DNA of 64,000 nt, taken from NCBI GenBank assembly GCA_029856045.1, contig JAHQWG010000033.1, positions 77,885-141,884 of the forward strand, in the 5' to 3' direction. The first letter of the stretch is position 1. The number at the start of each line of letters is the position of its first letter. Position numbers and translations under genes: made by a program. This DNA is from Promethearchaeia archaeon. GTDB lineage: Archaea; Asgardarchaeota; Lokiarchaeia; Sigyniarchaeales; SOKP01. Below the pieces are notes generated by a model, which saw only the letters and a list, made by a program, of their open reading frames with translations, had not been told where the DNA came from and ran no database searches. Positions 1 through 64,000 of the stretch are shown here, in pieces.

Positions 1-574
1 CGTAAATTCCAAAAGTTCTAATTTCTTTAAAGCCATTAACTTCAAACATATCTTTCAATTCTTTTATTTCATATCTACGATAATGACCAATAATTTTATC
101 TTGTTGAGTATAATACTTTTTTCGGTGAGGTACAGTAATTACGACAATTCCTTTGGGTTTTATTACCCTACTAATTTCTTTTATGGCAGCTTTATCATTT
201 TTTATATGTTCAAGCACATCTAAAGCAATAATTAAATCAAATTGATTTGCTTGATATGGCAGCTGAACCATATCAACGCAAATTGGATGCATTTTATAAT
301 CAGGTTTATTTTGCAATTTTCTATTTATTGTTATATATTGTTTTAAGGGAGTTATAGCTATATCTAAAAATGATTTATGAATAATCATTTCACAAAAATA
401 AAGAAATGAATCGCCAGAACATCCAATTTCTAAAGCATTAGTAAATTTCCTTTTTGATCCCAAATTTTTAAGAAGTAAATCGAATTTACATCTTATACCT
501 GGAGATAGATAATATTCTGATGATGTTCTCAATGAAAAATTTTTGTGACCTTCATAAAATTCTTTATATTTCAT
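1..574 (-). CDS. Class I SAM-dependent methyltransferase (3' end outside window)
   Basis: Manual translation from ATG at 574: MKYKEFYEGH...ALEIGCSG...DLIIALDVLEHIKND...ISRVIKPKG...VPH...IGHYRRY. Not in the ORF track because it runs off the window edge. Confidence 0.85.
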   Translation of the reverse strand, partial: MKYKEFYEGHKNFSLRTSSEYYLSPGIRCKFDLLLKNLGSKRKFTNALEIGCSGDSFLYFCEMIIHKSFLDIAITPLKQYITINRKLQNKPDYKMHPICVDMVQLPYQANQFDLIIALDVLEHIKNDKAAIKEISRVIKPKGIVVITVPHRKKYYTQQDKIIGHYRRYEIKELKDMFEVNGFKEIRTFGIY

Positions 575-701
575 TATTTACCAAAAAAATTTCCTCTCAA
601 TTAATATAGAAAAATGATATATTAATTTTGTTTAAAATTTTTGATTAATACTAATAATTTTTCCAAAAATTCTTTAACTCTGAGTAATTCATTCAGTTAT
701 A

Positions 702-1571
702 ATGCTAATTGGGGATGAATTTGCTTTTCTTGCGATTTTTTTTGGTCTCGGTATAGGAATTATCGCGTCAATGGTTGGTCTAGGTGGTGGCATTCTAATT
801 ATACCTACTTTTATATTTATTTTTGGATTTCCTGTTAAAGATTCTATTGTTATCTCACTATTCTTTATGACTGGGACAGTAATAAGCGCGTCAATTAGGT
901 ATATGAAATTTAAATTGGTTAATTATAGACTAGCGTTATTATATAGTATTTGGGATGTTCCAGGGGTGATAGTCGGCGGCCTTATTACTTTAGTAGTAAC
1001 TAACAATATTTTAGCTTGTCTTTGTGGCTTAGTAATAATGATTTTGAGTATTTTGCTCTTTAGAAGAAAGGAAATTGAAGTGAGTACTCAGCATATCTCT
1101 AAAAACAATGAATCTATAAATGTATTGCCTAAGAATTCAAATGATAGATTAAAATCAACAACTACAATTAAGGGGAAAAAAAATCGTGTGGAAAGTTTTG
1201 CTTTTGCCTCTTTTAGTTCATTTTCTGGCGGATTAATTTCGGGGCTTGTAGGTTTAGGTGGTGGCACTGTTGATACCACTTCAATGATACTTCTCGATTT
1301 AGAACCAAAAGAAGCTGCTGCTACAGGTACATTAGGTAATATAGTGAGTCCATTTTCTGGATTAGTTGTTCATCTCTTATTGGGCTCTTACACAAGTTCA
1401 TGGTTATGGCCAATTTTAGGGACATTAGGAGGAATTGTTGGTGCTCAAATTGGAGTATATTTAACCTCTCGAGTTAAAGGTAATGTAATACGGAAAATAC
1501 TTGCTTGTTTAGCGTTTTATACGGGAATATTGATGATCTTTTCATTTTTTGGAATAAGTTGGATCCAATAA
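702..1571 (+). CDS. TauE/SafE family (sulfite exporter-like) membrane protein
   Basis: Two GLGGG repeats (MVGLGGG, LVGLGGG) and about 8 TM segments. Confidence 0.9.
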   Translation: MLIGDEFAFLAIFFGLGIGIIASMVGLGGGILIIPTFIFIFGFPVKDSIVISLFFMTGTVISASIRYMKFKLVNYRLALLYSIWDVPGVIVGGLITLVVTNNILACLCGLVIMILSILLFRRKEIEVSTQHISKNNESINVLPKNSNDRLKSTTTIKGKKNRVESFAFASFSSFSGGLISGLVGLGGGTVDTTSMILLDLEPKEAAATGTLGNIVSPFSGLVVHLLLGSYTSSWLWPILGTLGGIVGAQIGVYLTSRVKGNVIRKILACLAFYTGILMIFSFFGISWIQ

Positions 1572-1649
1572 AACTGAATAACAATGATTTAAATTAAATA
1601 ATCCCGTAATAAAGAAATATATCAATAAAAAATATGTGAGTTTTAAATT

Positions 1650-2192
1650 ATGAAGTGTCCTCATTGTGATGCGGAAATAGGCGAGGATTTGGATGAATGT
1701 CCTTTCTGTTATGCTGATTTAACTGCACCTCCAGTTGCACAAGATATCTCTCAGGTAGGTGTATCAACGTTAGATTCATATTCAATTGGTCATGTTGCAA
1801 TGGGTGTAATGGCATGGTTGATTATTTCTTTAGGATATTCTATTTATCAATATTATGGTCTTCCCCCACTTTTTGAATTATGGGTTGTTTTTCTTTTAAC
1901 ATTATTATTTGCCGTTGTTTGGGAATTATTTGAAAATGTTATTCTATTTAAAGCTGGATTAAAATTCGAAAGTCGCAGGGATTCTATACTAAATAGTATT
2001 TGGGATATTCTTTTTGTAGTTTTGGGAGCAGTAATATTCTGGATTTTTTGGTATTTTTATGTAGAAGTAGCTAAAAATGCTGGACGTTGGTATTATTTAA
2101 TTGGCTTTATAACGTTCACACTCTTAGTAATAATCTTTATATTTTCACTCAAATTCATAAAAAAAACTTCTGAAAAGAAGTGGATATCATAA
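1650..2192 (+). CDS. Zinc-ribbon-fused membrane protein (DUF2585/UPF0314-like)
   Basis: N-terminal CPHC...CPFC; membrane domain with SIGH...WELFEN...DSILNSIWDI. Confidence 0.65.
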   Translation: MKCPHCDAEIGEDLDECPFCYADLTAPPVAQDISQVGVSTLDSYSIGHVAMGVMAWLIISLGYSIYQYYGLPPLFELWVVFLLTLLFAVVWELFENVILFKAGLKFESRRDSILNSIWDILFVVLGAVIFWIFWYFYVEVAKNAGRWYYLIGFITFTLLVIIFIFSLKFIKKTSEKKWIS

Positions 2193-2640
2193 CATAAATT
2201 TAATTAATTCTTTTTTATTTTAATTTCCAAATTAATGTTATATGAAAAATTAGATATCTATAACCGAAAAAACTAAAAGATTTGCTTTTTTCTCTAGAAA
2301 TAATTTAAATTTTCTTCATAAATCATATAAAATTTATTTTCCTCTAAATTATGAAAAATTATAAGGATTAATAATGCGTTAATAAACCAACCCATTTTCT
2401 CGAAAAATCGAAAATTATGAATCAAAATAAAAACAAATTTAAAATTCAAAAAAACTTCGATTTTTGTCTGCAGTAAACTTAAAAAAAAATTTTTATATTT
2501 CTTAAGAATTATGGATTATTTTCTTTTTTTCTTTAATTTATTTGAATTTATATAAAAATACTCTATTTTAATTCAATTAATTTTGAAATATAATTACTAT
2601 TTATTCTCTAATCATTTCAAACATTCATATTTTTTGGAGA

Positions 2641-2652
2641 AAAGTTTATATA
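2641..2652 (+). promoter_or_regulatory. Putative BRE-TATA promoter with no adjacent long ORF
   Basis: AAAGTTTATATA about 25-30 nt before the start of the self-complementary element at 2675. Confidence 0.4.
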
Positions 2653-2674
2653 TAGATTGGGATATAGATATAAT

Positions 2675-2816
2675 GTAAGAAATTTTATAAAAAAAAATTG
2701 GAATGCATTGGAAATAATGGATTTTTTGCCATAATTTATTCCTCCGCTAATATTGAATGGTAATTGATCATTAATTTATAATTCCTTTTTCCTCTTGCAT
2801 TCCAATCCTTTCTTAC
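2675..2816. ncRNA. Candidate structured RNA or small-peptide mRNA
   Basis: Nested inverted repeats: GTAAGAAA 2675-82 with TTTCTTAC 2809-16, and ATTGGAATGCA 2697-2707 with TGCATTCCAAT 2796-2806; internal hairpin at about 2710-2742. Confidence 0.45.
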
Positions 2817-3050
2817 TTTCCAGATTTATATTATCGAAATTTTTAATATTATTTAAATATAAAAATTAAAATCCTATTTCAATTTCTTTTAAAATTCTAT
2901 TTAATTTTTAAAGAGTTAATTTGGAAATGTAAGACAATTTTAATAATTTCATTGAAAATTTTTAAAGTACAGATAATTTTGCATTATTATAACTTACATT
3001 TATTCAAATGATTAAAAAAGGAGTCGATAAATATTCGAAAAAGGTTAAAA

Positions 3051-3566
3051 TTGGGTTTAATTCAACTATATTTTGGTAGAGGAAAAGGAAAAACTACTGC
3101 TGCGATAGGTCTCGGCTTACGCGCTTCAGGACATGGATTCAAAGTAAATATGATTCAATTTATGAAAGGAAACACAAAGTACGGAGAATTAAATGCCGTC
3201 AAAGGAATTGAAAATTTTGAAATACACCAGTTTGGAAGAATGGATCTAATAATGGAACCTGAGAAAATTGATATCGAAGAAGGCAAAAAAGCCCTAAAAT
3301 ACGCAGAAGAAATTATTATGAGCGATAACTATGATCTCGTGATACTTGATGAAATTGGAGTTGCTCTTGAAATGCATATAATCAAGATTGATGATGTGAT
3401 GAATTTAATTGAAAAAAAACCTGAAAAAGTTGAATTAATTTTAACTGGTGGGCAAAAAATCCATCCCAAAATAAAAGAAATAGCAGACCTAATAACTGAA
3501 ATGAAGATGGTAAAACATTATTTTTCAACAGATGGAATACAAGCTCGCCTTGGAATTGAATTCTAA
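3051..3566 (+). CDS. cobO: Cob(I)yrinic acid a,c-diamide adenosyltransferase (CobO/BtuR type)
   Basis: GRGKGKTTAA P-loop, QFMKG, LVILDE, ELILTG, C-terminal ARLGIEF. Confidence 0.93.
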   Translation: MGLIQLYFGRGKGKTTAAIGLGLRASGHGFKVNMIQFMKGNTKYGELNAVKGIENFEIHQFGRMDLIMEPEKIDIEEGKKALKYAEEIIMSDNYDLVILDEIGVALEMHIIKIDDVMNLIEKKPEKVELILTGGQKIHPKIKEIADLITEMKMVKHYFSTDGIQARLGIEF

Positions 3567-3598
3567 CTGGAATATTAAAAGGATTACTAATTAACAAA

Positions 3599-4774
3599 AT
3601 GCTATATCATAAACATACCTATTTAATATGGTTATTAAGTCTCTCAACTATTCTAACTTCTTTTTATTTGCTCCAAATTGGAAAATCATATGCTCCAAAT
3701 ATTTCTTTTTTTAATAACAATAATTATTTTCAATTTAATTCTACAAATGCATATAATATAATTGAAACCCAACTTAATTTTGGATTTCGAATTCCAGGAA
3801 CTGAATCTAGTAAAAATTGTGGAGATTATTTTATTGAACACATCAATACAATATCACCCACGCTTCCAATTTTTCAACATAATTTTAGTGTAAATACAAT
3901 AAATTGTCGGAATTTTCTTATAACTATTAATCCCAATAACCCTCGCATAATAATCCTCGGAGCACATTATGATAGTAGAGCAATCTCTGAAAAAGATCCT
4001 ACTGTAGATAAAAGAAATGAACCATGTCCGGGAGCAAATGATGGAGCAAGTGGAGTTGCCACACTCTTGGAATTGATTAGAATTTTCTATGAAAAAAGAG
4101 AATCCCTAAATTGTTCAATATGGATTTTATTATTTGACGCTGAAGACCAAGGTAATGGAGCCTTGTCTGGTTGGGATTGGTGTGAAGGATCAAAAAAATT
4201 TGTTGAAAATATTAATAATTATTATAATCCTGAAACCCAATCAATTGAAGCAATGATTTTGTTAGATATGGTTGGTGGGATAAATTTAGAATTTATTAAT
4301 GAATTGAATTCGAATATGCTATTACTTGGTGAATTATTTGAAATTGGAAGATCTTTAGGATTTTTAGATGCATTCCCATCTGATCCGGTATCTAACGCAA
4401 TAACTGATGATCATTTACCGTTTAAAGAACTTGAAATACCAGTAGCTGATTTGATTATTAACTTTTGGAGTCCATCAAGTCCCTGGCCTTATCATCATAC
4501 AACATCGGATAATATCAGTCATATTTCACTAGGAAGTCTTGAAATAACAGGAAAAACGGTCGAAAAATTTATCTACAATCATTATTTCAACAGCCCCGAA
4601 TATGAAAATGACTCAGGATATTATCCATGGAAAGATATCAATGGAAATTTCAATTTAGATATCACATATTATATTATTTTTTTTGTATTAATTGTTGGAA
4701 TAGGAATTTCACTAATAATTATCAAAAAGAGAAATAAATTTCAAAAACCTAATAATAAGATAAAATTGAAATAA
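3599..4774 (+). CDS. M28 family peptidase (glutaminyl-cyclase-like), secreted, with C-terminal membrane anchor
   Basis: GAHYDS, GANDGASG, FDAED, LLDMVG, DDHLPF, HHTTSD; N-terminal signal and C-terminal TM followed by basic residues. Confidence 0.9.
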   Translation: MLYHKHTYLIWLLSLSTILTSFYLLQIGKSYAPNISFFNNNNYFQFNSTNAYNIIETQLNFGFRIPGTESSKNCGDYFIEHINTISPTLPIFQHNFSVNTINCRNFLITINPNNPRIIILGAHYDSRAISEKDPTVDKRNEPCPGANDGASGVATLLELIRIFYEKRESLNCSIWILLFDAEDQGNGALSGWDWCEGSKKFVENINNYYNPETQSIEAMILLDMVGGINLEFINELNSNMLLLGELFEIGRSLGFLDAFPSDPVSNAITDDHLPFKELEIPVADLIINFWSPSSPWPYHHTTSDNISHISLGSLEITGKTVEKFIYNHYFNSPEYENDSGYYPWKDINGNFNLDITYYIIFFVLIVGIGISLIIIKKRNKFQKPNNKIKLK

Positions 4775-4866
4775 TTCTAATTATTATGATAAATTAAAAT
4801 CGTATTAGTTATACTTTAAATTCCAGAAATTTAATTTTTATTTAAAATGGAATAATTGTTGAGATT

Positions 4867-5619
4867 ATGGAAAATAATAAAAAGATTTCCAATTCTGAAA
4901 ATGGAGAATTGAAGAAAAAAAAGTTATCTAAAAGAATCATAATTGGCATATTAATAGTTGTAATTGGATTTGGAAGCCCTTTTATTATAAATTTCTTAAT
5001 GCAAGCCATTCTTCAAACTCAACACCCACTTGTTGTAGTAGTATCTGATTCTATGAATCCAGCAATTTATCGAGGCGATTTATTGATCTTGCAAGGAAAA
5101 AATCCCATAGATATCGTAAATGGAACAATCGAGGGAAAAAATGGCGATATAATTGTGTATGATGCACATGGGGTATGGGATGAATGGCCAAATGGTCAAG
5201 TTCCGGATGAACCAATAGTTCATAGAATAGTTAATAAATGGTTTGATAATTCTACTGGAAAATGGATGTTCTATACTAAAGGAGATAATGATGTTACAAA
5301 TACTAATATTGACCCACCTGATGGATATTCTCAATTTGATTATAAATATCCAGTTCCAGAAGATAAGATACTTGGTGTTGTTATTGGACGAGTTCCATAT
5401 ATTGGCTATTTTAATATTTTCTTATCAGAAAATAATATATTTCTATATCTGATAATCGGGATTCTTGGCACTTTATTAATAATTTCTGTTTTATGGGATA
5501 TTATAAGCCCCGAAAAAGAGAAAGAGAAAGAAAAAGAATCTAAACTTATAAAGGAAAAAGATAAGGAACGACGATTAAATTCTGAAAAAATCATAATTCA
5601 AGATGAATTTGAAGAATAG
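4867..5619 (+). CDS. Signal peptidase I, archaeal/ER (Sec11-like, S26B)
   Basis: VVSDSMNP, IVHR, TKGDN, G.V...PYIG. Confidence 0.92.
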   Translation: MENNKKISNSENGELKKKKLSKRIIIGILIVVIGFGSPFIINFLMQAILQTQHPLVVVVSDSMNPAIYRGDLLILQGKNPIDIVNGTIEGKNGDIIVYDAHGVWDEWPNGQVPDEPIVHRIVNKWFDNSTGKWMFYTKGDNDVTNTNIDPPDGYSQFDYKYPVPEDKILGVVIGRVPYIGYFNIFLSENNIFLYLIIGILGTLLIISVLWDIISPEKEKEKEKESKLIKEKDKERRLNSEKIIIQDEFEE

Positions 5620-5700
5620 AAGAATAAATTTTTTTGAATTATTTTACATCAATATTGGATATAAAAGAAAAATTTTAAAATTAATATACTTTTTTTGAAT

Positions 5701-5722
5701 ATAATGTTCTTTTGAACATTAT
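5701..5722. promoter_or_regulatory. Perfect inverted repeat upstream of alba (candidate operator)
   Basis: ATAATGTTC-TTTT-GAACATTAT. Confidence 0.45.
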
Positions 5723-5809
5723 TAATTGATTAATAACATAAAAAACTCTGCACACGCAGAATTACTATTAAACAATAAAACGAGAATAAATTAAAGAGAG
5801 GTTAAAAAA

Positions 5810-6094
5810 ATGGCTGGAAATGATCAACAAAATGCTGTCTTCGTTGGACGAAGGCCCACAATGAATTATGTCATGGCTACAATGATGGTACTTAACAGAG
5901 GCGATGAATGCACAGTAAAGGCACGAGGAAGAGCAATTTCTCATGCTGTAGATGTTTGCGAAATCCTTCGCAACCGATTCTTAAAGGGAACAGAATACGG
6001 AGATATTATCTTGGGCACAGAGGAATTAGAAGGTGAAGGTGGGCAAAAAAATAATGTAAGTTCCATCGAAATTACATTGAAACCACCAAAATAA
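5810..6094 (+). CDS. albA: DNA/RNA-binding protein Alba
   Basis: VFVGRRPTMNYV, KARGRAISHAVDV, VSSIEITL; GAGG RBS upstream. Confidence 0.96.
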   Translation: MAGNDQQNAVFVGRRPTMNYVMATMMVLNRGDECTVKARGRAISHAVDVCEILRNRFLKGTEYGDIILGTEELEGEGGQKNNVSSIEITLKPPK

Positions 6095-6140
6095 AATACC
6101 TAAACTAGAAAACGTCGTTACATCGACAATACTTATCTAC

Positions 6141-6151
6141 TTTTTTTTTTT
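6141..6151 (+). terminator. Oligo-T terminator after alba
   Basis: Run of 11 T about 45 nt after the stop codon. Confidence 0.5.
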
Positions 6152-6367
6152 ATTTTAACCCAAAATGATTATTTTAATTAAATCTCTATATTAAATGTTC
6201 ATTTTTAATAAATAGTTATTTGTATCGTAATTAGAATATTTAAATCAAGCCCATCCTGTACAAAATCTCAAACCAGGGGTAATCTCTATATGATAATAAA
6301 AAATTTAGCATAAATTTATAGAAAATATATAAATATGTTTTTATATTTTTTATAATTTATATATAAT

Positions 6368-6697
6368 ATGACAACCCGAACTACAGTAGCAATTGATAAA
6401 GAATTAAGAAAAAGGCTTAGAAAATTATCTGCATGGCTTGATATTACGCAAGCTGAGGTTATTAAACGTGCATTATCATTATTTGAAAAAGAAATTATTC
6501 AAAATATGCAAACACCTAAAAAGCAAAATTATAATAAAAAATCTGAATCCGATATAGAAAAAATACTAAAAGATGCAACAAAAGTTATTTGGGAAAAAGA
6601 CCCAGAAAGAAGGACTTTACAACGGAAATTATCTGCCGGACCTGAAATAATTGATGATTTTATTCTAGATAATTGGTATACGGGATTGGAAGAATGA
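6368..6697 (+). CDS. Ribbon-helix-helix (CopG-like) antitoxin, VapB-like
   Basis: RTTVAIDKELRKRL...QAEVIKRAL; ATGA overlap with the downstream PIN gene. Confidence 0.75.
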   Translation: MTTRTTVAIDKELRKRLRKLSAWLDITQAEVIKRALSLFEKEIIQNMQTPKKQNYNKKSESDIEKILKDATKVIWEKDPERRTLQRKLSAGPEIIDDFILDNWYTGLEE

Positions 6698-7134
6698 TAT
6701 TACAAAACACAACAACAAAATTAGATAAAAATAAAAATTGGTTAGCTCTCGATTCTAACGTATTTAGGAATCTAGATTTTATTAACTTTTTAACTCTAAA
6801 GAAATTAGAGTTTCATATTTTTATGCCTACTATTGTTCAATTAGAAGTGGGATACTATTATAAAGCGCGAGGAATTACATGGGAAGAATTTAAAAAAGAC
6901 ATACAAAAATTTGGTGGCATTTTCATACAATGGGATAATAAATTAATTCCAGAAGCAATTCGATTTGCCTTTATTGAAAAAAAACATCTCCCCTTCAAAA
7001 AACACTTTCGAGATTTTTTAATAGGTGTTGAGTGTAAAAATATTCCCACTCCATTAATTACATATAATAAAAATCATTTTACTTGGTTGAAAGATATTAA
7101 TATCTATACACCAGAAGAATATCTCCACAAATAA
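6694..7134 (+). CDS. PIN-domain toxin, VapC-like (likely start at ATG 6694)
   Basis: LDSNV, VQLEV, FRDFLIG, LITYNKNHF PIN motifs. Confidence 0.85.
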   Translation: MILQNTTTKLDKNKNWLALDSNVFRNLDFINFLTLKKLEFHIFMPTIVQLEVGYYYKARGITWEEFKKDIQKFGGIFIQWDNKLIPEAIRFAFIEKKHLPFKKHFRDFLIGVECKNIPTPLITYNKNHFTWLKDINIYTPEEYLHK

Positions 7135-7273
7135 AACTTAAATAGGGATTAATTTTTTATTTTGATAGATTTTTTTTAAAAAAACCTAATTATAGTAGAT
7201 TTAAAATTAATAATAATTTTAAAATTGATTAGATTATTTCATAAAATAGGTTTTTAAAAGGATTTGAAAAATT

Positions 7274-8416
7274 ATGTCAGAAGAAAAATATAAAAAAGCC
7301 GCAAGAATAATTGTAAAAGCAGGATTTCTTCCTTTTCCAATTAGTGACACTTTACTTGAAATATCGAAGTTATTAATTAATGAAAATGAATTGGATTTAA
7401 TTTTTGCTTTTAAACGGCAAGTTTCTCAAACTATGGAGCAATTAAAAAAGAGTAGCAAAATGGATGTTGATGAAATATTAAAAAATATAGAGTCTTTAGC
7501 CAAAAAGGGTTTAATTTTCGATCAACCAAGTTCTAAAGGTGTTATGGTTTATAGACTACTACCTTTATTGAATGTTGGCGTTTTTGAATATACTTTTATG
7601 AAAAAGCTTGAGTACTCAGAAAAGGAAAAGAAATTTGCAATCTTATTTGAGAAATTATTTAGTGAATATAAAGATTTTGTTCAAGATAATTACGATTCAA
7701 TTGTACCATTTCTTCAGACAATGCCTCCTGTTGATCGTACAATTCCAATAGTAGAAAAAAATGTGGAAGGTAAAGATATTGAAATATCCGTTAATGAAGA
7801 GTTAGAAGCACCCCAGGAAGAAGTCTTGCTCGCACAGAACGTAGAAGAAATAATTAATAAATTTGATGATATTGCGGTTGGATTTTGTTATTGCCGACAT
7901 CATAAAGATTTACTGGGCGATTCGTGCAAAATTAATGCACCACGAGAGAATTGTTTCACTTTTGGAAAGTCAGCTAGATTTACTACTAAACAAGGTTTTG
8001 CTAGAATGGTTACAAAAGAAGAGGCATTAAAAATATTAAGGGAGGCTGAAGAATATGGATTAGTACATAAAGCATTCCATCCACATTCAGATATATATAA
8101 AGCTGAAACTTCAATTTGTAACTGTTGCACTTGCTGCTGTGAAACTTTTGATCAATTTAGGAAAGGTGCTTTGCCTATAATTAATGTAACCAATTATTTA
8201 TCGTGTGTGAATCCTGATCTTTGCATAGGCTGTGGAACATGCATAGAAAAGTGTCCCATTGGTGCAATATCATTAAATGATGAAAATATCGCTGAAGTGA
8301 ATGATTCTTATTGTATTGGATGCGGAATATGCGCTCATTTCTGTCCAGAAACAGCAATATCCTTATTAGAAGGGAGAAGGACTGTTTATATCCCTCCTCC
8401 AAGATTAAAATCTTAA
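7274..8416 (+). CDS. Winged-helix plus 4Fe-4S dicluster (ferredoxin-like) protein
   Basis: CYCRH, CNCCTCCC and two CxxCxxCxxxCP motifs at the C-terminus. Confidence 0.85.
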   Translation: MSEEKYKKAARIIVKAGFLPFPISDTLLEISKLLINENELDLIFAFKRQVSQTMEQLKKSSKMDVDEILKNIESLAKKGLIFDQPSSKGVMVYRLLPLLNVGVFEYTFMKKLEYSEKEKKFAILFEKLFSEYKDFVQDNYDSIVPFLQTMPPVDRTIPIVEKNVEGKDIEISVNEELEAPQEEVLLAQNVEEIINKFDDIAVGFCYCRHHKDLLGDSCKINAPRENCFTFGKSARFTTKQGFARMVTKEEALKILREAEEYGLVHKAFHPHSDIYKAETSICNCCTCCCETFDQFRKGALPIINVTNYLSCVNPDLCIGCGTCIEKCPIGAISLNDENIAEVNDSYCIGCGICAHFCPETAISLLEGRRTVYIPPPRLKS

Positions 8417-8541
8417 TATCATTAAATAAATTTTGTTTTCTTTTTATTTTTAAGAGAAAATATTTACAAATCCAATTATTTAAGATTATTTAGGTTGATT
8501 TTTCCCTTTTGGAATTATTATTTAGAAAGATTCATATAAAA

Positions 8542-8898
8542 TTAATAAAATTGAGTTCGCAACTTAGAAATCAAAAGACCCTTATCCAATACTTGAATAC
8601 CATTGTTTTTTCCAAATTTTTCTGAAAATTCACTAGATTTACTACAAATCATAACTCCCCCCTCAATATCATCAATATCATTGCAAGCTTTATTTAATTG
8701 ACGAATCTGAGTTATTGAGATTTCTCGTTTCCAATCTCGAATAAAGACTCCAAATTTTCCGTTGTCTAATATTAATGCGTCAAATTTCCAAACTTTTCCT
8801 GATTTACCTCGAAATGTTTTTTCTTCATCTATATATCGATAATTCGCAGAAAATAAAATTTTTGCTAATTCTCGCAGGTTTTTATCTTTTAAATCCAA
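8542..8898 (-). CDS. Mrr-like restriction-endonuclease-fold protein, probably degenerate
   Basis: GKSGKVWKFD...FIRDW...ISITQIRQL...F...GIQVLD. Confidence 0.7.
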   Translation of the reverse strand: MDLKDKNLRELAKILFSANYRYIDEEKTFRGKSGKVWKFDALILDNGKFGVFIRDWKREISITQIRQLNKACNDIDDIEGGVMICSKSSEFSEKFGKNNGIQVLDKGLLISKLRTQFY

Positions 8899-9036
8899 TT
8901 CACATGCACATTTTTTTTCTTTTTTAGCGAAATATTGAGATGGTATCTAAATCTAGTTTATTTTTAAAAAATATTTAACATAATATAATATTGAGAAAGT
9001 ATATCAATTTTTGTCGGATTTCCATTTTTTATTAAT

Positions 9037-9246
9037 TTAATCTAACTTGATTAATGAATCATCTCTGATATTTGAATCAATTTCTTTCGAATAATTTTTA
9101 AAAATTTCATCAAAATTTTTTACTAAATTATTTGCTAAGACTTCACATCTATTAGAGAATTCAATTTTTTCTATATCTGTTTCTCGATATCTTTCGATTG
9201 ATAGTATTTTTGCTAATTCTCTCAGATTTTTTTCATTTATATCCAA
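9037..9246 (-). CDS. Small protein sharing its N-terminus with the adjacent Mrr-like protein
   Basis: MDINEKNLRELAKIL versus MDLKDKNLRELAKIL. Confidence 0.6.
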   Translation of the reverse strand: MDINEKNLRELAKILSIERYRETDIEKIEFSNRCEVLANNLVKNFDEIFKNYSKEIDSNIRDDSLIKLD

Positions 9247-9353
9247 TTAAATTTCACAACTTTTAATTTCAATTTGTTAAATATTATTAGTATAGTATCT
9301 AAATCTACATCTGTGGGATATTTAATACATTGTGATATCTGCGGAATATCCTT

Positions 9354-10202
9354 CTAAAAAAAAGCACTAATTTTTATTAGAGGATAATCTCCTTTATTAG
9401 GACCAAATTTTTCTAAATATAAATCCAAGATGCTTTTAAAAAAGTTTATTATATTAATCGCAACTACTTCACAAATATTGTTACAATCAAAGTAATTATC
9501 TAGAAGCAAAGGACATCTTGGATTAAATTTTTTACAATATTTTTTCATTTGGAGTGAAAATCCTTCTGCTTGAAGTGTTTCAAAATAATTCCATGAGTCT
9601 TTGAATCCAGCAAACTCACAAGGCTTTATTTCTTGAAGTCTCTCTTCTAAAGATTTTTTATTGAATTTGAATTTTAAACGGTGTTTTATTTTTTTCAATT
9701 CAATAGCAAATTCTGCTTGACTCCAATTACTATACATCTGGAGTAAAGCTTCAGCTTTTATAACCTTTTCAGGTGAAATTATTCTCCAACCATCTGCTCT
9801 TTTACATTTAATATTTTTATTTTCAAAATTATCAAAATTAGTCGGATATATCCAACACTGAGGAGGTTTAAGACCTGTGGAATGGAGTTTACATCCATTT
9901 ATCTTTTTATCATAGAATGAGCACTTTGCTGTTTTGTCATCAATCCTTATTTGAAATGAAAAAACATCTCCTCTAATAAAATCTTTTTCTTTACCTAATC
10001 TTTGTCTTATAATTTCTTCAGCTAATATTTTTGGGACATCGATAAATATAGAGCAGCAATCAGCATGGCAAATATTTGGGTTTGTACAATCAGGACCTGT
10101 TATTCCCTCTTTCATTAATTTATTGTAATTCCTGATAATTTCTAATATATCCTTTTCAAGGATATTTTGATTTTCTTCTCTATTCAGTTCATTTACTTTC
10201 AA
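9354..10202 (-). CDS. YkgJ-like Cys-cluster (Fe-S/Zn) protein
   Basis: C...CHADCC, CSFY...C..H...KPPQCWIYP. Confidence 0.75.
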   Translation of the reverse strand: MKVNELNREENQNILEKDILEIIRNYNKLMKEGITGPDCTNPNICHADCCSIFIDVPKILAEEIIRQRLGKEKDFIRGDVFSFQIRIDDKTAKCSFYDKKINGCKLHSTGLKPPQCWIYPTNFDNFENKNIKCKRADGWRIISPEKVIKAEALLQMYSNWSQAEFAIELKKIKHRLKFKFNKKSLEERLQEIKPCEFAGFKDSWNYFETLQAEGFSLQMKKYCKKFNPRCPLLLDNYFDCNNICEVVAINIINFFKSILDLYLEKFGPNKGDYPLIKISAFF

Positions 10203-10438
10203 ATTTCTTCATTTATTATAATAAAAGGGGATTAAGCAAAAACATAGCGGTAATTTCTAATATCATTCAAAACGTATCGAAATTAAATTTATTTTGTTTT
10301 TTAATATTAAAAATTATTTAAGAATTCAATTTTTTATTTAAGAATTACTATAAATTATTTATTACATAATTTATATTAAATCTATAAGAAACATCATACA
10401 ATACCCCTAATTAATTAAAATTTTAAGGTATAAGTTAA

Positions 10439-12601
10439 ATGAGTGATACAGAATTTAAAAAAAATTTATTAATTGTAATTGATATAACCGAAAAAGAAAA
10501 TACTATTCTCAACGATTTAGGAAATATTAAAGAAATAAGTGGAAACGGAAAATTAATTATAAAAAATCCGTCTGATAAAAGTCGATTGTGGAACATTACA
10601 TGTGATCTAAAAGAAACGGTAAAAACTTCATTTTCTGCACGTGAAATAAAAATAGATACTCTAGACCCGTTAAAGGATTTTTCTTCCAATTATACAATTT
10701 CTAACATAAAAGAACCTCTTTTAACAGTTACTGAAAAATTCGATACTTTATCAGATTTTTCAGATCGAGAAAATAACACGTTTTTATTTGCTCAAGATAC
10801 TAAATGTCAGTTAAAACTCCATTTAACAAATCAAATAAGTGGAGATATTATCAATATTAAACTTATTAAAGAGATTCCTCCTATACTTAAAGATATTGAG
10901 CTCGTTCCACCTAATAATGGAACAGCTTCAATGAAAGAAGAAGAAGGTTCGAATAAAATATTTTGGGAATTAAACTCTTTAGGTGTTGGTCAATCGGCTG
11001 AATTAGTAGTAAATTGTATTGGATTAGCAAATTCCGTAGAAATGCAACCACTTGGAGAAATAAGTGCTACATATCTAGTAAACAATAGAATATTAACAAT
11101 GATTGATCCAGATATAGTTGCAATAACAGATTCGATGAGTGGAGTAACAAGGGATGAAGGTAGCAAACCAGGGGTATGGGATTGTAATGTTGAATTCATT
11201 AATGAATCTGAATTTCAAGTAAAGTTAAATGATGTAAGAGTAGAACATAATATTATTACTGGGAAAGAAATTGTAGTATCCCAAGCACCCGGAAAGATTT
11301 TAAACAGAGACCAAGCATGGGATTATGATTTCATTGTTGAATCTAAAGAAGTCCCTCAATTAGAACCAACTTTCGAATTCACTACTTTATTTACAGTGAT
11401 AAAACGAGTTGAGGGAACTATATATAAAGAACCATTATATTATCCCGTACTTCGGGCAGAAGTTTCAAAAGATATTAAACCAAATGAGGTAGGAGCTTAT
11501 GCAAATACTGATATGGAAATCTTTAACACTATTTTTAATAAAGGATCAGCTCCAATCGATAAATTACTGATTACAGATGAAATAAACGAAGATTTTGAAC
11601 CTCCAGACCTGAATAAAATTAAACTCTTTGCAAAAACTGGTGGGGAATTAAAAGGAATTTTCGGTAATGAATATGTTAAGGTATTTCAAATTACCCCGGA
11701 TAATAAGGACTTGACAAAATCTCATAGAATAGAAATTGAACTATTTAATATGGCAAATGACTTATCATCAGATAGTACTTTAGAAATTTCTTATCCAATA
11801 ATTGCTCGAAATCCAAAACCTGATAAATCGTATCAAATTCCAATTACTGTTCAGTTAAATACGAAAATTGAAGGAAAACCCTATATTATTGGCCCAAGTG
11901 AAACACCGGAAATAAGAATTAAATATATTGCTAGAAAATTTAAGACTCTTAAAAGTATTAAGCCAGGTAGTGCAGCGGGGGAGTTTATTGTAAGTATTCG
12001 ACTCCAAAATCAAGGAAATGTTGAATTAGAAAATATTCTATTTAAGGATAAAATTCCAGTCAATTTTGAATTGATAAGCTTTTCTCCAATGGAATTGAAA
12101 TATGAGTTAAATAAGATTGAAAATGAATCTGAATTAGTTGTAAGAATTATAGAGTTAAAAGCTGATACTGTATTGAAGATCGAATATCAATGTTCTGGTA
12201 TTGGTGAATACCCACGACATGAACCAGTAGTTATTGTTGAAGGAAGGAAAGACGTCATTTCTCAGCCTGAAGAAAATGTAGAACCAACTGTAAGTAGAAC
12301 ACCCGAATCATCAATAAGTTCCTTTGCAGAAAACATATCATTCTCAATTAAATCACAAATTATTGATGAGATTATTAATCTTGAGAAAAAAATTACCCCT
12401 GGATTAAAATCAGTGGATGTTGCCAATATGATTGAATATATGAGAGATCTTATTGCTAACATTGCGAGAGTTGGTCCCTTTATTCATGAAATTGGACAAA
12501 TTGCAAAAGAGTTTAAAGATCTAGGAGAAAAAACCGTTGTTGGTGAATCTCACGATAAAATTACCAAAAAAATCAAAGAATGGAAAGCTAAATTTTCATA
12601 A
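10439..12601 (+). CDS. Large cytoplasmic beta-sandwich protein (adaptin-mu/Ig-like repeats) with a C-terminal helical Vps28-CTD-like domain
   Basis: Repeated strand motifs (GKLIIKN, IFWELNSL, IFNKGS...ITDEI, LQNQGN...KDKIP); no signal peptide; C-terminal ~85-aa helical domain. Confidence 0.6.
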   Translation: MSDTEFKKNLLIVIDITEKENTILNDLGNIKEISGNGKLIIKNPSDKSRLWNITCDLKETVKTSFSAREIKIDTLDPLKDFSSNYTISNIKEPLLTVTEKFDTLSDFSDRENNTFLFAQDTKCQLKLHLTNQISGDIINIKLIKEIPPILKDIELVPPNNGTASMKEEEGSNKIFWELNSLGVGQSAELVVNCIGLANSVEMQPLGEISATYLVNNRILTMIDPDIVAITDSMSGVTRDEGSKPGVWDCNVEFINESEFQVKLNDVRVEHNIITGKEIVVSQAPGKILNRDQAWDYDFIVESKEVPQLEPTFEFTTLFTVIKRVEGTIYKEPLYYPVLRAEVSKDIKPNEVGAYANTDMEIFNTIFNKGSAPIDKLLITDEINEDFEPPDLNKIKLFAKTGGELKGIFGNEYVKVFQITPDNKDLTKSHRIEIELFNMANDLSSDSTLEISYPIIARNPKPDKSYQIPITVQLNTKIEGKPYIIGPSETPEIRIKYIARKFKTLKSIKPGSAAGEFIVSIRLQNQGNVELENILFKDKIPVNFELISFSPMELKYELNKIENESELVVRIIELKADTVLKIEYQCSGIGEYPRHEPVVIVEGRKDVISQPEENVEPTVSRTPESSISSFAENISFSIKSQIIDEIINLEKKITPGLKSVDVANMIEYMRDLIANIARVGPFIHEIGQIAKEFKDLGEKTVVGESHDKITKKIKEWKAKFS

Positions 12602-12676
12602 AAATCTAATTTTTATATATATCTTTTTTTATTATTAATTGAAATGAAGTTATAGAAAGCACAGATTTATTGCTTT

Positions 12677-13810
12677 TTACTCATCATCTGCTTTTGGAAT
12701 TTTGGGAAGTATCCTTCCAGAAACTTTAATTGTTTTAGGTTTAGTTTGATTATCTTTAGTTGTTCCTAAAGTGTCTTTCTTTGCACTCGATGTCTTAGAT
12801 ATGACCTTTTTAGCTGTTTTTTTTGTAGGTGTTTTTTTACTTATCGTTTTAGTGGATATTTTTTTAGCTGGCGTTCTAGAGGTTGTTTTTTTTACCGGAG
12901 TTCTAGTTGATGTTTTATTATTTCTTATTGGAGTCTTTTTATCTAATGTTAATACTTCAATCCCTTTTATTATAGCACGTTCCTCATCAATATAAACCTT
13001 TATCTTATTATTTTCTAGGTCAATTATTCCACTAGGAAATTTTTTAATTCTTTCCCATTCTATATCCTCAACTTCCTCTCCAAGAACAGTAGTTATCTTA
13101 GAGACCGCTCCATATAAATAGTTCCCCATTATGATATTTTGCCGTTTATATCCAGCTGGAATTTCATTTTTTAAAATTTCATTCAAAATTCTTTTAACTT
13201 GATCTTGAGAAAAAGATGATTTTTTAGTAGTGTATCCAGGACTTATACTTGATGGAGTTATTGGAATAGGTTTAGAAGTTACTTTTTCATTTACTTGAGG
13301 TTTAAAAACAGGAGATACTAGAGTAGATTCCATAGCATTCCCATTAAAACTACCTAAAGCTGGGGAATAATAATCTGTACTTTCTACTTTCTTCGAAACC
13401 GGATCTGCATCCAGAATTATCCCTTGAATCTTACCATCTCTTTCTATATTTCTAATATATCTCATATCTGGTAATCTTTCAGTTACTTCCATCGATTCTA
13501 GACCAAACACATTCAAAAATTCGACCAATTCATCGCCTTGATCGATTGATTTTATTATACATCGATGAAATCCTGCTGATTTTATTAATTCATTTTGCAG
13601 TTCTTGGGCAACTCGTGAAGATATGAATCTCTTCCGAACTGGAGACTTAGAACCTTTCCAAATAAAAATTCTCCTTAGATCTTCCCTAACTATCACAAAT
13701 ACCTGATTAGGATCTAAAATTGATCCTAATTCTTCAGAAGATATATTCAGTTCATTTCTATTTCCATCATCTAATAATTCAAAAGCCATAAATTCCTTGT
13801 ATTCAGTCAT
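12677..13810 (-). CDS. Gelsolin-domain protein with Lys/Thr-rich tail
   Basis: ILDPNQVFVI...IFIWKGSKSPVRKRFIS...IDQGDELVEFL matches the gelsolin fold signature. Confidence 0.8.
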   Translation of the reverse strand: MTEYKEFMAFELLDDGNRNELNISSEELGSILDPNQVFVIVREDLRRIFIWKGSKSPVRKRFISSRVAQELQNELIKSAGFHRCIIKSIDQGDELVEFLNVFGLESMEVTERLPDMRYIRNIERDGKIQGIILDADPVSKKVESTDYYSPALGSFNGNAMESTLVSPVFKPQVNEKVTSKPIPITPSSISPGYTTKKSSFSQDQVKRILNEILKNEIPAGYKRQNIIMGNYLYGAVSKITTVLGEEVEDIEWERIKKFPSGIIDLENNKIKVYIDEERAIIKGIEVLTLDKKTPIRNNKTSTRTPVKKTTSRTPAKKISTKTISKKTPTKKTAKKVISKTSSAKKDTLGTTKDNQTKPKTIKVSGRILPKIPKADDE

Positions 13811-14159
13811 TATTCTTCTTTATACTTGTCTCAAATTAAAAGCAATTTTCTCTATAACCTTTAGATAAAAGCTCTCTTATTTGAATATTTTTATTTTTAA
13901 TTTTGTCTAAATCTACAAAAACTAATATATTCATATAATATCTATATATATTTTTATCCATCTTCATGTTTTAGATTAATACTATAGGATAATTATGATC
14001 TAATCGAAAATAATTCTATAACGACCATTAAACTCTCGTCTAGCAACCAAATTATCTTAATTTAATCAAAAATATTAATACAAATTTAACAATAATTATA
14101 TAAATCTTTATTCTCATATTGTTATTAAATTAAATTAATCAATTTCATTATTAAAAGGT

Positions 14160-14852
14160 TTGAATAAAATGGGAGTAAATTTTTGCCCAAGTTGTGGTGA
14201 TCCTTTACAACCTGGTCAGAAGTTCTGTGAAAAATGCGGTGCTAAAATTGATGACTCTGCACCAGTACCTTCTCAAACTAAAAGTGCTACCAGCCCCGTT
14301 CGAAGTGGTGGAATCTTTGATATTAACAGAAACTACTATGTCTTGAAAGAGAAATACTGGGATTGGGGGTCTGGCGATATTCTTGATGAAAAGGGGCAAC
14401 CCATCGGGAGAATGCATCGAAAAATAATTTCACTTAGAAGGAAAGTTGAGCTTATGGAATTGGATGGTACTATCCAAGCAACAATTCATGCTAAGATTGT
14501 TAGTGCAAGAGGATCTCAAGATTTGAAAGATCCAGAGGGAAATATGATCGCTAGAATCAAAAAATCAATAACTAGTGTTTTTCGCCCTAAATTTTACTTA
14601 GAATCTCCTGATGGAGATAAATGGTATGAAGCTCAAGGTAAATTCATGGGTTGGTCCTACAAAGTCACAAATTTTAAAACTGGTGAGTTAGTTGCAGAAA
14701 TCGAGAAAGCTGATCGGTGGAGGGATGTTTTTTTGGGTGGTATGTTCGATTTTAAGGACACATACGCCTTACGGATTCATGATAATAAAACTGATAGGCG
14801 TATTTTAGTGGGGTTTGTTCTTTCAATTGATAATGTCTTGCATGATAAATAA
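14160..14852 (+). CDS. Zinc-ribbon plus LURP-one/scramblase (Tubby-C-like) protein
   Basis: FCPSCG...FCEKCG; LKEKYWDWGSGDILDEKG...IA.IKK...DTYALRI...LVGFVLSID. Confidence 0.82.
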   Translation: MNKMGVNFCPSCGDPLQPGQKFCEKCGAKIDDSAPVPSQTKSATSPVRSGGIFDINRNYYVLKEKYWDWGSGDILDEKGQPIGRMHRKIISLRRKVELMELDGTIQATIHAKIVSARGSQDLKDPEGNMIARIKKSITSVFRPKFYLESPDGDKWYEAQGKFMGWSYKVTNFKTGELVAEIEKADRWRDVFLGGMFDFKDTYALRIHDNKTDRRILVGFVLSIDNVLHDK

Positions 14853-15035
14853 TATTTAATTCTTTTTTTTTCTTAACTTCTTTTTTCAAAAATAGTGATA
14901 AAAATGATATCATTTTTAGGAACCCTATTTAACTAGTACAATTTATTCAAACCTAAAGTAATTATTGAAAGATATTTTATTTTAATTAAGAAGATATTTA
15001 TATAAATAAGTAGAAATAATAATAGGTTTTTTACA

Positions 15036-15824
15036 ATGAGTATGATTCGTCTCTTAAAATTAAAGGATTACATCACTCTTTCAGGGACAATTTGTGGGAT
15101 TTTTGCTTTAATGATTGGAATTATAATTAAAGATTTAGCTTTGGGATTTTTTTTAATTATGATTTGTCAAGGGACAGATCTGTTAGATGGATATGTAGCA
15201 AGAAAATTAAATCAAAAAAATGAAATTGGAAAAGAAATAGATTCATTAAATGATTTATTTTGTTTTGGAGTTGTTCCTGCAATGTTAATTTTTATTAACT
15301 ATTGTGATGATTTGCCCTTTGAATTAATTTTTTACATTCCAGCGATCATTATATTCATTTTGTGTGCTCTACTTAGATTAGCAAGATTTAATATTATGGA
15401 TGCAAAGGGATATACAGGGATAGTAACTCCTTTATCCGGTTTAATGGTGACCTTCTTTTATTATATAGATTATTTTAGTATTCAAACTTTTGAAGAAAAT
15501 AATTTTATTTCAATTTGGGTTCAATTACTATTTCCATTTTTATTAGGATTTTTGGGTTACTTAAATATTACTACTTTTATTATATATGGTGAAGAGATAA
15601 AGAAAAAGTCTGGTAACTTAAAATATGTCTTTATTATCGGAGGCATTCTCACAATCGTAATCGGTATAATTGGACTAACTTTTCCAAAACAGTTGGCGGC
15701 TCTACCTTTACTTATTATATTTATAGGATCTTTTGTATTAGGATGGTTTTATATTTTTATTGGTTTTAAAAATTATTTAAATTCAAGAAAGAATATTAAA
15801 AAGGAACTTAATTCAACTAACTAA
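15036..15824 (+). CDS. CDP-alcohol phosphatidyltransferase (PssA/archaetidylserine-synthase-like)
   Basis: DLLDGYVAR...GKEIDSLND...FGVVPA...RLARFN. Confidence 0.9.
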   Translation: MSMIRLLKLKDYITLSGTICGIFALMIGIIIKDLALGFFLIMICQGTDLLDGYVARKLNQKNEIGKEIDSLNDLFCFGVVPAMLIFINYCDDLPFELIFYIPAIIIFILCALLRLARFNIMDAKGYTGIVTPLSGLMVTFFYYIDYFSIQTFEENNFISIWVQLLFPFLLGFLGYLNITTFIIYGEEIKKKSGNLKYVFIIGGILTIVIGIIGLTFPKQLAALPLLIIFIGSFVLGWFYIFIGFKNYLNSRKNIKKELNSTN

Positions 15825-17320
15825 TTTGCCAATCTTTCAATCCAATTTTTAATTCGATTTTTCAGTACTTTTTGTACATCCTCATCAAGCTTTCCTTTAT
15901 TTTTGACATCTGTTATCCAACGGCGTATATCATTTAGTATTACAGAGAAGCCTTTATTTTCAAGAATATAGTCATTTAATTCTTCTAAATGTTTTGCAAT
16001 TACATTTCCATTTTTACTATCTAATTCTTCTGAAATTGCGATAAATCGAGAGCCAATCTCGGTCAATTCTCCCTTTAGAACTCCACTTTTAAGAATTTCA
16101 TCTTTAATGGATTTCAATGGTGCTTTTTCTTTCTTTTCTTCAATGACCTCAATAATTTTTTCCTTTTCTTCAATAAATGTAGAAATTGTATCGATTTCTT
16201 TACCAATTGGCTCTTTCTTCTCAGCAATTTCTCCAGATGGAGGAGGAATTTTTATTTCTTCAGATTTTTTTATGATTTTAATTGGCATTTGTTTTGTTTT
16301 TTCAAACAGAAATTGAAATGCCTGATTATTTTGGTGAATTGGTGAAGACATAAAGTTAAAAACGTTTGCTAATAATTCAAATATTTTTTGGCTAAGAGAT
16401 TCATCAAAAATGGAGAATTTTTCTTCTTCTTTTTCTAAGACCATATTAAAAGTTTTCTCTTGATCACTAATAGTTTGTTCATACTCGTACATTAAATCAA
16501 ATAAACTCATTCGAATCTCATTTTCAATTTTCCCAACTTGAGAAGATATTTCATTAATGTTTTGCTGTAAGATCTCTGAATTTTTTTTAAACACATCAGG
16601 TAATTTTTCATTGAAACTTTCTTTAATTTCATTAATTTTATTATCAATAATTTTATCTACTAATAATTTTATATCTTTCTGCTTTTTTTTAAGGTTAAAT
16701 TCTTCGAGATTTTCCATAATTTCTTGTTTCGTATTCTCGATTTGTTTTACAAAATTTTGAAAATGTAAATTGAAAACGTTCTCTACCATTTTATAAAATT
16801 TACTGGTATTGTTTAATAATAGATTTAATTCAGGGATTAATGAAACTCCATCTTCATAATCCGCTTTTATTAAACTTAAATTTGCTACAATTGTGGTTTT
16901 TGCTTCTTGAAAATTCTTAATATAATTTTTTAAATTTAATAAAAATCCAGATTCTTCTTTAATCTCATTAAAAATTTTGGATATTTTATCAGGTAATTCA
17001 TTGGCCATTTGATTTGATTTAACATCAAATTTCTCATAATAATTTAAAAATGCACGATATGGGGGTATAGCGTAATAATAAGGTGTAATTTCCTCGGAAG
17101 ATTCTGAGTTAGAAATACACAAACCTTTAGTTAAAAGCTCTTCGATTAAACTTTTATTTAATTCTTCATTTGTAGTTTCTGTAATTGATGAGATTTCTTC
17201 CATTGTTAAGGGAGGTCTCCCAATAATTTTTAAATAAAGGTCAAGACTATCATGTGAAAGATCCAATTCATTTAATAATTGAGTTAAAAAATCTTTATCA
17301 TTATTATTTGCCATAATCAA
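15821..17320 (-). CDS. TrmB-like winged helix, long coiled coil and C-terminal Vps28-CTD-like domain (alternative start ATG 17314)
   Basis: LYL...LTMEEIS...IEELLTKGL...YYAIPPY; ~250-aa heptad-rich region; C-terminal helical bundle. Confidence 0.6.
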   Translation of the reverse strand: MIMANNNDKDFLTQLLNELDLSHDSLDLYLKIIGRPPLTMEEISSITETTNEELNKSLIEELLTKGLCISNSESSEEITPYYYAIPPYRAFLNYYEKFDVKSNQMANELPDKISKIFNEIKEESGFLLNLKNYIKNFQEAKTTIVANLSLIKADYEDGVSLIPELNLLLNNTSKFYKMVENVFNLHFQNFVKQIENTKQEIMENLEEFNLKKKQKDIKLLVDKIIDNKINEIKESFNEKLPDVFKKNSEILQQNINEISSQVGKIENEIRMSLFDLMYEYEQTISDQEKTFNMVLEKEEEKFSIFDESLSQKIFELLANVFNFMSSPIHQNNQAFQFLFEKTKQMPIKIIKKSEEIKIPPPSGEIAEKKEPIGKEIDTISTFIEEKEKIIEVIEEKKEKAPLKSIKDEILKSGVLKGELTEIGSRFIAISEELDSKNGNVIAKHLEELNDYILENKGFSVILNDIRRWITDVKNKGKLDEDVQKVLKNRIKNWIERLAN

Positions 17321-17468
17321 GCACTATTAGTGAGTAATGATTTTTATAATATTTGATTTGATTTTATATCTTTGTTTGTAGTTTTGATTAGGAGTTTTAA
17401 AATTATATAAATTCTAAGGTTCTTTTAAAATAATAATAAAAAAAAAGATTAAGTTAAAAATGTGAGTA

Positions 17469-18602
17469 TTGGTAATAATGGAGATTGATAAGATATCAAT
17501 TGGAACCGAAGCAACTTTCCTTCCACCTTTTGAAAATGGCATTAAGACGGTAAAAAGACTTGAAGAAACCGGATATGCTTCTTTATGGTGGGCAGACCAC
17601 TTAATGGGTTGGATACCCGAATCTATCTGGACTCCAGATATTATTAATGTAGCAGCTTATCAGAAAACACCCCATTTTTTCTTTGAAGCTTATACTACGA
17701 TTGCTGTTGCGGCTTGGAATACCGAAAGAGTAAAATTGGGCACATCTGTTACTGAAACTTTTAGGAGACATCCTGCTGTACTTGCACAGTCCTTTTTAAC
17801 TTTAGATCATCTCTCTAAAGGCAGAGTAATTCTTGGTATCGGAGCTGGTGAAGGTGAAAACGTCATTCCATATGGAATTGAATGGAATAAACCAGTGAGT
17901 AGATTGGAAGAAGCGATTAAAATTATTAAACTTCTTTGGAAAAATGATAAAAAAGTGGATTTCGATGGAAATTTCTGGAAATTAAAAGATGCAATTCTTG
18001 CAATGGGTCCCTATAAAAATGGGGAATATCCTCCAATATGGATTGGGGCACACGGACCTAAAATGCTTGAATTAACAGGAAAATTAGGAGATGGGTGGTT
18101 ACCTGCAAATCTAGATCTCAATTCCTATAAGAAAGGGCTTAAAATTATTCAAGAGTCAGCAAAAAAAGTTGGTAAAAATCTAGACAACTTCACTCCAGCA
18201 TTATGGTGTTACGCAATTTTAGATGAGGATCATGAGGGTTGTTTAAATATGCTTGAAGCTCCATTAATTAAATGTCTTGCGTTAGTTATGTCCCATGAAA
18301 AATTCAATCAATACGGTATTTCACACCCTCTAGGTGAGAATTATAGAGGTCTTTTCGATTTTATCCCCACTAGGGTTGATCGAAAAACAGTGCTAGAAGC
18401 AATTGAGAAAATTCCAAAAAAAATGTGCGAAGATATCTACTTATATGGAACTCCTGATGAAATTATTGGAAAAATAGAAGAGTATGCTAAAGTTGGTCTC
18501 AAACATATAGTAATCCAAAACGCTACTATTTTTTCGGGTGTTAAAGAAATCAAGACTTCATTTAACTGTTTAAAGAAGGTGTTAAACTATTTTAATGGAT
18601 AA
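17469..18602 (+). CDS. LLM-class (luciferase-like, probably F420-dependent) oxidoreductase
   Basis: WWADH, RHPAVLAQ, LDHLSKGRVILGIGAGE, GDGWLP. Confidence 0.92.
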   Translation: MVIMEIDKISIGTEATFLPPFENGIKTVKRLEETGYASLWWADHLMGWIPESIWTPDIINVAAYQKTPHFFFEAYTTIAVAAWNTERVKLGTSVTETFRRHPAVLAQSFLTLDHLSKGRVILGIGAGEGENVIPYGIEWNKPVSRLEEAIKIIKLLWKNDKKVDFDGNFWKLKDAILAMGPYKNGEYPPIWIGAHGPKMLELTGKLGDGWLPANLDLNSYKKGLKIIQESAKKVGKNLDNFTPALWCYAILDEDHEGCLNMLEAPLIKCLALVMSHEKFNQYGISHPLGENYRGLFDFIPTRVDRKTVLEAIEKIPKKMCEDIYLYGTPDEIIGKIEEYAKVGLKHIVIQNATIFSGVKEIKTSFNCLKKVLNYFNG

Positions 18603-18786
18603 AATATTTTATTTTACTTTCTTTTTTAATTTAAATCACTCTAGAATTTTCAGATTCTTCACTGACAAATCTAAAGTTAAGAGAAAGAAAGAAATTTAAA
18701 TTATTTAACATATATACTCTTGAGAAAATAGAAATTATTAAAATTAATTATATTATCCTATCATAAAAAAATGAGGTTAAATACAA

Positions 18787-19536
18787 ATGATTGTCCCCTA
18801 TACTCTCCCGCTTGATTTATTAGAAGTATTTCAAGGAAGTTTTAGTTTGATTTTTGCTATTATTTCAATATTTGTAGGATTACGAATTCTATTTAAATAT
18901 TTTGAATATAAGAGAAGAGAATTAATCCTTGTCGGAATATCATGGATTGGAATAGCGAGTCCTTGGATTCCTGATTCAATTAATTTTATAATGATTTTAG
19001 GCTTTAGTTCTATTCTTACAGAAGAAGCCTATCTCATTATCGGAAATGTTTTTATGCCGTTTTTCATTATTTGCTGGTTAATAGTAATTACCGATTTTTT
19101 GTATAAAGTAAGACAAAAGGTGATACTCATATTATGTCTTATTTGGACTGTAATTTTCGAAATAATTTTTTTTACATTACTCTTTATTGACTCTACATTA
19201 GTTGGAACATTTCTAGGACCATTTCAAGTAGAATTTGGTGATTTTATCACATTTACGTTATTATTTACTATTGTTATATTATTAATAAGTGGCTTATTGT
19301 TTGCTCGAGAATCACTAAAGTCAGAGGATAAAGAAATTAAATTGAAAGGGAAATTTCTCATAGCTGCATTTCTTTCATTCACTATTGGTGCGATTTTAGA
19401 CTCATCAATTTCATTAATACCAATAACTGTAGTAATTACTAGGTTAATTTTAATATCAAGCGCAATTGAATTTTATCTCGGCTTTATCTTACCTAAATGG
19501 GTAAAAAAATTTTTAATTAAGGGATTAAAAAGGTAA
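18787..19536 (+). CDS. Approximately 7-TM membrane protein of unknown function
   Basis: About seven hydrophobic segments; ends FYLGFILPKW. Confidence 0.7.
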   Translation: MIVPYTLPLDLLEVFQGSFSLIFAIISIFVGLRILFKYFEYKRRELILVGISWIGIASPWIPDSINFIMILGFSSILTEEAYLIIGNVFMPFFIICWLIVITDFLYKVRQKVILILCLIWTVIFEIIFFTLLFIDSTLVGTFLGPFQVEFGDFITFTLLFTIVILLISGLLFARESLKSEDKEIKLKGKFLIAAFLSFTIGAILDSSISLIPITVVITRLILISSAIEFYLGFILPKWVKKFLIKGLKR

Positions 19537-19687
19537 TAAATTAAATTTTTATGAGAAGATAAATAAAATTTAATGAGTTTATTAAAAGAATTCTGTAAAA
19601 ACCTAAAAATTTTTTTTAATTAAAAGTTTTATTATTAAATAAAAGACATTTTTTTTAATTGGTATAAGATATTTTGTAGGCTAGAAC

Positions 19688-21058
19688 ATGATAGAACTCC
19701 AAAAAGAAGATTTATTCATTTTTATCGATATAACAACTGATTTCTTAAAAAAAAAGACACTTTTTAAAGGACTTAAAGAATTAATTGATAAAAAGAAACA
19801 ATTCAATATTTTAACAATATTTAATTTGCTGTTATTCAAAGAAGATGCCAATCCTTTATTGATAATGGATAAAACCTCTTATGGAGAGATAATTGATATT
19901 TTATCTGAAAACTGGAGTTATAGAAATAAAACAAGCCTATTTGAGAATGGGATGTTTCTAACTTTATCTGAAATTCTAAAGAAAGCAAAAAAAGGTGTTG
20001 CAAATTATCGTATTATTGTAATTACAGATAGTCCAAGTGAAATCCCCGAAGAAATGCAAGCAACCTTATTTGATCTTATAAGCAAGGTAAAGATTCTTCC
20101 AACATTCATAGATATTGTAAGAGTAGGAGATAAAAAATTCTATGCTGATGATGTAAAACTTAAAATAATTACAATGGAAACTACTGGTGGGATGTTTTAT
20201 GCTGATTCTACTAATTATTTTATGAACATTATGAATATTCTTGCAAAAAATAAACAAATTCAAAATGTTATTGTTGGAGAAATTAAGAAACAGATACAAC
20301 CAGAAGATAAAACATTTTATGAAAAACTAGCTAGTGATTTACTTTCTCCAGAATCTGGAGAAGAATTAACTTGCACAATATGTAATATGCCCATTTGTCC
20401 AATATGTTTAGATAAAAATGATACTCCTCACAAATGTTTTAATTGTAATATTTCCTATCATGAATGCTGCGCTGCCCAATATTCCGCACTTAAAAACATT
20501 GGGCTTATTCATATTTTTAGATGCGCTGGTTGTGGTACTCTATTAAAATTAGAGGAAAATATGGTTCTCGAAAAAGCAAAAAATATTGAACAATTAAAAT
20601 TTATTGAAGAAGATATTGAAACTTTAGAGGAAAAAAGAAGGGAAGCAGTCAAAACTCCGATTCCTTCTAGTTCCGAAGAATTTATCTCAATATCTTCCGA
20701 AACAGAAATTTCAGATGAAAATAAAGCTGATTTTATAATTGTAGACAGTGAAGAGTCAAAAACATTTGAAGATTTAGTACCTTCTCCCCCACCTCCACCA
20801 ACTATCAAGAAAAAGATAAGAATTGGAGGTTTTTTTGGACCTGAAATAGAAATAGAAGAAAAACAACAACAACAACCTCAAAAAGAAATAAAACCGCAAA
20901 AATATTGGTCTCCTACTGGATCAACATCTTCCCAAATTTCTTCTATTACTCAATTAAATCCTCCAAAAACAAAACCTCTATTAAGGTTTTGCAAAATTTG
21001 TGGAGGGCCAATAAAAGGAAATGATAAGGCTTGTAGGTCATGCGGAGCTCCTGTTTAG
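19688..21058 (+). CDS. vWA-like domain, RING/PHD-type zinc finger, Pro-rich linker and zinc ribbon
   Basis: IFIDIT...RIIVITD...IDIVRVG...TGGMFY; CPIC...CFNC...H..C...CAGC; C-terminal CKICG...CRSCG. Confidence 0.72.
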   Translation: MIELQKEDLFIFIDITTDFLKKKTLFKGLKELIDKKKQFNILTIFNLLLFKEDANPLLIMDKTSYGEIIDILSENWSYRNKTSLFENGMFLTLSEILKKAKKGVANYRIIVITDSPSEIPEEMQATLFDLISKVKILPTFIDIVRVGDKKFYADDVKLKIITMETTGGMFYADSTNYFMNIMNILAKNKQIQNVIVGEIKKQIQPEDKTFYEKLASDLLSPESGEELTCTICNMPICPICLDKNDTPHKCFNCNISYHECCAAQYSALKNIGLIHIFRCAGCGTLLKLEENMVLEKAKNIEQLKFIEEDIETLEEKRREAVKTPIPSSSEEFISISSETEISDENKADFIIVDSEESKTFEDLVPSPPPPPTIKKKIRIGGFFGPEIEIEEKQQQQPQKEIKPQKYWSPTGSTSSQISSITQLNPPKTKPLLRFCKICGGPIKGNDKACRSCGAPV

Positions 21059-21062
21059 ATTC

Positions 21063-21515
21063 TTAAATATTTTGTCCTAGTATCTCTTGAAATATTGTTT
21101 TTATATCTTTTTGCATAGGAGGGCAACCTTCTATAATATAATCTACCGGAATTACTTCTGATAGATCTTCTGAATCTATTGCTAAATTTTTTAAATTTTG
21201 ACCTTCAAGATTGAATATCTCTTGCCTCTCGGTTCCGCAATCTCCAAAGGATATGATAATATGATTTTTCTTAATACTCTGCCAGATTTCTAATAATTTC
21301 TCTCTATGGATTTTCAATAAACATCCTGTAATTAATAAACAATTGCAATCTTCAGGATTATTTGTTTGTGAAATTTTTTTAAATCCGTTTTCTTTTTTAT
21401 GTAGTAAAAATGAAGTGAGAGCTAAACTACATTTATTACATTCACCAAGATTTAAGATATATATCTTTATTTTACCAGTTATCAATGATTTTTTGGACGT
21501 CAAGTTATTAATCAT
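21063..21515 (-). CDS. NuoB/EchC-like Fe-S small subunit (orphan)
   Basis: CNKC, LLITG, FGDCG, IPVDYIIEGCPP. Confidence 0.85.
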   Translation of the reverse strand: MINNLTSKKSLITGKIKIYILNLGECNKCSLALTSFLLHKKENGFKKISQTNNPEDCNCLLITGCLLKIHREKLLEIWQSIKKNHIIISFGDCGTERQEIFNLEGQNLKNLAIDSEDLSEVIPVDYIIEGCPPMQKDIKTIFQEILGQNI

Positions 21516-21627
21516 CTTACAATATGAGAAGTCTCTGAAAATACATAATTTTTTATATAATATTATTATACCTAATTTTTATTAAATATAACTCAGCTCT
21601 TCTAATTGAAAATATACTTATAAAATT

Positions 21628-21807
21628 CTATATATCTTTATATGTCATATTTTGTTCACAATATTTTGGTACGGGTTGATGACCACAATCTTCTGAACAA
21701 CAACATAATAAATAACCTTCCTTTAATATCTTTGATTGATTGCAACATTTTGGAACCTTTATTTCCGAACCACAAATCTCACAAACTAATTTTGGTATAT
21801 TTATCAT
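21628..21807 (-). CDS. Small Cys-rich metal-binding protein (59 aa, not in ORF track)
   Basis: MINIPKLVCEICGSEIKVPKCCNQSKILKEGYLLCCCSEDCGHQPVPKYCEQNMTYKDI; GAG RBS-like sequence upstream. Confidence 0.75.
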   Translation of the reverse strand: MINIPKLVCEICGSEIKVPKCCNQSKILKEGYLLCCCSEDCGHQPVPKYCEQNMTYKDI

Positions 21808-22003
21808 CTCTTTTTAGAGTATAATATATAATTATTAGTTCTTTATTTTATATTCTCTAACAAGGTCGGTGAAATTATAATAGGACAATTTAGTCGTTTG
21901 GAGACTCTCATCCGTATGTTTTTAATCGATAAATTATGGGGAAAAAAAATAAGCAATAATTAATTATATTTTAAAACTTATTTTTAAAACATCGAATATT
22001 ATT

Positions 22004-22930
22004 TTGATCATGGGACTATTTACTATCAAAAATATAATAAGTTTAGTTTCCATGGGTCCATCATTTTTACAGTCAATAGTAAGAAAAGTTCCATTATATG
22101 TGAATTATGATATAACTTGGCAATGTAACTTAAAATGTAAACATTGTTATTTTTTCTCATCTACAACGGAATTAAAAAATAAAAGAAGGGAATTATCGGA
22201 CGAAGAATGGATTAAGGTTTTTAAATACCATAGAAATTTAGGAACAAAAATAGCTGTTTTAACTGGTGGAGAACCTACTTTGAGAATGGATGTTATAAAA
22301 GAAGCGATTAAAATTTTTCCCACAGTTCAAGTTGTATCAAATGGAGTTATAAAATTACCTCGATTTAATGGATATAAGCAACCGAAATACTGGGTAAGTA
22401 TAGATGGTACCAAGGAAACTCATAATAATATAAGAGGTGCAAGGGTTTTTGATAAAGTCATACAAAACATTCGGGAGAGCAATCCGGTCGTTACATCAAC
22501 CATCATGACATTAAATTATAAGGAAATTGAAGATATTGTTAAGATTGCTCACGATAATGGTGCTTCTGGATTAATCTTTCTATTATATACCGGCTATCCT
22601 GACGACCCACTTTTATTAAAAGGTAATATATTAAAAAAGACAATAAAAGACATTTTAAAAGTAATGCGTGAATACGGAAATTTTATTTTTTATTCCAAAA
22701 AAATGTTAGAAGTATACCTGTCAAAAGAATTTGTGCCACATTGCATATTTAAAACTGGTCAAATTAAAAGTTTCTATCCTGATGGAACACAAAAGTTTTG
22801 TGTCATGGGAAATTCCCCACTTTTATGTGAAAATTGTGGATGTGTCGTGCCAATTGCTGCTTATGCCTTATTTAAGAAATTTGATTCAGGTACAGTTGAT
22901 AAAGCGAGAAAATTGTTTAATTTCAAGTAA
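22004..22930 (+). CDS. Radical SAM protein
   Basis: CNLKCKHC, TGGEP, VSIDG...H..IRG; C-terminal Cys cluster. Confidence 0.92.
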   Translation: MIMGLFTIKNIISLVSMGPSFLQSIVRKVPLYVNYDITWQCNLKCKHCYFFSSTTELKNKRRELSDEEWIKVFKYHRNLGTKIAVLTGGEPTLRMDVIKEAIKIFPTVQVVSNGVIKLPRFNGYKQPKYWVSIDGTKETHNNIRGARVFDKVIQNIRESNPVVTSTIMTLNYKEIEDIVKIAHDNGASGLIFLLYTGYPDDPLLLKGNILKKTIKDILKVMREYGNFIFYSKKMLEVYLSKEFVPHCIFKTGQIKSFYPDGTQKFCVMGNSPLLCENCGCVVPIAAYALFKKFDSGTVDKARKLFNFK

Positions 22931-23039
22931 TTTTTGCTATTGAGCAAAATCATTTTTTATTTATGAGAATCAAACTTCAAACTTGAATGATTAAACTATA
23001 TTTATTTATATACTATTAGTAAAAATGGAATTGTATTTT

Positions 23040-24428
23040 CTATCTTCTTTTTTCACGGTATCTATATAAAAATAATACCATAATAACAAGTAAAACTCCA
23101 AACCCCACTTCTGTTATCCCTACTACGGGTTCTTCTTGGAAAAATAAAGCTAATATAACTAATCCAATTTCAAACACTGCCAGATAATTTAAAAGAGCTA
23201 GGAATTTATTTTCTAATTCACTTGCTATAGTATTTAGTTTTTCTCTTTCTTTTCCAAGCGTTTCACGTATTCTCTTAATTATATCATCTGTTTGTCTTGA
23301 AAATGTATCACCATCAAGTTTATAGATCATCTCTAAAAACATGCTAGTTTTAAAAGTACTCGTAAATAATAAGCGTGTGATTTTAAAAATTATTATATCT
23401 TTGTTTAATTCCAGAATAGTTTGATTCAATCCTGACTCTAAATCTTCTAATTTTGCGATTTTTGCTTTTAATGAGAGTTTTTTCTTAGTAGCTTCAGTCT
23501 CAAATACTTTTTTATCAAATTCTTCAGCAATTGTGAGTATATTATGCATATGCATAAGTATTAAATATCTTTGCACGTTTCCTACTTCTGGAGCAAATAA
23601 TGTATCAATTAAAAAATTCTTCATTGCCTTAGGGTCCAAAAGTCCGGGTCCTGGAATAATTACGTTTCCCGCATGAGTGATCATAACAAATTCATCTGTA
23701 TATGGAGAGAGATTTTTCAGATTAATTTGATCTCTATAAGCAATTGGATCTAATTCTCGCCATTTATCAGTACGTAATGTAAGGCCTATAGAATATCTTG
23801 CATTTTTTCCAATATCTGTTCCAATAAATTTATAATCAGCTCTATTAAAATCTGGTTTAGCATCCCAAATAATCCATGTATGATGCCAAGGCTCAAGAGC
23901 AGAAGCTTTACTTTCTTTTTCTGCAAATTTCCCTGAACTGCTTAATAACTCATTGATCTCCCTTCTAATCTCCTGAAATTTTTCAGTTATCGGACGATCA
24001 GTACTCTCAAGAATAATATTAGATGGTTGTGAAATTTCAATAAATTCTTCAATTTTATGGTAGTTGTCAAAGAGGAGCTCGCAATGTATTACCAGAACTG
24101 AACCATAATGAATATGTCCTTCTAACCTGAGTTGCCCGGTAATGTTTGGTACAGTTTTACATGAAAATTTATCCATACCTATCTTATAGCAAACTGGAGC
24201 ATAAAGATGAGATTGACTGGAAATCCATTTTAAAGGCTGGTGTATTATTTTTCCATCTTTCTCAATCTCAAAATGATAACTATCATATATTTTGAATGAA
24301 CCTTCTTGTTGTAAATATTCTCTTACTTCTGGAAGTGTAAAATAACTATTTATCTCATAAAATTTCCAGAATACAAGAGTTACCTTAAAAGAATATTCTT
24401 TTTCCTTTTTTATTTCTAAATTTTCCAA
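23040..24428 (-). CDS. Hypothetical protein with CorA-like topology (soluble domain, long helices, two C-terminal TMs)
   Basis: Two hydrophobic segments at the C-terminus preceded by coiled coil; no GMN motif. Confidence 0.55.
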   Translation of the reverse strand: MENLEIKKEKEYSFKVTLVFWKFYEINSYFTLPEVREYLQQEGSFKIYDSYHFEIEKDGKIIHQPLKWISSQSHLYAPVCYKIGMDKFSCKTVPNITGQLRLEGHIHYGSVLVIHCELLFDNYHKIEEFIEISQPSNIILESTDRPITEKFQEIRREINELLSSSGKFAEKESKASALEPWHHTWIIWDAKPDFNRADYKFIGTDIGKNARYSIGLTLRTDKWRELDPIAYRDQINLKNLSPYTDEFVMITHAGNVIIPGPGLLDPKAMKNFLIDTLFAPEVGNVQRYLILMHMHNILTIAEEFDKKVFETEATKKKLSLKAKIAKLEDLESGLNQTILELNKDIIIFKITRLLFTSTFKTSMFLEMIYKLDGDTFSRQTDDIIKRIRETLGKEREKLNTIASELENKFLALLNYLAVFEIGLVILALFFQEEPVVGITEVGFGVLLVIMVLFLYRYREKRR

Positions 24429-24443
24429 AATTCAACACCCTTT

Positions 24444-24878
24444 TTATAGTTCACATTTAACAAATGGGCCTCTATCATCGTTTCCAAAACGTTTAAATCC
24501 AAATTTTGCATGTAACGCTGCTGACATTTCATTTTTCCAAATATAATGTGATTTCATAACACGATATTTATCTTTAATTACTTGTTTTTTAAATGCGTCT
24601 GTTAACATCGATCCTAATCCTTTCTTTCGAAGATTTTCTAGAACCGCAACTTGATATAACCAAAATTCTCCCTCTATATCAATATTTGGAAAACCGACTA
24701 TGAATCCAACAAGTTTTTTATCATCATTTTCCAATACAAAAAAATATCTTTGAAAACATCGAGCTAAATATTCATAAGTCCCTGTAACCGAATTTCGCAC
24801 CCATGGAGCACATTTTTCTGCAACTTCAGTAACTTTTGGTGCATCCTCTATTTTAGCATTTCTCAGTTTGACGCCCAT
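24444..24878 (-). CDS. GNAT family N-acetyltransferase
   Basis: YQVAV...RKKGLG...N..SAALHAKFGF. Confidence 0.9.
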   Translation of the reverse strand: MGVKLRNAKIEDAPKVTEVAEKCAPWVRNSVTGTYEYLARCFQRYFFVLENDDKKLVGFIVGFPNIDIEGEFWLYQVAVLENLRKKGLGSMLTDAFKKQVIKDKYRVMKSHYIWKNEMSAALHAKFGFKRFGNDDRGPFVKCEL

Positions 24879-25127
24879 TAAAAATACATTTTTTGTAATT
24901 TATATAAATAATATATAAAGCATATTTTTTAGAATATAAAAACGTTAATAATTACTTTTAAAAGGAATTTCATTATTTTTTCCACAAACTCATTATCATA
25001 TAAGTGTTAATCTCGATAATTCCGTCAATTAAATCAATTTTATTAGCAAAAATCTTATGTAATTCCTCAGTAGGTTCAGTTTAATGAAAAAACCTTTTGG
25101 ACTTGTTTTGCATTGTGTTTATTCATG

Positions 25128-27482
25128 TTATTTAATATTTTTAAGATCTTTAGATATGGGACCTAAATTTTTAAGGGTTTCCGAAAATTCTTTAATCGTA
25201 TCAGCAAATTTTTGACCTTCTCCAGCAGAAATACTTATTATCTTAACCCTATTATTATTTATTTTTAATTCTTCAAGCATTGAAATTATACTCTCATATC
25301 TATTTTCTGCTTTAATGAATCCAGTTGTATAATGGCAATCTTGTGGGTGACAACCTGCTATTAAAACTCCATCTGCACCATTGAATAAAGCTTCAAAAAC
25401 TAAAGCAGGGTCAATCATAGCCGTACACATCACATGAATTGGCCTAGTATTAGTTGGATATTGAATCTTGCTGGTTCCTGCTAAATCTGCACCAATATAA
25501 GAACACCAATTACAAAGAAATGTCACAATTAAAGGCGACTCTTTTTTTTTATCTGTTATCACTTTTAATTGTGTTATGATTTCTTCTTTAGTAAATCCTG
25601 GAACTGTTAATGCATTTTTATGACACATAGCCGCACATGCACCACACCCCACACAATTTGCCTCTATAATATGCAACTGTTCATTCTCTATTTCAATCGC
25701 ATTAAATACACAGACATTTTCACATAAGCGACATAAATCGCATAAATCACGGTTATATTGCACAACTAATGGATCTAATTCTATTTCTCCCTTAGTTAAA
25801 AGAGCAATTGTCTTAGAAGCAGTAGATTCCGCTTGACTAATGCTATTCGGAATATCCTTGGGAAACTGAATTGCTCCTGCAATATAAATCCCTTTAACTG
25901 ATGAATCTGAAGGTCTAACTTTGAGATGACTTTCTAATAAAAATCCGTAAGTATCTGTTGAAATATTTAAGATTTGTGCCAATTCCTCCGTTCCTTCAGC
26001 TGGTTCGATTCCAACGGCTAAAACCACTAACTCCGTAGGATTTTCAAATAAATGATCATCTAAAATATTCTCTCCTCTTAATAATAATTCATTGCTGGTA
26101 TCACTTTTAATAATAGTTGAAATATTACTTTTGATAAACCTAATTTGAAATTCTTCTCTTGCCCTATTATAAAACTCTTCGCAGAACTTTCCTATGGCTC
26201 TAATATCTGTATAATATATCATTATATCTAAATTTTTTATTTGTTTTTTAGCCAAAATTGCTTGTTTTACAGAATAATTGCAACAAACTTGACTACAATA
26301 CTCATGATTTATTTTTTTATTTCTTGAGCCGACACACAATATAAAAGAAATACTTTTTGGAATGCTACCATCAGAAGGTTTTAAAATCACTCCCTTAGTT
26401 GGTCCATCTGTATTAAGTAATCTTTCCATCTCCAACCCTGTTATTATATTAGGATATTTTGTATAATTATATTCTCCCAAAATTGTTGGATCGAATGTTT
26501 TATATCCCGTTGCTACAATAATTGCACCAACTTTAAATCTTTTTATTTCTTTGGTTTGAGAAAAATTAATTGCTTCCCGTTCTCCACATGCTATTTCGCA
26601 TGCTTTACATCCTATGCAATATTCTTCCAATATATTTGGAATTAATGGTATTGCCTGTGGATATGAAACATCTATTGCCTTTCTGGGGAAAAAAGTATCT
26701 TCAACATCAATTGGGCAAACTTCTCTACATATCTCAAAACACCCAACGCATTTATCTTCAAAAATAAATCGAGGTTTTTTTTCAATAGTTATTTCAAAGT
26801 TTCCAATATAACCTGATACTTCTTTTACTTCTGAATAAGTTAATAATTCTATATTTGGATGATCTTTTACCTCTACCATTATTGGTCCTAAAATACATAT
26901 GCTACAATCTAGAGTTGGGAAGGTTTTATCAAATAAAGCCATTTTTCCTCCAATCGTAGGTTCCCTTTCAACAAGATACACTTTATATCCCGCATCAGCA
27001 ATTTGTAAAGACGCTTTAATTCCAGCAATACCTCCCCCAATAATCAATACCGAAGGTGTAATTTTTGCTTTTCTTCGTTTCAATGGCTTTAATAATTTTA
27101 CTCGTTCAATAGCCATATCAATTTGATCTATTGCTTTTTCAGTTGCTCGCATTGGTTCATTTGCATGAACCCATGAATTTTGTTCACGAATATTTGCAAA
27201 GGCTATTAAATATCTATTAATTCCTGTTTTTTCAATTGAATTGCGAAATAACTCTCCGTGTAATTTGAAAGAACAAGCAGCAATTACTACTCTATCTATT
27301 TTATTTTCCTTTATTTCATCCGCAATCAAATTTAATCCCAATTCAGCGCATAAATATTTATCTTCAAAAACATAGATCTCTGGGTATGTTTTAAAATGCT
27401 CCATTATAGCCTTAATATCTAATACGCCAGCGATATTCGTTCCACAATCACAAAGAAATAATCCGATTTTCAAATTTTTCAC
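25128..27482 (-). CDS. hdrA: Heterodisulfide reductase subunit A fused to an MvhD-like domain
   Basis: CDCGTNI, NIREQ.SWVH, GGGIAG, KTFPTLDCSIC, CVGSR, YCSQVCC; C-terminal CNWCSY...GCHPQDCHY. Confidence 0.95.
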   Translation of the reverse strand: MKNLKIGLFLCDCGTNIAGVLDIKAIMEHFKTYPEIYVFEDKYLCAELGLNLIADEIKENKIDRVVIAACSFKLHGELFRNSIEKTGINRYLIAFANIREQNSWVHANEPMRATEKAIDQIDMAIERVKLLKPLKRRKAKITPSVLIIGGGIAGIKASLQIADAGYKVYLVEREPTIGGKMALFDKTFPTLDCSICILGPIMVEVKDHPNIELLTYSEVKEVSGYIGNFEITIEKKPRFIFEDKCVGCFEICREVCPIDVEDTFFPRKAIDVSYPQAIPLIPNILEEYCIGCKACEIACGEREAINFSQTKEIKRFKVGAIIVATGYKTFDPTILGEYNYTKYPNIITGLEMERLLNTDGPTKGVILKPSDGSIPKSISFILCVGSRNKKINHEYCSQVCCNYSVKQAILAKKQIKNLDIMIYYTDIRAIGKFCEEFYNRAREEFQIRFIKSNISTIIKSDTSNELLLRGENILDDHLFENPTELVVLAVGIEPAEGTEELAQILNISTDTYGFLLESHLKVRPSDSSVKGIYIAGAIQFPKDIPNSISQAESTASKTIALLTKGEIELDPLVVQYNRDLCDLCRLCENVCVFNAIEIENEQLHIIEANCVGCGACAAMCHKNALTVPGFTKEEIITQLKVITDKKKESPLIVTFLCNWCSYIGADLAGTSKIQYPTNTRPIHVMCTAMIDPALVFEALFNGADGVLIAGCHPQDCHYTTGFIKAENRYESIISMLEELKINNNRVKIISISAGEGQKFADTIKEFSETLKNLGPISKDLKNIK

Positions 27483-27643
27483 CTTCTAAGTATAAACAAT
27501 ATTTTGAATAATAAAACATTTAATTTATTTTCTATAATAGCTAAATATTATTAACTTAATTTTAAAAATAATTAATAAAATTTTTAGATAATATACTTAG
27601 TTAAAATTTATATATCTTCAATTAACTTTAAGGATTTGATTCT

Positions 27644-28390
27644 ATTCTAGAAAAAATATTTAATGATCCGAATCTAAGTCAAGAAGAACTTACGTGGCTT
27701 AAAAGATATATAATTATTTTTGGAATTCTTTTTATAACCCATTTCTGCTTAGTTGTATTTATTTTTTCAATTTACGATTGGTTAGTTCTTCTGGGTTTGA
27801 CATATTTCTGCTTATTACCAGCTTTTCTCAGTAATGCGTGTATGACATTTGCTGGAAAATTTCCAGTAAAACTTTATCCTATTGATGGAGGTCGAATGTG
27901 GAAAAATACTAACGAGAGAATTCTTGGTGATGGAAAAACTTGGAATGGGATTATTATTGGAATATTTTTTAGTTTCTTAATCTGTTTGATTACCTCTTTT
28001 ATATACTTTTCTCTTGCTGACATAACAATATATCGATTTGAACTTAGCCCAACTGTCTTAAAGCTTTTTAGTCAAGAGGATATCCTCTTTTTTGTAGAAA
28101 TTAGATATAAATTTAATAATTTTCTCTTAAGAATCCTTCTTATGAGTATAGGGGCACCAATTGGAGATTTAATTGGAAGTTTTATAAAAAGACGGATGGG
28201 AAAAGAAAGAGGTGGACAAATTTTTTTGATAGATCAATTAGATTTTATTGCTTTCTCAGTTATTATGGTGCATCCGATTTTTCCCATACCATGGTATTTT
28301 ATAATTTTTATCTTCATCTCGACACCCTTAGTTGCGATATTTTCAAATGTTGTTGCATATTACCTCGATTTAAAGAAAGTTCCATGGTAA
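27644..28390 (+). CDS. carS: CDP-archaeol synthase (start uncertain: ATT 27644 or TTG 27797)
   Basis: LPAFLSNA, PIDGG, LGDGKTW.G, GDLIGSFIKRR, DQLDF, KKVPW; frame stays open upstream to the stop at 27629-31. Confidence 0.9.
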   Translation: MLEKIFNDPNLSQEELTWLKRYIIIFGILFITHFCLVVFIFSIYDWLVLLGLTYFCLLPAFLSNACMTFAGKFPVKLYPIDGGRMWKNTNERILGDGKTWNGIIIGIFFSFLICLITSFIYFSLADITIYRFELSPTVLKLFSQEDILFFVEIRYKFNNFLLRILLMSIGAPIGDLIGSFIKRRMGKERGGQIFLIDQLDFIAFSVIMVHPIFPIPWYFIIFIFISTPLVAIFSNVVAYYLDLKKVPW

Positions 28391-28403
28391 ATAATATTCA
28401 ATT

Positions 28404-28985
28404 CTAGCCTTTATTGATATCTCTTAAAAATGGATAAACTTCTTTTATTTTAAAATTATGAGCTTTCATTACTAAAAAGAAGTCCTTTTCTAACTGGAAC
28501 TCTTTCTTTAAAATATCCAAAATCCTTTCTTGAGAATAAGATTCACCACTAGTGATATTAATACCTTTACATTTTTTTAAATTCTCATCCCAATTCTTCT
28601 TTATGGTAAGAATTATCCGCCAAACTGGATATGAACTACATTGAAAGGGCCGAACTGAATAAATTTTACACATATTGTTTTCTCCAAGAAAACAACACTC
28701 TTCATTATCTCCTACTAATTTAAATACAATAGTATCATAATAATAGCTCTTTTTTACATCCGTATTATTATCTTTGTAAGCACGCTTTTGCGAAATAATC
28801 TCTAAATGCTTTTTTGCGAATTCATATTTTTTCGCTTCAGTAGTGCATTTAAAATGTTCAAATAGTTTCTCTAAATCTGGCTTATAAATAAAAATATAAC
28901 CTTTTTTTTTACCCTTGCAACAATTTCCACATATTTGGCATGCAAATTTAAAATCTTTTGCCGGTCCGATGAGTTTGAACTGCAT
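28404..28985 (-). CDS. YkgJ family Cys-cluster protein
   Basis: FACQICGNCC, CCFL...CKIYSVRPFQCSSYP. Confidence 0.88.
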   Translation of the reverse strand: MQFKLIGPAKDFKFACQICGNCCKGKKKGYIFIYKPDLEKLFEHFKCTTEAKKYEFAKKHLEIISQKRAYKDNNTDVKKSYYYDTIVFKLVGDNEECCFLGENNMCKIYSVRPFQCSSYPVWRIILTIKKNWDENLKKCKGINITSGESYSQERILDILKKEFQLEKDFFLVMKAHNFKIKEVYPFLRDINKG

Positions 28986-29075
28986 AGTAATTATGTATTA
29001 ATAAAATAAAAGATAATAAAAATCTTAATAAAAAGTAATAATTAATATGAAAACTAAAAGTTAAAGGAATTTTTA

Positions 29076-31358
29076 GTGATTGAAACAAAAGAGATCTCTG
29101 GAGAAATAATCGCTCATTTATTTGGAGCACATTCAGATATTTTTAAAAATATATACCAAATATTAGATTCTCTATTCGGATTATATAATCTTCAAAACAA
29201 TGAAGAATTTAAAGAATGGAAAAATTTATTCATCAAAATTTATAGTGATAGGAACTGTAATAAAGAATTATTTATTACACACACTTATTTAGCCTTATTA
29301 ATAAAAGTAATTTTAATCCGAGTTGTCTTGAGCAAAATTGAATTTGAGCTTATTGATTTAAAAAATATTTTTAGCTTATTAAACGATTTTTCTAACGATT
29401 TCAGTCATTTTGAACGGAATTTTGGCAATTGGATATTTTTAAACGTAGAAAATAACCCAAAAGAAATAAATGATATCATAAAGCAATTGGTCTTAAATCT
29501 TCGTATTATTTATAATTCAATTATTAAAACCGAAGTTCTTAGAGAGGATTTATTCCATCATATTTATCAAGAATTGATTTCTGCTTCCATAAAGCATTCA
29601 ATGGGGGAATTCTACACTCCTACTTATCTTGCCAGAAAAATGATTATCAATTCCTATGATTTTGGTGAAAAAGTATTGGATCCTGCATGTGGGAGTAGTA
29701 CTTTCATCATTGAGCTAATAAAACATATCAAATCAAAAAATACACCATTAAAGAATCAAATTTCAGCAATTAATAACGTTTATGGGTATGATTTAAACCC
29801 ATTTGCAGTATTTATTTCAAAAATAAATATTTTCCTATTAATCAAAGATTTAATTCCACTTTGTAAAATAAATATAGAATTGCGTGATTCATTATTTCCG
29901 GAGGAAAATATCGAAAATAAATTCGATTTAATAATCGGAAATCCGCCATGGTTGACATATAGCTCGTTAGAATCTTTAGAAGATCAAAATAAATTAAAGG
30001 TTCTAGTTGAAAATTTACAAATCAAACCATCTCCTAAGAATATTCTGAATTTAGATTTATCTGCTGTCTTTTTTTATCAATGCTGTAATCTCTACTTGAA
30101 AAATAGGGGTAAAATCTTTTTTGTAATAACCTCCGGAATTATCACAGGAAGTCATAATGATCGATTTAGAACATTCCGTGGGTTTAGAAATATTAAAATC
30201 TGGACATTTACTAAAGAAATCTTTAATGTAGATTTTATTTGTTTATTCGCAATTAAAGATAAACTAAATGGCAATAAAAGTAGGGAAGAACTTGAGCAAA
30301 GGGAAATACCCGTAGAACATTTTGACTTTGAAAAATTAAATTCTAGTTTAAAAATAATGAAAATAAAAGAAGATATCTATGTTCCCTATGCAGTTGTCGA
30401 AAGAAGCGGAAAACTTTACGTAAAAAAGTTTATTCCAAAAGAAATTAAAAATAAAATGTATCCATATGCTAAATCCTATTATTTTGACTTATTTCATAAA
30501 GGTGCCGATCTAAACCCGCGAAATTTAATATTCATAGAATTCAAACAAAAATCTGATTTATTGGCTATTATCAATGTAGATAAAAGAATCCTCAAAAAGG
30601 CAAAACCTCCTTGGAATAAGATAGAATACCAAAATCAAATTATAGAAAAAAAATACATCTTCAATTGTGCAAAAAGTACTGAATTGGTAAAATTTAATGT
30701 CTTTCATACCTACAGCGTCTTTTTGCCCATTGAGAAATATGATTTAACATGGGAACCAACGTCTCTATCAAAATATGGTTCATCATTTTACACGTTAATC
30801 AATGAAAAATACTTGAAATATAAAAAAAAAACTACTAAACATAAATCCTTAATGGAAAACTTAAATCGATGGGGCAAATTGTTAAATAAAAGGCAATTTT
30901 CAGATATTAAAGTAGGATATAACAATTCAGGTTCAGTGTTAAACGCAGCAATTATTACTGGGGATTGTATTATTACAGGCGATCTGAGCTTTCTTAATAC
31001 AACTAATCTTAATGAAGCTTTTTACTTAACAGCAATTTTAAATTCTCCAATTTTATCTGAACAAATTAAAATTAGAAAAAGCTCACGCCATATTTTTAAA
31101 AAAGCATTAGAATTCCCCATAGAAAAATACAATGAAAATAATAAAATCCATAAAAATCTAAGCGAAATTGGAAAAATTGCTACTCTTAAATCAAAAGAAG
31201 TATGCAAAAAATTTAATTCTAAAGTGAATAATTCTATTTCGAAATGGGAAATTCAAAAACAATTACATCAAATTCTTAAACCCTTATTTGATAAAACAGA
31301 TAATCTTATATTTAAAATGATTTATAAATCAGACGCAATTAATGAGAATTTAAATTAA
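29076..31358 (+). CDS. N6-adenine DNA methyltransferase, Type IIG/Eco57I-like M plus specificity region, no evident nuclease domain
   Basis: GEFYTP, VLDPACGS, IGNPPW; C-terminal AILNS target-recognition region. Confidence 0.88.
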   Translation: MIETKEISGEIIAHLFGAHSDIFKNIYQILDSLFGLYNLQNNEEFKEWKNLFIKIYSDRNCNKELFITHTYLALLIKVILIRVVLSKIEFELIDLKNIFSLLNDFSNDFSHFERNFGNWIFLNVENNPKEINDIIKQLVLNLRIIYNSIIKTEVLREDLFHHIYQELISASIKHSMGEFYTPTYLARKMIINSYDFGEKVLDPACGSSTFIIELIKHIKSKNTPLKNQISAINNVYGYDLNPFAVFISKINIFLLIKDLIPLCKINIELRDSLFPEENIENKFDLIIGNPPWLTYSSLESLEDQNKLKVLVENLQIKPSPKNILNLDLSAVFFYQCCNLYLKNRGKIFFVITSGIITGSHNDRFRTFRGFRNIKIWTFTKEIFNVDFICLFAIKDKLNGNKSREELEQREIPVEHFDFEKLNSSLKIMKIKEDIYVPYAVVERSGKLYVKKFIPKEIKNKMYPYAKSYYFDLFHKGADLNPRNLIFIEFKQKSDLLAIINVDKRILKKAKPPWNKIEYQNQIIEKKYIFNCAKSTELVKFNVFHTYSVFLPIEKYDLTWEPTSLSKYGSSFYTLINEKYLKYKKKTTKHKSLMENLNRWGKLLNKRQFSDIKVGYNNSGSVLNAAIITGDCIITGDLSFLNTTNLNEAFYLTAILNSPILSEQIKIRKSSRHIFKKALEFPIEKYNENNKIHKNLSEIGKIATLKSKEVCKKFNSKVNNSISKWEIQKQLHQILKPLFDKTDNLIFKMIYKSDAINENLN

Positions 31359-31459
31359 TTAAGCAATGAAATTTTATTGCAGAATTATTTGTCTTACGAA
31401 TGATACGAACAATAATATGATCTATTAACTTTTATTATTCTAAAAAATAATCTCATATT

Positions 31460-31599
31460 GAAGGAATTTAATATCTTTGGCGGGTTTTTCCCGCAACTTT
31501 AAAACATTGGATTTCGCCCTCTTCTCGTGAAATCATTGCACGGGATCTCCTCCTTATACTTAATTTAAAGAGATACCGAATTCCTTCGGTTTTCTTTTT
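31460..31599. ncRNA. Candidate structured RNA or attenuator-like element
   Basis: Locally GC-rich; hairpins GCGGG/CCCGC, GATTTCGC/GTGAAATC and ACCGAA/TTCGGT plus T tract; long-range GAAGGAATT/AATTCCTTC pairing. Confidence 0.5.
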
Positions 31600-31790
31600 A
31601 ACCTATTAATTATTTCCATAAAATTAAATATAATTGAATTTTAAGAAATTCAAAAAATTTGATTTACTTTTCATCTGATTATTAGTAGGTAATCAATTAA
31701 ATTAAAATTAATATTACAATAAAATGAAATTAGTAATATTATTAATTTTCAATATTTTTTATTATCTAAAAAAAAATTTGGTGAAAACCA

Positions 31791-32825
31791 TTGAGTGAAG
31801 AAGAAATCTTATCTAAAAAAACATACATTCTTATTCTCGAAATAACGCTTGGTATTGCTATAGTCGGACTTATGCTAATGGTTGCTGGATTAAATGAATG
31901 GTTTGGTGATACTTTAGTTAACAATGACGTCGTCTATTATTTGTTTACTGCCATATCTTATTTGGGAGATACTTTAGTTTATATTATTATCGGAGCAACT
32001 CTATATTTAATTTATGATAAACGATTTGCGAAAAACTTATTCCTTGCTCTATTAGGATCGAATTATTTGGACAATTCTTTAAAAGATATATTTCAAGATC
32101 CTAGACCTGCATCAAATGCTCTTAGAGCCAATGCAACAGGCTACGGTTTTCCTTCCGGACATGCGCAAGGCTCTACGGTAACATATGGATATTTAGCATT
32201 TCATACTCAAAAGAATTATGCACAAGAGAAGTGGTATAAATATATTCCTTGGATTTTTCTAGTTGTAATATATTTAGTTGCAATTTCAAGGCAGATAATA
32301 GGAGTTCATGATGTTGAGGATATAGTTGGTGGATTATTAATCGGAATAAGCTTTTTGCTCTTATTTATTAATTTAGAACCACTTATAACTGAAAAAATAA
32401 ACACATTTGATTTGCCAATAAAACTAATAATTGCAGTAGCGATTCCTGTGATTTTATTTATTGTTGCATTGCTGATCTATCCTACGGGTTTAGGTGATTA
32501 TGGAAGGGCTTGCGGAGCTTTAACTGGATTATCAGTGGGTTATTTAATCGAAAATGAAAAAATACATTATAATCCACATGATCTTGATAATAAACAGAGA
32601 ATTATCAATTTAGCCATAGGACTTGCAATTACTATTGTTTTGTATTTACTTTTAAGCCTAATACCTTTAGATGTTCAAATTTGGAAATTTTTTGAATACT
32701 TAATAGTGGCATTAGTAGTTACTTTACTTATACCATGGCTTTTATTATTGATTCAAGAAAAACTAAGTGGGAGAGAAAAAGTAGCAAAAGTAGCAAAAGT
32801 AGAAAAAGTTGAAAGTACAGAATAA
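31791..32825 (+). CDS. PAP2 family membrane phosphatase
   Basis: K...PRP, FPSGH, SRQIIGVH...D. Confidence 0.92.
   Translation: MSEEEILSKKTYILILEITLGIAIVGLMLMVAGLNEWFGDTLVNNDVVYYLFTAISYLGDTLVYIIIGATLYLIYDKRFAKNLFLALLGSNYLDNSLKDIFQDPRPASNALRANATGYGFPSGHAQGSTVTYGYLAFHTQKNYAQEKWYKYIPWIFLVVIYLVAISRQIIGVHDVEDIVGGLLIGISFLLLFINLEPLITEKINTFDLPIKLIIAVAIPVILFIVALLIYPTGLGDYGRACGALTGLSVGYLIENEKIHYNPHDLDNKQRIINLAIGLAITIVLYLLLSLIPLDVQIWKFFEYLIVALVVTLLIPWLLLLIQEKLSGREKVAKVAKVEKVESTE
32777..32812 (+). repeat. 9-bp coding tandem repeat, 4 copies
   Basis: AAAAGTAGC AAAAGTAGC AAAAGTAGA AAAAGTTGA encoding KVAKVAKVEKVE. Confidence 0.8.
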
Positions 32826-32956
32826 AAATATTCAAATCTCTTTTTTTTTTTATTATTATCTAACTTTTAAAATTGGCAACCTAATATTATTATTATTATT
32901 GATTTCCATTAAATTATTCATATACTTAAAGAATAATATAAATCAGTAGAATTACG

Positions 32957-33712
32957 TTAAGAAACATACTCTTTTTCGTTTCTTTCACTTATTTTAGACT
33001 CTAATTTTTTAGATAGTTGAGTCAAACGAAACTCTTTAATAATGTAATATAAAGTATAGAATAACGAAACACGTATGAACTTCGAAGAAAGATCTTCATC
33101 TTCAATTCCAAGCGAAAAAAATTGAAAGATATAATCTATATGGAATAGAAATTGAATATTTAATAGTAAAAAAGCGCTAATGAATATAATAATAAATAAA
33201 ATTCTATTATTCGCTTTATATAGAAAATAAGGTATTATTAAAAACATTGTTAGTTTAAAACAGATAAAGGCTAATAAAATAGGGGGTATATATTTATCTT
33301 CTTCGTATAGAAATGCAATTAAAAGAATGAAAATACTAAATGGTTCAATATTTCCAATTAAAATGTATACAAATGTAAAAAAAGAAAATATCAATACAAC
33401 AAAATAATTTTTCTCTAATTTAAATAATAAATATATTGAACCTATCCAACAACATGTTAGAAATACTATGTATATTTCTAAATTAATATAAAATGGTGTT
33501 AAAAAGAAAAAGCTTGGAAAATAATTGAGTCCATAAAAAACTTCGCTATTCCAAAATTTTTGAATTGCAGGAGAATAATATACGAAATAATCCCAAAAAA
33601 TAATTACTGCGGGTTCTATTGACTCCCAATAAATAGAATAAATAGTTAAAATAAGGCAAAGAATAAATAAAGAAATAGGAAATAAGATTTTTTGAGTTTT
33701 TTTCTTAAACAT
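32957..33712 (-). CDS. Polytopic GT-C-type (GT87/DUF2029-like) glycosyltransferase candidate
   Basis: DYFVYY, YFPSF...P, GNIE, A...FKL motifs in a multi-TM protein. Confidence 0.6.
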   Translation of the reverse strand: MFKKKTQKILFPISLFILCLILTIYSIYWESIEPAVIIFWDYFVYYSPAIQKFWNSEVFYGLNYFPSFFFLTPFYINLEIYIVFLTCCWIGSIYLLFKLEKNYFVVLIFSFFTFVYILIGNIEPFSIFILLIAFLYEEDKYIPPILLAFICFKLTMFLIIPYFLYKANNRILFIIIFISAFLLLNIQFLFHIDYIFQFFSLGIEDEDLSSKFIRVSLFYTLYYIIKEFRLTQLSKKLESKISERNEKEYVS

Positions 33713-33855
33713 GGATATCTTACTATACGTAATTATATTTATGATATAATTTTTTTTGAAATTTAAATTGTTACACAGAATAAGAAAAAGTTTTAATCTA
33801 TTTAGAATTGAATAAAATATTATATTAATATGATCAAATTCACGTTAGGCACTAT

Positions 33856-34569
33856 ATGAAAATCAGTTTTGTTATACCAACTTATAATGAACATGGGAAT
33901 ATTGATAGGCTAATTAAAAAAATTAATTCAATCACTAAAGAGCATAACTTAACTAATGAAATAATAATAGTAGATGATAATAGTACTGATGGTACAATTG
34001 ACGATGTGAGAAACCTACAAAAGACTCAAGATAATATAAAATTAATTGTAAGAGATAAACTATTAGGCATCGGAACTGCTCATATAGATGGGTATAATCA
34101 AGCAACGGGCGATTTGATAATTTCAATGGATGCAGATTTGCAACATCCCCCCGAAAAAATACCAGAATTTATCGCAAAAATCAAAATTGGATACGATGTT
34201 GTGGTAAGTTCACGATACATGAAAGGCGGATCAACAGAAACAAGTTTTCATAACAGAATTATAAGTAAATTGGGTGGTATTTATCTTTCCCTTATGTTTG
34301 GAATCAAAATAAAAGACTTTTCAACTGGTTATCGAGCAATAAAAATGGAAGTATGGCAAAAGATTAGAAATTATAGATACTCAAGTAAAAATGTATTTTT
34401 AATTGAGAGTGTTTATTATGCACATAAAAATGGAGCAAAAATTACTGATATTCCAATCCTATTTAAAAAAAGAGATATGGGTGAATCTAAAACTCCATTT
34501 ATAAGTGAGTCAATAAAGTCACTGATGTTACCATTTAAAGTAATATTTTCATCAATTAAAAGGAAATAA
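33856..34569 (+). CDS. Polyprenol-phosphate glycosyltransferase (DPM1/GtrB-like, GT2)
   Basis: IPTYNE, VDDNSTDGT, MDADLQHPP, SRYMKGG, D.STGYR. Confidence 0.92.
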   Translation: MKISFVIPTYNEHGNIDRLIKKINSITKEHNLTNEIIIVDDNSTDGTIDDVRNLQKTQDNIKLIVRDKLLGIGTAHIDGYNQATGDLIISMDADLQHPPEKIPEFIAKIKIGYDVVVSSRYMKGGSTETSFHNRIISKLGGIYLSLMFGIKIKDFSTGYRAIKMEVWQKIRNYRYSSKNVFLIESVYYAHKNGAKITDIPILFKKRDMGESKTPFISESIKSLMLPFKVIFSSIKRK

Positions 34570-34594
34570 CAAAGCTTTTGCATTAAAAAATTAA

Positions 34595-35044
34595 TTATTT
34601 TTCCTGATTTTTGTTAATATTTTCTCTAAAAGTCCATAATTTATTTCCCACAAAATTAACTAAGAATGCTGCTATAATAGCAATAACCTCAGCAAAAATA
34701 TACCAAATATAAAAATATTCGACAAGAACAAAAAGAATAATGATATTAACAGCTAAAGAAATTACACTTACTATTGAATACTGAATAAATTTTTTTACCA
34801 TATTTTCTTTAAATTCTTCTTTAAAAGTCCAAATTTTATTAATTATATAATTATTTAAAACAGAAATAAAAAATGCAATTATTTCAGAGATTAGGTAATA
34901 AATCTTAAAGATATCAGTCAAAAGATAGAGTATTGATAAATTCACTACTGTTCCTATAGCTCCGACAATAGCAAATTTAGTAAATTCTAAAATAAATGGT
35001 TTTGAAAAAATTTTATGAAATACTTCCGAAAGGAATTCAGACAT
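34595..35044 (-). CDS. GtrA family lipid-linked sugar flippase
   Basis: KFAIVGAIGT.VN, NYIINKIWTF, NFVGNKLWTF. Confidence 0.92.
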   Translation of the reverse strand: MSEFLSEVFHKIFSKPFILEFTKFAIVGAIGTVVNLSILYLLTDIFKIYYLISEIIAFFISVLNNYIINKIWTFKEEFKENMVKKFIQYSIVSVISLAVNIIILFVLVEYFYIWYIFAEVIAIIAAFLVNFVGNKLWTFRENINKNQEK

Positions 35045-35183
35045 TATCGTAAATAACGCAGAGATTTTAAAGTATCTATGATAATAATTAACTTAATACT
35101 TCAAATTTATATTTTTTGGAATTTAATGTAATAGTATATAATGTTGAATCATAATATCAAAAATAAAATCCTGTGAAAAATAA

Positions 35184-36236
35184 ATGTCGGAAAAAGAAAT
35201 GTCAGAATCAAGAGAGATAAAAACTAAAAGATATTATTGGATAGATCATGCAAGAGGGTTTATAATGATTTGGCTAGTTGTTGCTTTATTTCTTCCTATA
35301 TGGATTACTGAAGGTCCAGCACGATTTTTTCTTGCACATCCAGAAAATCAACGAACTACAACTCTTATGAATCTATATGATGTTGGTGTGCCTGCATTCA
35401 TTTTTATTATGGGTTTTCTTATGCCAATATCATTTACCAGAAGAAAAGAAAGAGATGGAGTAAAAAAAACAGTTATACATATGATTATACGCTATGGTAT
35501 TATTTTAGGACTTGGATTACTTATTTTTATCGTGGATGGAGGTTATTTAATAAAAGAGAGTGGTGGCGAATGGGTATTAATTGCTGGAATTCCTGTTATT
35601 CGATGGGACGTTCTTCCCTCGCTAGGTCTTGTAGGTTTAATAACTATACCCTTTCTTTGGTTAAAACCTAAATTTCGGAGTATTGTAGCTGCAATATTAT
35701 TAATTTTTTATCAAATTATGTTATTATTTGGCGGTTGGCGTGAGTATGCAATTGAATCTATTCATGGTGGTATTCTAGGAACTATATTTGGTTTATCTGT
35801 AGTTATGATTTGGGCAACGTGCTTTGGTGAATTATTACTAATTAATGATAAATTAACGGAAAAAAGGAAATATCAAATTTATGCTCTTGGAGGGATCGTT
35901 TGTCTAATAGTCGGATTATTAATAATGCTAATTCCAGAATGGTACCCCAATAAACGTCAAATTACACTAACATATATATTGATAAGTACCGGTGTAACGA
36001 TTTTAGGCTCATTTTTGTTTATTGGAATTGATAAAAAACTACAGAAACCAATATTCATTTTAGATAGTTATGGAAAAAGTCCTTTTCTAATTTACGTAAT
36101 CAGTGTTGTAATAGAATTCTTAATAGTAGATCTTATCGGTTATGAAATGGATCTATTGGTGGCTATTCCAATGATTATAGTTGTTTCGGTAATTGCTATT
36201 CTCCTCGACAAAAAGGGAAAAATTATAAAATTATAA
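35184..36236 (+). CDS. HGSNAT/DUF5009-like membrane acyltransferase
   Basis: IDHARG, H...D...PAFIFIMG, PNKRQ.T..Y, G..P..IY. Confidence 0.75.
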   Translation: MSEKEMSESREIKTKRYYWIDHARGFIMIWLVVALFLPIWITEGPARFFLAHPENQRTTTLMNLYDVGVPAFIFIMGFLMPISFTRRKERDGVKKTVIHMIIRYGIILGLGLLIFIVDGGYLIKESGGEWVLIAGIPVIRWDVLPSLGLVGLITIPFLWLKPKFRSIVAAILLIFYQIMLLFGGWREYAIESIHGGILGTIFGLSVVMIWATCFGELLLINDKLTEKRKYQIYALGGIVCLIVGLLIMLIPEWYPNKRQITLTYILISTGVTILGSFLFIGIDKKLQKPIFILDSYGKSPFLIYVISVVIEFLIVDLIGYEMDLLVAIPMIIVVSVIAILLDKKGKIIKL

Positions 36237-36509
36237 ATTTTAATTTCTTTTTCTTATTTTGTGTTTAAATCAAAATACGCAATTTATTGAATAGGATGCA
36301 GCAATGTCTTGTGTAGGTATTATACAAATATTCACTTGGTTGTCACCTGTTATAAGAAGATACAAAGAATTAAAAGCATATAACCTGGTCCTTGTTTTAT
36401 CTTATAAAAATCATAAAAAAGTATTCATTAATATGGTATTAGGATACCTTTATGAATAATAATAGAGAGAAAGCGTAAAATTTAAATTTTTTTTTACTAT
36501 TTTCCTTTT

Positions 36510-37232
36510 ATGCTTTCAATAATTGCCGTAGTTATCAATAATCTTGAGGTTACTCAGAGATTTATATCAAGTATTAAGCAGTATACAATAGAAAAATATG
36601 AACTTATTCTTATTGATAATGGTTCGACGATTAAGAAAGCTATTAACTATTTTAAGAGAGTAGCAAACATTTATTTTCGATTTGATAAAACGATTGATTT
36701 AGCAAAAGCATGGAATAAAGGTATTAGTTTGTCTAAAGGAAATTACATTGCTGTTGTTAATAATGATATAGTAGTTCCACCAAATTGGTTTGAACCATTA
36801 AAAGAAGTGCTTGATACACATAATAAGGCAGGTATGGTAAGTCCAATTACCTATTGGTTAATTAGAGACGGTTATTTTTTATATAAAGGGTTAAAAAATT
36901 TTGATAAAACCTTTAGCAAACCATTTAAACTTAAAAAATTTAAAGATTTAGTATGGGGTGAGTTTTGTCTATTCAAAAAGCAAGCATTAAAGGATGTTGG
37001 TGGCTACTGTGAACTATATCGAAAATTTAGTGGGGAAGATTTAGAAATGTGTTTCCAACTTTATTCAAAAGGATATGAAATTTATGTTGATCCGCGAGTT
37101 TTTGTATATCATCAAGGTAAAGCATCACAAATACCAGAGATCATAGTTAAAGAAGAAAGAGATAAAATAGATCAAGAAAATTTTGAATTATTTAAGTCAA
37201 GATGGCCTAAATATACAAAAGGTTGGAAATGA
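36510..37232 (+). CDS. Glycosyltransferase family 2
   Basis: LIDNGS, AWNKGI, NNDIVV, EDLEMC, VYH. Confidence 0.9.
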   Translation: MLSIIAVVINNLEVTQRFISSIKQYTIEKYELILIDNGSTIKKAINYFKRVANIYFRFDKTIDLAKAWNKGISLSKGNYIAVVNNDIVVPPNWFEPLKEVLDTHNKAGMVSPITYWLIRDGYFLYKGLKNFDKTFSKPFKLKKFKDLVWGEFCLFKKQALKDVGGYCELYRKFSGEDLEMCFQLYSKGYEIYVDPRVFVYHQGKASQIPEIIVKEERDKIDQENFELFKSRWPKYTKGWK

Positions 37233-37311
37233 TTATTTTTTTTACATTTAAGATTTTGGAAAAATACTTTAAATTTGACTGAAACTCTGAAATATTTAAT
37301 TTTCTTCATTT

Positions 37312-37950
37312 TTACTTTTTAATCTTCATTTTCTCCATTTCTATTCTTCTTTTAACAATTTCAGCAATGTTTTTGGCGAAATCTATACCATCCACCATTT
37401 CATAAAATTTTTCAAGAAATTTTATTTCTACTTGATAATGTAGTTTGTGATGTTCAGCTATTAAAAATGAAAATGGGTTTAAATCGGTAAAAGGAGCGGA
37501 TTTGATTCTTGGTAAAGTTGTTTCTTTTAAAAATTTTAGATTATCCTCTCTAGCTTCAATTTGTTTTTTAATCAACTTGAGAATTTTTCGTTTGTTAAGC
37601 ATTAATAAAAATGGCATAACTGAATCAATATCAAAATAGTAATCTTGAATGAATTCAAGCTGATTTGTCAATTGATTAATAGTTTCAGCTCTACCTTTCG
37701 GAGTGAATTTATAAACCATTCTTTCAGGTCTATTTGAATCTTTTATTGTTGTACTTTCAAAAAAACCTTCTTTATCGAGTTGTTTCAAATGATAATAGAA
37801 TGAAGCTTGAGATGCTTTAATGTAGTTTTCAAAATGCCATTCTTTTGCGATCTTCCCTAATTCATATCCAGAAATCTCATCACCCTCAAATAAAGTAATT
37901 AAACCTAAGATAAATGTCCTAAGGGGTGAACTTTTAGAATTTTTTTTCAT
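37312..37950 (-). CDS. PadR family transcriptional regulator
   Basis: ILGL...SGYEL...S.YYHLKQL.KEG...RPERMVYKFTPKG. Confidence 0.9.
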   Translation of the reverse strand: MKKNSKSSPLRTFILGLITLFEGDEISGYELGKIAKEWHFENYIKASQASFYYHLKQLDKEGFFESTTIKDSNRPERMVYKFTPKGRAETINQLTNQLEFIQDYYFDIDSVMPFLLMLNKRKILKLIKKQIEAREDNLKFLKETTLPRIKSAPFTDLNPFSFLIAEHHKLHYQVEIKFLEKFYEMVDGIDFAKNIAEIVKRRIEMEKMKIKK

Positions 37951-37990
37951 ATGTATCCACTTTATATATGTTTTTTTTTCTTATTAAATA

Positions 37991-38048
37991 TACTTAAATT
38001 TGAATACTTTAATATAAATAGTCAAGTTTAAATATTTAAATTTGATTA
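37991..38048. promoter_or_regulatory. Three 16-bp imperfect palindromes (candidate PadR operators) in a divergent promoter
   Basis: TACTTAAATTTGAATA 37991-38006; TAGTCAAGTTTAAATA 38019-34; TATTTAAATTTGATTA 38033-48. Confidence 0.55.
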
Positions 38049-38107
38049 CTATATTTATAATATTTTTTGAAAAATTAAAATAAAAATTTACAAATTGAGA
38101 GGTAAAG

Positions 38108-38683
38108 TTGATTTTGACTATAAATGTAATAGGGAATTACAATAAAAATCTTAAAATAAAAGATCTCGAAAGTTTGGAAAAAAATCCAAAAGATTGGTCT
38201 TGGAAAGATTTCATTTCTTCATTTTTTTGGGGTCCATTGATACTCATTCAATTTATACAATCTTTTTTTGTTTATAATTTTTTAAACATTGACTTACTAT
38301 GCCTTCTTGGATGGATCATTTGGATATTTAGTCTTTTCTTCGGTTTTATGCCTTTTTATGAATTTAAAAAGAAAGGTGGTGTAACAAAGGGTGATAGTTA
38401 TATTAAAACTACAAAACTCGTTGATACTGGAATTTATGCTATTGTTCGGCATGGTCAATATCTAGCAGGGATACTGTGGAGTTTTGCATTAATTTTAATA
38501 ACTCAACACTGGTTTAACCTATTATGTGGCATCCCAGTGATGATTGGAATTTATTATGATATGTTTAGGGCAGATAAAGAATTAATAATGAAATTTGGAG
38601 ATAATTATATGGATTATATGAAAAAGGTTCCAAGAGCAAATTTTATATGGGGTATCGTTAAGTATCTTTACCGAAAAAGATAA
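38108..38683 (+). CDS. Isoprenylcysteine carboxyl methyltransferase/PEMT family membrane protein
   Basis: LVDTGIYAIVRHGQY, KFGD.Y..YMKKVPR. Confidence 0.85.
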   Translation: MILTINVIGNYNKNLKIKDLESLEKNPKDWSWKDFISSFFWGPLILIQFIQSFFVYNFLNIDLLCLLGWIIWIFSLFFGFMPFYEFKKKGGVTKGDSYIKTTKLVDTGIYAIVRHGQYLAGILWSFALILITQHWFNLLCGIPVMIGIYYDMFRADKELIMKFGDNYMDYMKKVPRANFIWGIVKYLYRKR

Positions 38684-38751
38684 TGCTTTTTTTAAAAAAA
38701 ATATTATCCATTTTTTTTTTATAAACTGGAATTATTAGGATTTAATTTCAA

Positions 38752-39534
38752 TCATAACTCACGTAGATTAAAAATAAAGTATGATAAAATAAAATCAAAC
38801 CCTATATAGATTAATTGAATAGAAATATTTGTTATTATCGATGGAGTTAGCCATATTCGCATATATATAAAAAAAGTAGATTCATAATATCTTAAATCTG
38901 GAAAATTGAAAATTTGTACATTCATACTTCCGTGATAAGTTATTAAATATATAGGTTCTACATATGGAAGAAACAACGTTAGGAAAGTCGAAATTGTACT
39001 AAATCCTACAAAAAGCAATAGGAATGAAATTATAATTGAAAATGAAACTGATCTCATAAATGAACTGATTGCTAAAATAAAGGTTGAAACCGCGATTCCA
39101 TATAAAAGTGTAAATAAATATGATAAGAAAAATTCAAATGATATTTGCTGAAAAAAAATTAAACCAAGTATTAAATAATATATGTAATAAATTGTTAAAA
39201 CACTAAGAAATAAAATTAGATTTCCTAAAAATTTACCAGCTATCAGTTTAAGTTTGTTTATCTTTGGAAATAATATTAAATAAGTTTTATATTGAAATTC
39301 TTCGGCAATTATCGCTCCAAAAAAGAAAAATGATGCAAAAATTATTATATAGTTGATAAAACCTAATTGAGTGGATGCAAAATCATTAAAGGTATCTTGC
39401 AATAAATCTGGATTGACAAGATATGGAATTAATCCTGATAATGTAATTAAAGCTAAACTAATTAATGTAAAAAGATAGAAACGACCTTTATGGCGTTTCA
39501 ATTCAAATAATAATGTAATGGAGGTTTGACTCAT
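38752..39534 (-). CDS. ABC-2 type transporter permease
   Basis: IAEEFQYKT...P...K...GKF; about 6 TM; ATGA overlap with the ATPase gene. Confidence 0.85.
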   Translation of the reverse strand: MSQTSITLLFELKRHKGRFYLFTLISLALITLSGLIPYLVNPDLLQDTFNDFASTQLGFINYIIIFASFFFFGAIIAEEFQYKTYLILFPKINKLKLIAGKFLGNLILFLSVLTIYYIYYLILGLIFFQQISFEFFLSYLFTLLYGIAVSTFILAISSFMRSVSFSIIISFLLLFVGFSTISTFLTLFLPYVEPIYLITYHGSMNVQIFNFPDLRYYESTFFIYMRIWLTPSIITNISIQLIYIGFDFILSYFIFNLREL

Positions 39535-40601
39535 AATTGACCCTTTTTATTTTGATTTTTATATTCTAAATCTTTACGTCGCTTAACTTCATCTCTTTTT
39601 ATTAAAGCCATATAAATACTTTCTAATTGATATGTTTTTGGTGTAAAAAATGAGGTTATTTTTAAATTAGTTTCTTTTATTAAAGTCGTTAATATTTTGT
39701 TTTGAGTATCTTCTTTTCCATCATATAATATTTTGAGCCCTTTAACGGAAGGATCATATAGAATATGATGTTGTTGATTTGTGTAAGTAGAAGCCTCAAC
39801 TAAATAAGATTTTAATTTATCTTCCAACATCGAAAGAATGGAACCTACATATTCAGATTCAATTGGATCTAATAGAAGGCATTTAATCTCATGCATTGGC
39901 AACTTTTTTTCAAGCTCAGATATTTTATCAAATTCTAATAGTATACCACGATTAATAAGAGCGATTTTATCGCAAACTTCAGATATTTCGTATAACATAT
40001 GAGACGCAAGAAATATTGTTTTCCCATTCTTCTGAAGATCCTTAAGAATATTTCTAATATCTACGCGTGCTTTTGGATCTAACCCAATTTGGGGTTCATC
40101 TAATACAACTATTTGCGGATCATGAATTAAGGCTTGAGCTAAACCTAATTTTTGTTTCATTCCTTTTGAAAAAATTTTCACCTTTTGATGTTTCCACTCG
40201 AATAAATCAATCAGTTGTAGTACTTCATCAATTCTAGATTCGACCATATTTTTAGGGTAATTTTGTAATTTTGCAAAATATTTTAGAAGTTCATAAGCAG
40301 TTATACCCTCATAAAAACTAGGAATATCAATAAGAAATCCGCTTTTATTTAGAATATTTGGATTAGTAACAACATCTTGTAATTTATTATTTTTATCTTT
40401 AAGCAAAATCCGCCCTTGAGAAGGAGTTAAAATATTAGCTAGCATTTTTATCGCAGTTGTTTTCCCAGCTCCATTGGGTCCAACTAATCCAATTATCTCA
40501 CCTTCATATACTTCCAAATTTAAATTATCTACAGCTCTAATTTGACCAAAATCTTTAGTCAGATTTTCAAATTTGATTAAAGGAATTTCACTAATTGTCA
40601 T
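39531..40601 (-). CDS. ABC transporter ATP-binding protein
   Basis: GPNGAGKTT, FSKGMKQ, LDEP, SH. Confidence 0.95.
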   Translation of the reverse strand: MTISEIPLIKFENLTKDFGQIRAVDNLNLEVYEGEIIGLVGPNGAGKTTAIKMLANILTPSQGRILLKDKNNKLQDVVTNPNILNKSGFLIDIPSFYEGITAYELLKYFAKLQNYPKNMVESRIDEVLQLIDLFEWKHQKVKIFSKGMKQKLGLAQALIHDPQIVVLDEPQIGLDPKARVDIRNILKDLQKNGKTIFLASHMLYEISEVCDKIALINRGILLEFDKISELEKKLPMHEIKCLLLDPIESEYVGSILSMLEDKLKSYLVEASTYTNQQHHILYDPSVKGLKILYDGKEDTQNKILTTLIKETNLKITSFFTPKTYQLESIYMALIKRDEVKRRKDLEYKNQNKKGQL

Positions 40602-41449
40602 TAAAACCCTTTTGATTTTATTTTTTCGTTTAAAATTCTATAACGTTTGATTAATATAATAATTGTTGAGAAAATTGTTATAATTATTACACTTATAAGA
40701 GGAAAACTGGGTATAGCAGGAAATGTAATTTCTTTAATTTCAAATCCATCAAAATACATTTTATATGAGATAGATTCAAATGGGTATTGAAAATTTTTTC
40801 CTAAATAAATAAAACCAGTATTACTTCCTCCAATAGTATATTCTTGGAAATCTTGGAGATCTTCAAGTGCATAACTTACAGCCCCTATAGAATAATTATT
40901 TATTTCCAAGATTTTAGATTTATCTAAATAAATTAAGATATCATTACTCCAAAATTTAATATTAAAGTAATACCAGGTGTTGTTTATTAATTCAGCTGAG
41001 CTATAAGCACTTGAAAAAGAAGTAAAAGTATAATTATATGAGGCAGAAATAATATTTGTGGTGTTTAACCATAGTTTGAAATCTTTCTCTATTGTAAATA
41101 TGTTTGGGTCGTGAATGTATACTATATCAACTGGGGTAATAGAGTTAATTGATTCAAAGAAGAACCAAAAATTTATCTCTTTCTCAAATAAACTGTGATT
41201 GTAATCAAAAATTGCATATGACAAATTATCATCAATATCTTTTGAAACATTTAAAGAATTTTGTCCCGAATTTTTATATTCTTCTGTTATGCTACAATTC
41301 GATAAAGTCCAGTCATCTGGGATCGTTTCAAAATCTTGATAATAGGGAATATAATTAAAGAAATGATTAATTAATGTTGCCATAAAAAGGGTTGAAATGA
41401 AACTAATTAATGTAATGACAATTAAGATTTTAGTTGTTTTTCTTTTCAT
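40601..41449 (-). CDS. Cell-surface ConA/LamG-like protein with C-terminal IPSF-TM-basic sorting signal
   Basis: N-terminal signal; NNTWYYF.I...IYLD...YFDGF; tail IPSFPL-hydrophobic-KRYR. Confidence 0.6.
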   Translation of the reverse strand: MKRKTTKILIVITLISFISTLFMATLINHFFNYIPYYQDFETIPDDWTLSNCSITEEYKNSGQNSLNVSKDIDDNLSYAIFDYNHSLFEKEINFWFFFESINSITPVDIVYIHDPNIFTIEKDFKLWLNTTNIISASYNYTFTSFSSAYSSAELINNTWYYFNIKFWSNDILIYLDKSKILEINNYSIGAVSYALEDLQDFQEYTIGGSNTGFIYLGKNFQYPFESISYKMYFDGFEIKEITFPAIPSFPLISVIIITIFSTIIILIKRYRILNEKIKSKGF

Positions 41450-41599
41450 GTAAAAATCATTTTTATTTTCAGATATTCTAAGTTAATATTAGGTAATAAT
41501 TTATTTTAATAATTATTAAATTTAAAGATTCTAATACAAAATAAAGATTTTATAAATTAATATAGTAATTTCCATTTTAATAAAAAAAAAGATGATATT

Positions 41600-43078
41600 T
41601 TGACAAAGACTTACGAAGAAATCAATAAAAAAATTGAAAATGGTGAAGCAGTTGTAGTCACTGCTGAGGAGATGATCAATATTGTTGAACAAAAAGGCAT
41701 TAAAGTAGCTGCAGAGGAAATCGATGTAGTTACAACGGGAACATTTGGTGCGATGTGTTCCAGTGGGGCTTTTCTAAATTTTGGAGATTCAGATCCTCCT
41801 ATCAAATTTGAACACTTATGGTTGAATGGTGTTCATGCATACCATGGAAATGCTGCAGTTGATTGCTATATCGGTGTAACCCGCATGAATGATAAGAGTC
41901 CATTCGAATATGGTGGTGGGCATGTGATTGAAGATTTAGTTAGTGAAAAACCAATTCATTTAAGAGGGACATCTTATACTACTGATTGCTATCCAAAAGA
42001 AGAAGTTGACACATATATTACTTTAGATGATTTAAATCAAGCGATATTATGTAATCCACGAAACGCCTATCAGAGGTATAATTGTGCAGTAAATAGTTCA
42101 AATCGTACCTTATATACATATATGGGTAAACTTCTACCAAATTTTGGAAACGCTACGTTTTCTGGTGCTGGATGTTTAAATCCTTTATGTAATGATCCTG
42201 ACTATGAGACTATTGGAATTGGAACAAGAATTTTTTTAGGGGGAGGTATTGGATACGTTATTGGTGAAGGAACTCAGCATAATCCAACAAAAAGGCTAGG
42301 ATCCTTATTTGTTAAAGGTAATCTGAAGCAAATGAGCGCGAATTATTTGAAAGGAGTTAATTTCGAAAAATATGGAACTAGTATTTATATTGGTTTGGGA
42401 ATTCCAATTCCGATTTTAAATGAAAATATGGCGAGAAAAACTTCAATTAAAGATGAAGATATTAAGACAGAAATTGTAGATTATGGCATCCCAAGAAGAA
42501 AAAAACCAGTGTTAAAGGAGGTAAATTATAAAGAATTAAAAAGCGGAACCATCGAAATAAAAGGTAAGAAAGTTAAAGTGTCTTCACTTTCATCCTTATT
42601 TATGGCAAGAAAGATTGCAAATGAATTAAAAATTTGGATTGAAAAGGGAAAATTTTTCTTGAATCCACCTGCTGAAAGACTTCCAAGAGAAACGGTATTT
42701 AAACCAATGAAAGAAGTAAAAACACAAAAATTTGTAAAAGATATCAAAAAACAGGCTATAATATGCCATTTAAATGATAGTATTAATAACGTTGCAAGGA
42801 AAATTATTGAAGAAAATGAAAATCATGTTGCAATAATTGATGATGATGGTATTTTAAAGGGAATAGTTACAAGTTTTGATATCACTCGTGCTATTGCTGA
42901 AAATAAAAAAGTTTTATCAGAAATTATCACAAAAAAAGTAATTACTACCACAGATGATGAACCTATCGATATTGCTGCAAGAAAAATGAGAGTTAATAAT
43001 ATCAACGGACTTCCAGTAATTGATAAATATATGAGAGTAATTGGATTAATAACTTCGGAGGAATTATTGTTAAAATGA
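41600..43078 (+). CDS. Homocysteine biosynthesis protein (DUF39 plus CBS; L-aspartate semialdehyde sulfurtransferase, MA1821-like)
   Basis: DVVTTGTFGAMCSSG, YGGGHVIEDL, NPRNAYQ, LYTYMG; C-terminal CBS pair. Confidence 0.92.
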   Translation: MTKTYEEINKKIENGEAVVVTAEEMINIVEQKGIKVAAEEIDVVTTGTFGAMCSSGAFLNFGDSDPPIKFEHLWLNGVHAYHGNAAVDCYIGVTRMNDKSPFEYGGGHVIEDLVSEKPIHLRGTSYTTDCYPKEEVDTYITLDDLNQAILCNPRNAYQRYNCAVNSSNRTLYTYMGKLLPNFGNATFSGAGCLNPLCNDPDYETIGIGTRIFLGGGIGYVIGEGTQHNPTKRLGSLFVKGNLKQMSANYLKGVNFEKYGTSIYIGLGIPIPILNENMARKTSIKDEDIKTEIVDYGIPRRKKPVLKEVNYKELKSGTIEIKGKKVKVSSLSSLFMARKIANELKIWIEKGKFFLNPPAERLPRETVFKPMKEVKTQKFVKDIKKQAIICHLNDSINNVARKIIEENENHVAIIDDDGILKGIVTSFDITRAIAENKKVLSEIITKKVITTTDDEPIDIAARKMRVNNINGLPVIDKYMRVIGLITSEELLLK

Positions 43079-43470
43079 CAATTATAAATATTAACATTCC
43101 AGTTAGAATAATTGACAGCATTAAGGATTATGCTAAAATAATCCAAGATGTTGTGAAAATGAACATTTCTTTTGATATTCTTAAATTTTCCACGACACCA
43201 AAAGGAATAACTTTAATAATTGATGTTCCTTCTGAAAAAGTGAGCCAAATTAATGAAGCTTTCAAAAAGGAAGGAATTATTGTAGAAAGAAAGAGTACAG
43301 TTTGTGTAGATAATGAGCTTTGTATTGATTGCGGTGCCTGCATCTCATTATGTCCTACTGGAGCACTTCATTTAAAAAATAATGATGAGTTAGAATTTAC
43401 TAAGGAAAAATGTATAGGATGTTTGATTTGCCTTGATTCTTGTCCAAGAAGCGCAATTAAAGAAACTTAA
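43075..43470 (+). CDS. NIL-domain ferredoxin (MA1822-like partner)
   Basis: CIDCGACISLCP and CIGCLICLDSCP; ATGA overlap with the DUF39 gene. Confidence 0.85.
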   Translation: MTIININIPVRIIDSIKDYAKIIQDVVKMNISFDILKFSTTPKGITLIIDVPSEKVSQINEAFKKEGIIVERKSTVCVDNELCIDCGACISLCPTGALHLKNNDELEFTKEKCIGCLICLDSCPRSAIKET

Positions 43471-43552
43471 AATTTTTATCTCTTGCTTAATTATATTATT
43501 TAATTATTTGATTTTGTTCGATTTAATTTTAGAATAAGAATAGGGAATTACT

Positions 43553-44332
43553 ATTTATAAAAAAATAATTTGTTTTGCAGGAAAGGGTGGTGTAGGAAAA
43601 TCTACTCTTGCTGTTCTTTTTTTAAAATATTTAATCTCTAAGTTTCCAAAACAAAAAAACCTTATGATAGATGCAGATCCTGATGCTAATATCTCAGATC
43701 TGATAAATAAACAAATTAGTTTTAGAGATACGATTGCTGGAATAATTACAGAATTAGGTAGAAAATTAGAAAGAAAAGAAATACCTCCATATTTGTCGGA
43801 AAAATCTTTAGTAGAGGAAGAAGTATTTAGACATATTATTCCATTTAATAACTTCGATCTCATAACATTGGGGAGATCAGAAGGAGAGGGTTGTTATTGC
43901 TCTATTAACAATATTCTAAAACATCTGATGAAGATTTTAGCTGAAAATTATAAAATTACTATTATTGACTCTCCTGCTGGTTTAGAATTTTTCGCGAGAA
44001 AAATTTCTGTAAATGTAGATGATTTGATTTTAGTTACTGACCCAAGTAAAATGAGTTTTCACACATTACAGAGAGTTATTGAAGTGAAAGATGAAGTTAG
44101 TCTAGAATTTAAAAATATATGGGTCTTGGGTAATCGATTTAATGGAAAAATCAAAAACCTATTCATAGAAAGGTTTGAAAAAAATTTAGGGAATCACATG
44201 AAATTGCTCGGCTTTTTTAGTAATAGCGATGAAATTCAAGAATTTAACTTAAATAATAAATCTTTACTTGAACTACCAGAAAATAGTTTTGCGTATAAAG
44301 AAGCTATTAAAATATATTCCAAGATTTTTTAA
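43553..44332 (+). CDS. CooC/AcsF-type nickel-insertion ATPase (start at ATT inferred)
   Basis: In-frame upstream extension carries the Walker A motif GKGGVGKST; also IDADP, GEGCYC and DSPAGLE. Confidence 0.88.
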   Translation: MYKKIICFAGKGGVGKSTLAVLFLKYLISKFPKQKNLMIDADPDANISDLINKQISFRDTIAGIITELGRKLERKEIPPYLSEKSLVEEEVFRHIIPFNNFDLITLGRSEGEGCYCSINNILKHLMKILAENYKITIIDSPAGLEFFARKISVNVDDLILVTDPSKMSFHTLQRVIEVKDEVSLEFKNIWVLGNRFNGKIKNLFIERFEKNLGNHMKLLGFFSNSDEIQEFNLNNKSLLELPENSFAYKEAIKIYSKIF

Positions 44333-44409
44333 TTTATTTTAACATTTTAAAATCCTTTTTTGACTTCTCGATAAATAATATAATTGAAATAAAATACTAC
44401 TCTATTTTA

Positions 44410-44832
44410 TTAAACGATTTCAGGAAGAATTGCATTATTTGGACAATTTTTAAAGCATTTTAAGCAATTAAAGCATTTAGAGACGGACTGTTTTTTAAAG
44501 CCAATTGATTCTTCTCCAGTTAAATCATCTTTTTTGAGGTAAAATAAATTTTGAAAACAGAAATCAGTCTCAAGACAGAGTTTGCATAATGTGCATTTAT
44601 CTGAATTAATATTAAAGCCAATTAAATGACCTTGTTTAATTGAGATGACTTCAATAGCACCATGTTCGCAGATGTCTACACATTTTAAGCAGCCTTTGCA
44701 TTTGTTATAATCTACATATCGCAGTGAATTATTAAAAAAAATGGCCTTAGATGGGCATCTTAATTCACACCGTTCACATCGAACACACAAATTTGAATTA
44801 GTGCTAATTGGAAATAATTTTTCATCTTCCAT
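44410..44832 (-). CDS. Polyferredoxin (4 x CxxCxxC)
   Basis: CVRCERC, CKGCLKC, CTLCKLC, CFNCLKC. Confidence 0.88.
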   Translation of the reverse strand: MEDEKLFPISTNSNLCVRCERCELRCPSKAIFFNNSLRYVDYNKCKGCLKCVDICEHGAIEVISIKQGHLIGFNINSDKCTLCKLCLETDFCFQNLFYLKKDDLTGEESIGFKKQSVSKCFNCLKCFKNCPNNAILPEIV

Positions 44833-44896
44833 TTTAATTAAATTTAAATGTTTAAGTTGTCTTCATAAATAATTTAACTTCATTTAATAAATAATT

Positions 44897-45871
44897 TTAT
44901 ACTTTTAGTTCCTCAAGAAGAGAGCCAAAAGTCAATTGGCAATATTTATCACATTCATATCCCATAAGAAGCCCAATTACTTCATTAATATGAACTGCTG
45001 GGATTGTTAGTGCTTCACCAAAAAGATCTTTCATTTCATCCCTAAATTTATTAAGCGTGTACAGACAGGTAGGACAATTGGTAATAAGAATATCCGATTT
45101 CACCATTTCTGCACTTTTTAATTTATTAAAGGTTATTTGTAATGATTTTTCTCTATGTATTACATTTTGCGATGCGCCCCACCCGCAGCAAGAATCTCGT
45201 TCTTGATACTCTATTGGCGTCCCTCCTAAAGTTTCTATTAAGTCTTCTAATTTATGTTTTGGTGCTATAAAACTTATATCGTTTTTTTTATCTAATTTTA
45301 AATTACTATAATGGCAGCCATAATGAACCGTACATTTTAAACCATTCAATGAATATTTTAAATGGTCTCCAATATGTTCTCTTATTAAATGCAAAAAATC
45401 GAGTACATGTATAATTTTTAAATTAGGATTAATCGAGATTTTTTGATTGAATTTTTTTAATATAATTGCTGTCTTTTCTCTTACTTCTTTTGTCCTAAGA
45501 AATTTACGACCTCTTAGTAAAGAATTATTGCATCCATTGCAGGAAACAATTAAAATATCGGCTATTTTATCTATTGCAGCAATATTTCTTTCATTAATCG
45601 CGGCAAATTGAGATCTTGTTATTAAATTTCTTTGAAAAAAAGTGCCAGAACAACAAGATTGCTCTGGGCTAGTGACTACATTTAAACCAAAATCTTCTAA
45701 CATCAATTTTAGGCAATTTCTGACTCCCGGATAGTAATATTCCAAACATGCTTTAAATAAACAAATTGTTTTATCTTTAAAAAATTCTAAAGGATTATCT
45801 CCATACTGTTTTAGAATCTCATCAGGATCTAATACAACTGAATCAACATAATCTTTCATATTTATTAGCAA
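44897..45871 (-). CDS. hdrB: Heterodisulfide reductase subunit B-like protein
   Basis: CCG domains: SCCSG, CNGC, HYGCH, CCG, CPTC. Confidence 0.88.
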   Translation of the reverse strand: MLINMKDYVDSVVLDPDEILKQYGDNPLEFFKDKTICLFKACLEYYYPGVRNCLKLMLEDFGLNVVTSPEQSCCSGTFFQRNLITRSQFAAINERNIAAIDKIADILIVSCNGCNNSLLRGRKFLRTKEVREKTAIILKKFNQKISINPNLKIIHVLDFLHLIREHIGDHLKYSLNGLKCTVHYGCHYSNLKLDKKNDISFIAPKHKLEDLIETLGGTPIEYQERDSCCGWGASQNVIHREKSLQITFNKLKSAEMVKSDILITNCPTCLYTLNKFRDEMKDLFGEALTIPAVHINEVIGLLMGYECDKYCQLTFGSLLEELKV

Positions 45872-45886
45872 TACTCCTCTCTTTTA

Positions 45887-46381
45887 TTATTCCATTCCAA
45901 TATCTTTCTTACTTGCTTTATAAAGATATTGTATTCTAGCAAATTCACAAATTTTATCTATTTCCTTTATTCTCTCCTGTTTTAAATCTGATTCTTTCAT
46001 GACAGTTCCATTTTCTAAAAAGTTCTTGCACATATTAATATATCTTGTTAATTGAGGTATTGCATATCCTTTTTTAAATGCTTCATTTCTTAGGGATAAA
46101 ATGAATAAAGGTATATTAATTCCTTCTTTAGGACATATCCTTGAACACTTATTACATAAGAAACAATACCATATGTCCTCTTCTCTTAAAATTGTCTCAT
46201 CTCCAGTTAAAACTCTTTCAACTATTTTCCGAATATTAAAATCCGAGATTTTACTCGCTGGACAATCACCGACGCATTTCCCACAACTAATACATTGAAT
46301 TATATTCCAATTTTCTTCGACATCTTTAACTATTCGATTAAAAAAGTTCCAATTATATTTTGATTCGTTTTTGGTAGCCAT
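45887..46381 (-). CDS. hdrC: Heterodisulfide reductase subunit C-like protein
   Basis: CISCGKCVGDCP, IWYCFLCNKCSRICP; adjacent to hdrB. Confidence 0.88.
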   Translation of the reverse strand: MATKNESKYNWNFFNRIVKDVEENWNIIQCISCGKCVGDCPASKISDFNIRKIVERVLTGDETILREEDIWYCFLCNKCSRICPKEGINIPLFILSLRNEAFKKGYAIPQLTRYINMCKNFLENGTVMKESDLKQERIKEIDKICEFARIQYLYKASKKDIGME

Positions 46382-46631
46382 CTTTAATGATTTCTTCCAA
46401 ATTTTTTATTTCTTAAATTATCTCAATTCTCTATATATTAAAATGAATAAAAAAGTTATTTTATTTAATTTATAAGCTTATTTTCAAGTTGAATAACTTT
46501 TTTTATTTTCAATATCCCTTTACTTCTTTAATTTATCTTAGGATTTTTTTCTCAAAAGGTTAATGTTTAATTGAATTTAAAAAAATGAAAAAAAAATATA
46601 ATTAGTTCTACATCATTTTCATAGAGAAAAA

Positions 46632-46868
46632 ATGAGAGATATAATAGTTTCAGTGCCAGATGAAATATTTAGAAGAATGAAAAAATATCCCAAAATTGAT
46701 TGGGGTTCTGTAACTCTTTATGTAGTTGAAAACTATCTTGAGAATTTACAAATTTCAGATAAAATCCCTTCAAAAAGTACTCTTACAATGGAAGATACTG
46801 AAATAATTGGAGATGGGTTGAAAAAAAGAAGTTGGGAAATATATAAAAAGTATCTAAAACAATTTTAA
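46632..46868 (+). CDS. Small RHH antitoxin-like protein (no adjacent toxin)
   Basis: IIVSVPDEIFRRMKKYPKIDW. Confidence 0.65.
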   Translation: MRDIIVSVPDEIFRRMKKYPKIDWGSVTLYVVENYLENLQISDKIPSKSTLTMEDTEIIGDGLKKRSWEIYKKYLKQF

Positions 46869-46913
46869 AAATGAATTTGAAGTAATTTACGATAGTATAA
46901 TACTTTAAAAGAA

Positions 46914-47960
46914 TTATTTTTCTAAATCTTTAAAATAGGGTATAATTTTGTCTCTAAAGATTTCATAGACTTTGTTCACATCTGGTCCTCGATTCATAAT
47001 TGTCAAATGTGTTGCACCGGCGTCTTTATATTTCTCTATACTCGCAATAACATCATCTGTTGTACCTAAACAGTTAAAATCTTGGAGGATGGTTTCGGGT
47101 AGTTTGTCTACATATTTTAATTGCTCCATTGCGCCTTCACTGCTCATTACAAAATTATGAATGGTTAGATCACCAGATAAATTTATATTTGGATAAGCTT
47201 CGTTAACAATTGAAGTATTGAGTAGATATGTCCCTCTAAAAAATTCACACCTTTTAATAGCATTTTCTGGATTTTTATCATCTATTGCCACAAAGCAGTC
47301 ATATACATAATCAATTTCTGAAGGATCCCGACCAGCTTTCTTTGCAGCATCAGCTACTCTCTCTCGATTTTTTTTATATACCCAAGGAGGTTGATAAAGT
47401 GGATACCATCCATCTCCTAATTCTCCAGTCAATTGACGAGTTTTTGGCCCATTGCCAGCAATGTAAATTGGTGGGCTTTTTTGAACAGGTTTTATTTGAA
47501 TATAAGCCTTTTTCATTTCTCCCCAGAATTCACTTTTTGCATTAACTTTTCTCTTAGTCCAAAAATCTCTCATTAGAATTATATATTCTCTTAATTTAGT
47601 AAGAGATCTTTTCCGATTCATTCCGTACATATCAATATTCATCGCTTCACCAGCTCCAACACCAAACATAGCTCTACCATTGCTAATATGGTCTAAGGTG
47701 GCTACTTTATGCGCCATTAGAGCAGGATGGAACCGATGACAATCAGAAACTCCAGTACATAATGAAACCTTATTCGTTATCATTGCTAATGCCGATAAAA
47801 AACTAAAAGCATCAAAGCAAAGACCTGGTCCGGGTGGCAACATAACTGTGTGATCTGCATAAAAAACGGAATTAAAGCCACACTTCTCAGCTTTCTCTGT
47901 CCCGTTAAACATATATTCAATGCGTGGTGTAGGTACAGGTATATGAAATCCAAACTTCAT
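46914..47960 (-). CDS. LLM-class (probably F420-dependent) oxidoreductase
   Basis: YADH, HPALMA, LDHISNGRAMFGVGAGE, GDGWYP. Confidence 0.92.
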   Translation of the reverse strand: MKFGFHIPVPTPRIEYMFNGTEKAEKCGFNSVFYADHTVMLPPGPGLCFDAFSFLSALAMITNKVSLCTGVSDCHRFHPALMAHKVATLDHISNGRAMFGVGAGEAMNIDMYGMNRKRSLTKLREYIILMRDFWTKRKVNAKSEFWGEMKKAYIQIKPVQKSPPIYIAGNGPKTRQLTGELGDGWYPLYQPPWVYKKNRERVADAAKKAGRDPSEIDYVYDCFVAIDDKNPENAIKRCEFFRGTYLLNTSIVNEAYPNINLSGDLTIHNFVMSSEGAMEQLKYVDKLPETILQDFNCLGTTDDVIASIEKYKDAGATHLTIMNRGPDVNKVYEIFRDKIIPYFKDLEK

Positions 47961-48012
47961 ATTTCTTAAAAATTACCTAAACCTATTAAAAATTTTTATT
48001 TAAAAATAGAAA

Positions 48013-50898
48013 TTAAAAATAAATTTCTTTTTTTCGGGCGTAAAACTTTACTAATTCAAACGGAATAATTGTAATTAATGAGATCAAGAAACAGATTAAC
48101 CAATCCAATGCAGTTAAATTCATAAACATAAAATTAATACCAATTTGTGCTAATCCTACTTGAACTCCAGGCATATACATTAATAATAAAAACACAGCAT
48201 ATAGAAAGCCTAGAATTAAATACATTCTTTTATTACTCGCTTCTTTTACACTTTTTATCAAAGATTCATTAGGGCGCCTTATTTGTAGAACTAAGATTGT
48301 TTCAGAAAAAAATAATGTAGTCATTAGCATAGTGAGTGTTTTAACAACGTTTAAATCAATACCTGAAGTCAAAGACATTGTTTCAGTTGTGAAAAGATAA
48401 GCAGCATTTAAAATATCAAATTCATAATTCAATGGAAAAACGGGATATAATCCTGTAATACATATTATATAAACAACTCCCATACTGATTGCAAGTAATC
48501 CACCAAATATTAGAAGTAATATAATAACATTTTTAGATAAAATTTCTTCGGAATCGCGAGGTTTCTCTTTCATTATATCTTTAGATGTAGTATCGAAAGT
48601 TAAAACCAGACCTGGGAAAGTATGAAGAGTAATTGCCAAAAATATCCATTGGAAAATATATTCTTCTGTGAGGAAATATGGGAATCCTAGAATGGCAAAT
48701 AAAATAAATTGAAAAATACCTTCAAATAAATTTATACAAATATAAAAAAATACTACAGCTCTAATTCTTGTAAAAATTCCTCGTCCTTCTCGAATTCCTT
48801 CAACAATAGAAATGAAAGAATCATCAGAAATTACCATATCAGACGCTTCTTTCGCAACATCAGTTCCTTGTATTCCCATGGCAATACCTGCATCTGCCAT
48901 ATTTAAAGCTAATGCGTCATTAACTCCATCTCCTGTCATTGCAACAACTTTCTTCTGTTCTTGATATTTTTCAACGATATCCTGTTTGTGTTCAGGAGAC
49001 ACCCTTGCAAAAACTCTCACTTTATTAAACTCCTTAGATGATTTAATAGATTTTATCTGATTCCCTTCTATTACCAATTCTCCTTCAGATAAGATTGAAA
49101 TTTGGGATGCAATCGCTTTTGCAGTATTTGGGGAATCACCAGTTATCATTATAACTTCTACTCCAGCATTATTGCATAATTCAACGGATTCTTTTACACC
49201 TTCTCTTGGAGGATCTAAAATTGTCACAAATCCGATATAGATCATTTCCGATTCGCAAATATTTCTTCCTTCTTCAAGATTTTCAGGAAGGAGATCTAAT
49301 TTTTTGTAGCAGAGACTTAATATCCTGTAACCCATATTTGCATATTTATTAACATTATTCAGAATTTCCTGCTTTAAATCATCAGATAGATCCATTTCTT
49401 TATTATGATACAAAACTCGTTTACATTGCGGAATTAAGATCTCAGTTGCGCCTTTTGTAAATGAGAAAAAAGTTTTTTCTTTTTTATATATTTTAGTCAT
49501 TCTTTTTATTGAAGAATCAAATGGATATTCTCTTATGAATTTAAACTCTTCATCAACATTATAATTTTGTATAGATTTTTGATATAATACATTGAGGGCT
49601 CCTTCAGTCGGTGAGCCAATTATATCATATTTATTAATAATTTTTTGACCTTTTGTGGCAGTTTTAATCTCTTTTTTAACTAAAGCTGAATTATTATTAA
49701 GAAAACCTGAAATCAGCAATAATTTCAACTGAGGATATTTTTCCACATTTTTAATAATTTTAGGATTCTTTATATCGTCCATCAAAATGATGTCTCCCTC
49801 TGGATTATAGCCACTCCCTGAAATTTTAAAAATTGAACCATTTACCCAAACAAATTGCACACACATTTGATTTTTAGTTAAAGTCCCAGTTTTATCTGAA
49901 CATACAACGCTCACTCTACCTAAACTATCAACTGAGGCAAGATTTCGAATTATAACTCCTTTTTGAGCCATAAATAAAACTCCTGTTAATAATACAATCG
50001 TTGTAAGTAGAGGTATATTAATTGGCATTATATCCATTGCTGAGTTCAAACTATCTACTATTTCAAAATATAAAAATTGACTCGCGATCCATTTGATCAT
50101 TAACGTTCCGAACCAGAATATCAAAACTGCTAGTCCTAGCCATTTTCCAAAGTTATTCATCTTTTCTCTTATAGGAATTTCACTTGTTCCTGCTTCTTCC
50201 ATTAAATGTGAGATTTTACCAATTTCAGTATTACCACCAGTCTTTACCGTTATTGCATTACCATTTCCTGTTGCTATGAATGTTCCGTAGAAAATCATAT
50301 TTTTCCGTTCTGAAATGGGAATCTTTTCAGAACTAAGAGCTGTTCCTTTCTCTAATTTCTTTACTGGTTCACTTTCTCCTGTTAGACTAGCTTCATTAAC
50401 TAGCAAATTTGAAGATTCAATAATCCTAGCATCTGCCGGAATTCTATCACCTTGGTTTAAAACTAATAAATCACCTGGAACAACATTATTTGTTGGTATT
50501 TGTTTCTTTTCACCATCCCTTTTAACAACAGTAGTAGGTGCAGATAATTGTCTTAATGCTTGTAATTTTTTTGTTGCTCTATATTGTTGAATAATTGCAA
50601 CTACGCAATTCAGAAGCACAACCCCTAAAGTTAAATAAACTATTATTAGATTTCCCTCTTCTAAAAATATAACAGCTAAAAATAGGATTAGAGCACCTAT
50701 TAAATATATTACTATAAGCCAATTGAAAAGAGGTGCTAAATAAACTTTAAAAATTGATTTCTTAACTTTAGGAATCTCATTTAATCCATGTAATTCCAGC
50801 CTTTTCTTAGCCTCAACCTCAGTTAATCCAGTATTCTCATTAGTTTGAAAAATTTCACGAATTTCTAGAATAGATTTATTATAATAAATATCGTTCAT
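48013..50898 (-). CDS. P-type ATPase, P2-like scaffold with atypical TM4 (PINIP)
   Basis: LTGES, CSDKTGT, KGA, DPPR, MITGD, MTGDGVND. Confidence 0.95.
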   Translation of the reverse strand: MNDIYYNKSILEIREIFQTNENTGLTEVEAKKRLELHGLNEIPKVKKSIFKVYLAPLFNWLIVIYLIGALILFLAVIFLEEGNLIIVYLTLGVVLLNCVVAIIQQYRATKKLQALRQLSAPTTVVKRDGEKKQIPTNNVVPGDLLVLNQGDRIPADARIIESSNLLVNEASLTGESEPVKKLEKGTALSSEKIPISERKNMIFYGTFIATGNGNAITVKTGGNTEIGKISHLMEEAGTSEIPIREKMNNFGKWLGLAVLIFWFGTLMIKWIASQFLYFEIVDSLNSAMDIMPINIPLLTTIVLLTGVLFMAQKGVIIRNLASVDSLGRVSVVCSDKTGTLTKNQMCVQFVWVNGSIFKISGSGYNPEGDIILMDDIKNPKIIKNVEKYPQLKLLLISGFLNNNSALVKKEIKTATKGQKIINKYDIIGSPTEGALNVLYQKSIQNYNVDEEFKFIREYPFDSSIKRMTKIYKKEKTFFSFTKGATEILIPQCKRVLYHNKEMDLSDDLKQEILNNVNKYANMGYRILSLCYKKLDLLPENLEEGRNICESEMIYIGFVTILDPPREGVKESVELCNNAGVEVIMITGDSPNTAKAIASQISILSEGELVIEGNQIKSIKSSKEFNKVRVFARVSPEHKQDIVEKYQEQKKVVAMTGDGVNDALALNMADAGIAMGIQGTDVAKEASDMVISDDSFISIVEGIREGRGIFTRIRAVVFFYICINLFEGIFQFILFAILGFPYFLTEEYIFQWIFLAITLHTFPGLVLTFDTTSKDIMKEKPRDSEEILSKNVIILLLIFGGLLAISMGVVYIICITGLYPVFPLNYEFDILNAAYLFTTETMSLTSGIDLNVVKTLTMLMTTLFFSETILVLQIRRPNESLIKSVKEASNKRMYLILGFLYAVFLLLMYMPGVQVGLAQIGINFMFMNLTALDWLICFLISLITIIPFELVKFYARKKEIYF

Positions 50899-50957
50899 TA
50901 AAATTTCACTTTTTTTATCTTACTAAAAACATAATAAATAAACTTTAAAAATATTGA

Positions 50958-53900
50958 TTAGAAAAATATTTTTCGTTTTCTTGCAAAATATTTAAAAAGT
51001 TCTACTCCAACAACACTTTGAGCAACAAAAACAAGCACCCAAATCCAATCTGTTGGACCTAAAAACATATAATTAAATTGAAAGTTTAAACCTAGAACAT
51101 CATTTATCGCATAATTGACAGGATATGAAAATACTATAAATAAAACGTGAATTATAACACAAAACATACTCATACCCATCAAATATTTGTCGAATTCATT
51201 GATAAAACTGTGTTTAAATGAATTATTTGGGCGTCGAATGCTCCAAATAAAAGTTGTTTCAGATAAATATAACACTGTCATACACATAGTTCTAGCTTTT
51301 TGGTGTGCTAAATTCATTGGCAAAACTAACCTATCTGAACCATATAGATCTTCCGCCAAAATGTAACTTAAATTTTGATCCAAATTAAACTCATTAATAG
51401 GTATTATATTGAAAAACGTAAGATAATATGATAAAGCGAACCCTAAACCCATTAAAACAGCTTGAGCAATTAATAACATAATTAATTGCTTATTTAATAT
51501 TTCTTCCTCATTTCTTGGAGGTTCTTTCATGATATCTTTCGGAACTTTATCTACTACTAATGCAAGGGATGGGAAAGAATGGACAATTGCAAATACATAT
51601 ATATGCTGCCAATTATTAAATAGCTTAAATCCTTCAATAGGAAGAAATTCAGCAGTAAAAAAGAAAACTGCTTCCACAATATTTATGCAAATGAAGAAAA
51701 ATATTATTACTCTAATTCTAGAAACAATTCCACGACCAATTCTCACTCCTTTTTCTATTGATACAAAGTTGTCATCGGAGATTACCATATCAGATACTTC
51801 TTTTGCAACATCCGTCCCAGTTATACCCATTGCAATCCCAGTATTAGCTAATTTTAGTGCAAGAGAATCATTAATTCCATCTCCAGTCATTGCTACGATA
51901 CGACCTTGTTCTTGGTATCTTTTAATAATTTTTTCTTTATCAGATGGAACCACTCTCGCAAAAACAGATACGTTATTAAAATCTTTTGTAGTTAAGCTTT
52001 CTATGTTTTTTCCCTCAACAACGATATCACCCTCATCAAAAAGATCAATATTTTTTGCTATTGCTTCGGCCGTTGCTGGATGATCACCTGTGATCATAAC
52101 TACATCTATTCCCGCAGATTTACAACTTTTAATAGCTTCTGTTACTCCTTCACGGGGTGGGTCTAAAATTACCACAAACCCTAAAAATATTAAATTGATT
52201 TCAACATAATCTCGACTAAATTTTTCATTTTTAGCCATAGTATTATCTATTTCTTTATAAGCAATACTTAAAGTACGAAATCCACTTTCTGCATATTCCT
52301 TAATTAAATCCAAAATTTCTAATTGTTTTTCATCACTTAATGATAAAATTTTCTTATTTAATATAATTTGATTGCATCTTTTCACAATTATTTCTGAAGC
52401 ACCCTTCACGAATGCATAGATTTTCTTTTCTTTCTTATCTTTAGGTTTATATATTGTACTCATTCTCTTAACAGAAGAGTCAAATGAAAATTCTTGAATA
52501 CGTTCAAATTTTTCCTTTAATTTATTAAGATCCATACCAGATTTTTCAGCTAAAACTAATAATGCTGCTTCAGTTGGACTTCCTAAAGCACGTCTAATTG
52601 TTTTAGTTTTCTTTTTTTTTGTTTTTATTTTTACGTCTTCTTCAACTATCGAAGAAATATTATTCAAAACCATAGATGTAATAAAAAAATCAAAATGATT
52701 TTTCTTATCAAAAGTAGCTTTTTTACCATCAATTTTGATTTCTCCCTCTTTATCATACCCAACACCCGAAACTTCATAAATAACGTTATCAAACCAGAAT
52801 TTTTTGACAGTCATCTCATTTTTTGTGATTGTTCCTGTTTTATCTGTACATATAACTGAAACTCTACCCATAGATTCTATTGCTGATAAGTTACGAATTA
52901 TTACACCGCTTTTTGCCAAATTTAGCACTCCTGTGAGCATCACCAATGTAGCTAAAATAGGAAGATTTATAGGAATAACATTCATAGATCTAATAATTGC
53001 AGCAACTAGTTCTCCTCTGATATTTTCGGAATTAAAAATCTCAAGTATTGCTAACACGCTGAGTTTATATATAACCAAAATTGAGAGATTTATAAATACA
53101 ATTACAACAAGCCATTTGGCAAAATTGTTCATTTTTCGAGTTAAAGGGATATCTTCTATACTTCCCATTTCATTTAAAGTTTGAGAGATTTTTCCAATTT
53201 CGGTTCTTATTCCGGTTGCAGCAACTATTGCTTTCCCTCTACCTGTCGCAACATAAGTTCCCATAAAAGCCATGTTAAGTTGTTTTTGTAAAGGAATTTC
53301 TTTTTTTTCAATTTTTCTTTCATTTTTTTCAATAGAAACACTCTCACCAGTTAATGGTGCTTCATCTATTGAAAAATTTACACTTTCAAATAATCTTGCA
53401 TCAGTGGGAATCTTATCTCCTTGATTTATTACAATAATATCACCAGGAACGAGTTCTCGAGTTTCTATTTCTATTCGAGCTCCATCTCGAATTACAGTTG
53501 TAGTTAGTGCTGAAATTTTTTTTAAAGACTCTAATGCCTTTTGTGCTCTATATTGTTGAATAATTGCAGTGAGAGAGTTTGCAATAATTACACCCCAAGT
53601 TATGTATGTAGAAGCTGGATCTCCTAAGATCAAAATAATTGTGCCAGAAAGAATTAAAATAACGATTAAAAAATTAAAAACTGGTGCTAAATACACTTTC
53701 CAAATTGATTTTCTTATTTTTGGAAGTTCGTTATAACCATATTCTTTTACTCTATCTTCAATATCTTCCTGTCTTAAACCGACTTCAATGTTTGTATTTA
53801 AATCTTTTGAAATTTCCTCAATAGAGTAATTATAATATGGCTTAGAAGCTATTGCCTTTATCCTCTCTAATTCTAATAGCGCCTTCTCATCAATGCGAAA

Positions 53901-53987
53901 AATTTTATTCTTTATTTTCTTTAAAGTTTTAGGTAATTTTTTGGTTTTTGAAGAAGTTTTTTGAGATTTATCTTCTTGATTTTTCAT
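50958..53987 (-). CDS. P-type ATPase, P2-like scaffold with atypical TM4 (PINLP)
   Basis: LTGES, CTDKTGT, KGA, DPPR, MITGD, MTGDGIND. Confidence 0.95.
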   Translation of the reverse strand: MKNQEDKSQKTSSKTKKLPKTLKKIKNKIFRIDEKALLELERIKAIASKPYYNYSIEEISKDLNTNIEVGLRQEDIEDRVKEYGYNELPKIRKSIWKVYLAPVFNFLIVILILSGTIILILGDPASTYITWGVIIANSLTAIIQQYRAQKALESLKKISALTTTVIRDGARIEIETRELVPGDIIVINQGDKIPTDARLFESVNFSIDEAPLTGESVSIEKNERKIEKKEIPLQKQLNMAFMGTYVATGRGKAIVAATGIRTEIGKISQTLNEMGSIEDIPLTRKMNNFAKWLVVIVFINLSILVIYKLSVLAILEIFNSENIRGELVAAIIRSMNVIPINLPILATLVMLTGVLNLAKSGVIIRNLSAIESMGRVSVICTDKTGTITKNEMTVKKFWFDNVIYEVSGVGYDKEGEIKIDGKKATFDKKNHFDFFITSMVLNNISSIVEEDVKIKTKKKKTKTIRRALGSPTEAALLVLAEKSGMDLNKLKEKFERIQEFSFDSSVKRMSTIYKPKDKKEKKIYAFVKGASEIIVKRCNQIILNKKILSLSDEKQLEILDLIKEYAESGFRTLSIAYKEIDNTMAKNEKFSRDYVEINLIFLGFVVILDPPREGVTEAIKSCKSAGIDVVMITGDHPATAEAIAKNIDLFDEGDIVVEGKNIESLTTKDFNNVSVFARVVPSDKEKIIKRYQEQGRIVAMTGDGINDSLALKLANTGIAMGITGTDVAKEVSDMVISDDNFVSIEKGVRIGRGIVSRIRVIIFFFICINIVEAVFFFTAEFLPIEGFKLFNNWQHIYVFAIVHSFPSLALVVDKVPKDIMKEPPRNEEEILNKQLIMLLIAQAVLMGLGFALSYYLTFFNIIPINEFNLDQNLSYILAEDLYGSDRLVLPMNLAHQKARTMCMTVLYLSETTFIWSIRRPNNSFKHSFINEFDKYLMGMSMFCVIIHVLFIVFSYPVNYAINDVLGLNFQFNYMFLGPTDWIWVLVFVAQSVVGVELFKYFARKRKIFF

Positions 53988-54124
53988 TATAATTCATGTA
54001 ATATTGATTTCTTCGATTAATAAAAAGTAAACAATATAGACTTAAAATCTTTTTAATAAAAATTAATAATAAAGAGATATCTTTAGAAAAAGCTCAATTT
54101 AAAAAAAGTTATTATGAATTATAA

Positions 54125-54442
54125 TTAAAAAAAGATTGATCTCCTTCTTCTCCTTCGATAAATTCTATGCCCTCGTCCAAATAATAATGCAGCACCAACA
54201 GCTAATCCAATATTATCGTCTCCTCCATGTACTCCAGAATAAATTGGTGGCGGTGATGATTGAGATGATGGATTTGGATTATCTATCTCATATGGATTAG
54301 ATGGATCAGCAGCTTGTGATGTTTGAACTGATTGTGTTTGAAAATTTGGGCTTGGATCTTCTTTCAACTCCCATCCACAATCAGGGCAGAATCTTATACT
54401 TGGGTCTAATTTTTTTCCACAATACTGACAAAAATTAACTAT
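54125..54442 (-). CDS. Zinc-ribbon protein with Pro/Ser-rich linker and Arg-rich tail (105 aa; start at ATA inferred)
   Basis: In-frame extension VNFCQYCGKKLDPSIRFCPDCGWEL upstream of the tracked ORF; GGTGA RBS 6 nt before ATA. Confidence 0.75.
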   Translation of the reverse strand: MVNFCQYCGKKLDPSIRFCPDCGWELKEDPSPNFQTQSVQTSQAADPSNPYEIDNPNPSSQSSPPPIYSGVHGGDDNIGLAVGAALLFGRGHRIYRRRRRRSIFF

Positions 54443-54548
54443 TTTTTATCACCAATTAAAAAAGAAGAAACTAAGTATATAAATATCATTAAGTCCAATT
54501 TTTATAAATCAAAATATTATCATTAATAATTGAATAAAAAATAAAGGC

Positions 54549-55718
54549 ATGATTATGAATAAAGTAGCGATAATAGGTGTAGGGCATACAAAATTTGGGA
54601 AGTTGGAAGATAAAAATTTGTTAGATCTATTATGCGATGCCTCATTACAAGCAATTGAAAATTCAAATACTAACGATAAAGATTTTGATGCTGTTTATGT
54701 ATCATGCATGTTAGCAGAAACATTGAATCATATGACAGGAATTGCAAGTGCTTTAGTAGATCGAATTGGCTTAATTCCGGCTGCAGCTGATCATATCAAG
54801 AATGGTCCTGCATCGGGTGGCTCGGCAATTAAAAATGCATTTTATGCAATTACCTCAGGGTTATGTGATATGGTTCTAGTTGCGGGCGCTGAAAAAATGA
54901 CTCATATTACAACGCCTGGCTCTATAACCTCAGCAATTGCCACTATAACCCATCATAATGCTGAAAGAATTCACGGAATCTCCCTCCCCTCATTAGGTGG
55001 ATTACTTACTCGAAGTTATATGGAAAAATATAATGTTCCTAAAGAATGGATAACTAGTATTGCTGTGAAAAACCACAAAAATGGAATGAATAATCCTAAT
55101 GCTCACTTTCAAAAAGAAATAACACTTGAAAAAGCTTTAAATTCTCCTATTATAGCGGATCCACTACGACTATATGATACTTGCCCTGTATCAGATGGAG
55201 GTGCTGCAATGGTTTTATGTTCTGCTGAAATGGCAAAAAGGTTCTGTGATACACCTATCCTTATTACAGGTGTGGGTCAGGCGACAGATACTCATATTGT
55301 TTATGAAAGAGAAGATCTAACTGTTTTAAAGGCACTTCAAATCTGCTCAAAACAAGCTTATAATATGGCTAAAAAAACTCCTATAGATATTGATGTTGCA
55401 GAATTACATGATGCATTTACAATTCTTGAAGTTGTAGAAAGTGAAGATATCGGCTTCTTCAAAAAAGGTGAGGGGGCAAAAGCCGCTTTTGATGGAATTA
55501 CACAGATCGGTGGTAAAATTCCAATAAATCCTTCAGGTGGGTTAAAAGCCCGGGGACATCCACTAGGTGCCACAGGTATTGCCCAAGTGATCGAATTGGT
55601 TTGGCAATTACAAAATGAAGCGGGGAAACGGCAAGTTCAAAATGCTCAAACAGGTATAACATGTAACTTTGGAGGATTTGGTAATAATATTGTGAGTATA
55701 TTAGTGGAGAGGATGTAA
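54549..55718 (+). CDS. Thiolase-superfamily protein (SCP2-type) lacking the nucleophilic Cys
   Basis: GVGHTKFG, NGPASGG (canonical NACASGG), PVSDGGAA, ELHDAF, NPSGGLKARGHPLGATG. Confidence 0.9.
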   Translation: MIMNKVAIIGVGHTKFGKLEDKNLLDLLCDASLQAIENSNTNDKDFDAVYVSCMLAETLNHMTGIASALVDRIGLIPAAADHIKNGPASGGSAIKNAFYAITSGLCDMVLVAGAEKMTHITTPGSITSAIATITHHNAERIHGISLPSLGGLLTRSYMEKYNVPKEWITSIAVKNHKNGMNNPNAHFQKEITLEKALNSPIIADPLRLYDTCPVSDGGAAMVLCSAEMAKRFCDTPILITGVGQATDTHIVYEREDLTVLKALQICSKQAYNMAKKTPIDIDVAELHDAFTILEVVESEDIGFFKKGEGAKAAFDGITQIGGKIPINPSGGLKARGHPLGATGIAQVIELVWQLQNEAGKRQVQNAQTGITCNFGGFGNNIVSILVERM

Positions 55719-55721
55719 AAT

Positions 55722-56072
55722 ATGAGTGAAACTACTATTATTTGGAAAAAATGCAAAAAATGCGGGAAACTTCAACATCCTGACCATCTCCGGTGCATTC
55801 AATGTAAAAATACAACATTTAATATAGTAAAATCTTCAGAAGATTGCAAATTATTAACTTATACAATTCTTACTGCTCCCCCCTCTGAATACCGCGATAA
55901 GAAATCTTACGCAATTGGTGTTGTAGAATATTCTAATGGATTGAAAGCAATAGGACAAATAAAAAGTCAAGAGAATCTTAAGATTGGAATGAAATTAAGA
56001 ACCAAAGTTGGAAAATTGACTAATAATTTAGATGGAGTTATAATTTTTGGAATTAAATATGAACCTTTTTAA
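55722..56072 (+). CDS. DUF35 Zn-ribbon/OB-fold protein (thiolase partner)
   Basis: CKKCG...CIQC, LLTYTI, IGMK; 3 nt after the thiolase stop. Confidence 0.9.
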   Translation: MSETTIIWKKCKKCGKLQHPDHLRCIQCKNTTFNIVKSSEDCKLLTYTILTAPPSEYRDKKSYAIGVVEYSNGLKAIGQIKSQENLKIGMKLRTKVGKLTNNLDGVIIFGIKYEPF

Positions 56073-56226
56073 AAATTAAATAATCATAGTATTTATTAAA
56101 GTCTTTATCGAGATTAACCAAAAATCCAAATCAAATTGAAATAACTGAAAACAACTGAATTAAATTGATAAAAATAAATCTCTAGAAAATCAATAATCTT
56201 TTTGTAAATATATTTAAGAAATAAAT

Positions 56227-56844
56227 TTGATAACAGTTATTATGAGTGAAAAAAATAAAGCAACTTATGTTGATATATTTGAAAAGATATTAAAAAGCTC
56301 AGATATATGTTATATAAGAAATTATAGCACTCAAACACAACCTTTTATGGGCTTAAACTTAGAAAATTTTGATTTTATTGCATTTAATGCGTTAGATGTA
56401 GATAAAAAATATGTGATTGATGTAATTGGGTTCGATTATCCTAATCCTTACGAAAAATCCGATAAAGCATATGAAATTGATGCTAAAATACCTCAAAGCT
56501 CAATAGATGATAATAGAAAAAATATCGAACATATGATTTTTTGGCAGAACTTATTTAGCGGAAGTTTTAAAAGTCTTTTAGTATTCTTTTATGAATTTAA
56601 GGAAAAAACTTCTGAAGAAAAATATAAATCCATAATGAAAAATAAAGTAGAAATAGTAGAATATAAAGAAGAAACAAATCTACGCAAATTTGGCATGACT
56701 GTTATTAAAGGTGATGATTATCTCTCTTATATTAATTTGAACGAAATTGATCCTGCTAATATAAAATTTAACCCTGGAGATGGACCAAATTTTCTTACCA
56801 AATTGAGTGATTTTCTACTTATAGAAAATTATAAGATCTCTTAA
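56227..56844 (+). CDS. HYExAFE-family-like PD-(D/E)xK-fold protein, probably degenerate
   Basis: YVDIFEKIL...CYI...NFDFIA...VIDVIG...FWQNLF...FKSLLVFFY. Confidence 0.5.
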   Translation: MITVIMSEKNKATYVDIFEKILKSSDICYIRNYSTQTQPFMGLNLENFDFIAFNALDVDKKYVIDVIGFDYPNPYEKSDKAYEIDAKIPQSSIDDNRKNIEHMIFWQNLFSGSFKSLLVFFYEFKEKTSEEKYKSIMKNKVEIVEYKEETNLRKFGMTVIKGDDYLSYINLNEIDPANIKFNPGDGPNFLTKLSDFLLIENYKIS

Positions 56845-56850
56845 ATAAAT

Positions 56851-57870
56851 TTAGATTAAAATACCCACAGGCTCTCCCAGAAACTGTTTTATATAATTAA
56901 ATTGTTTCCTTATAGTGGTAGCACTGAAGTCTGAAACTTCTTCATCTGCTATTATTTTTTGTGTAAAAATTTTTTTAAAAGGGCTAATCTGTGAAATATA
57001 ATAAAAGAATCCTGCAGTAAAAGCTTTTAGATTAACACTGTTAATAAATTTATAAGGAATTAGTTTTAATACCTTATAAGCCAAGAGCTGCATTTGAATT
57101 TTCATATTTTCAAATTTTTCTTCGTTTTCAATATAATTGCTAACTAAATGATATGAAATTCTGTTTATTTCTCTATTAAATAGAAACTTAATTTGTTCTT
57201 TTAATTTCTTTTCTAATTCTAATTTCAATTGTTTTTTTTCTTTTTTTATGAATGTTAACACATAATCCTTATCTTTTTTTTTCTTTACTTTAATCGTACT
57301 TACTTTAATCACTGCGTTATTTAACATCTTTTTATTAATTTTATGGCCTATCTCATTACAAATTTCTAAATATCTTTCAATTCTAATATTTGTTGAGTCT
57401 TTTATTTCATCCCAGATAATTGCAAAAAATATCAAAATCATATTTTGAAAGGGTTTTTTAAAGTTCTTTAGATAAGTAAGATATTTCTTTTTAATTGATT
57501 CAAATTGAACAGAATCAATCTGAATATTATGATTTTTAAGTAAATCAATCTCACTCTTTTGACGAGTAAAATTAGTTTTTGAATCTTTATACCATTTGCC
57601 GAGTTTTTTAATCTTATCATATTTTAGCTTTATTATTGGATCTTGTAAAGCTGCTTTATCCAGTTTTTTGATGCGATATTCATAAATACGTTGCTGATTT
57701 TCTAACTCACTGGAGTATGGGAAATTATCTTTTAATATTGTAATATCTTCACTTAATATCAAACCACAATCTTTACAAACGATATGCCCTCTATCCCTCA
57801 GTAAATTCTTATGAGAACATGACGTGGCGTCTTTTTTTACCAGATTTAACTTACTGTCTTTTTTTTGCAT
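56851..57870 (-). CDS. Divergent TFIIB/TFB-like protein (zinc ribbon plus cyclin-like repeats)
   Basis: CSH...HIVCKDCGLIL; C-terminal AGFFYYI...FTQKIIA...SATTIRK. Confidence 0.65.
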   Translation of the reverse strand: MQKKDSKLNLVKKDATSCSHKNLLRDRGHIVCKDCGLILSEDITILKDNFPYSSELENQQRIYEYRIKKLDKAALQDPIIKLKYDKIKKLGKWYKDSKTNFTRQKSEIDLLKNHNIQIDSVQFESIKKKYLTYLKNFKKPFQNMILIFFAIIWDEIKDSTNIRIERYLEICNEIGHKINKKMLNNAVIKVSTIKVKKKKDKDYVLTFIKKEKKQLKLELEKKLKEQIKFLFNREINRISYHLVSNYIENEEKFENMKIQMQLLAYKVLKLIPYKFINSVNLKAFTAGFFYYISQISPFKKIFTQKIIADEEVSDFSATTIRKQFNYIKQFLGEPVGILI

Positions 57871-58019
57871 GCCATTCTCTAATTTTATTTTAAATGTTTT
57901 TATTTTAAAATAAATAGTTGCAAAATCTATATATTTTTTTATATAAGATAATTCTCTATATTTATTCTATAAAAAAAATTATTGCTAAGAAAAAAAAAAA
58001 GAAAAATAGGTTAAAATTT

Positions 58020-58229
58020 ATGGAACTTATGTCCCATGCGAGGCATTTTGTAATTATAGGTATGATTATTTTAGTATCTTGTTTTATATATGTAGAATTG
58101 CTATATCTAACTGTTGGTTTGTTAATCATCCCTATGGTTATTGCGTGTGTTTTAGTTGTATGCGGGATGGTCTTTACAGCTGTTGGAATAAAACAATTCA
58201 TCATAATGAAAAATCAAGTAGAAAAATAA
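58020..58229 (+). CDS. Small two-TM membrane protein (likely start ATG 58020)
   Basis: GGT RBS-like sequence upstream; two hydrophobic helices. Confidence 0.5.
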   Translation: MELMSHARHFVIIGMIILVSCFIYVELLYLTVGLLIIPMVIACVLVVCGMVFTAVGIKQFIIMKNQVEK

Positions 58230-58300
58230 TCGAAGAAATAAGCAAAAAATTAAAACATAGAGTTTTAATCTCTTTTCTTTTATTTATTCAAAAGCACCTT

Positions 58301-59062
58301 TTAATCCTTAATAGCATCCGATAGCTTTTTTTTTTCGTTAATATTTGCCATTATATTAAATAAAACTAATTTTCTGCGTGGAATATATTCAGCGTATAAT
58401 TCTAATTTATCAATCATACTTAAAATCATTTCAATTAGGAATTCTTTATCCTTAATTCCAGATTGTTCAGAAAGTTCATCGATTCTTAATCGTTTGAATT
58501 TTGTTCCTATCTCCATTAATATTTTCTTTTTTTCTTGAATTTCACTTTTTTCAATAAACCTATTGATATTAGATATTTTAGAATCAATCGTATTAATAAA
58601 TCTTAGAGAAAAACTTTCTTTAAATGAAATTGTTCTATACTCCTTTAACTTTTCAATATCTTTTTCTAAATTACTCTTAGTTTTGCTTTCTTTAAATTGG
58701 ATTAAATCTAAAAAATTATTAATTTCATTTTTAAGGTTCTCAATTCTTATTCTCTCTTTTAATTCTTCTTGTTTAATTTTTTCTCTTTCCTCTCTTTCCT
58801 TTATTTCTTTCTCTTGTCTTTCTTTCACAATTTTCTCTTGTTCAATTCTTTCTCTTTCTGTTTTTTGTTTCTCTCTCTTAATTTTTTCAATTTCCTCTAA
58901 ATCAGTTTTTTCAATTCTTTCTTTTTTAGGCTTTTGAACTTCTGGAATTTCTTCTACTTTTGGTTTCCCAATTATCTTTTGACCACAAGATGTACAAAAA
59001 CCCCAATGTGGTTTAAGTAGTGCTCCACAAAATCTACAGAACTTATCTTTTTTTTCACTCAT
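58301..59062 (-). CDS. Zinc-ribbon, charged coiled-coil and PCI-like winged-helix protein
   Basis: FCRFCG...FCTSCG; E/K/R-rich helix; FKRLRIDELSEQSGI...MID...YAEY. Confidence 0.7.
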   Translation of the reverse strand: MSEKKDKFCRFCGALLKPHWGFCTSCGQKIIGKPKVEEIPEVQKPKKERIEKTDLEEIEKIKREKQKTERERIEQEKIVKERQEKEIKEREEREKIKQEELKERIRIENLKNEINNFLDLIQFKESKTKSNLEKDIEKLKEYRTISFKESFSLRFINTIDSKISNINRFIEKSEIQEKKKILMEIGTKFKRLRIDELSEQSGIKDKEFLIEMILSMIDKLELYAEYIPRRKLVLFNIMANINEKKKLSDAIKD

Positions 59063-59090
59063 ATATCCTCGTTTTAAACCAAATTTATTA

Positions 59091-62000
59091 TTATATAAAA
59101 TTTAAAATTCCAGAAATTTGCAAATAAAGTAAAACCGCTGTTAAAATAATTAAACCAATAAATATTAATGTGGTAAAAAATCTCCATTTTATTGAGATAC
59201 GGCCTCGTTTTTCTTCACGATAAATAAAAAACAATAAAATTGCGCCAAAGACAATGATTGAGAAAAGTATTAAAAATATATTAGGAGGTATGAAGCCAAA
59301 TAAAGTTCCAATAACTGAGCCATAAATAATACAATAATATATCATTTTTACCCGGAAACTACTTTCAGGGTCCCCACCAGCTATCTCATGCATAATTGGA
59401 TAAGCCAATAAAAATGAAACAACCAAATCTACTGGCAAAGCATGAAACCAAGCTAAGTTTAGTGGGGGTATTCCAATATTTTCTTCTAATAAGATAAATA
59501 TTACTATAAAAATGATGATAATAATTATCCCCCAAATGTATTTCCAATTTTTCTTTAAGAAATTAATTAATCTATTATAAGCATTTAAAATTGCAATTTT
59601 TATCGAATTAAGGAAATTTACAATTACCATCTTTAGCGCTCTGAACTTTCTCAAAAGATAATCGACCATTTTTCCAAACTGTTCTTTCAATTCTTCAAAA
59701 AAGAATATAAATGGATATAATAGAAGAGTAATTACAAAGAATACTGTACTCCAAATATAGGATAAAGAAAAATAATAAACAATTACGCTTAATGATAAGA
59801 AAGTAGCAATCCAAAAGAGAAGTGCTCGTAATGAATGTTTTTTAAATGGTTTAATATCAATAGCATAAAAAGTTAAAAGAATCAACATAGCAACACTTAA
59901 ATTAAATGGCCAATTTGTTATGTAGGGTTGTAACAAAAGTCCTAAATATAGAAAACAATTTAAAGAGAGTAAGAATCCAAGAAATAAAAATGAAATTCTT
60001 CTGATATTTAATCTTGACTTCTCTTCAAAGACTCCGATATTGATATCAAGATAAGAAAGAACAAATAATATTACTAAAGAAAAAATAATCAAATTAAGGA
60101 CAACTATAATATCTAAACTTGCGAAATAAAAAGGCCAGGATATAAAATCTACATATAAAACAAATAACAAGAATCTTTTAATCATATTTTTATTAGTTCT
60201 GATTATTTTTATATTCCGCAATAGATAAAATAAGTAATAGAATTCAATTATTAGGAATATTATTATTAGAGGGATAAATGTAATTAGGAATATTAAGATC
60301 CAATCTATAAACATTATGGGAGATATCATTATCAATATCCAGGAAATAATTTTAAAAGAATCTGACCATTTTGATATTAAGAATTTAAACAAATATTGAT
60401 CAATTATCATCATAAGATGAACAGCAATACTTAATAGCATTATTTGAAATTCAATTGGCAGTATGCCCAACGCTCTTTGAATAAATATGAATAAAAATAG
60501 ATAAAATATCAATCCTATAATTCCTTGGATGAATAATTTCTTTTCATTAAGGGTTTCGATTTTTTTATAAAATCTAGACATCATAAAGAACTGTTTAAGT
60601 GTTGAAAACAATGCATAATTAGTATAAAATTGCATTGTAAAAAACAAAAATAAATTAAACCAGAGAAGGTCTGGATTGATAACTAAAAATTGGTTTAAAA
60701 ATAAGAGTAAAAATATAGATATCAACAAATAACTCAGTGTATGAATTAAATATCCATATCTTTTCCTAAAATTCTTTATGATATATAGTTCAAATATTGA
60801 TAATAAAAAGAGTGTAATTAAAGAAATTAATGAACTCTCAAGAAATCCAAAACTCTCAAATAGACTGTAAATTAATAGTACTAGCTCAATATATAAACAA
60901 AATATAATCAGTGAATATCCCTTTGCTTTAAAATCAAGATATTTTTCTTTAAAATATAATTGATTTACTAAATATATTGAGTAAAATGAAAATGAACTCT
61001 CAATTATTAGTAATAAGCCTATATTGAAAAAATCTAGAAGCAGAAATATCTCAAAAATAGTAATCCAGTAGATTGCAAAAAGAATTTGAATGAAAATAAA
61101 AAGAAGAAATTCAATCTGGAGAACAAATTTAATTTGAACTATTTTATTATAAATCAAGTTTGAAAAGAATAATAACACTGCAGATAATAATAAGAAAAGT
61201 AAGGTGGTTGGATAACCAATCAATAATTCATTAATACCTAAAAGTAAATTGGATATTAATGATGAAAAATAAAATGAATTCATTATAAGAATAGAATAAA
61301 TCAAACAAACCCTCAAGAAAGAGCTTGTTTTTTTATATTTTACGTCTATTTGGGATAAAAAATACGTCGATATTAAATTTAATAGAGATAATGTTAATAG
61401 TAAAAGAAAAATATCCAAATGGAAAAGATATAGGTATATAGAAAATAAATTACATCCAACAAACCAAGACCAAAATATCATCTGATTCCTTATTTTTGAA
61501 ATCAAATATTTAAAAAGATATTTATCTACGACGAAACTTTCTAAAAACAAAATACTGCTACCTAATAAAGATATTAAAAATAATGAATACAAAATTTCAA
61601 CCTCAACCTCTATTAGAAAAATCAAAACATTAAGGAGAATCGCGGTTGGAAGAAGGCAATATAAAAATAAACTCAATCCATTCAAAAAATTTGTTAATGG
61701 TTTGACTTTTAATTTAATTCCAGATAATTCTATATATTTCAAAGAGCATAATAGTAATGTAGACCAAATTATTAAAAATTCAAAAATCTGATTATACCAA
61801 GAAATTGGAGTAAGAAATGAAATCCATATTGAAATAAATAAAGAATTAATGATAAAACATGCAGAATTTAGAATTCTTAATATGAGATCTTTTTGAATTA
61901 TTTCTAAATATTCATTTTTAATTTTAATTTTTCCTTTTTTGGCTAAGATACTGAATAAATTTATAATAACCTGTAAAAAACTAAAATAGACCATTAACCA

Positions 62001-64000
62001 TGTTATAATTCCGATAGTATGAATTATTGGAATAAATAATAGGAGTGCTTGAATAAGAAAAGTTAGAGGAAATGGAACAAGAAATAATAATACAAATCTA
62101 TATTTATCTAAAAGGGGATAGAAAAATAATATTAATACTGAGCTAAAAATGAAACAAATAAACATTGGAGACCCCTGAATGAAAGGAAATAATAATGATG
62201 TAATTGTCAAAGATGTTCCAAACGCCATAATTGTCCAGGGAATTGCTTTATTAAAACTAATAATCATTTTTTCATATCGGTTAAAAACGAAGAAAGTACC
62301 TCCAAATATTGCAATTGCAAAAAATATAGAAAATAGTTCAAATCCTGGTATAATAAAAAACGAGAAGAGTGTTAATAAAGAGAAATTAATAATCAAAATA
62401 ATTGAAATAACAAAATGAACATATTTCTTGTTTAATTTCAGATATTTTGATGAAAACATGCTAAATCCTAAAATTATAAAAGAAATATTAACAGCGATAA
62501 ATGGATTGAGAAGAATCGCATATAAGATAAAATAAATTAATAAAAACATTCCAAGCAAAAATGTTATATAGGAAAAAATAAGTATTGCAATTTTACTTCT
62601 TATCAAAGGAAAATACGAATAAATCATGGAAAATAGCCCTATAGCGATAAGAACAATGGATGTAATTATCTCGGGCAACATATTTAAAAAAATTAAATAG
62701 AAAATTAAAAACACAATATTGATTCCACTTAAAAGAATCCATAATTTTGAAAGAACCTTCCAATACTTTAATTTGTAGATTATTGGCATTAATAAAAATA
62801 TTGAAATTATTGTAAAAGAAAGATAAGTGAGAAGAAAGTTCTCTCCAAATATATTAAATGTAATCCATGCAACCAATCCAAAGCTTTCAATCCAGAAGAA
62901 TAATAAAATTTGACCAAAGTGTGCCTTAATTTTTGTGTATAGAACAGGTAAATACAATAATGAAGAAATTAAGATTGAAATAATTAATGACCCGGTAAAA
63001 TCTAATGTTCCAAAAAATGTGATTGCATTAGTATATATATCGATATCAAGGAATATTCTATAGATTACAACGAAATTAACGATAGGAAATAAATTCCACA
63101 GCCACCACCCTGCTTTCCAAATTGCCCAAGATATCTTCCATTTATAAATTCCAATTGAAATGTAAAAAAGAAGAATTCCTAGATTTAATGAGATAATTAG
63201 AGGAAAAGGTTCTTCAAGGGGAATTGGTAAATAATATGTAAGTAAGAAAAATAAAAATGTTGGAAGTGATATAACAATTGCGGTTAAAAATGTATAGAAT
63301 AAATATTTTCTATATCTCTCAGGGATTTCATTAAATAATAAAACAAATCCGAATCCTGTTATGCTTAAGGTAAAAGTGAAAATCAAAATATTATTAATTA
63401 AATCATCTACAGGGAGTATAAATAAAAATTGATAAGAAATATAGCTAATTACATCAAAAATAATTAATGCAATTAAAGTTTTCTTATACAAATGATAATT
63501 TTTATCACCAATTCGACGAAGTAAAACTGAATAAAAGAATAAAATTATTCCAAGCGAAATAGTGATATTATATAATAGTAAAATATTAGTGAAAGTCAAG
63601 AAAAAGACAAAAGATATTGCAGAAATTGATCCATACAAAATAAATTCTTCAAGATGGGAATGCTCTTTGAGGTTCAAAATTATAGCAAAAAATAATACAC
63701 AAGATAAAGATACTAAATATTCTATAATAAAAAATCCTAGAGGGATCGGCTCAAAAACAGAGAAATCAAAACCTGAATATATATGAAACATTAAATAAAA
63801 TCTTAAAAATGTGATATAACTAAGTAAGAAAATATTTAAAATTCTTAAAATTAAATTTTCATTTCTAACACGAAAAATTATAATATAAAGAAGAAAGAGA
63901 AAAATGAAAGATATAATAGGCTCTATATAAAGAAGACTAATGAAAAGAACTAAATTGAGAGAAAATAATCCAATTATTCTGAATCTAATCTCTTTTACAA
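59091..64000 (-). CDS. Giant polytopic membrane protein (>1,630 aa; 5' end outside window)
   Basis: The frame has no stop from 63791 to the window end; almost entirely hydrophobic helices with short basic loops. Confidence 0.85.
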   Translation of the reverse strand, partial: VKEIRFRIIGLFSLNLVLFISLLYIEPIISFIFLFLLYIIIFRVRNENLILRILNIFLLSYITFLRFYLMFHIYSGFDFSVFEPIPLGFFIIEYLVSLSCVLFFAIILNLKEHSHLEEFILYGSISAISFVFFLTFTNILLLYNITISLGIILFFYSVLLRRIGDKNYHLYKKTLIALIIFDVISYISYQFLFILPVDDLINNILIFTFTLSITGFGFVLLFNEIPERYRKYLFYTFLTAIVISLPTFLFFLLTYYLPIPLEEPFPLIISLNLGILLFYISIGIYKWKISWAIWKAGWWLWNLFPIVNFVVIYRIFLDIDIYTNAITFFGTLDFTGSLIISILISSLLYLPVLYTKIKAHFGQILLFFWIESFGLVAWITFNIFGENFLLTYLSFTIISIFLLMPIIYKLKYWKVLSKLWILLSGINIVFLIFYLIFLNMLPEIITSIVLIAIGLFSMIYSYFPLIRSKIAILIFSYITFLLGMFLLIYFILYAILLNPFIAVNISFIILGFSMFSSKYLKLNKKYVHFVISIILIINFSLLTLFSFFIIPGFELFSIFFAIAIFGGTFFVFNRYEKMIISFNKAIPWTIMAFGTSLTITSLLFPFIQGSPMFICFIFSSVLILFFYPLLDKYRFVLLFLVPFPLTFLIQALLLFIPIIHTIGIITWLMVYFSFLQVIINLFSILAKKGKIKIKNEYLEIIQKDLILRILNSACFIINSLFISIWISFLTPISWYNQIFEFLIIWSTLLLCSLKYIELSGIKLKVKPLTNFLNGLSLFLYCLLPTAILLNVLIFLIEVEVEILYSLFLISLLGSSILFLESFVVDKYLFKYLISKIRNQMIFWSWFVGCNLFSIYLYLFHLDIFLLLLTLSLLNLISTYFLSQIDVKYKKTSSFLRVCLIYSILIMNSFYFSSLISNLLLGINELLIGYPTTLLFLLLSAVLLFFSNLIYNKIVQIKFVLQIEFLLFIFIQILFAIYWITIFEIFLLLDFFNIGLLLIIESSFSFYSIYLVNQLYFKEKYLDFKAKGYSLIIFCLYIELVLLIYSLFESFGFLESSLISLITLFLLSIFELYIIKNFRKRYGYLIHTLSYLLISIFLLLFLNQFLVINPDLLWFNLFLFFTMQFYTNYALFSTLKQFFMMSRFYKKIETLNEKKLFIQGIIGLIFYLFLFIFIQRALGILPIEFQIMLLSIAVHLMMIIDQYLFKFLISKWSDSFKIISWILIMISPIMFIDWILIFLITFIPLIIIFLIIEFYYLFYLLRNIKIIRTNKNMIKRFLLFVLYVDFISWPFYFASLDIIVVLNLIIFSLVILFVLSYLDINIGVFEEKSRLNIRRISFLFLGFLLSLNCFLYLGLLLQPYITNWPFNLSVAMLILLTFYAIDIKPFKKHSLRALLFWIATFLSLSVIVYYFSLSYIWSTVFFVITLLLYPFIFFFEELKEQFGKMVDYLLRKFRALKMVIVNFLNSIKIAILNAYNRLINFLKKNWKYIWGIIIIIIFIVIFILLEENIGIPPLNLAWFHALPVDLVVSFLLAYPIMHEIAGGDPESSFRVKMIYYCIIYGSVIGTLFGFIPPNIFLILFSIIVFGAILLFFIYREEKRGRISIKWRFFTTLIFIGLIILTAVLLYLQISGILNFI

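Follow-up and report, generated by a model that had tools for sequence, protein, structure and literature searches.

Do the five adjacent genes at positions 10439-17320 of the window (the whole 64,000-nucleotide stretch of DNA that was analysed, from a Promethearchaeia archaeon) encode one machine? The earlier note had suggested so: two Vps28-like adaptors would recruit ESCRT to a site where a gelsolin, a scramblase-like protein and phosphatidylserine synthesis remodel the membrane. We tentatively read the region as a place where two Lokiarchaeal (Promethearchaeota) neighbourhoods, each conserved on its own, meet, and not as one five-gene machine. The durable core consists of three separately transcribed genes, encoding a 1DGelX-type gelsolin, a Zn-ribbon/LOR barrel protein and a PssA-like transferase. 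Our answer draws on what can be observed directly, namely the genes, their domains, the homology and fold of two C-terminal bundles and the pattern of synteny.

All five open reading frames lie exactly where the earlier note had placed them, and the alternation of strands that it described (+, -, +, +, -) was verified: P0001 (10439-12601, +, 720 aa), P0002 (12677-13810, -, 377 aa), P0003 (14160-14852, +, 230 aa), P0004 (15036-15824, +, 262 aa) and P0005 (15821-17320, -, 499 aa). Its domain assignments for all five were upheld by Pfam and NCBIfam searches, profile matches to PDB entries and predicted folds. The genes are separated by spacers of 150-350 bp and each, P0004 included, has its own upstream BRE/TATA-like element; being separate transcription units, they do not form an operon. 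The caveat of the note that this is no single operon and that the co-location may be due to chance was apt.

P0002 is a 1DGelX-type gelsolin, by architecture as in PMC7444086 and bioRxiv 10.1101/2025.11.30.690169. From its N-terminus it has a gelsolin-homology domain (aa 19-105; 13496-13756, reverse strand), a linker, an X domain (approximately aa 200-290), a basic tail rich in Lys and Thr, and a conserved C-terminal motif R-x-L-P-K-I-P (aa 366-372; 12695-12715, reverse strand). The first of these matches 7c2f_B, a solved Asgard gelsolin, with an E-value of 1.1e-5 over aa 19-105 in phmmer, improved to 1.2e-6 by the family profile; 7whf, 7c2h and 7whg are further PDB matches, and the Pfam Gelsolin model gives only an E-value of 0.015, which misses the Pfam cut-off. 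It is also the best-conserved block in the family alignment (A3), and we found no similarity between it and the X domain. Orthologues throughout the family are 40-51% identical; a SAP-like helix-extension-helix, or a second copy of the X domain, is present in some of the proteins. A regular-expression search finds the C-terminal motif in 16 of 19 orthologues, while a 17th carries a spacing variant; the sister-family counterpart is L-K-K-I-P. P0002 can be likened by architecture to Thor 1DGelX and to B35_GelX of L. ossiferum, which likewise combine one gelsolin-homology domain with disordered linkers and a non-gelsolin X, but the conserved C-terminal motif sets its family apart from this comparison set. 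It also differs from Loki2DGel (PMC9433394), which has two gelsolin domains and a Zn domain. Thor 1DGelX is cited in bioRxiv 10.1101/2025.11.30.690169 as disassembling actin filaments, and other gelsolin-homology proteins are described there as co-precipitating with Lokiactin.

On the forward strand lies P0003, for which the ATG at 14169 is the probable true start. It combines a Zn-ribbon (aa 8-30; Zn_Ribbon_1, 33 bits, above cut-off) with a LURP-one-related (LOR) beta-barrel of the Tubby/scramblase superfamily (aa 74-221; LOR PF04525, 40 bits against a cut-off of 24.5), and the Zn-ribbon replaces the N-terminal regions of eukaryotic superfamily members. Scramblase PF03803 matches the same region as LOR weakly, at 19 bits and under its cut-off. 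The superfamily is that described by Bateman et al. 2009 (PMC2639001), and membership in it does not imply scrambling activity; scrambling by PLSCR-type proteins is itself presented as disputed in PMC3590573. Identity to orthologues is 62-79% within the family; in other Asgard families it drops to 39-51%.

P0004 resembles PssA and archaetidylserine synthases in its CDP-OH_P_transf domain (PF01066, 59 bits) and in the catalytic motif D-x2-DG-x2-AR-x8-G-x3-D-x3-D, intact in 21 of 21 orthologues. Its best NCBIfam model is pssA TIGR00473, but it stays under the curated cut-offs of both groups (97.8 bits against 107 for pssA, 77-84 against 200-240 for the archaetidylserine synthase models), and it differs from them further in a C-terminal extension of ~110 aa with extra hydrophobic segments. 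It is the sole PssA-like, or serine-synthase-like, CDP-alcohol phosphatidyltransferase of the genome, where the remaining three CDP-OH transferases resemble archaetidylinositol-phosphate synthases; a search of this genome, rated 100% complete, turned up no PS decarboxylase. In the phylum sample full-length P0004-type enzymes occur only in families f1 and f2, and among relatives in f3 too; among the Asgard genomes sampled, full-length relatives were found in this order only.

How far does the arrangement extend to related genomes? Within the family (f1) our sample comprised 18 loci from 12 genera besides the source genus. Each of the 18 has the gelsolin, LOR and PssA genes together with a P0005-family gene as neighbours, and in 14 LOR lies between gelsolin and PssA. 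PssA is divergent from gelsolin and LOR in most genera; in the source genus LOR has kept its position but is inverted, codirectional with PssA instead of gelsolin. The P0005-family gene is tail-to-tail with PssA at every family locus. Beyond it, on the outer flank of the cluster, an F0-family gene follows in 17 of the 18 loci, usually as two tandem copies. In the window this gene (19688-21058, forward strand, 456 aa) encodes a vWA domain, an Ssl1/p44-like zinc finger, a polyproline tract and a C-terminal Zn-ribbon, and the ESM Atlas puts it with VWA/Ssl1 clusters both by features and by structure. The same conserved block also contains a housekeeping aldolase gene. Synteny within the family is generally high, for housekeeping genes as well, and is thus a poor guide to function.

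Across families, gelsolin and PssA are no more than 3 kb apart in family f3 as well as in genera g14 and g20, and g20 and g21 retain LOR-Macro-gelsolin, with the remaining flanks different. Gelsolin-PssA or gelsolin-LOR linkage was found in parts of two further families. At the sister-family loci the surviving adjacencies are gelsolin-PssA plus two close co-directional gene pairs, and since only some adjacencies survive there, retention is selective. Genus g17 and the two g22/g23 genomes no longer have the linkage, and in g14 an unrelated membrane protein stands in place of LOR. Among the Asgard loci examined, LOR was never seen beside a gelsolin or lipid synthase gene outside this order; family f9 keeps it among PGK, RpiA and tRNA-endonuclease genes. 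P0005-family genes neighbour the core in one taxonomic family only, sister families having a P-loop ATPase gene there. In sum, part of the neighbourhood persists across genera and in some measure across families, and it is only the inner three genes that remain together in related families.

P0001 adjoins the cluster in the source genus only. Its full-length orthologues (41-51% identity) are on other contigs in other genera and adjoin a different gene pair in 8 of the 8 other genera sampled: family n0 (~284 aa) is beside the orthologue in all eight loci and family n3 near it in three, the flanks being short. Two genes to the left of P0001 in the window, both on the reverse strand, are its conserved partners, one of 118 aa (8542-8898) and one of 282 aa (9354-10202) with a weak Pfam match to CxxCxxCC, the latter a conserved divergent partner of P0001 orthologues. 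P0001 belongs to another conserved block and joined the cluster by rearrangement in this genus. The bracketing of the locus by two Vps28-like proteins is therefore a peculiarity of one genus.

What the two outer proteins have in common is their C-terminus. The AF2 model of P0001 has Ig-like beta-sandwiches at approximately 120-220, 340-490 and 500-600, for which Foldseek returns integrin thigh/calf and antigen I/II Ig-like repeats, and there is a weak DUF11 repeat match; no signal peptide is visible by eye, on which ground we take the protein to be probably cytoplasmic. It ends in a predicted four-helix bundle (aa 629-719; 12323-12595, forward strand; pLDDT ~72-90). P0005 consists of a TrmB-type winged helix, a long coiled coil, a linker and likewise a four-helix bundle (aa 402-499; 15824-16117, reverse strand; AF2 pLDDT 83.8, pTM 0.75). 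Its own TrmB match is weak (17 bits), and the N-terminus of its family aligns by hhalign at 98% probability with that of paralogue P0249, which exceeds the Pfam cut-off for TrmB. P0005 is a shortened member of a ~660-aa Promethearchaeota family, without a middle domain of ~150 aa (alignment A4); the 329 family matches are all unnamed Promethearchaeota proteins, with 2-7 matches per genome as paralogues away from the locus. Plain BLASTP sees no similarity between the C-termini of P0001 and P0005. Profile-profile comparison by hhalign gives 95.2% (E 2.7e-8, 78 columns), and 96.8% (E 2e-10) with a more diverse profile; on this comparison the bundles are homologous, and the common helical domain claimed for the first and last genes is borne out.

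Is this bundle a Vps28 C-terminal domain? For that of P0005 the top Foldseek match is 2j9w_B, the Vps28 C-terminal domain (prob 0.96, TM 0.64, E 0.5), and VPS28 is the first named family in the ESM Atlas (TM 0.68); three structural libraries put Vps28 C-terminal domains, solved and predicted, first or equal first among the named matches. VIA superposes it on 2j9w_B with Z 10.2 (rmsd 2.9 A, 83 aligned) and on 2j9u_A with Z 9.6 (rmsd 2.4 A, 81 aligned), at 14-16% identity, values below the Z of ~13 that VIA advises for helical bundles, and CheA P1 scores Z 9.8. The P0001/P0005 bundle is not detected in a Pfam VPS28 search, and its profile link to a C-terminal domain of this genome that Pfam VPS28 does recognise is weak (47%, E 1.9e-4). 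Since it ties structurally with CheA-P1/HPt and with designed or generic bundles, and Pfam VPS28 is silent, we would call it Vps28-C-like at the level of fold only; to this extent the earlier designation holds. With the C-terminal domain of ESCRT-I Vps28 (PF03997) it shares the ~85-residue four-helix bundle, but these proteins lack the N-terminal steadiness-box half and a significant sequence-profile match; the canonical Vps28 of the genome is elsewhere (contig C37). Makarova et al. 2024 (mBio, PMC10936438) describe Asgard multidomain proteins that join Vps28-C to Ig-like or HTH domains, and list winged helix, coiled coil and Vps28-C-like domain among the archaeal ESCRT building blocks. P0001 and P0005 fit this class, with Ig-like/adaptin-appendage-like beta-sandwiches in the former and HTH plus coiled coil in the latter; the likeness is one of class, not of named cluster, and includes an Asgard-restricted, patchy distribution with diversity in Lokiarchaeia. 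They differ from it in the silence of Pfam VPS28, the small size of the bundle family (170 clusters at 50% identity among 1.84 billion proteins) and the 2-5 tandem copies of the bundle in some proteins, a feature unlike Vps28 as well.

What could hold the inner three genes together? A functional coupling of lipid and actin through gelsolin, LOR and PssA seems to us possible, if somewhat short of an even chance; as synteny is generally high within the family, this coupling, like every functional link between genes of the locus, is something that we infer. PssA would make an anionic lipid with a serine headgroup, which may be kept as an end product, given that the search for a PS decarboxylase was negative. 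The LOR barrel, at the cytoplasmic face of the membrane, could bind or perturb this lipid, and the gelsolin, with its basic tail and C-terminal motif, might be recruited or regulated at the membrane and there sever or cap Lokiactin. Co-regulation would keep the three genes together. The simplest reading of the bundle shared by P0001 and P0005 is that both proteins dock through it on the same partner, which may be ESCRT-II-like.

It is rather doubtful, in our opinion, that descent only accounts for the synteny, the five genes being functionally unrelated, PssA a housekeeping enzyme (which it may simply be) and gelsolin and LOR residents of a slowly rearranging chromosome region. Blocks with housekeeping genes are indeed equally conserved within families, every gene has its own promoter-like element, several genera have lost the linkage, and LOR occurs in unrelated contexts in other Asgard lineages. 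Moreover, several sister-family flank genes map within ~35 kb on this contig, so that residual macro-synteny could explain part of the linkage. Against this, gelsolin remains close beside PssA and/or LOR at 30-40% protein identity with most flanks exchanged, and the inverted LOR of the source genus still lies between the same two genes. It is quite unlikely that P0005-family proteins bind DNA in the manner of TrmB and regulate the lipid and actin-regulator genes beside them, in which case the bundle would have no relation to ESCRT and would serve for sensing or oligomerisation. The TrmB family has the layout of winged helix, coiled coil and C-terminal domain, the N-termini are homologous to the TrmB winged helix of the paralogue, the tail-to-tail position beside PssA is constant, and the bundle ties with HPt/CheA-P1 signalling bundles. 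However, no conserved operator-like palindrome is seen by eye upstream of PssA beyond the BRE/TATA-like element, several paralogues are encoded away from the locus, and fusion of the bundle to Ig-like repeats and its tandem arrays better fit a protein-protein module.

Still less probable is the complete model of the earlier note. The shared bundle with its Vps28-C-like fold, the ESCRT building blocks combined in P0005 and a P0001-like gene four genes from LOR in a distant Asgard genome (locus L117) speak for it. Against it, P0001 is adjacent in the source genus only and the P0005 family in one family only, and the bundle has no Pfam VPS28 match. Neither ESCRT nor actin genes were found on this contig: those for ESCRT-III, EAP30 and Vps28 are on contigs C36, C15 and C37, and those for actin on C27, C23 and C36. 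A five-gene trafficking machine is thus not demonstrated; what the locus offers is, in its inner trio of gelsolin, LOR and PssA, a testable lead towards a link between lipids and actin.

The five open reading frames lie exactly where the earlier note had placed them on the window: P0001 at 10439-12601 (+; 720 aa), the gelsolin gene P0002 at 12677-13810 (-), the LOR gene P0003 at 14160-14852 (+), the PssA-like gene P0004 at 15036-15824 (+) and P0005 at 15821-17320 (-). The window is C32:77885-141884 of a source genome (G000) of 3.34 Mb, with a G+C content of about 28% and a completeness rating of 100%; in public records, close homologues of the window's proteins carry the label Promethearchaeota or Lokiarchaeota. 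P0001 and P0002 are convergent with a gap of 75 bp, P0002 and P0003 are divergent and 349 bp apart, a spacer of 183 bp leads from P0003 to P0004, and P0004 and P0005 converge with a 4-bp overlap. The genes' spacers are of 150-350 bp, and each gene has its own BRE/TATA-like element. Searches of 8-22 kb of the window for tRNAs, for Rfam families and for meaningful repeats found none, and the contig (C32) carries no ESCRT-III, EAP30, Vps28 or actin gene. In the source genome, EAP30-type proteins are encoded at C36:3113-3778 and C36:40221-40568, ESCRT-III at C36:208-696 and C15:194163-194651, and Lokiactin at C27:401065-402177. Upstream of P0001 there is a direct repeat of ~100 nt (8853-8955 and 9201-9307, spacing 348-352 bp, identity 80-83%), which covers the start of a 118-aa ORF and the spacer before a 282-aa gene, and which is probably a partial duplication.

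A single P0002 sequence is enough to recognise its N-terminal gelsolin-homology domain (match to 7c2f_B, E 1.1e-5), and the family profile finds the solved Asgard gelsolins 7c2f_B (1.2e-6), 7whf_G (8.9e-5), 7c2h_G (3.5e-4) and 7whg_G (9e-4); the Pfam Gelsolin model gives 15.6 bits, under its cut-off of 21. A variable linker, a conserved second domain (X domain, aa about 200-290) and a basic Lys/Thr-rich tail follow in that order. In a profile comparison the X domain does not resemble the gelsolin-homology domain (hhalign 0.1%), and it has no gelsolin match among PDB sequences. P0002 is a gelsolin with a single gelsolin-homology domain and a non-gelsolin partner, which is the 1DGelX/GelX layout of Thorarchaeota (PMC7444086) and L. 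ossiferum (bioRxiv 10.1101/2025.11.30.690169), and is unlike the characterised Loki2DGel (PMC9433394). The Thor 1DGelX is reported to bind or sever actin filaments, as cited in passages of bioRxiv 10.1101/2025.11.30.690169.

The gelsolin family also has a C-terminal motif, R-x-L-P-K-I-P (12695-12715 (-) in P0002), present in 16-17 of 19 orthologues, those of loci L027-L046 included. It agrees with the class I SH3-ligand pattern (+xΦPxΦP); its form in the sister family, L-K-K-I-P, resembles the 'LKKV/T' core of WH2. A search of the genome for SH3 domains as putative readers of the motif found none, one of the two controls of this search being uninformative. Among the orthologues from L027, L028, L030, L035 and L037, some have a SAP/HeH-like helix-extension-helix in the tail (…T-V-K-E-L-K…A-K-K-A-E-I-I…), and others a duplicated X domain.

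P0003 combines a Zn-ribbon with a LOR barrel. With 40.0 bits PF04525 is above its cut-off of 24.5, and it matches aa 74-221 over profile positions 32-186 of 187. The Scramblase model PF03803, with 19.1 bits, stays under its cut-off of 25.4; the scramblase match is a resemblance at superfamily level only. In three genomes of two genera the LOR gene contains one in-frame stop, TAA or TGA (G023:C7:103497-104228, locus L027; G013:C95:7693-8403, locus L028; G162:C23:11616-12170). In the two fetched loci it falls between Zn-ribbon and barrel and leaves two ORFs, which could mean that the gene is split or a pseudogene, or that the sequence contains an error.

P0004 passes the PF01066 cut-off of 22 with 59.3 bits, and 21 of 21 orthologues retain the catalytic motif D-x2-DG-x2-AR-x8-G-x3-D-x3-D unbroken. 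The best specific model is pssA (TIGR00473), with 97.8 against a cut-off of 107; with the archaetidylserine synthase models TIGR04217 and NF038087 the scores are 83.7 and 76.7, for cut-offs of 200 and 240, so that P0004 stays below all three equivalog-level models for serine specificity. As far as the sequence tells, P0004 is a predicted PssA-type CDP-alcohol phosphatidyltransferase with serine as its unproven headgroup. The genome has three other members of the family, all archaetidylinositol-phosphate-synthase-like (C41:93864-94493, C51:270369-271004 and C15:63310-63888). A PS decarboxylase was not found in the genome, and hence a serine lipid, if made, would be the end product. Because three inositol-type paralogues occur together with P0004 and without a detectable PS decarboxylase, the gene content suggests that inositol and serine lipids make up much of the headgroup repertoire.

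P0005, with 499 aa, is a shortened member of a family found in Promethearchaeota only, typically of about 660 aa and without Pfam annotation. P0005 itself scores 17.3 bits with TrmB (PF01978), under the cut-off of 25.6, which its paralogues P0224 (29.0 bits) and P0249 (31.9 bits) pass. The N-terminus of the P0005 family aligns to residues 5-186 of P0249 (98.1%), and by way of these homologous paralogues we assign it as a TrmB-type winged helix. Scans with the whole-family profile and Pfam returned low-complexity coiled-coil noise and nothing else, and an ESM Atlas look-up with P0005 gave no usable match. The model of P0001 consists of several Ig-like beta-sandwiches and a helical C-terminus, with pLDDT below 50 at residues 1-120 and 222-336. 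P0001 has many paralogues of 700-800 aa.

The claim that P0001 and P0005 share a C-terminal domain holds: their family profiles align over ~80 columns at 95.2%, and a broader profile raises this to 96.8%. Since BLASTP of the two C-termini gives no match, the homology is visible in profiles only. In an AF2 model of the P0005 domain alone (pLDDT 83.8) it is a four-helix bundle, for which the top Foldseek match in PDB is the C-terminal domain of Xenopus Vps28 (2j9w_B; prob 0.96, TM 0.64, E 0.5; VIA-align Z 10.2, rmsd 2.9 A, 83 aligned). Independently of Foldseek, a scan of 48,161 chains put yeast Vps28-C (2j9u_A) at rank 2 (Z 9.6, rmsd 2.4 A, 81 aligned), and in the ESM Atlas structure search eukaryotic VPS28 is the first named family (TM 0.68) after the bundle's own archaeal clusters. 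All three structural searches thus point to Vps28-C as the closest relative with a name. These Z scores are under the level that VIA advises for helical bundles, and the Vps28-C scores tie with those of CheA-P1/HPt and designed bundles (Z 9.5-10.0).

Sequence profiles give little support for placing the bundle in the Vps28 family. In a PF03997 search of the genome at E<=10, P0001 and P0005 are absent, and the matches are canonical Vps28 (C37) and a 789-aa protein (C36), with no others; 40 relatives, searched at E<=1, likewise gave no match of either type. Searches of the C-terminal domains against PDB sequences with phmmer and hmmsearch returned designed helical proteins only and no Vps28. Against the Pfam-positive C-terminal domain of the 789-aa family, the diverse bundle profile reaches 47% (E 1.9e-4), and against canonical Vps28 8% (E 0.004), where the alignment falls on the C-terminal region of Vps28. 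The positive control, the 789-aa family against Vps28, itself failed, and so this comparison has little power. The Vps28 profiles for hhalign were shallow at first and were then extended with 120 database homologues, and scores were weak both times; as the positive control failed too, we do not count this against homology. In our opinion, the modelled bundle is Vps28-C-like by fold, its membership being unproven, and homology to Vps28-C is plausible enough that we lean towards it.

HMM searches of six-frame ORFs of the genome found one further P0005-type bundle (C16, 746 aa) and two marginal P0001-type matches, and no cross-match to Vps28. Passages of Makarova et al. (PMC10936438) describe many Asgard multidomain proteins that join Vps28-C to adaptin-appendage, Ig-like and HTH/PCI domains; P0001 and P0005 fit this class as it is described there. 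The bundle family is small, as a set of 1.84 billion proteins yields 170 clusters at 50% identity, and 33 proteins, P0126, P0128, P0131, P0134 and P0142 included, contain two to five bundles in tandem. The small size of the family and the tandem arrays go beyond what those passages of PMC10936438 report. Full-length tandem-bundle proteins are mostly of 740-1080 aa, and one has a weak CH-like (MIP-T3) match at its N-terminus. The 789-aa protein (G000:C36:77904-80270, locus L002) contains several repeats that resemble winged helices, and its C-terminal domain scores above the Pfam VPS28 cut-off; ORFs of roughly 790 aa, with about 60% identity, conserve it family-wide.

In the genus of the source genome, all five genes occur in the window's arrangement in G001, in G004 and, over two contigs, in G002. 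We compared 18 loci from 12 other genera of the same family (f1). There the block runs HEAT/Zn-ribbon gene, gelsolin, LOR, PssA, P0005-family gene and one or two vWA/Zn-finger genes, with PssA divergent and the P0005-family gene tail-to-tail with it. Every one of the 18 loci keeps gelsolin together with PssA and the P0005-family gene. In 14 of them LOR separates gelsolin from PssA, and in genera g3, g4 and g7 it is found at another genomic position; in the own genus it is inverted, and so is codirectional with PssA and not with gelsolin. The P0001 orthologues of other genera are full length (41-51% identity) and on other contigs, where they always adjoin a gene of roughly 284 aa that corresponds to 9354-10202 of the window; therefore the own genus joined two blocks. 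The 'bracketing' of the inner genes by two Vps28-like proteins, to which the earlier note drew attention, turns out to be a local rearrangement in that genus.

The product of the conserved flank gene at 19688-21058 (+) has a vWA domain, a zinc finger like that of Ssl1/p44 (TFIIH) and a C-terminal Zn-ribbon, with a five-proline run inside P-S-P-P-P-P-P. Most family loci have two tandem copies, and family f3 has a distant copy near the cluster; a role as an E3-like or a profilin-binding protein is possible. Between it and P0005 the window has a luciferase-like monooxygenase gene (17469-18602 (+), PF00296 E 2e-63) and a gene for a 249-aa polytopic membrane protein (18787-19536 (+)), neither of which was seen at this position in the family's other genera.

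Outside the family the arrangement loosens. Genus g20 has gelsolin, Macro, LOR, then divergent PssA and a P-loop ATPase gene; g14 has gelsolin, Macro (in two of three genomes), an unrelated membrane protein, then divergent PssA and the ATPase gene. In g21, LOR, Macro and gelsolin are together, about 20 kb from PssA and the ATPase gene. The genes are dispersed in g17, and in two genomes of g22 and g23 gelsolin and PssA are on separate contigs. Family f3 keeps gelsolin and PssA about 1.4 kb apart, and in f4 our queries found neither a P0004-type enzyme nor a LOR barrel. At phylum scale, full-length P0004-type enzymes occur only in f1 and f2, and among relatives in f3 too. The 234-aa gene in LOR's place in g14 was considered as a diverged LOR and rejected, as its product is a membrane protein that shows no similarity to LOR. 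The Macro-domain (ADP-ribose-binding) gene of sister families sits between gelsolin and LOR or LOR's membrane-protein substitute (L045 4806-5372; L077 6949-7521; L078 7397-7972; L081 2134-2709; L090); in genome G039 it adjoins PssA, and its best match in the source genome is on contig C31.

How should this linkage be read? Tentatively, and a little short of an even chance, we favour the view that gelsolin, LOR and PssA are functionally tied, by a mechanism that we infer. When sister-family flanks are mapped onto the source genome, the surviving adjacencies are gelsolin-PssA and two close co-directional gene pairs. Several sister-family flank genes also lie within about 35 kb on C32, and thus some macro-synteny persists. 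That the synteny is inherited and nothing else is a real possibility. Conservation within the family is weak evidence for a functional tie, because blocks with an aldolase gene, or with PGK, RpiA and tRNA endonuclease genes, are equally conserved. LOR is widespread, occurring in 70 of 151 genomes of the phylum sample; in other Asgard lineages it sits among housekeeping genes, and none of 20 loci of other Asgard families links it to gelsolin or a lipid synthase. In one distant Asgard family, locus L117 (G057:C15, about 11.5-13.4 kb) has a P0001-like protein of 620 aa (E 1e-74 to a P0001 sequence model) four genes from LOR, a proximity that may be chance.

There are two further readings. The winged helix of P0005 and its gene's constant place beside PssA within the family would suit a local regulator of TrmB type, which we consider quite unlikely; inspected by eye, the PssA upstream regions share nothing that stands out as an operator other than the BRE/TATA-like element. 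The full module of the earlier note, in which five genes couple ESCRT, actin and lipids between two bracketing Vps28-like proteins, has the fold of the bundle on its side and the junction of two blocks in a single genus against it, and we find it very doubtful. To return to the functional tie of gelsolin, LOR and PssA, its most ambitious form would be a Lokiarchaeales lipid-actin unit. A GelX protein and a tubby-fold lipid binder would be co-regulated with the sole serine-lipid synthase, anionic patches would place Lokiactin severing and capping, and in one family a P0005-type fusion of ESCRT-I/-II type (winged helix, coiled coil, Vps28-C-like bundle) would link the unit to membrane scission. 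We regard this as unlikely as a whole.

If the linkage is inherited synteny only, the locus is ordinary. Our full-text literature searches returned no paper that links an Asgard gelsolin to phosphatidylserine synthesis or to scramblase/LOR genes. The known Asgard actin regulators, profilins and gelsolins, are sensitive in vitro to calcium and phosphoinositides; to our knowledge, their link to the membrane in the cell is not known. A gelsolin beside a tubby-fold lipid-binding candidate and the sole putative serine-lipid synthase represents a concrete hypothesis for the connection between actin and membrane in Asgard archaea, and one that can be tested cheaply in cultured Lokiarchaeia. The bundle, for its part, adds a small divergent family, tandem forms included, to the Vps28-C-like modules and bears on the origins of modular ESCRT adaptors. 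Should the lipid-actin unit and its link to scission be true, archaea would have a forerunner of the control that phospholipids exert on actin dynamics where membranes are remodelled.

Follow-up and report, generated by a model that had tools for sequence, protein, structure and literature searches.

Few pumps are as well understood as the P-type ATPases, to which just one family, P6, has been added since 1998 (PMC10654040). The P6 pumps (the mycobacterial CtpE family) keep PEGL in transmembrane helix TM4 and carry isoleucine at the TM6 aspartate position, and they provide a precedent for giving family rank to a prokaryotic P2-like clade in which the TM6 aspartate has been replaced and the function has changed (PMC10654040). 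Lipid flippases of the P4 family, such as ATP8A2 and Drs2, also have isoleucine at the position of the cation-pump glutamate; this conserved TM4 isoleucine has been described (PMC5732287), and P4 pumps have been reported to be unique to eukaryotes (PMC10654040). A hydrophobic TM4 residue between prolines is likewise found in P3A H+-ATPases, including the Asgard members L124–L126, which combine P-V-A-L-P in TM4 with TGES and a single central site; Asgard proteins that score above 1000 bits on the P3A model carry both motifs.

The closest described relatives of the two pumps considered here are the P2A pumps (Listeria LMCA1, 6zhf/6zhh; SPCA1/PMR1; SERCA), with E-values of about 1e-120 and TM-scores of 0.7–0.76. 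The set of domains, the ten TM helices, TGES, the P-x-x-x-P of TM4, the N..E of TM5, and the TM8 glutamate are common to both groups. In contrast to P2A pumps, the positions of SERCA Glu309, Gly310, and Asp800 are occupied here by Ile/Leu, Asn, and His, respectively, and neither Asn796 nor Thr799 is retained. The two proteins likely represent an undescribed clade of Asgard P2A-like pumps, in which a single Asn/Glu/His/Glu site would serve a small cation other than Ca2+. This clade is old and strongly conserved, its transport site has been systematically rebuilt, and it is nearly limited to the archaea closest to eukaryotes.

Two adjacent P-type ATPase genes

The window, which is the whole 64,000-nucleotide stretch of DNA that was analysed, carries two P-type ATPase genes in the same orientation on its minus strand, to which all coordinates below refer. 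The B-type pump gene (P0002, 50958–53987, 1009 aa) is followed by the A-type pump gene (P0001, 48013–50898, 961 aa), and the two proteins are 43% identical. The AT-rich spacer of 59 bp that leads from B to A (50899–50957), read directly, contains TATA-like elements (TTTAAA/TTTATTTATTA), two T5 runs, and, about 9 nt 5' of the ATG of A, a GTGA that resembles a Shine-Dalgarno element. The N-terminus of the B-type protein has a Lys-rich extension of about 45 aa, which is present only in close relatives. Comparison with 90%-identical orthologs gave dN/dS values of 0.147–0.154 for A and B, and both genes are under purifying selection.

The first-pass annotation had described two paralogs with a full P-type catalytic set, and every motif was found in the open reading frames at exact coordinates. 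The phosphorylation motif S-D-K-T-G-T of A lies at 49882–49899 and DKTGT of B at 52830–52847, while the A-domain motif TGES, which is present in 119 of 121 homologues as well as in A and B, lies at 50371–50385 in A and at 53340–53354 in B; KGA, DPPR, TGD, and GDGxND (GDGVND in A) are intact in both proteins. All five Pfam P-type domains, including E1-E2_ATPase, Cation_ATPase, and Hydrolase, were detected, which together with DKTGT, TGES, and the hinge and nucleotide motifs places the proteins in the P-type ATPase superfamily, and the combination of PF00690 (Cation_ATPase_N), PF00689 (Cation_ATPase_C), and ten TM helices is that of type II pumps. The AF2 model of A (pLDDT 83) has ten TM helices, with TM4 unwound at residues 289–294, and the top 50 Foldseek matches in the PDB are all P2A or P2C pumps (SERCA, SPCA, H,K- and Na,K-ATPases). 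A and B are probably working P-type (E1-E2) ATPases encoded by intact genes. Because the machinery for ATP hydrolysis and phosphoenzyme formation is standard, as is the ten-helix type II membrane domain, the usual cycle is expected, and transport would proceed through ordinary E1, E1P, E2P, and E2 states.

Residues of the transport site

Residue equivalences were obtained by alignment to the solved structures of LMCA1 and SERCA2. TM4 of A reads M-P-I-N-I-P (50011–50028), in which I293 corresponds to SERCA E309 and N294 to G310 within the unwound part of the helix; the matching stretch of B is I-P-I-N-L-P (52959–52976). In TM5, N723 and E726 of the I-N-L-F-E sequence of A (48721–48735) correspond to N768 and E771, and B has INIVE (51672–51686). 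TM6 reads ITLHTFPGL in A (48607–48633), where H759 takes the place of SERCA D800 and P762 that of P803, and AIVHSFPSL in B (51564–51590), again with His at the D800 position. A755 and L758 stand at the TM6 ligand positions of the P2A N-x-x-T-D motif, so that Asn796 is lost and Thr799 is replaced by Leu or Val. The TM8 sequences are F-F-S-E-T in A (48298–48312), with E866 equivalent to SERCA E908, and YLSET in B (51255–51269).

These residues are fixed to a degree far beyond chance. N294, N723, E726, H759, P762, and E866 are invariant among 121 close homologues; across the whole clade (n = 80), N294 is found in 75 members, E726 in 79, H759 in 79, and E866 in 77, and the TM4 Asn is exchanged for Ser, Thr, or Met in a few. 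In the same alignment, a comparison set of 33 PE-type sequences, consisting of 32 P2A-like pumps and E. coli MgtA, has E, G, N..E, and D at the matching positions. The hydrophobic residue–Asn pair of TM4 and the His of TM6 occur together in the best 150 representatives, with P0146, which lacks both, as the sole exception. Acidic residues along the cytoplasmic entry path are neutralised too: at position 105, 74 of the 80 clade members have Q, compared with E in 32 of the 33 PE-type sequences.

By these equivalences, Ca2+ site II is dismantled through the replacement of Glu309 by Ile, the loss of Asn796, and the change of Thr799 to Leu or Val. Site I retains Asn768, Glu771, and Glu908, with the bridging Asp800 turned into His and a new invariant Asn following the TM4 Ile. 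The alignments agree with the first-pass annotation, which had reported Ile for the TM4 Glu, His for the TM6 Asp, retention of the TM5 N-x-x-E and the TM8-region SET, and loss of site II; its proposal that the substitutions were selected and do not reflect decay is borne out by their near-invariance in the clade and by the dN/dS of about 0.15.

The retained N768, E771, and E908 equivalents, the nature of the nearest solved relatives, which are Ca2+ pumps, and the public annotation as "Ca2+-transporting ATPase" would be in keeping with a pump that still moves Ca2+ (or Mg2+) through a one-ion site I in place of site II. We consider this unlikely, as the bridging Asp800 is His in all but one of the 80 clade members, the Thr799, Asn796, and Glu309 ligands are gone, and the clade is separate from the PEGL clade. 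Histidine is a poor ligand for both Ca2+ and Mg2+. The genome itself also encodes a tandem pair of canonical pumps with PEGL, N..E, and N..TD, in addition to two CPC-type P1B pumps, so that the export of Ca2+ and of heavy metals is already covered. Given the site residues, the public label is unlikely to be correct, and conclusions about Asgard calcium handling that were drawn from such labels are affected.

For the cation pump that we favour, we infer that the Asn, Glu, His, and Glu residues form a single buried site for a small cation, which would not be Ca2+. A divalent transition metal (Mn2+, Fe2+, Zn2+, Ni2+, or Co2+) may fit a site of His plus carboxylates best, which is a best guess from general coordination chemistry only; the next option would be H+ or a monovalent ion, with the His as the protonatable group.

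Family relationships and range of the clade

When curated NCBIfam profiles were applied, with a canonical PEGL pump encoded in the same genome as a control, A and B fell below every subfamily cut-off. Their top scores, 435–458 bits, were those on P2A models, for which the cut-offs are 703 (TIGR01116) and 798 bits (TIGR01522); the PEGL control, at 575–608 bits, was likewise below them. A P2A Ca2+-ATPase of the SERCA/PMR1 type was rejected, as the TM4 Glu and the TM6 N-x-x-T-D are missing and both proteins lie outside the sampled PEGL clade. A P3A H+-ATPase was rejected as well: the TIGR01647 scores of 328–349 bits are below the cut-off of 615.5, and TM6 has His instead of Asp. P3A pumps differ from the clade further in that they possess a TM6 Asp (LND) and a TM5 Arg and group with MgtA.

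The Ile or Leu at the Glu309 position raises the prospect of a convergent or ancestral lipid flippase, in which a hydrophobic TM4 gate like that of P4 pumps would serve to move the headgroup of an archaeal lipid, possibly with a DedA/VTT protein as partner. Consistent with such a partner, a VTT-domain gene (268–273 aa) lies on the same strand between B and A in 4 of the 17 adjacent pairs in the source GTDB family; however, it is found neither at the source locus, nor at any of the best 80 of 181 loci of the species-genome scan, nor in most of the pairs. The hydrophobic TM4 residue is not specific to P4 pumps, since true P3A proton pumps have P-V-A-L-P as well. On the P4 profile TIGR01652 (cut-off 431 bits), A and B scored 103–110 bits and clade members 98–147 bits, which is the level of the PEGL control (95 bits). 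Unlike P4 pumps, which have DGET, the clade has TGES, and it keeps the charged Glu residues of TM5 and TM8, so that two buried Glu and a His are retained; the top 50 structural matches do not include any P4 pump. A flippase is therefore very unlikely, and the first-pass reading of a flippase-like pump or P2-to-P4 intermediate is not supported in view of TGES, the low P4 score, the retained Glu residues, and the P2 structural matches. The CDC50 profile PF03381 found no match in the 100%-complete genome, and control genomes were equally without a match. P4B pumps need no subunit (PMC10654040).

Phylogenetic trees were built with FastTree and with a fast LG+G4 IQ-TREE run with SH-aLRT support, and they took in E. 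coli MgtA as well as P3A proteins from Asgard genomes. Monophyly of the clade is supported at 0.888 by FastTree (80 tips) and at 96.4 by SH-aLRT, and the clade lies outside both the sampled PEGL clade (SH-aLRT 92.5; FastTree 0.965) and the P3A+P3B clade (SH-aLRT 99.9), with an SH-aLRT of 57.7 for the branching order of these three groups. The nesting inside a characterised P2 clade that would have spoken against the ancestry proposed earlier was not seen, and the fixed site changes, taken with the separate clade, support the earlier suggestion that these may be pumps for a new substrate. Any rank given to the clade is provisional, because the trees were without eukaryotic P2B–D, P4, and P5 references and without the P6 reference (CtpE). 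As P6 pumps are described (PMC10654040), the proteins do not fit that family, for they lack PEGL and have His as the TM6 residue. A bolder proposal would make the clade a seventh, Asgard-specific P-type ATPase family, whose His/Glu/Glu/Asn site would handle a cargo not known from any type II pump (a transition metal, moved in or out by a P2-like scaffold, or a non-metal) and whose recurrent pairing with VTT/DedA proteins in some genera would be an archaeal precursor of the connection that eukaryotes have between scramblases of the VMP1 type and pumps of the SERCA type; we regard it as improbable.

Counted by a score threshold, with motifs verified on 20 loci, members of the clade occur in about 94 of the 151 genomes that were sampled from the source phylum and in 12 of its 27 GTDB families. 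When 185,579 species genomes were scanned with a 12-sequence alignment as the query, the best 80 of 181 loci were all Asgard-type and included Promethearchaeum syntrophicum MK-D1 and Lokiarchaeum ossiferum. Two records that seemed to indicate a wider spread were rejected. The "Korarchaeota" protein groups with a family (f16) of the sampled phylum, and its contig carries a gene for an Arf/Ras/Roc-type small GTPase, a family typical of Asgard genomes; the "Aerophobetes" record is about 90% identical to, and collinear with, the window. A distinct clade related to P2A-like pumps, apparently undescribed (no published description was found in the literature), is thus nearly restricted to Asgard archaea as far as sampled.

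Gene order and neighbouring genes

The split between the A and B paralogs is a deep branch in the trees, and the B-then-A pair is an old duplication whose adjacency has been retained in the source family. The arrangement was found in 17 pairs of the source GTDB family, at 19 of the best 80 scan loci (of 181), and at loci L001–L003; the retained adjacency in the source family suggests that the two pumps are used together. An obligatory heteromeric pump of A and B would accord with this adjacency and with the age of the duplication. Such an assembly is quite unlikely, as only one gene of the clade is present at the locus in MK-D1 and L. ossiferum and at Thor-type loci, each protein contains complete catalytic and site residues, and the PEGL pumps of the same genome are in tandem too, which makes tandem duplication a common event here.

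The surrounding genes vary by lineage, with a luciferase-like oxidoreductase at the present locus and unrelated genes at the Thor-type loci, and this variation means that gene context gives no hint of the substrate. Lysine 5,6-aminomutase genes immediately precede the A-type gene in MK-D1 and L. ossiferum, which would be compatible with an organic-cation pump for a polyamine, a basic amino acid, or a similar compound, by analogy with P5B pumps. The retained acidic residues, in a pocket that would be widened by the loss of the TM4 Glu, and the P5 profile TIGR01657 (230–265 bits for A and B versus 202 for the PEGL control, although MgtA reaches 232) point the same way. This reading is nevertheless highly improbable, since no aminomutase neighbours occur here or in the other lineages checked and the scores are far below the P5 cut-off of 618 bits; membership in P5 was rejected on that score and on the presence of PINIP or PINLP instead of P-P-[EA]-L-P. 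Since the clade is present in the cultured MK-D1 and L. ossiferum, the substrate is directly testable.

The pump pair and its probable cation site

The tandem pump pair belongs to a variant of the type-II P-type ATPases that is new and confined to Asgard archaea; its rebuilt cation site is probably non-calcium. The window is AT-rich (GC ~28%), and the two genes lie co-oriented on its minus strand, with B (P0002; 50958–53987, a 1009-aa ORF) separated by 59 bp from A (P0001; 48013–50898, a 961-aa ORF). A and B share 43% identity over their full length, and each contains five of five Pfam P-type ATPase domains and a complete set of catalytic motifs. The tandem arrangement and the unusual TM4 and TM6 motifs described in the first-pass annotation were confirmed in both ORFs, with the TM4 coordinates matching exactly, and each of the catalytic motifs that it called intact was located. 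A Lys-rich N-terminal extension of B (residues 1–45; window 53853–53987) occurs only in its closest relatives (1007–1010 aa), other B-type orthologs being 947–970 aa long.

Alignment of A to the solved LMCA1 and SERCA2 equates I293 with E309, N294 with G310, N723 with N768, E726 with E771, H759 with D800, P762 with P803, and E866 with E908, and SERCA Asn796 and Thr799 are replaced by A755 and L758. On these equivalences, Ca2+ site II is dismantled, bearing out its previously proposed loss, and site I is retained except for the bridging Asp, which is replaced by His. N294, N723, E726, H759, P762, and E866 are invariant in 121 homologues (66–100% identity), and dN/dS is 0.147–0.154 for both genes against 90%-identical orthologs, which upholds the earlier view that the substitutions reflect selection, not decay. 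A and B thus appear, from their sequences, to be functional genes with a purposely rebuilt pocket.

An exhaustive search over 1.84 billion representatives recovered approximately 35 clusters (50% identity) that combine a hydrophobic residue plus Asn in TM4 with a TM6 His, here termed the PIN-type clade; TM4 variants across these clusters include PINIP, PINLP, PINIV, PFNFP, PWNFP, and others. Under ~520 bits, the matches turn abruptly into canonical PEGLP / N..E / N..TD pumps. A joint alignment cleanly separates the site states of the clade (80 members) from those of the PE-type sequences (33, namely 32 P2A-like pumps and E. coli MgtA), which keep the TM4 Glu. The sole exception seen among the best 150 representatives, P0146, lacks the Asn as well as the His.

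A and B would be expected to follow the standard catalytic cycle, with one occluded site formed by N294 (TM4), N723 and E726 (TM5), H759 (TM6), and E866 (TM8), corresponding to SERCA site I; the TM4 Asn may cap this site, a role that falls to Glu309 in SERCA. A site composed of His and carboxylates would disfavor Ca2+ and Mg2+, and would suit borderline transition-metal ions or supply a protonatable group for H+/monovalent-ion transport. Position 105 in the entry path is Q in 74 of 80 clade members and E in 32 of 33 PE-type sequences of the same alignment, and the neutralized Q105 would agree with a non-Ca2+ cargo. A distinct class of pump for an unusual substrate, one of the alternatives raised at first pass, is supported.

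Relationship to other P-type ATPases

The top NCBIfam models for A and B are of the P2A type (PMR1-type, 445–458 bits; SERCA-type, 435–439 bits), and neither protein reaches any of the curated NCBIfam subfamily cut-offs. Ten TM helices are present in the AF2 model (pLDDT 83), in which TM4 unwinds at the motif, and its 50 best PDB matches are exclusively SERCA, SPCA, H,K-, or Na,K-ATPases.

The first-pass annotation had also read the TM4 motif as a possible sign of lipid flippase function or of a P2-to-P4 intermediate. The P4 flippase model scores A and B at 103–110 bits and a control, one canonical PEGL pump of this genome, at a similar 95, indicating no special P4 affinity; the P5 model gives 230–265 bits versus 202 for the control. 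Furthermore, genuine P3A H+-ATPases of other Asgard families (>1000 bits, TIGR01647) read P-V-A-L-P in TM4 together with TGES, so that hydrophobicity at the "Glu" position does not mark a flippase, and the flippase reading finds no support. Of 61 Asgard genomes sampled, 9, from four families, encode such P3A-type pumps (examples at loci L124–L126; genomes G041, G058, and G034), which coexist with PIN-type pumps in the same four families; none was found in the six genomes searched from the window's own family.

In trees rooted on the P1B pumps of the window's own genome, the clade is monophyletic (FastTree 0.888, 80 tips; IQ-TREE SH-aLRT 96.4). Neither the PEGL clade (92.5) nor P3A+P3B (99.9) encompasses it in these trees, whose references are PEGL pumps, Asgard P3A proteins, E. 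coli MgtA, and the P1B pumps at the root; nesting within the sampled PEGL clade did not occur (SH-aLRT 96.4 vs. 92.5). The trees leave the branching order of the PIN, PEGL, and P3 groups without resolution. Literature searches found no description of the PIN-type clade. In one survey of Asgard transporters, the P2-like pumps are entered under putative Ca2+-ATPases (TC 3.A.3.2.21), and a 2023 review lists P6 (CtpE) as the only added family, with more expected in prokaryotes (PMC10654040).

Distribution in Asgard archaea

The homologues carry the source names Promethearchaeota/Lokiarchaeota, Thor-, Hod-, Hermod-, Heimdall-, and Odinarchaeota. When 185,579 species genomes were scanned for the TM4 peptide pattern, 181 relatives emerged; the best 80 are Asgard-type without exception, and two of them come from cultured organisms, Promethearchaeum syntrophicum MK-D1 and Lokiarchaeum ossiferum. 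In a GTDB-based sample, high-scoring clade members occur in ~94 of 151 genomes and 12 of 27 families of the window's phylum, a count set by a score threshold, with motifs verified on 20 fetched loci. All A orthologs of at least 62% identity fall within the window's own GTDB family, and some NCBI phylum labels therefore disagree with GTDB. The record titled "Candidatus Aerophobetes bacterium Ae_b3b" (NJBP01000013.1) is ~90% identical to the window and collinear over 7 kb, resembling in both respects records labelled Promethearchaeota, and its label or binning looks wrong. A record under the "Korarchaeota" label contains a small GTPase gene of the Arf/Ras/Roc type, whose family is typical of Asgard genomes, and its pump protein clusters with a family of the window's phylum; both labels look like labelling problems.

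Gene order and neighbours

In the host genome (100% complete, 55 contigs), two CPC-type P1B pumps, the A/B pair, and a second tandem pair outside the window (945 aa each; contig C25, 147415–153439; locus L111, 422–3259 and 3603–6440) make up a total of six P-type ATPases. The members of the second pair are near-identical to each other, with PEGL in TM4, TNFDE in TM5, and NIATDGIP in TM6, and are by these motifs ordinary Ca2+-pump-like genes; given this canonical pair, Ca2+ export would already be covered.

Within the window's family, 17 pairs show the B-then-A order, which recurs at 19 of 80 other loci scanned and in three close relatives (L001–L003), and the duplication is old, as B is a deep paralog in the trees. 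In MK-D1, L. ossiferum, and the Thor-type cases, the locus holds just one pump gene. In four members of the window's family (L118–L121; G008:C89, G117:C53, G138:C50, and G049:C87), the B and A genes flank a co-oriented gene for a VTT/DedA-domain membrane protein (268–273 aa; Pfam VTT_dom 33.6–38 bits, cut-off 33.9). This gene is absent from the window locus and from 80 other loci examined, and is thus an optional neighbour; elsewhere in the host genome there are only weak paralogs (C11 and C41).

Further neighbours differ between lineages, and synteny of Zn-ribbon/TFIIB-like and luciferase-like genes with the pumps is confined to close relatives. The 339-aa Zn-ribbon/TFIIB-like protein of the window (56851–57870, minus strand) is separated from the pump pair by a thiolase gene, a DUF35-like OB-fold gene, and an opposite-strand 205-aa ORF; in L001–L003, a 321-aa homologue (44–46% identical) lies directly upstream of B–A on the same strand. 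Downstream of A, at a distance of 52 bp, is the gene for a luciferase-like oxidoreductase that probably depends on F420 (46914–47960, minus strand), and in L001–L003 luciferase-like genes lie just downstream of the pair, after a GNAT acetyltransferase gene that is absent in the window. A small ORF just upstream of B (54125–54440, minus strand) codes for a protein in which a Pro/Ser-rich linker joins a CxxC...CxxC zinc ribbon to a hydrophobic Arg-rich tail; as the zinc ribbon is preceded by none of the starts ATG, GTG, and TTG, the gene could be truncated or rely on a different start. In MK-D1 (L065:710–3086) and L. ossiferum (L041:28–2283), the lone A-type gene directly follows two B12-dependent lysine 5,6-aminomutase subunit genes on its own strand, and an M1 aminopeptidase gene lies downstream, facing it.
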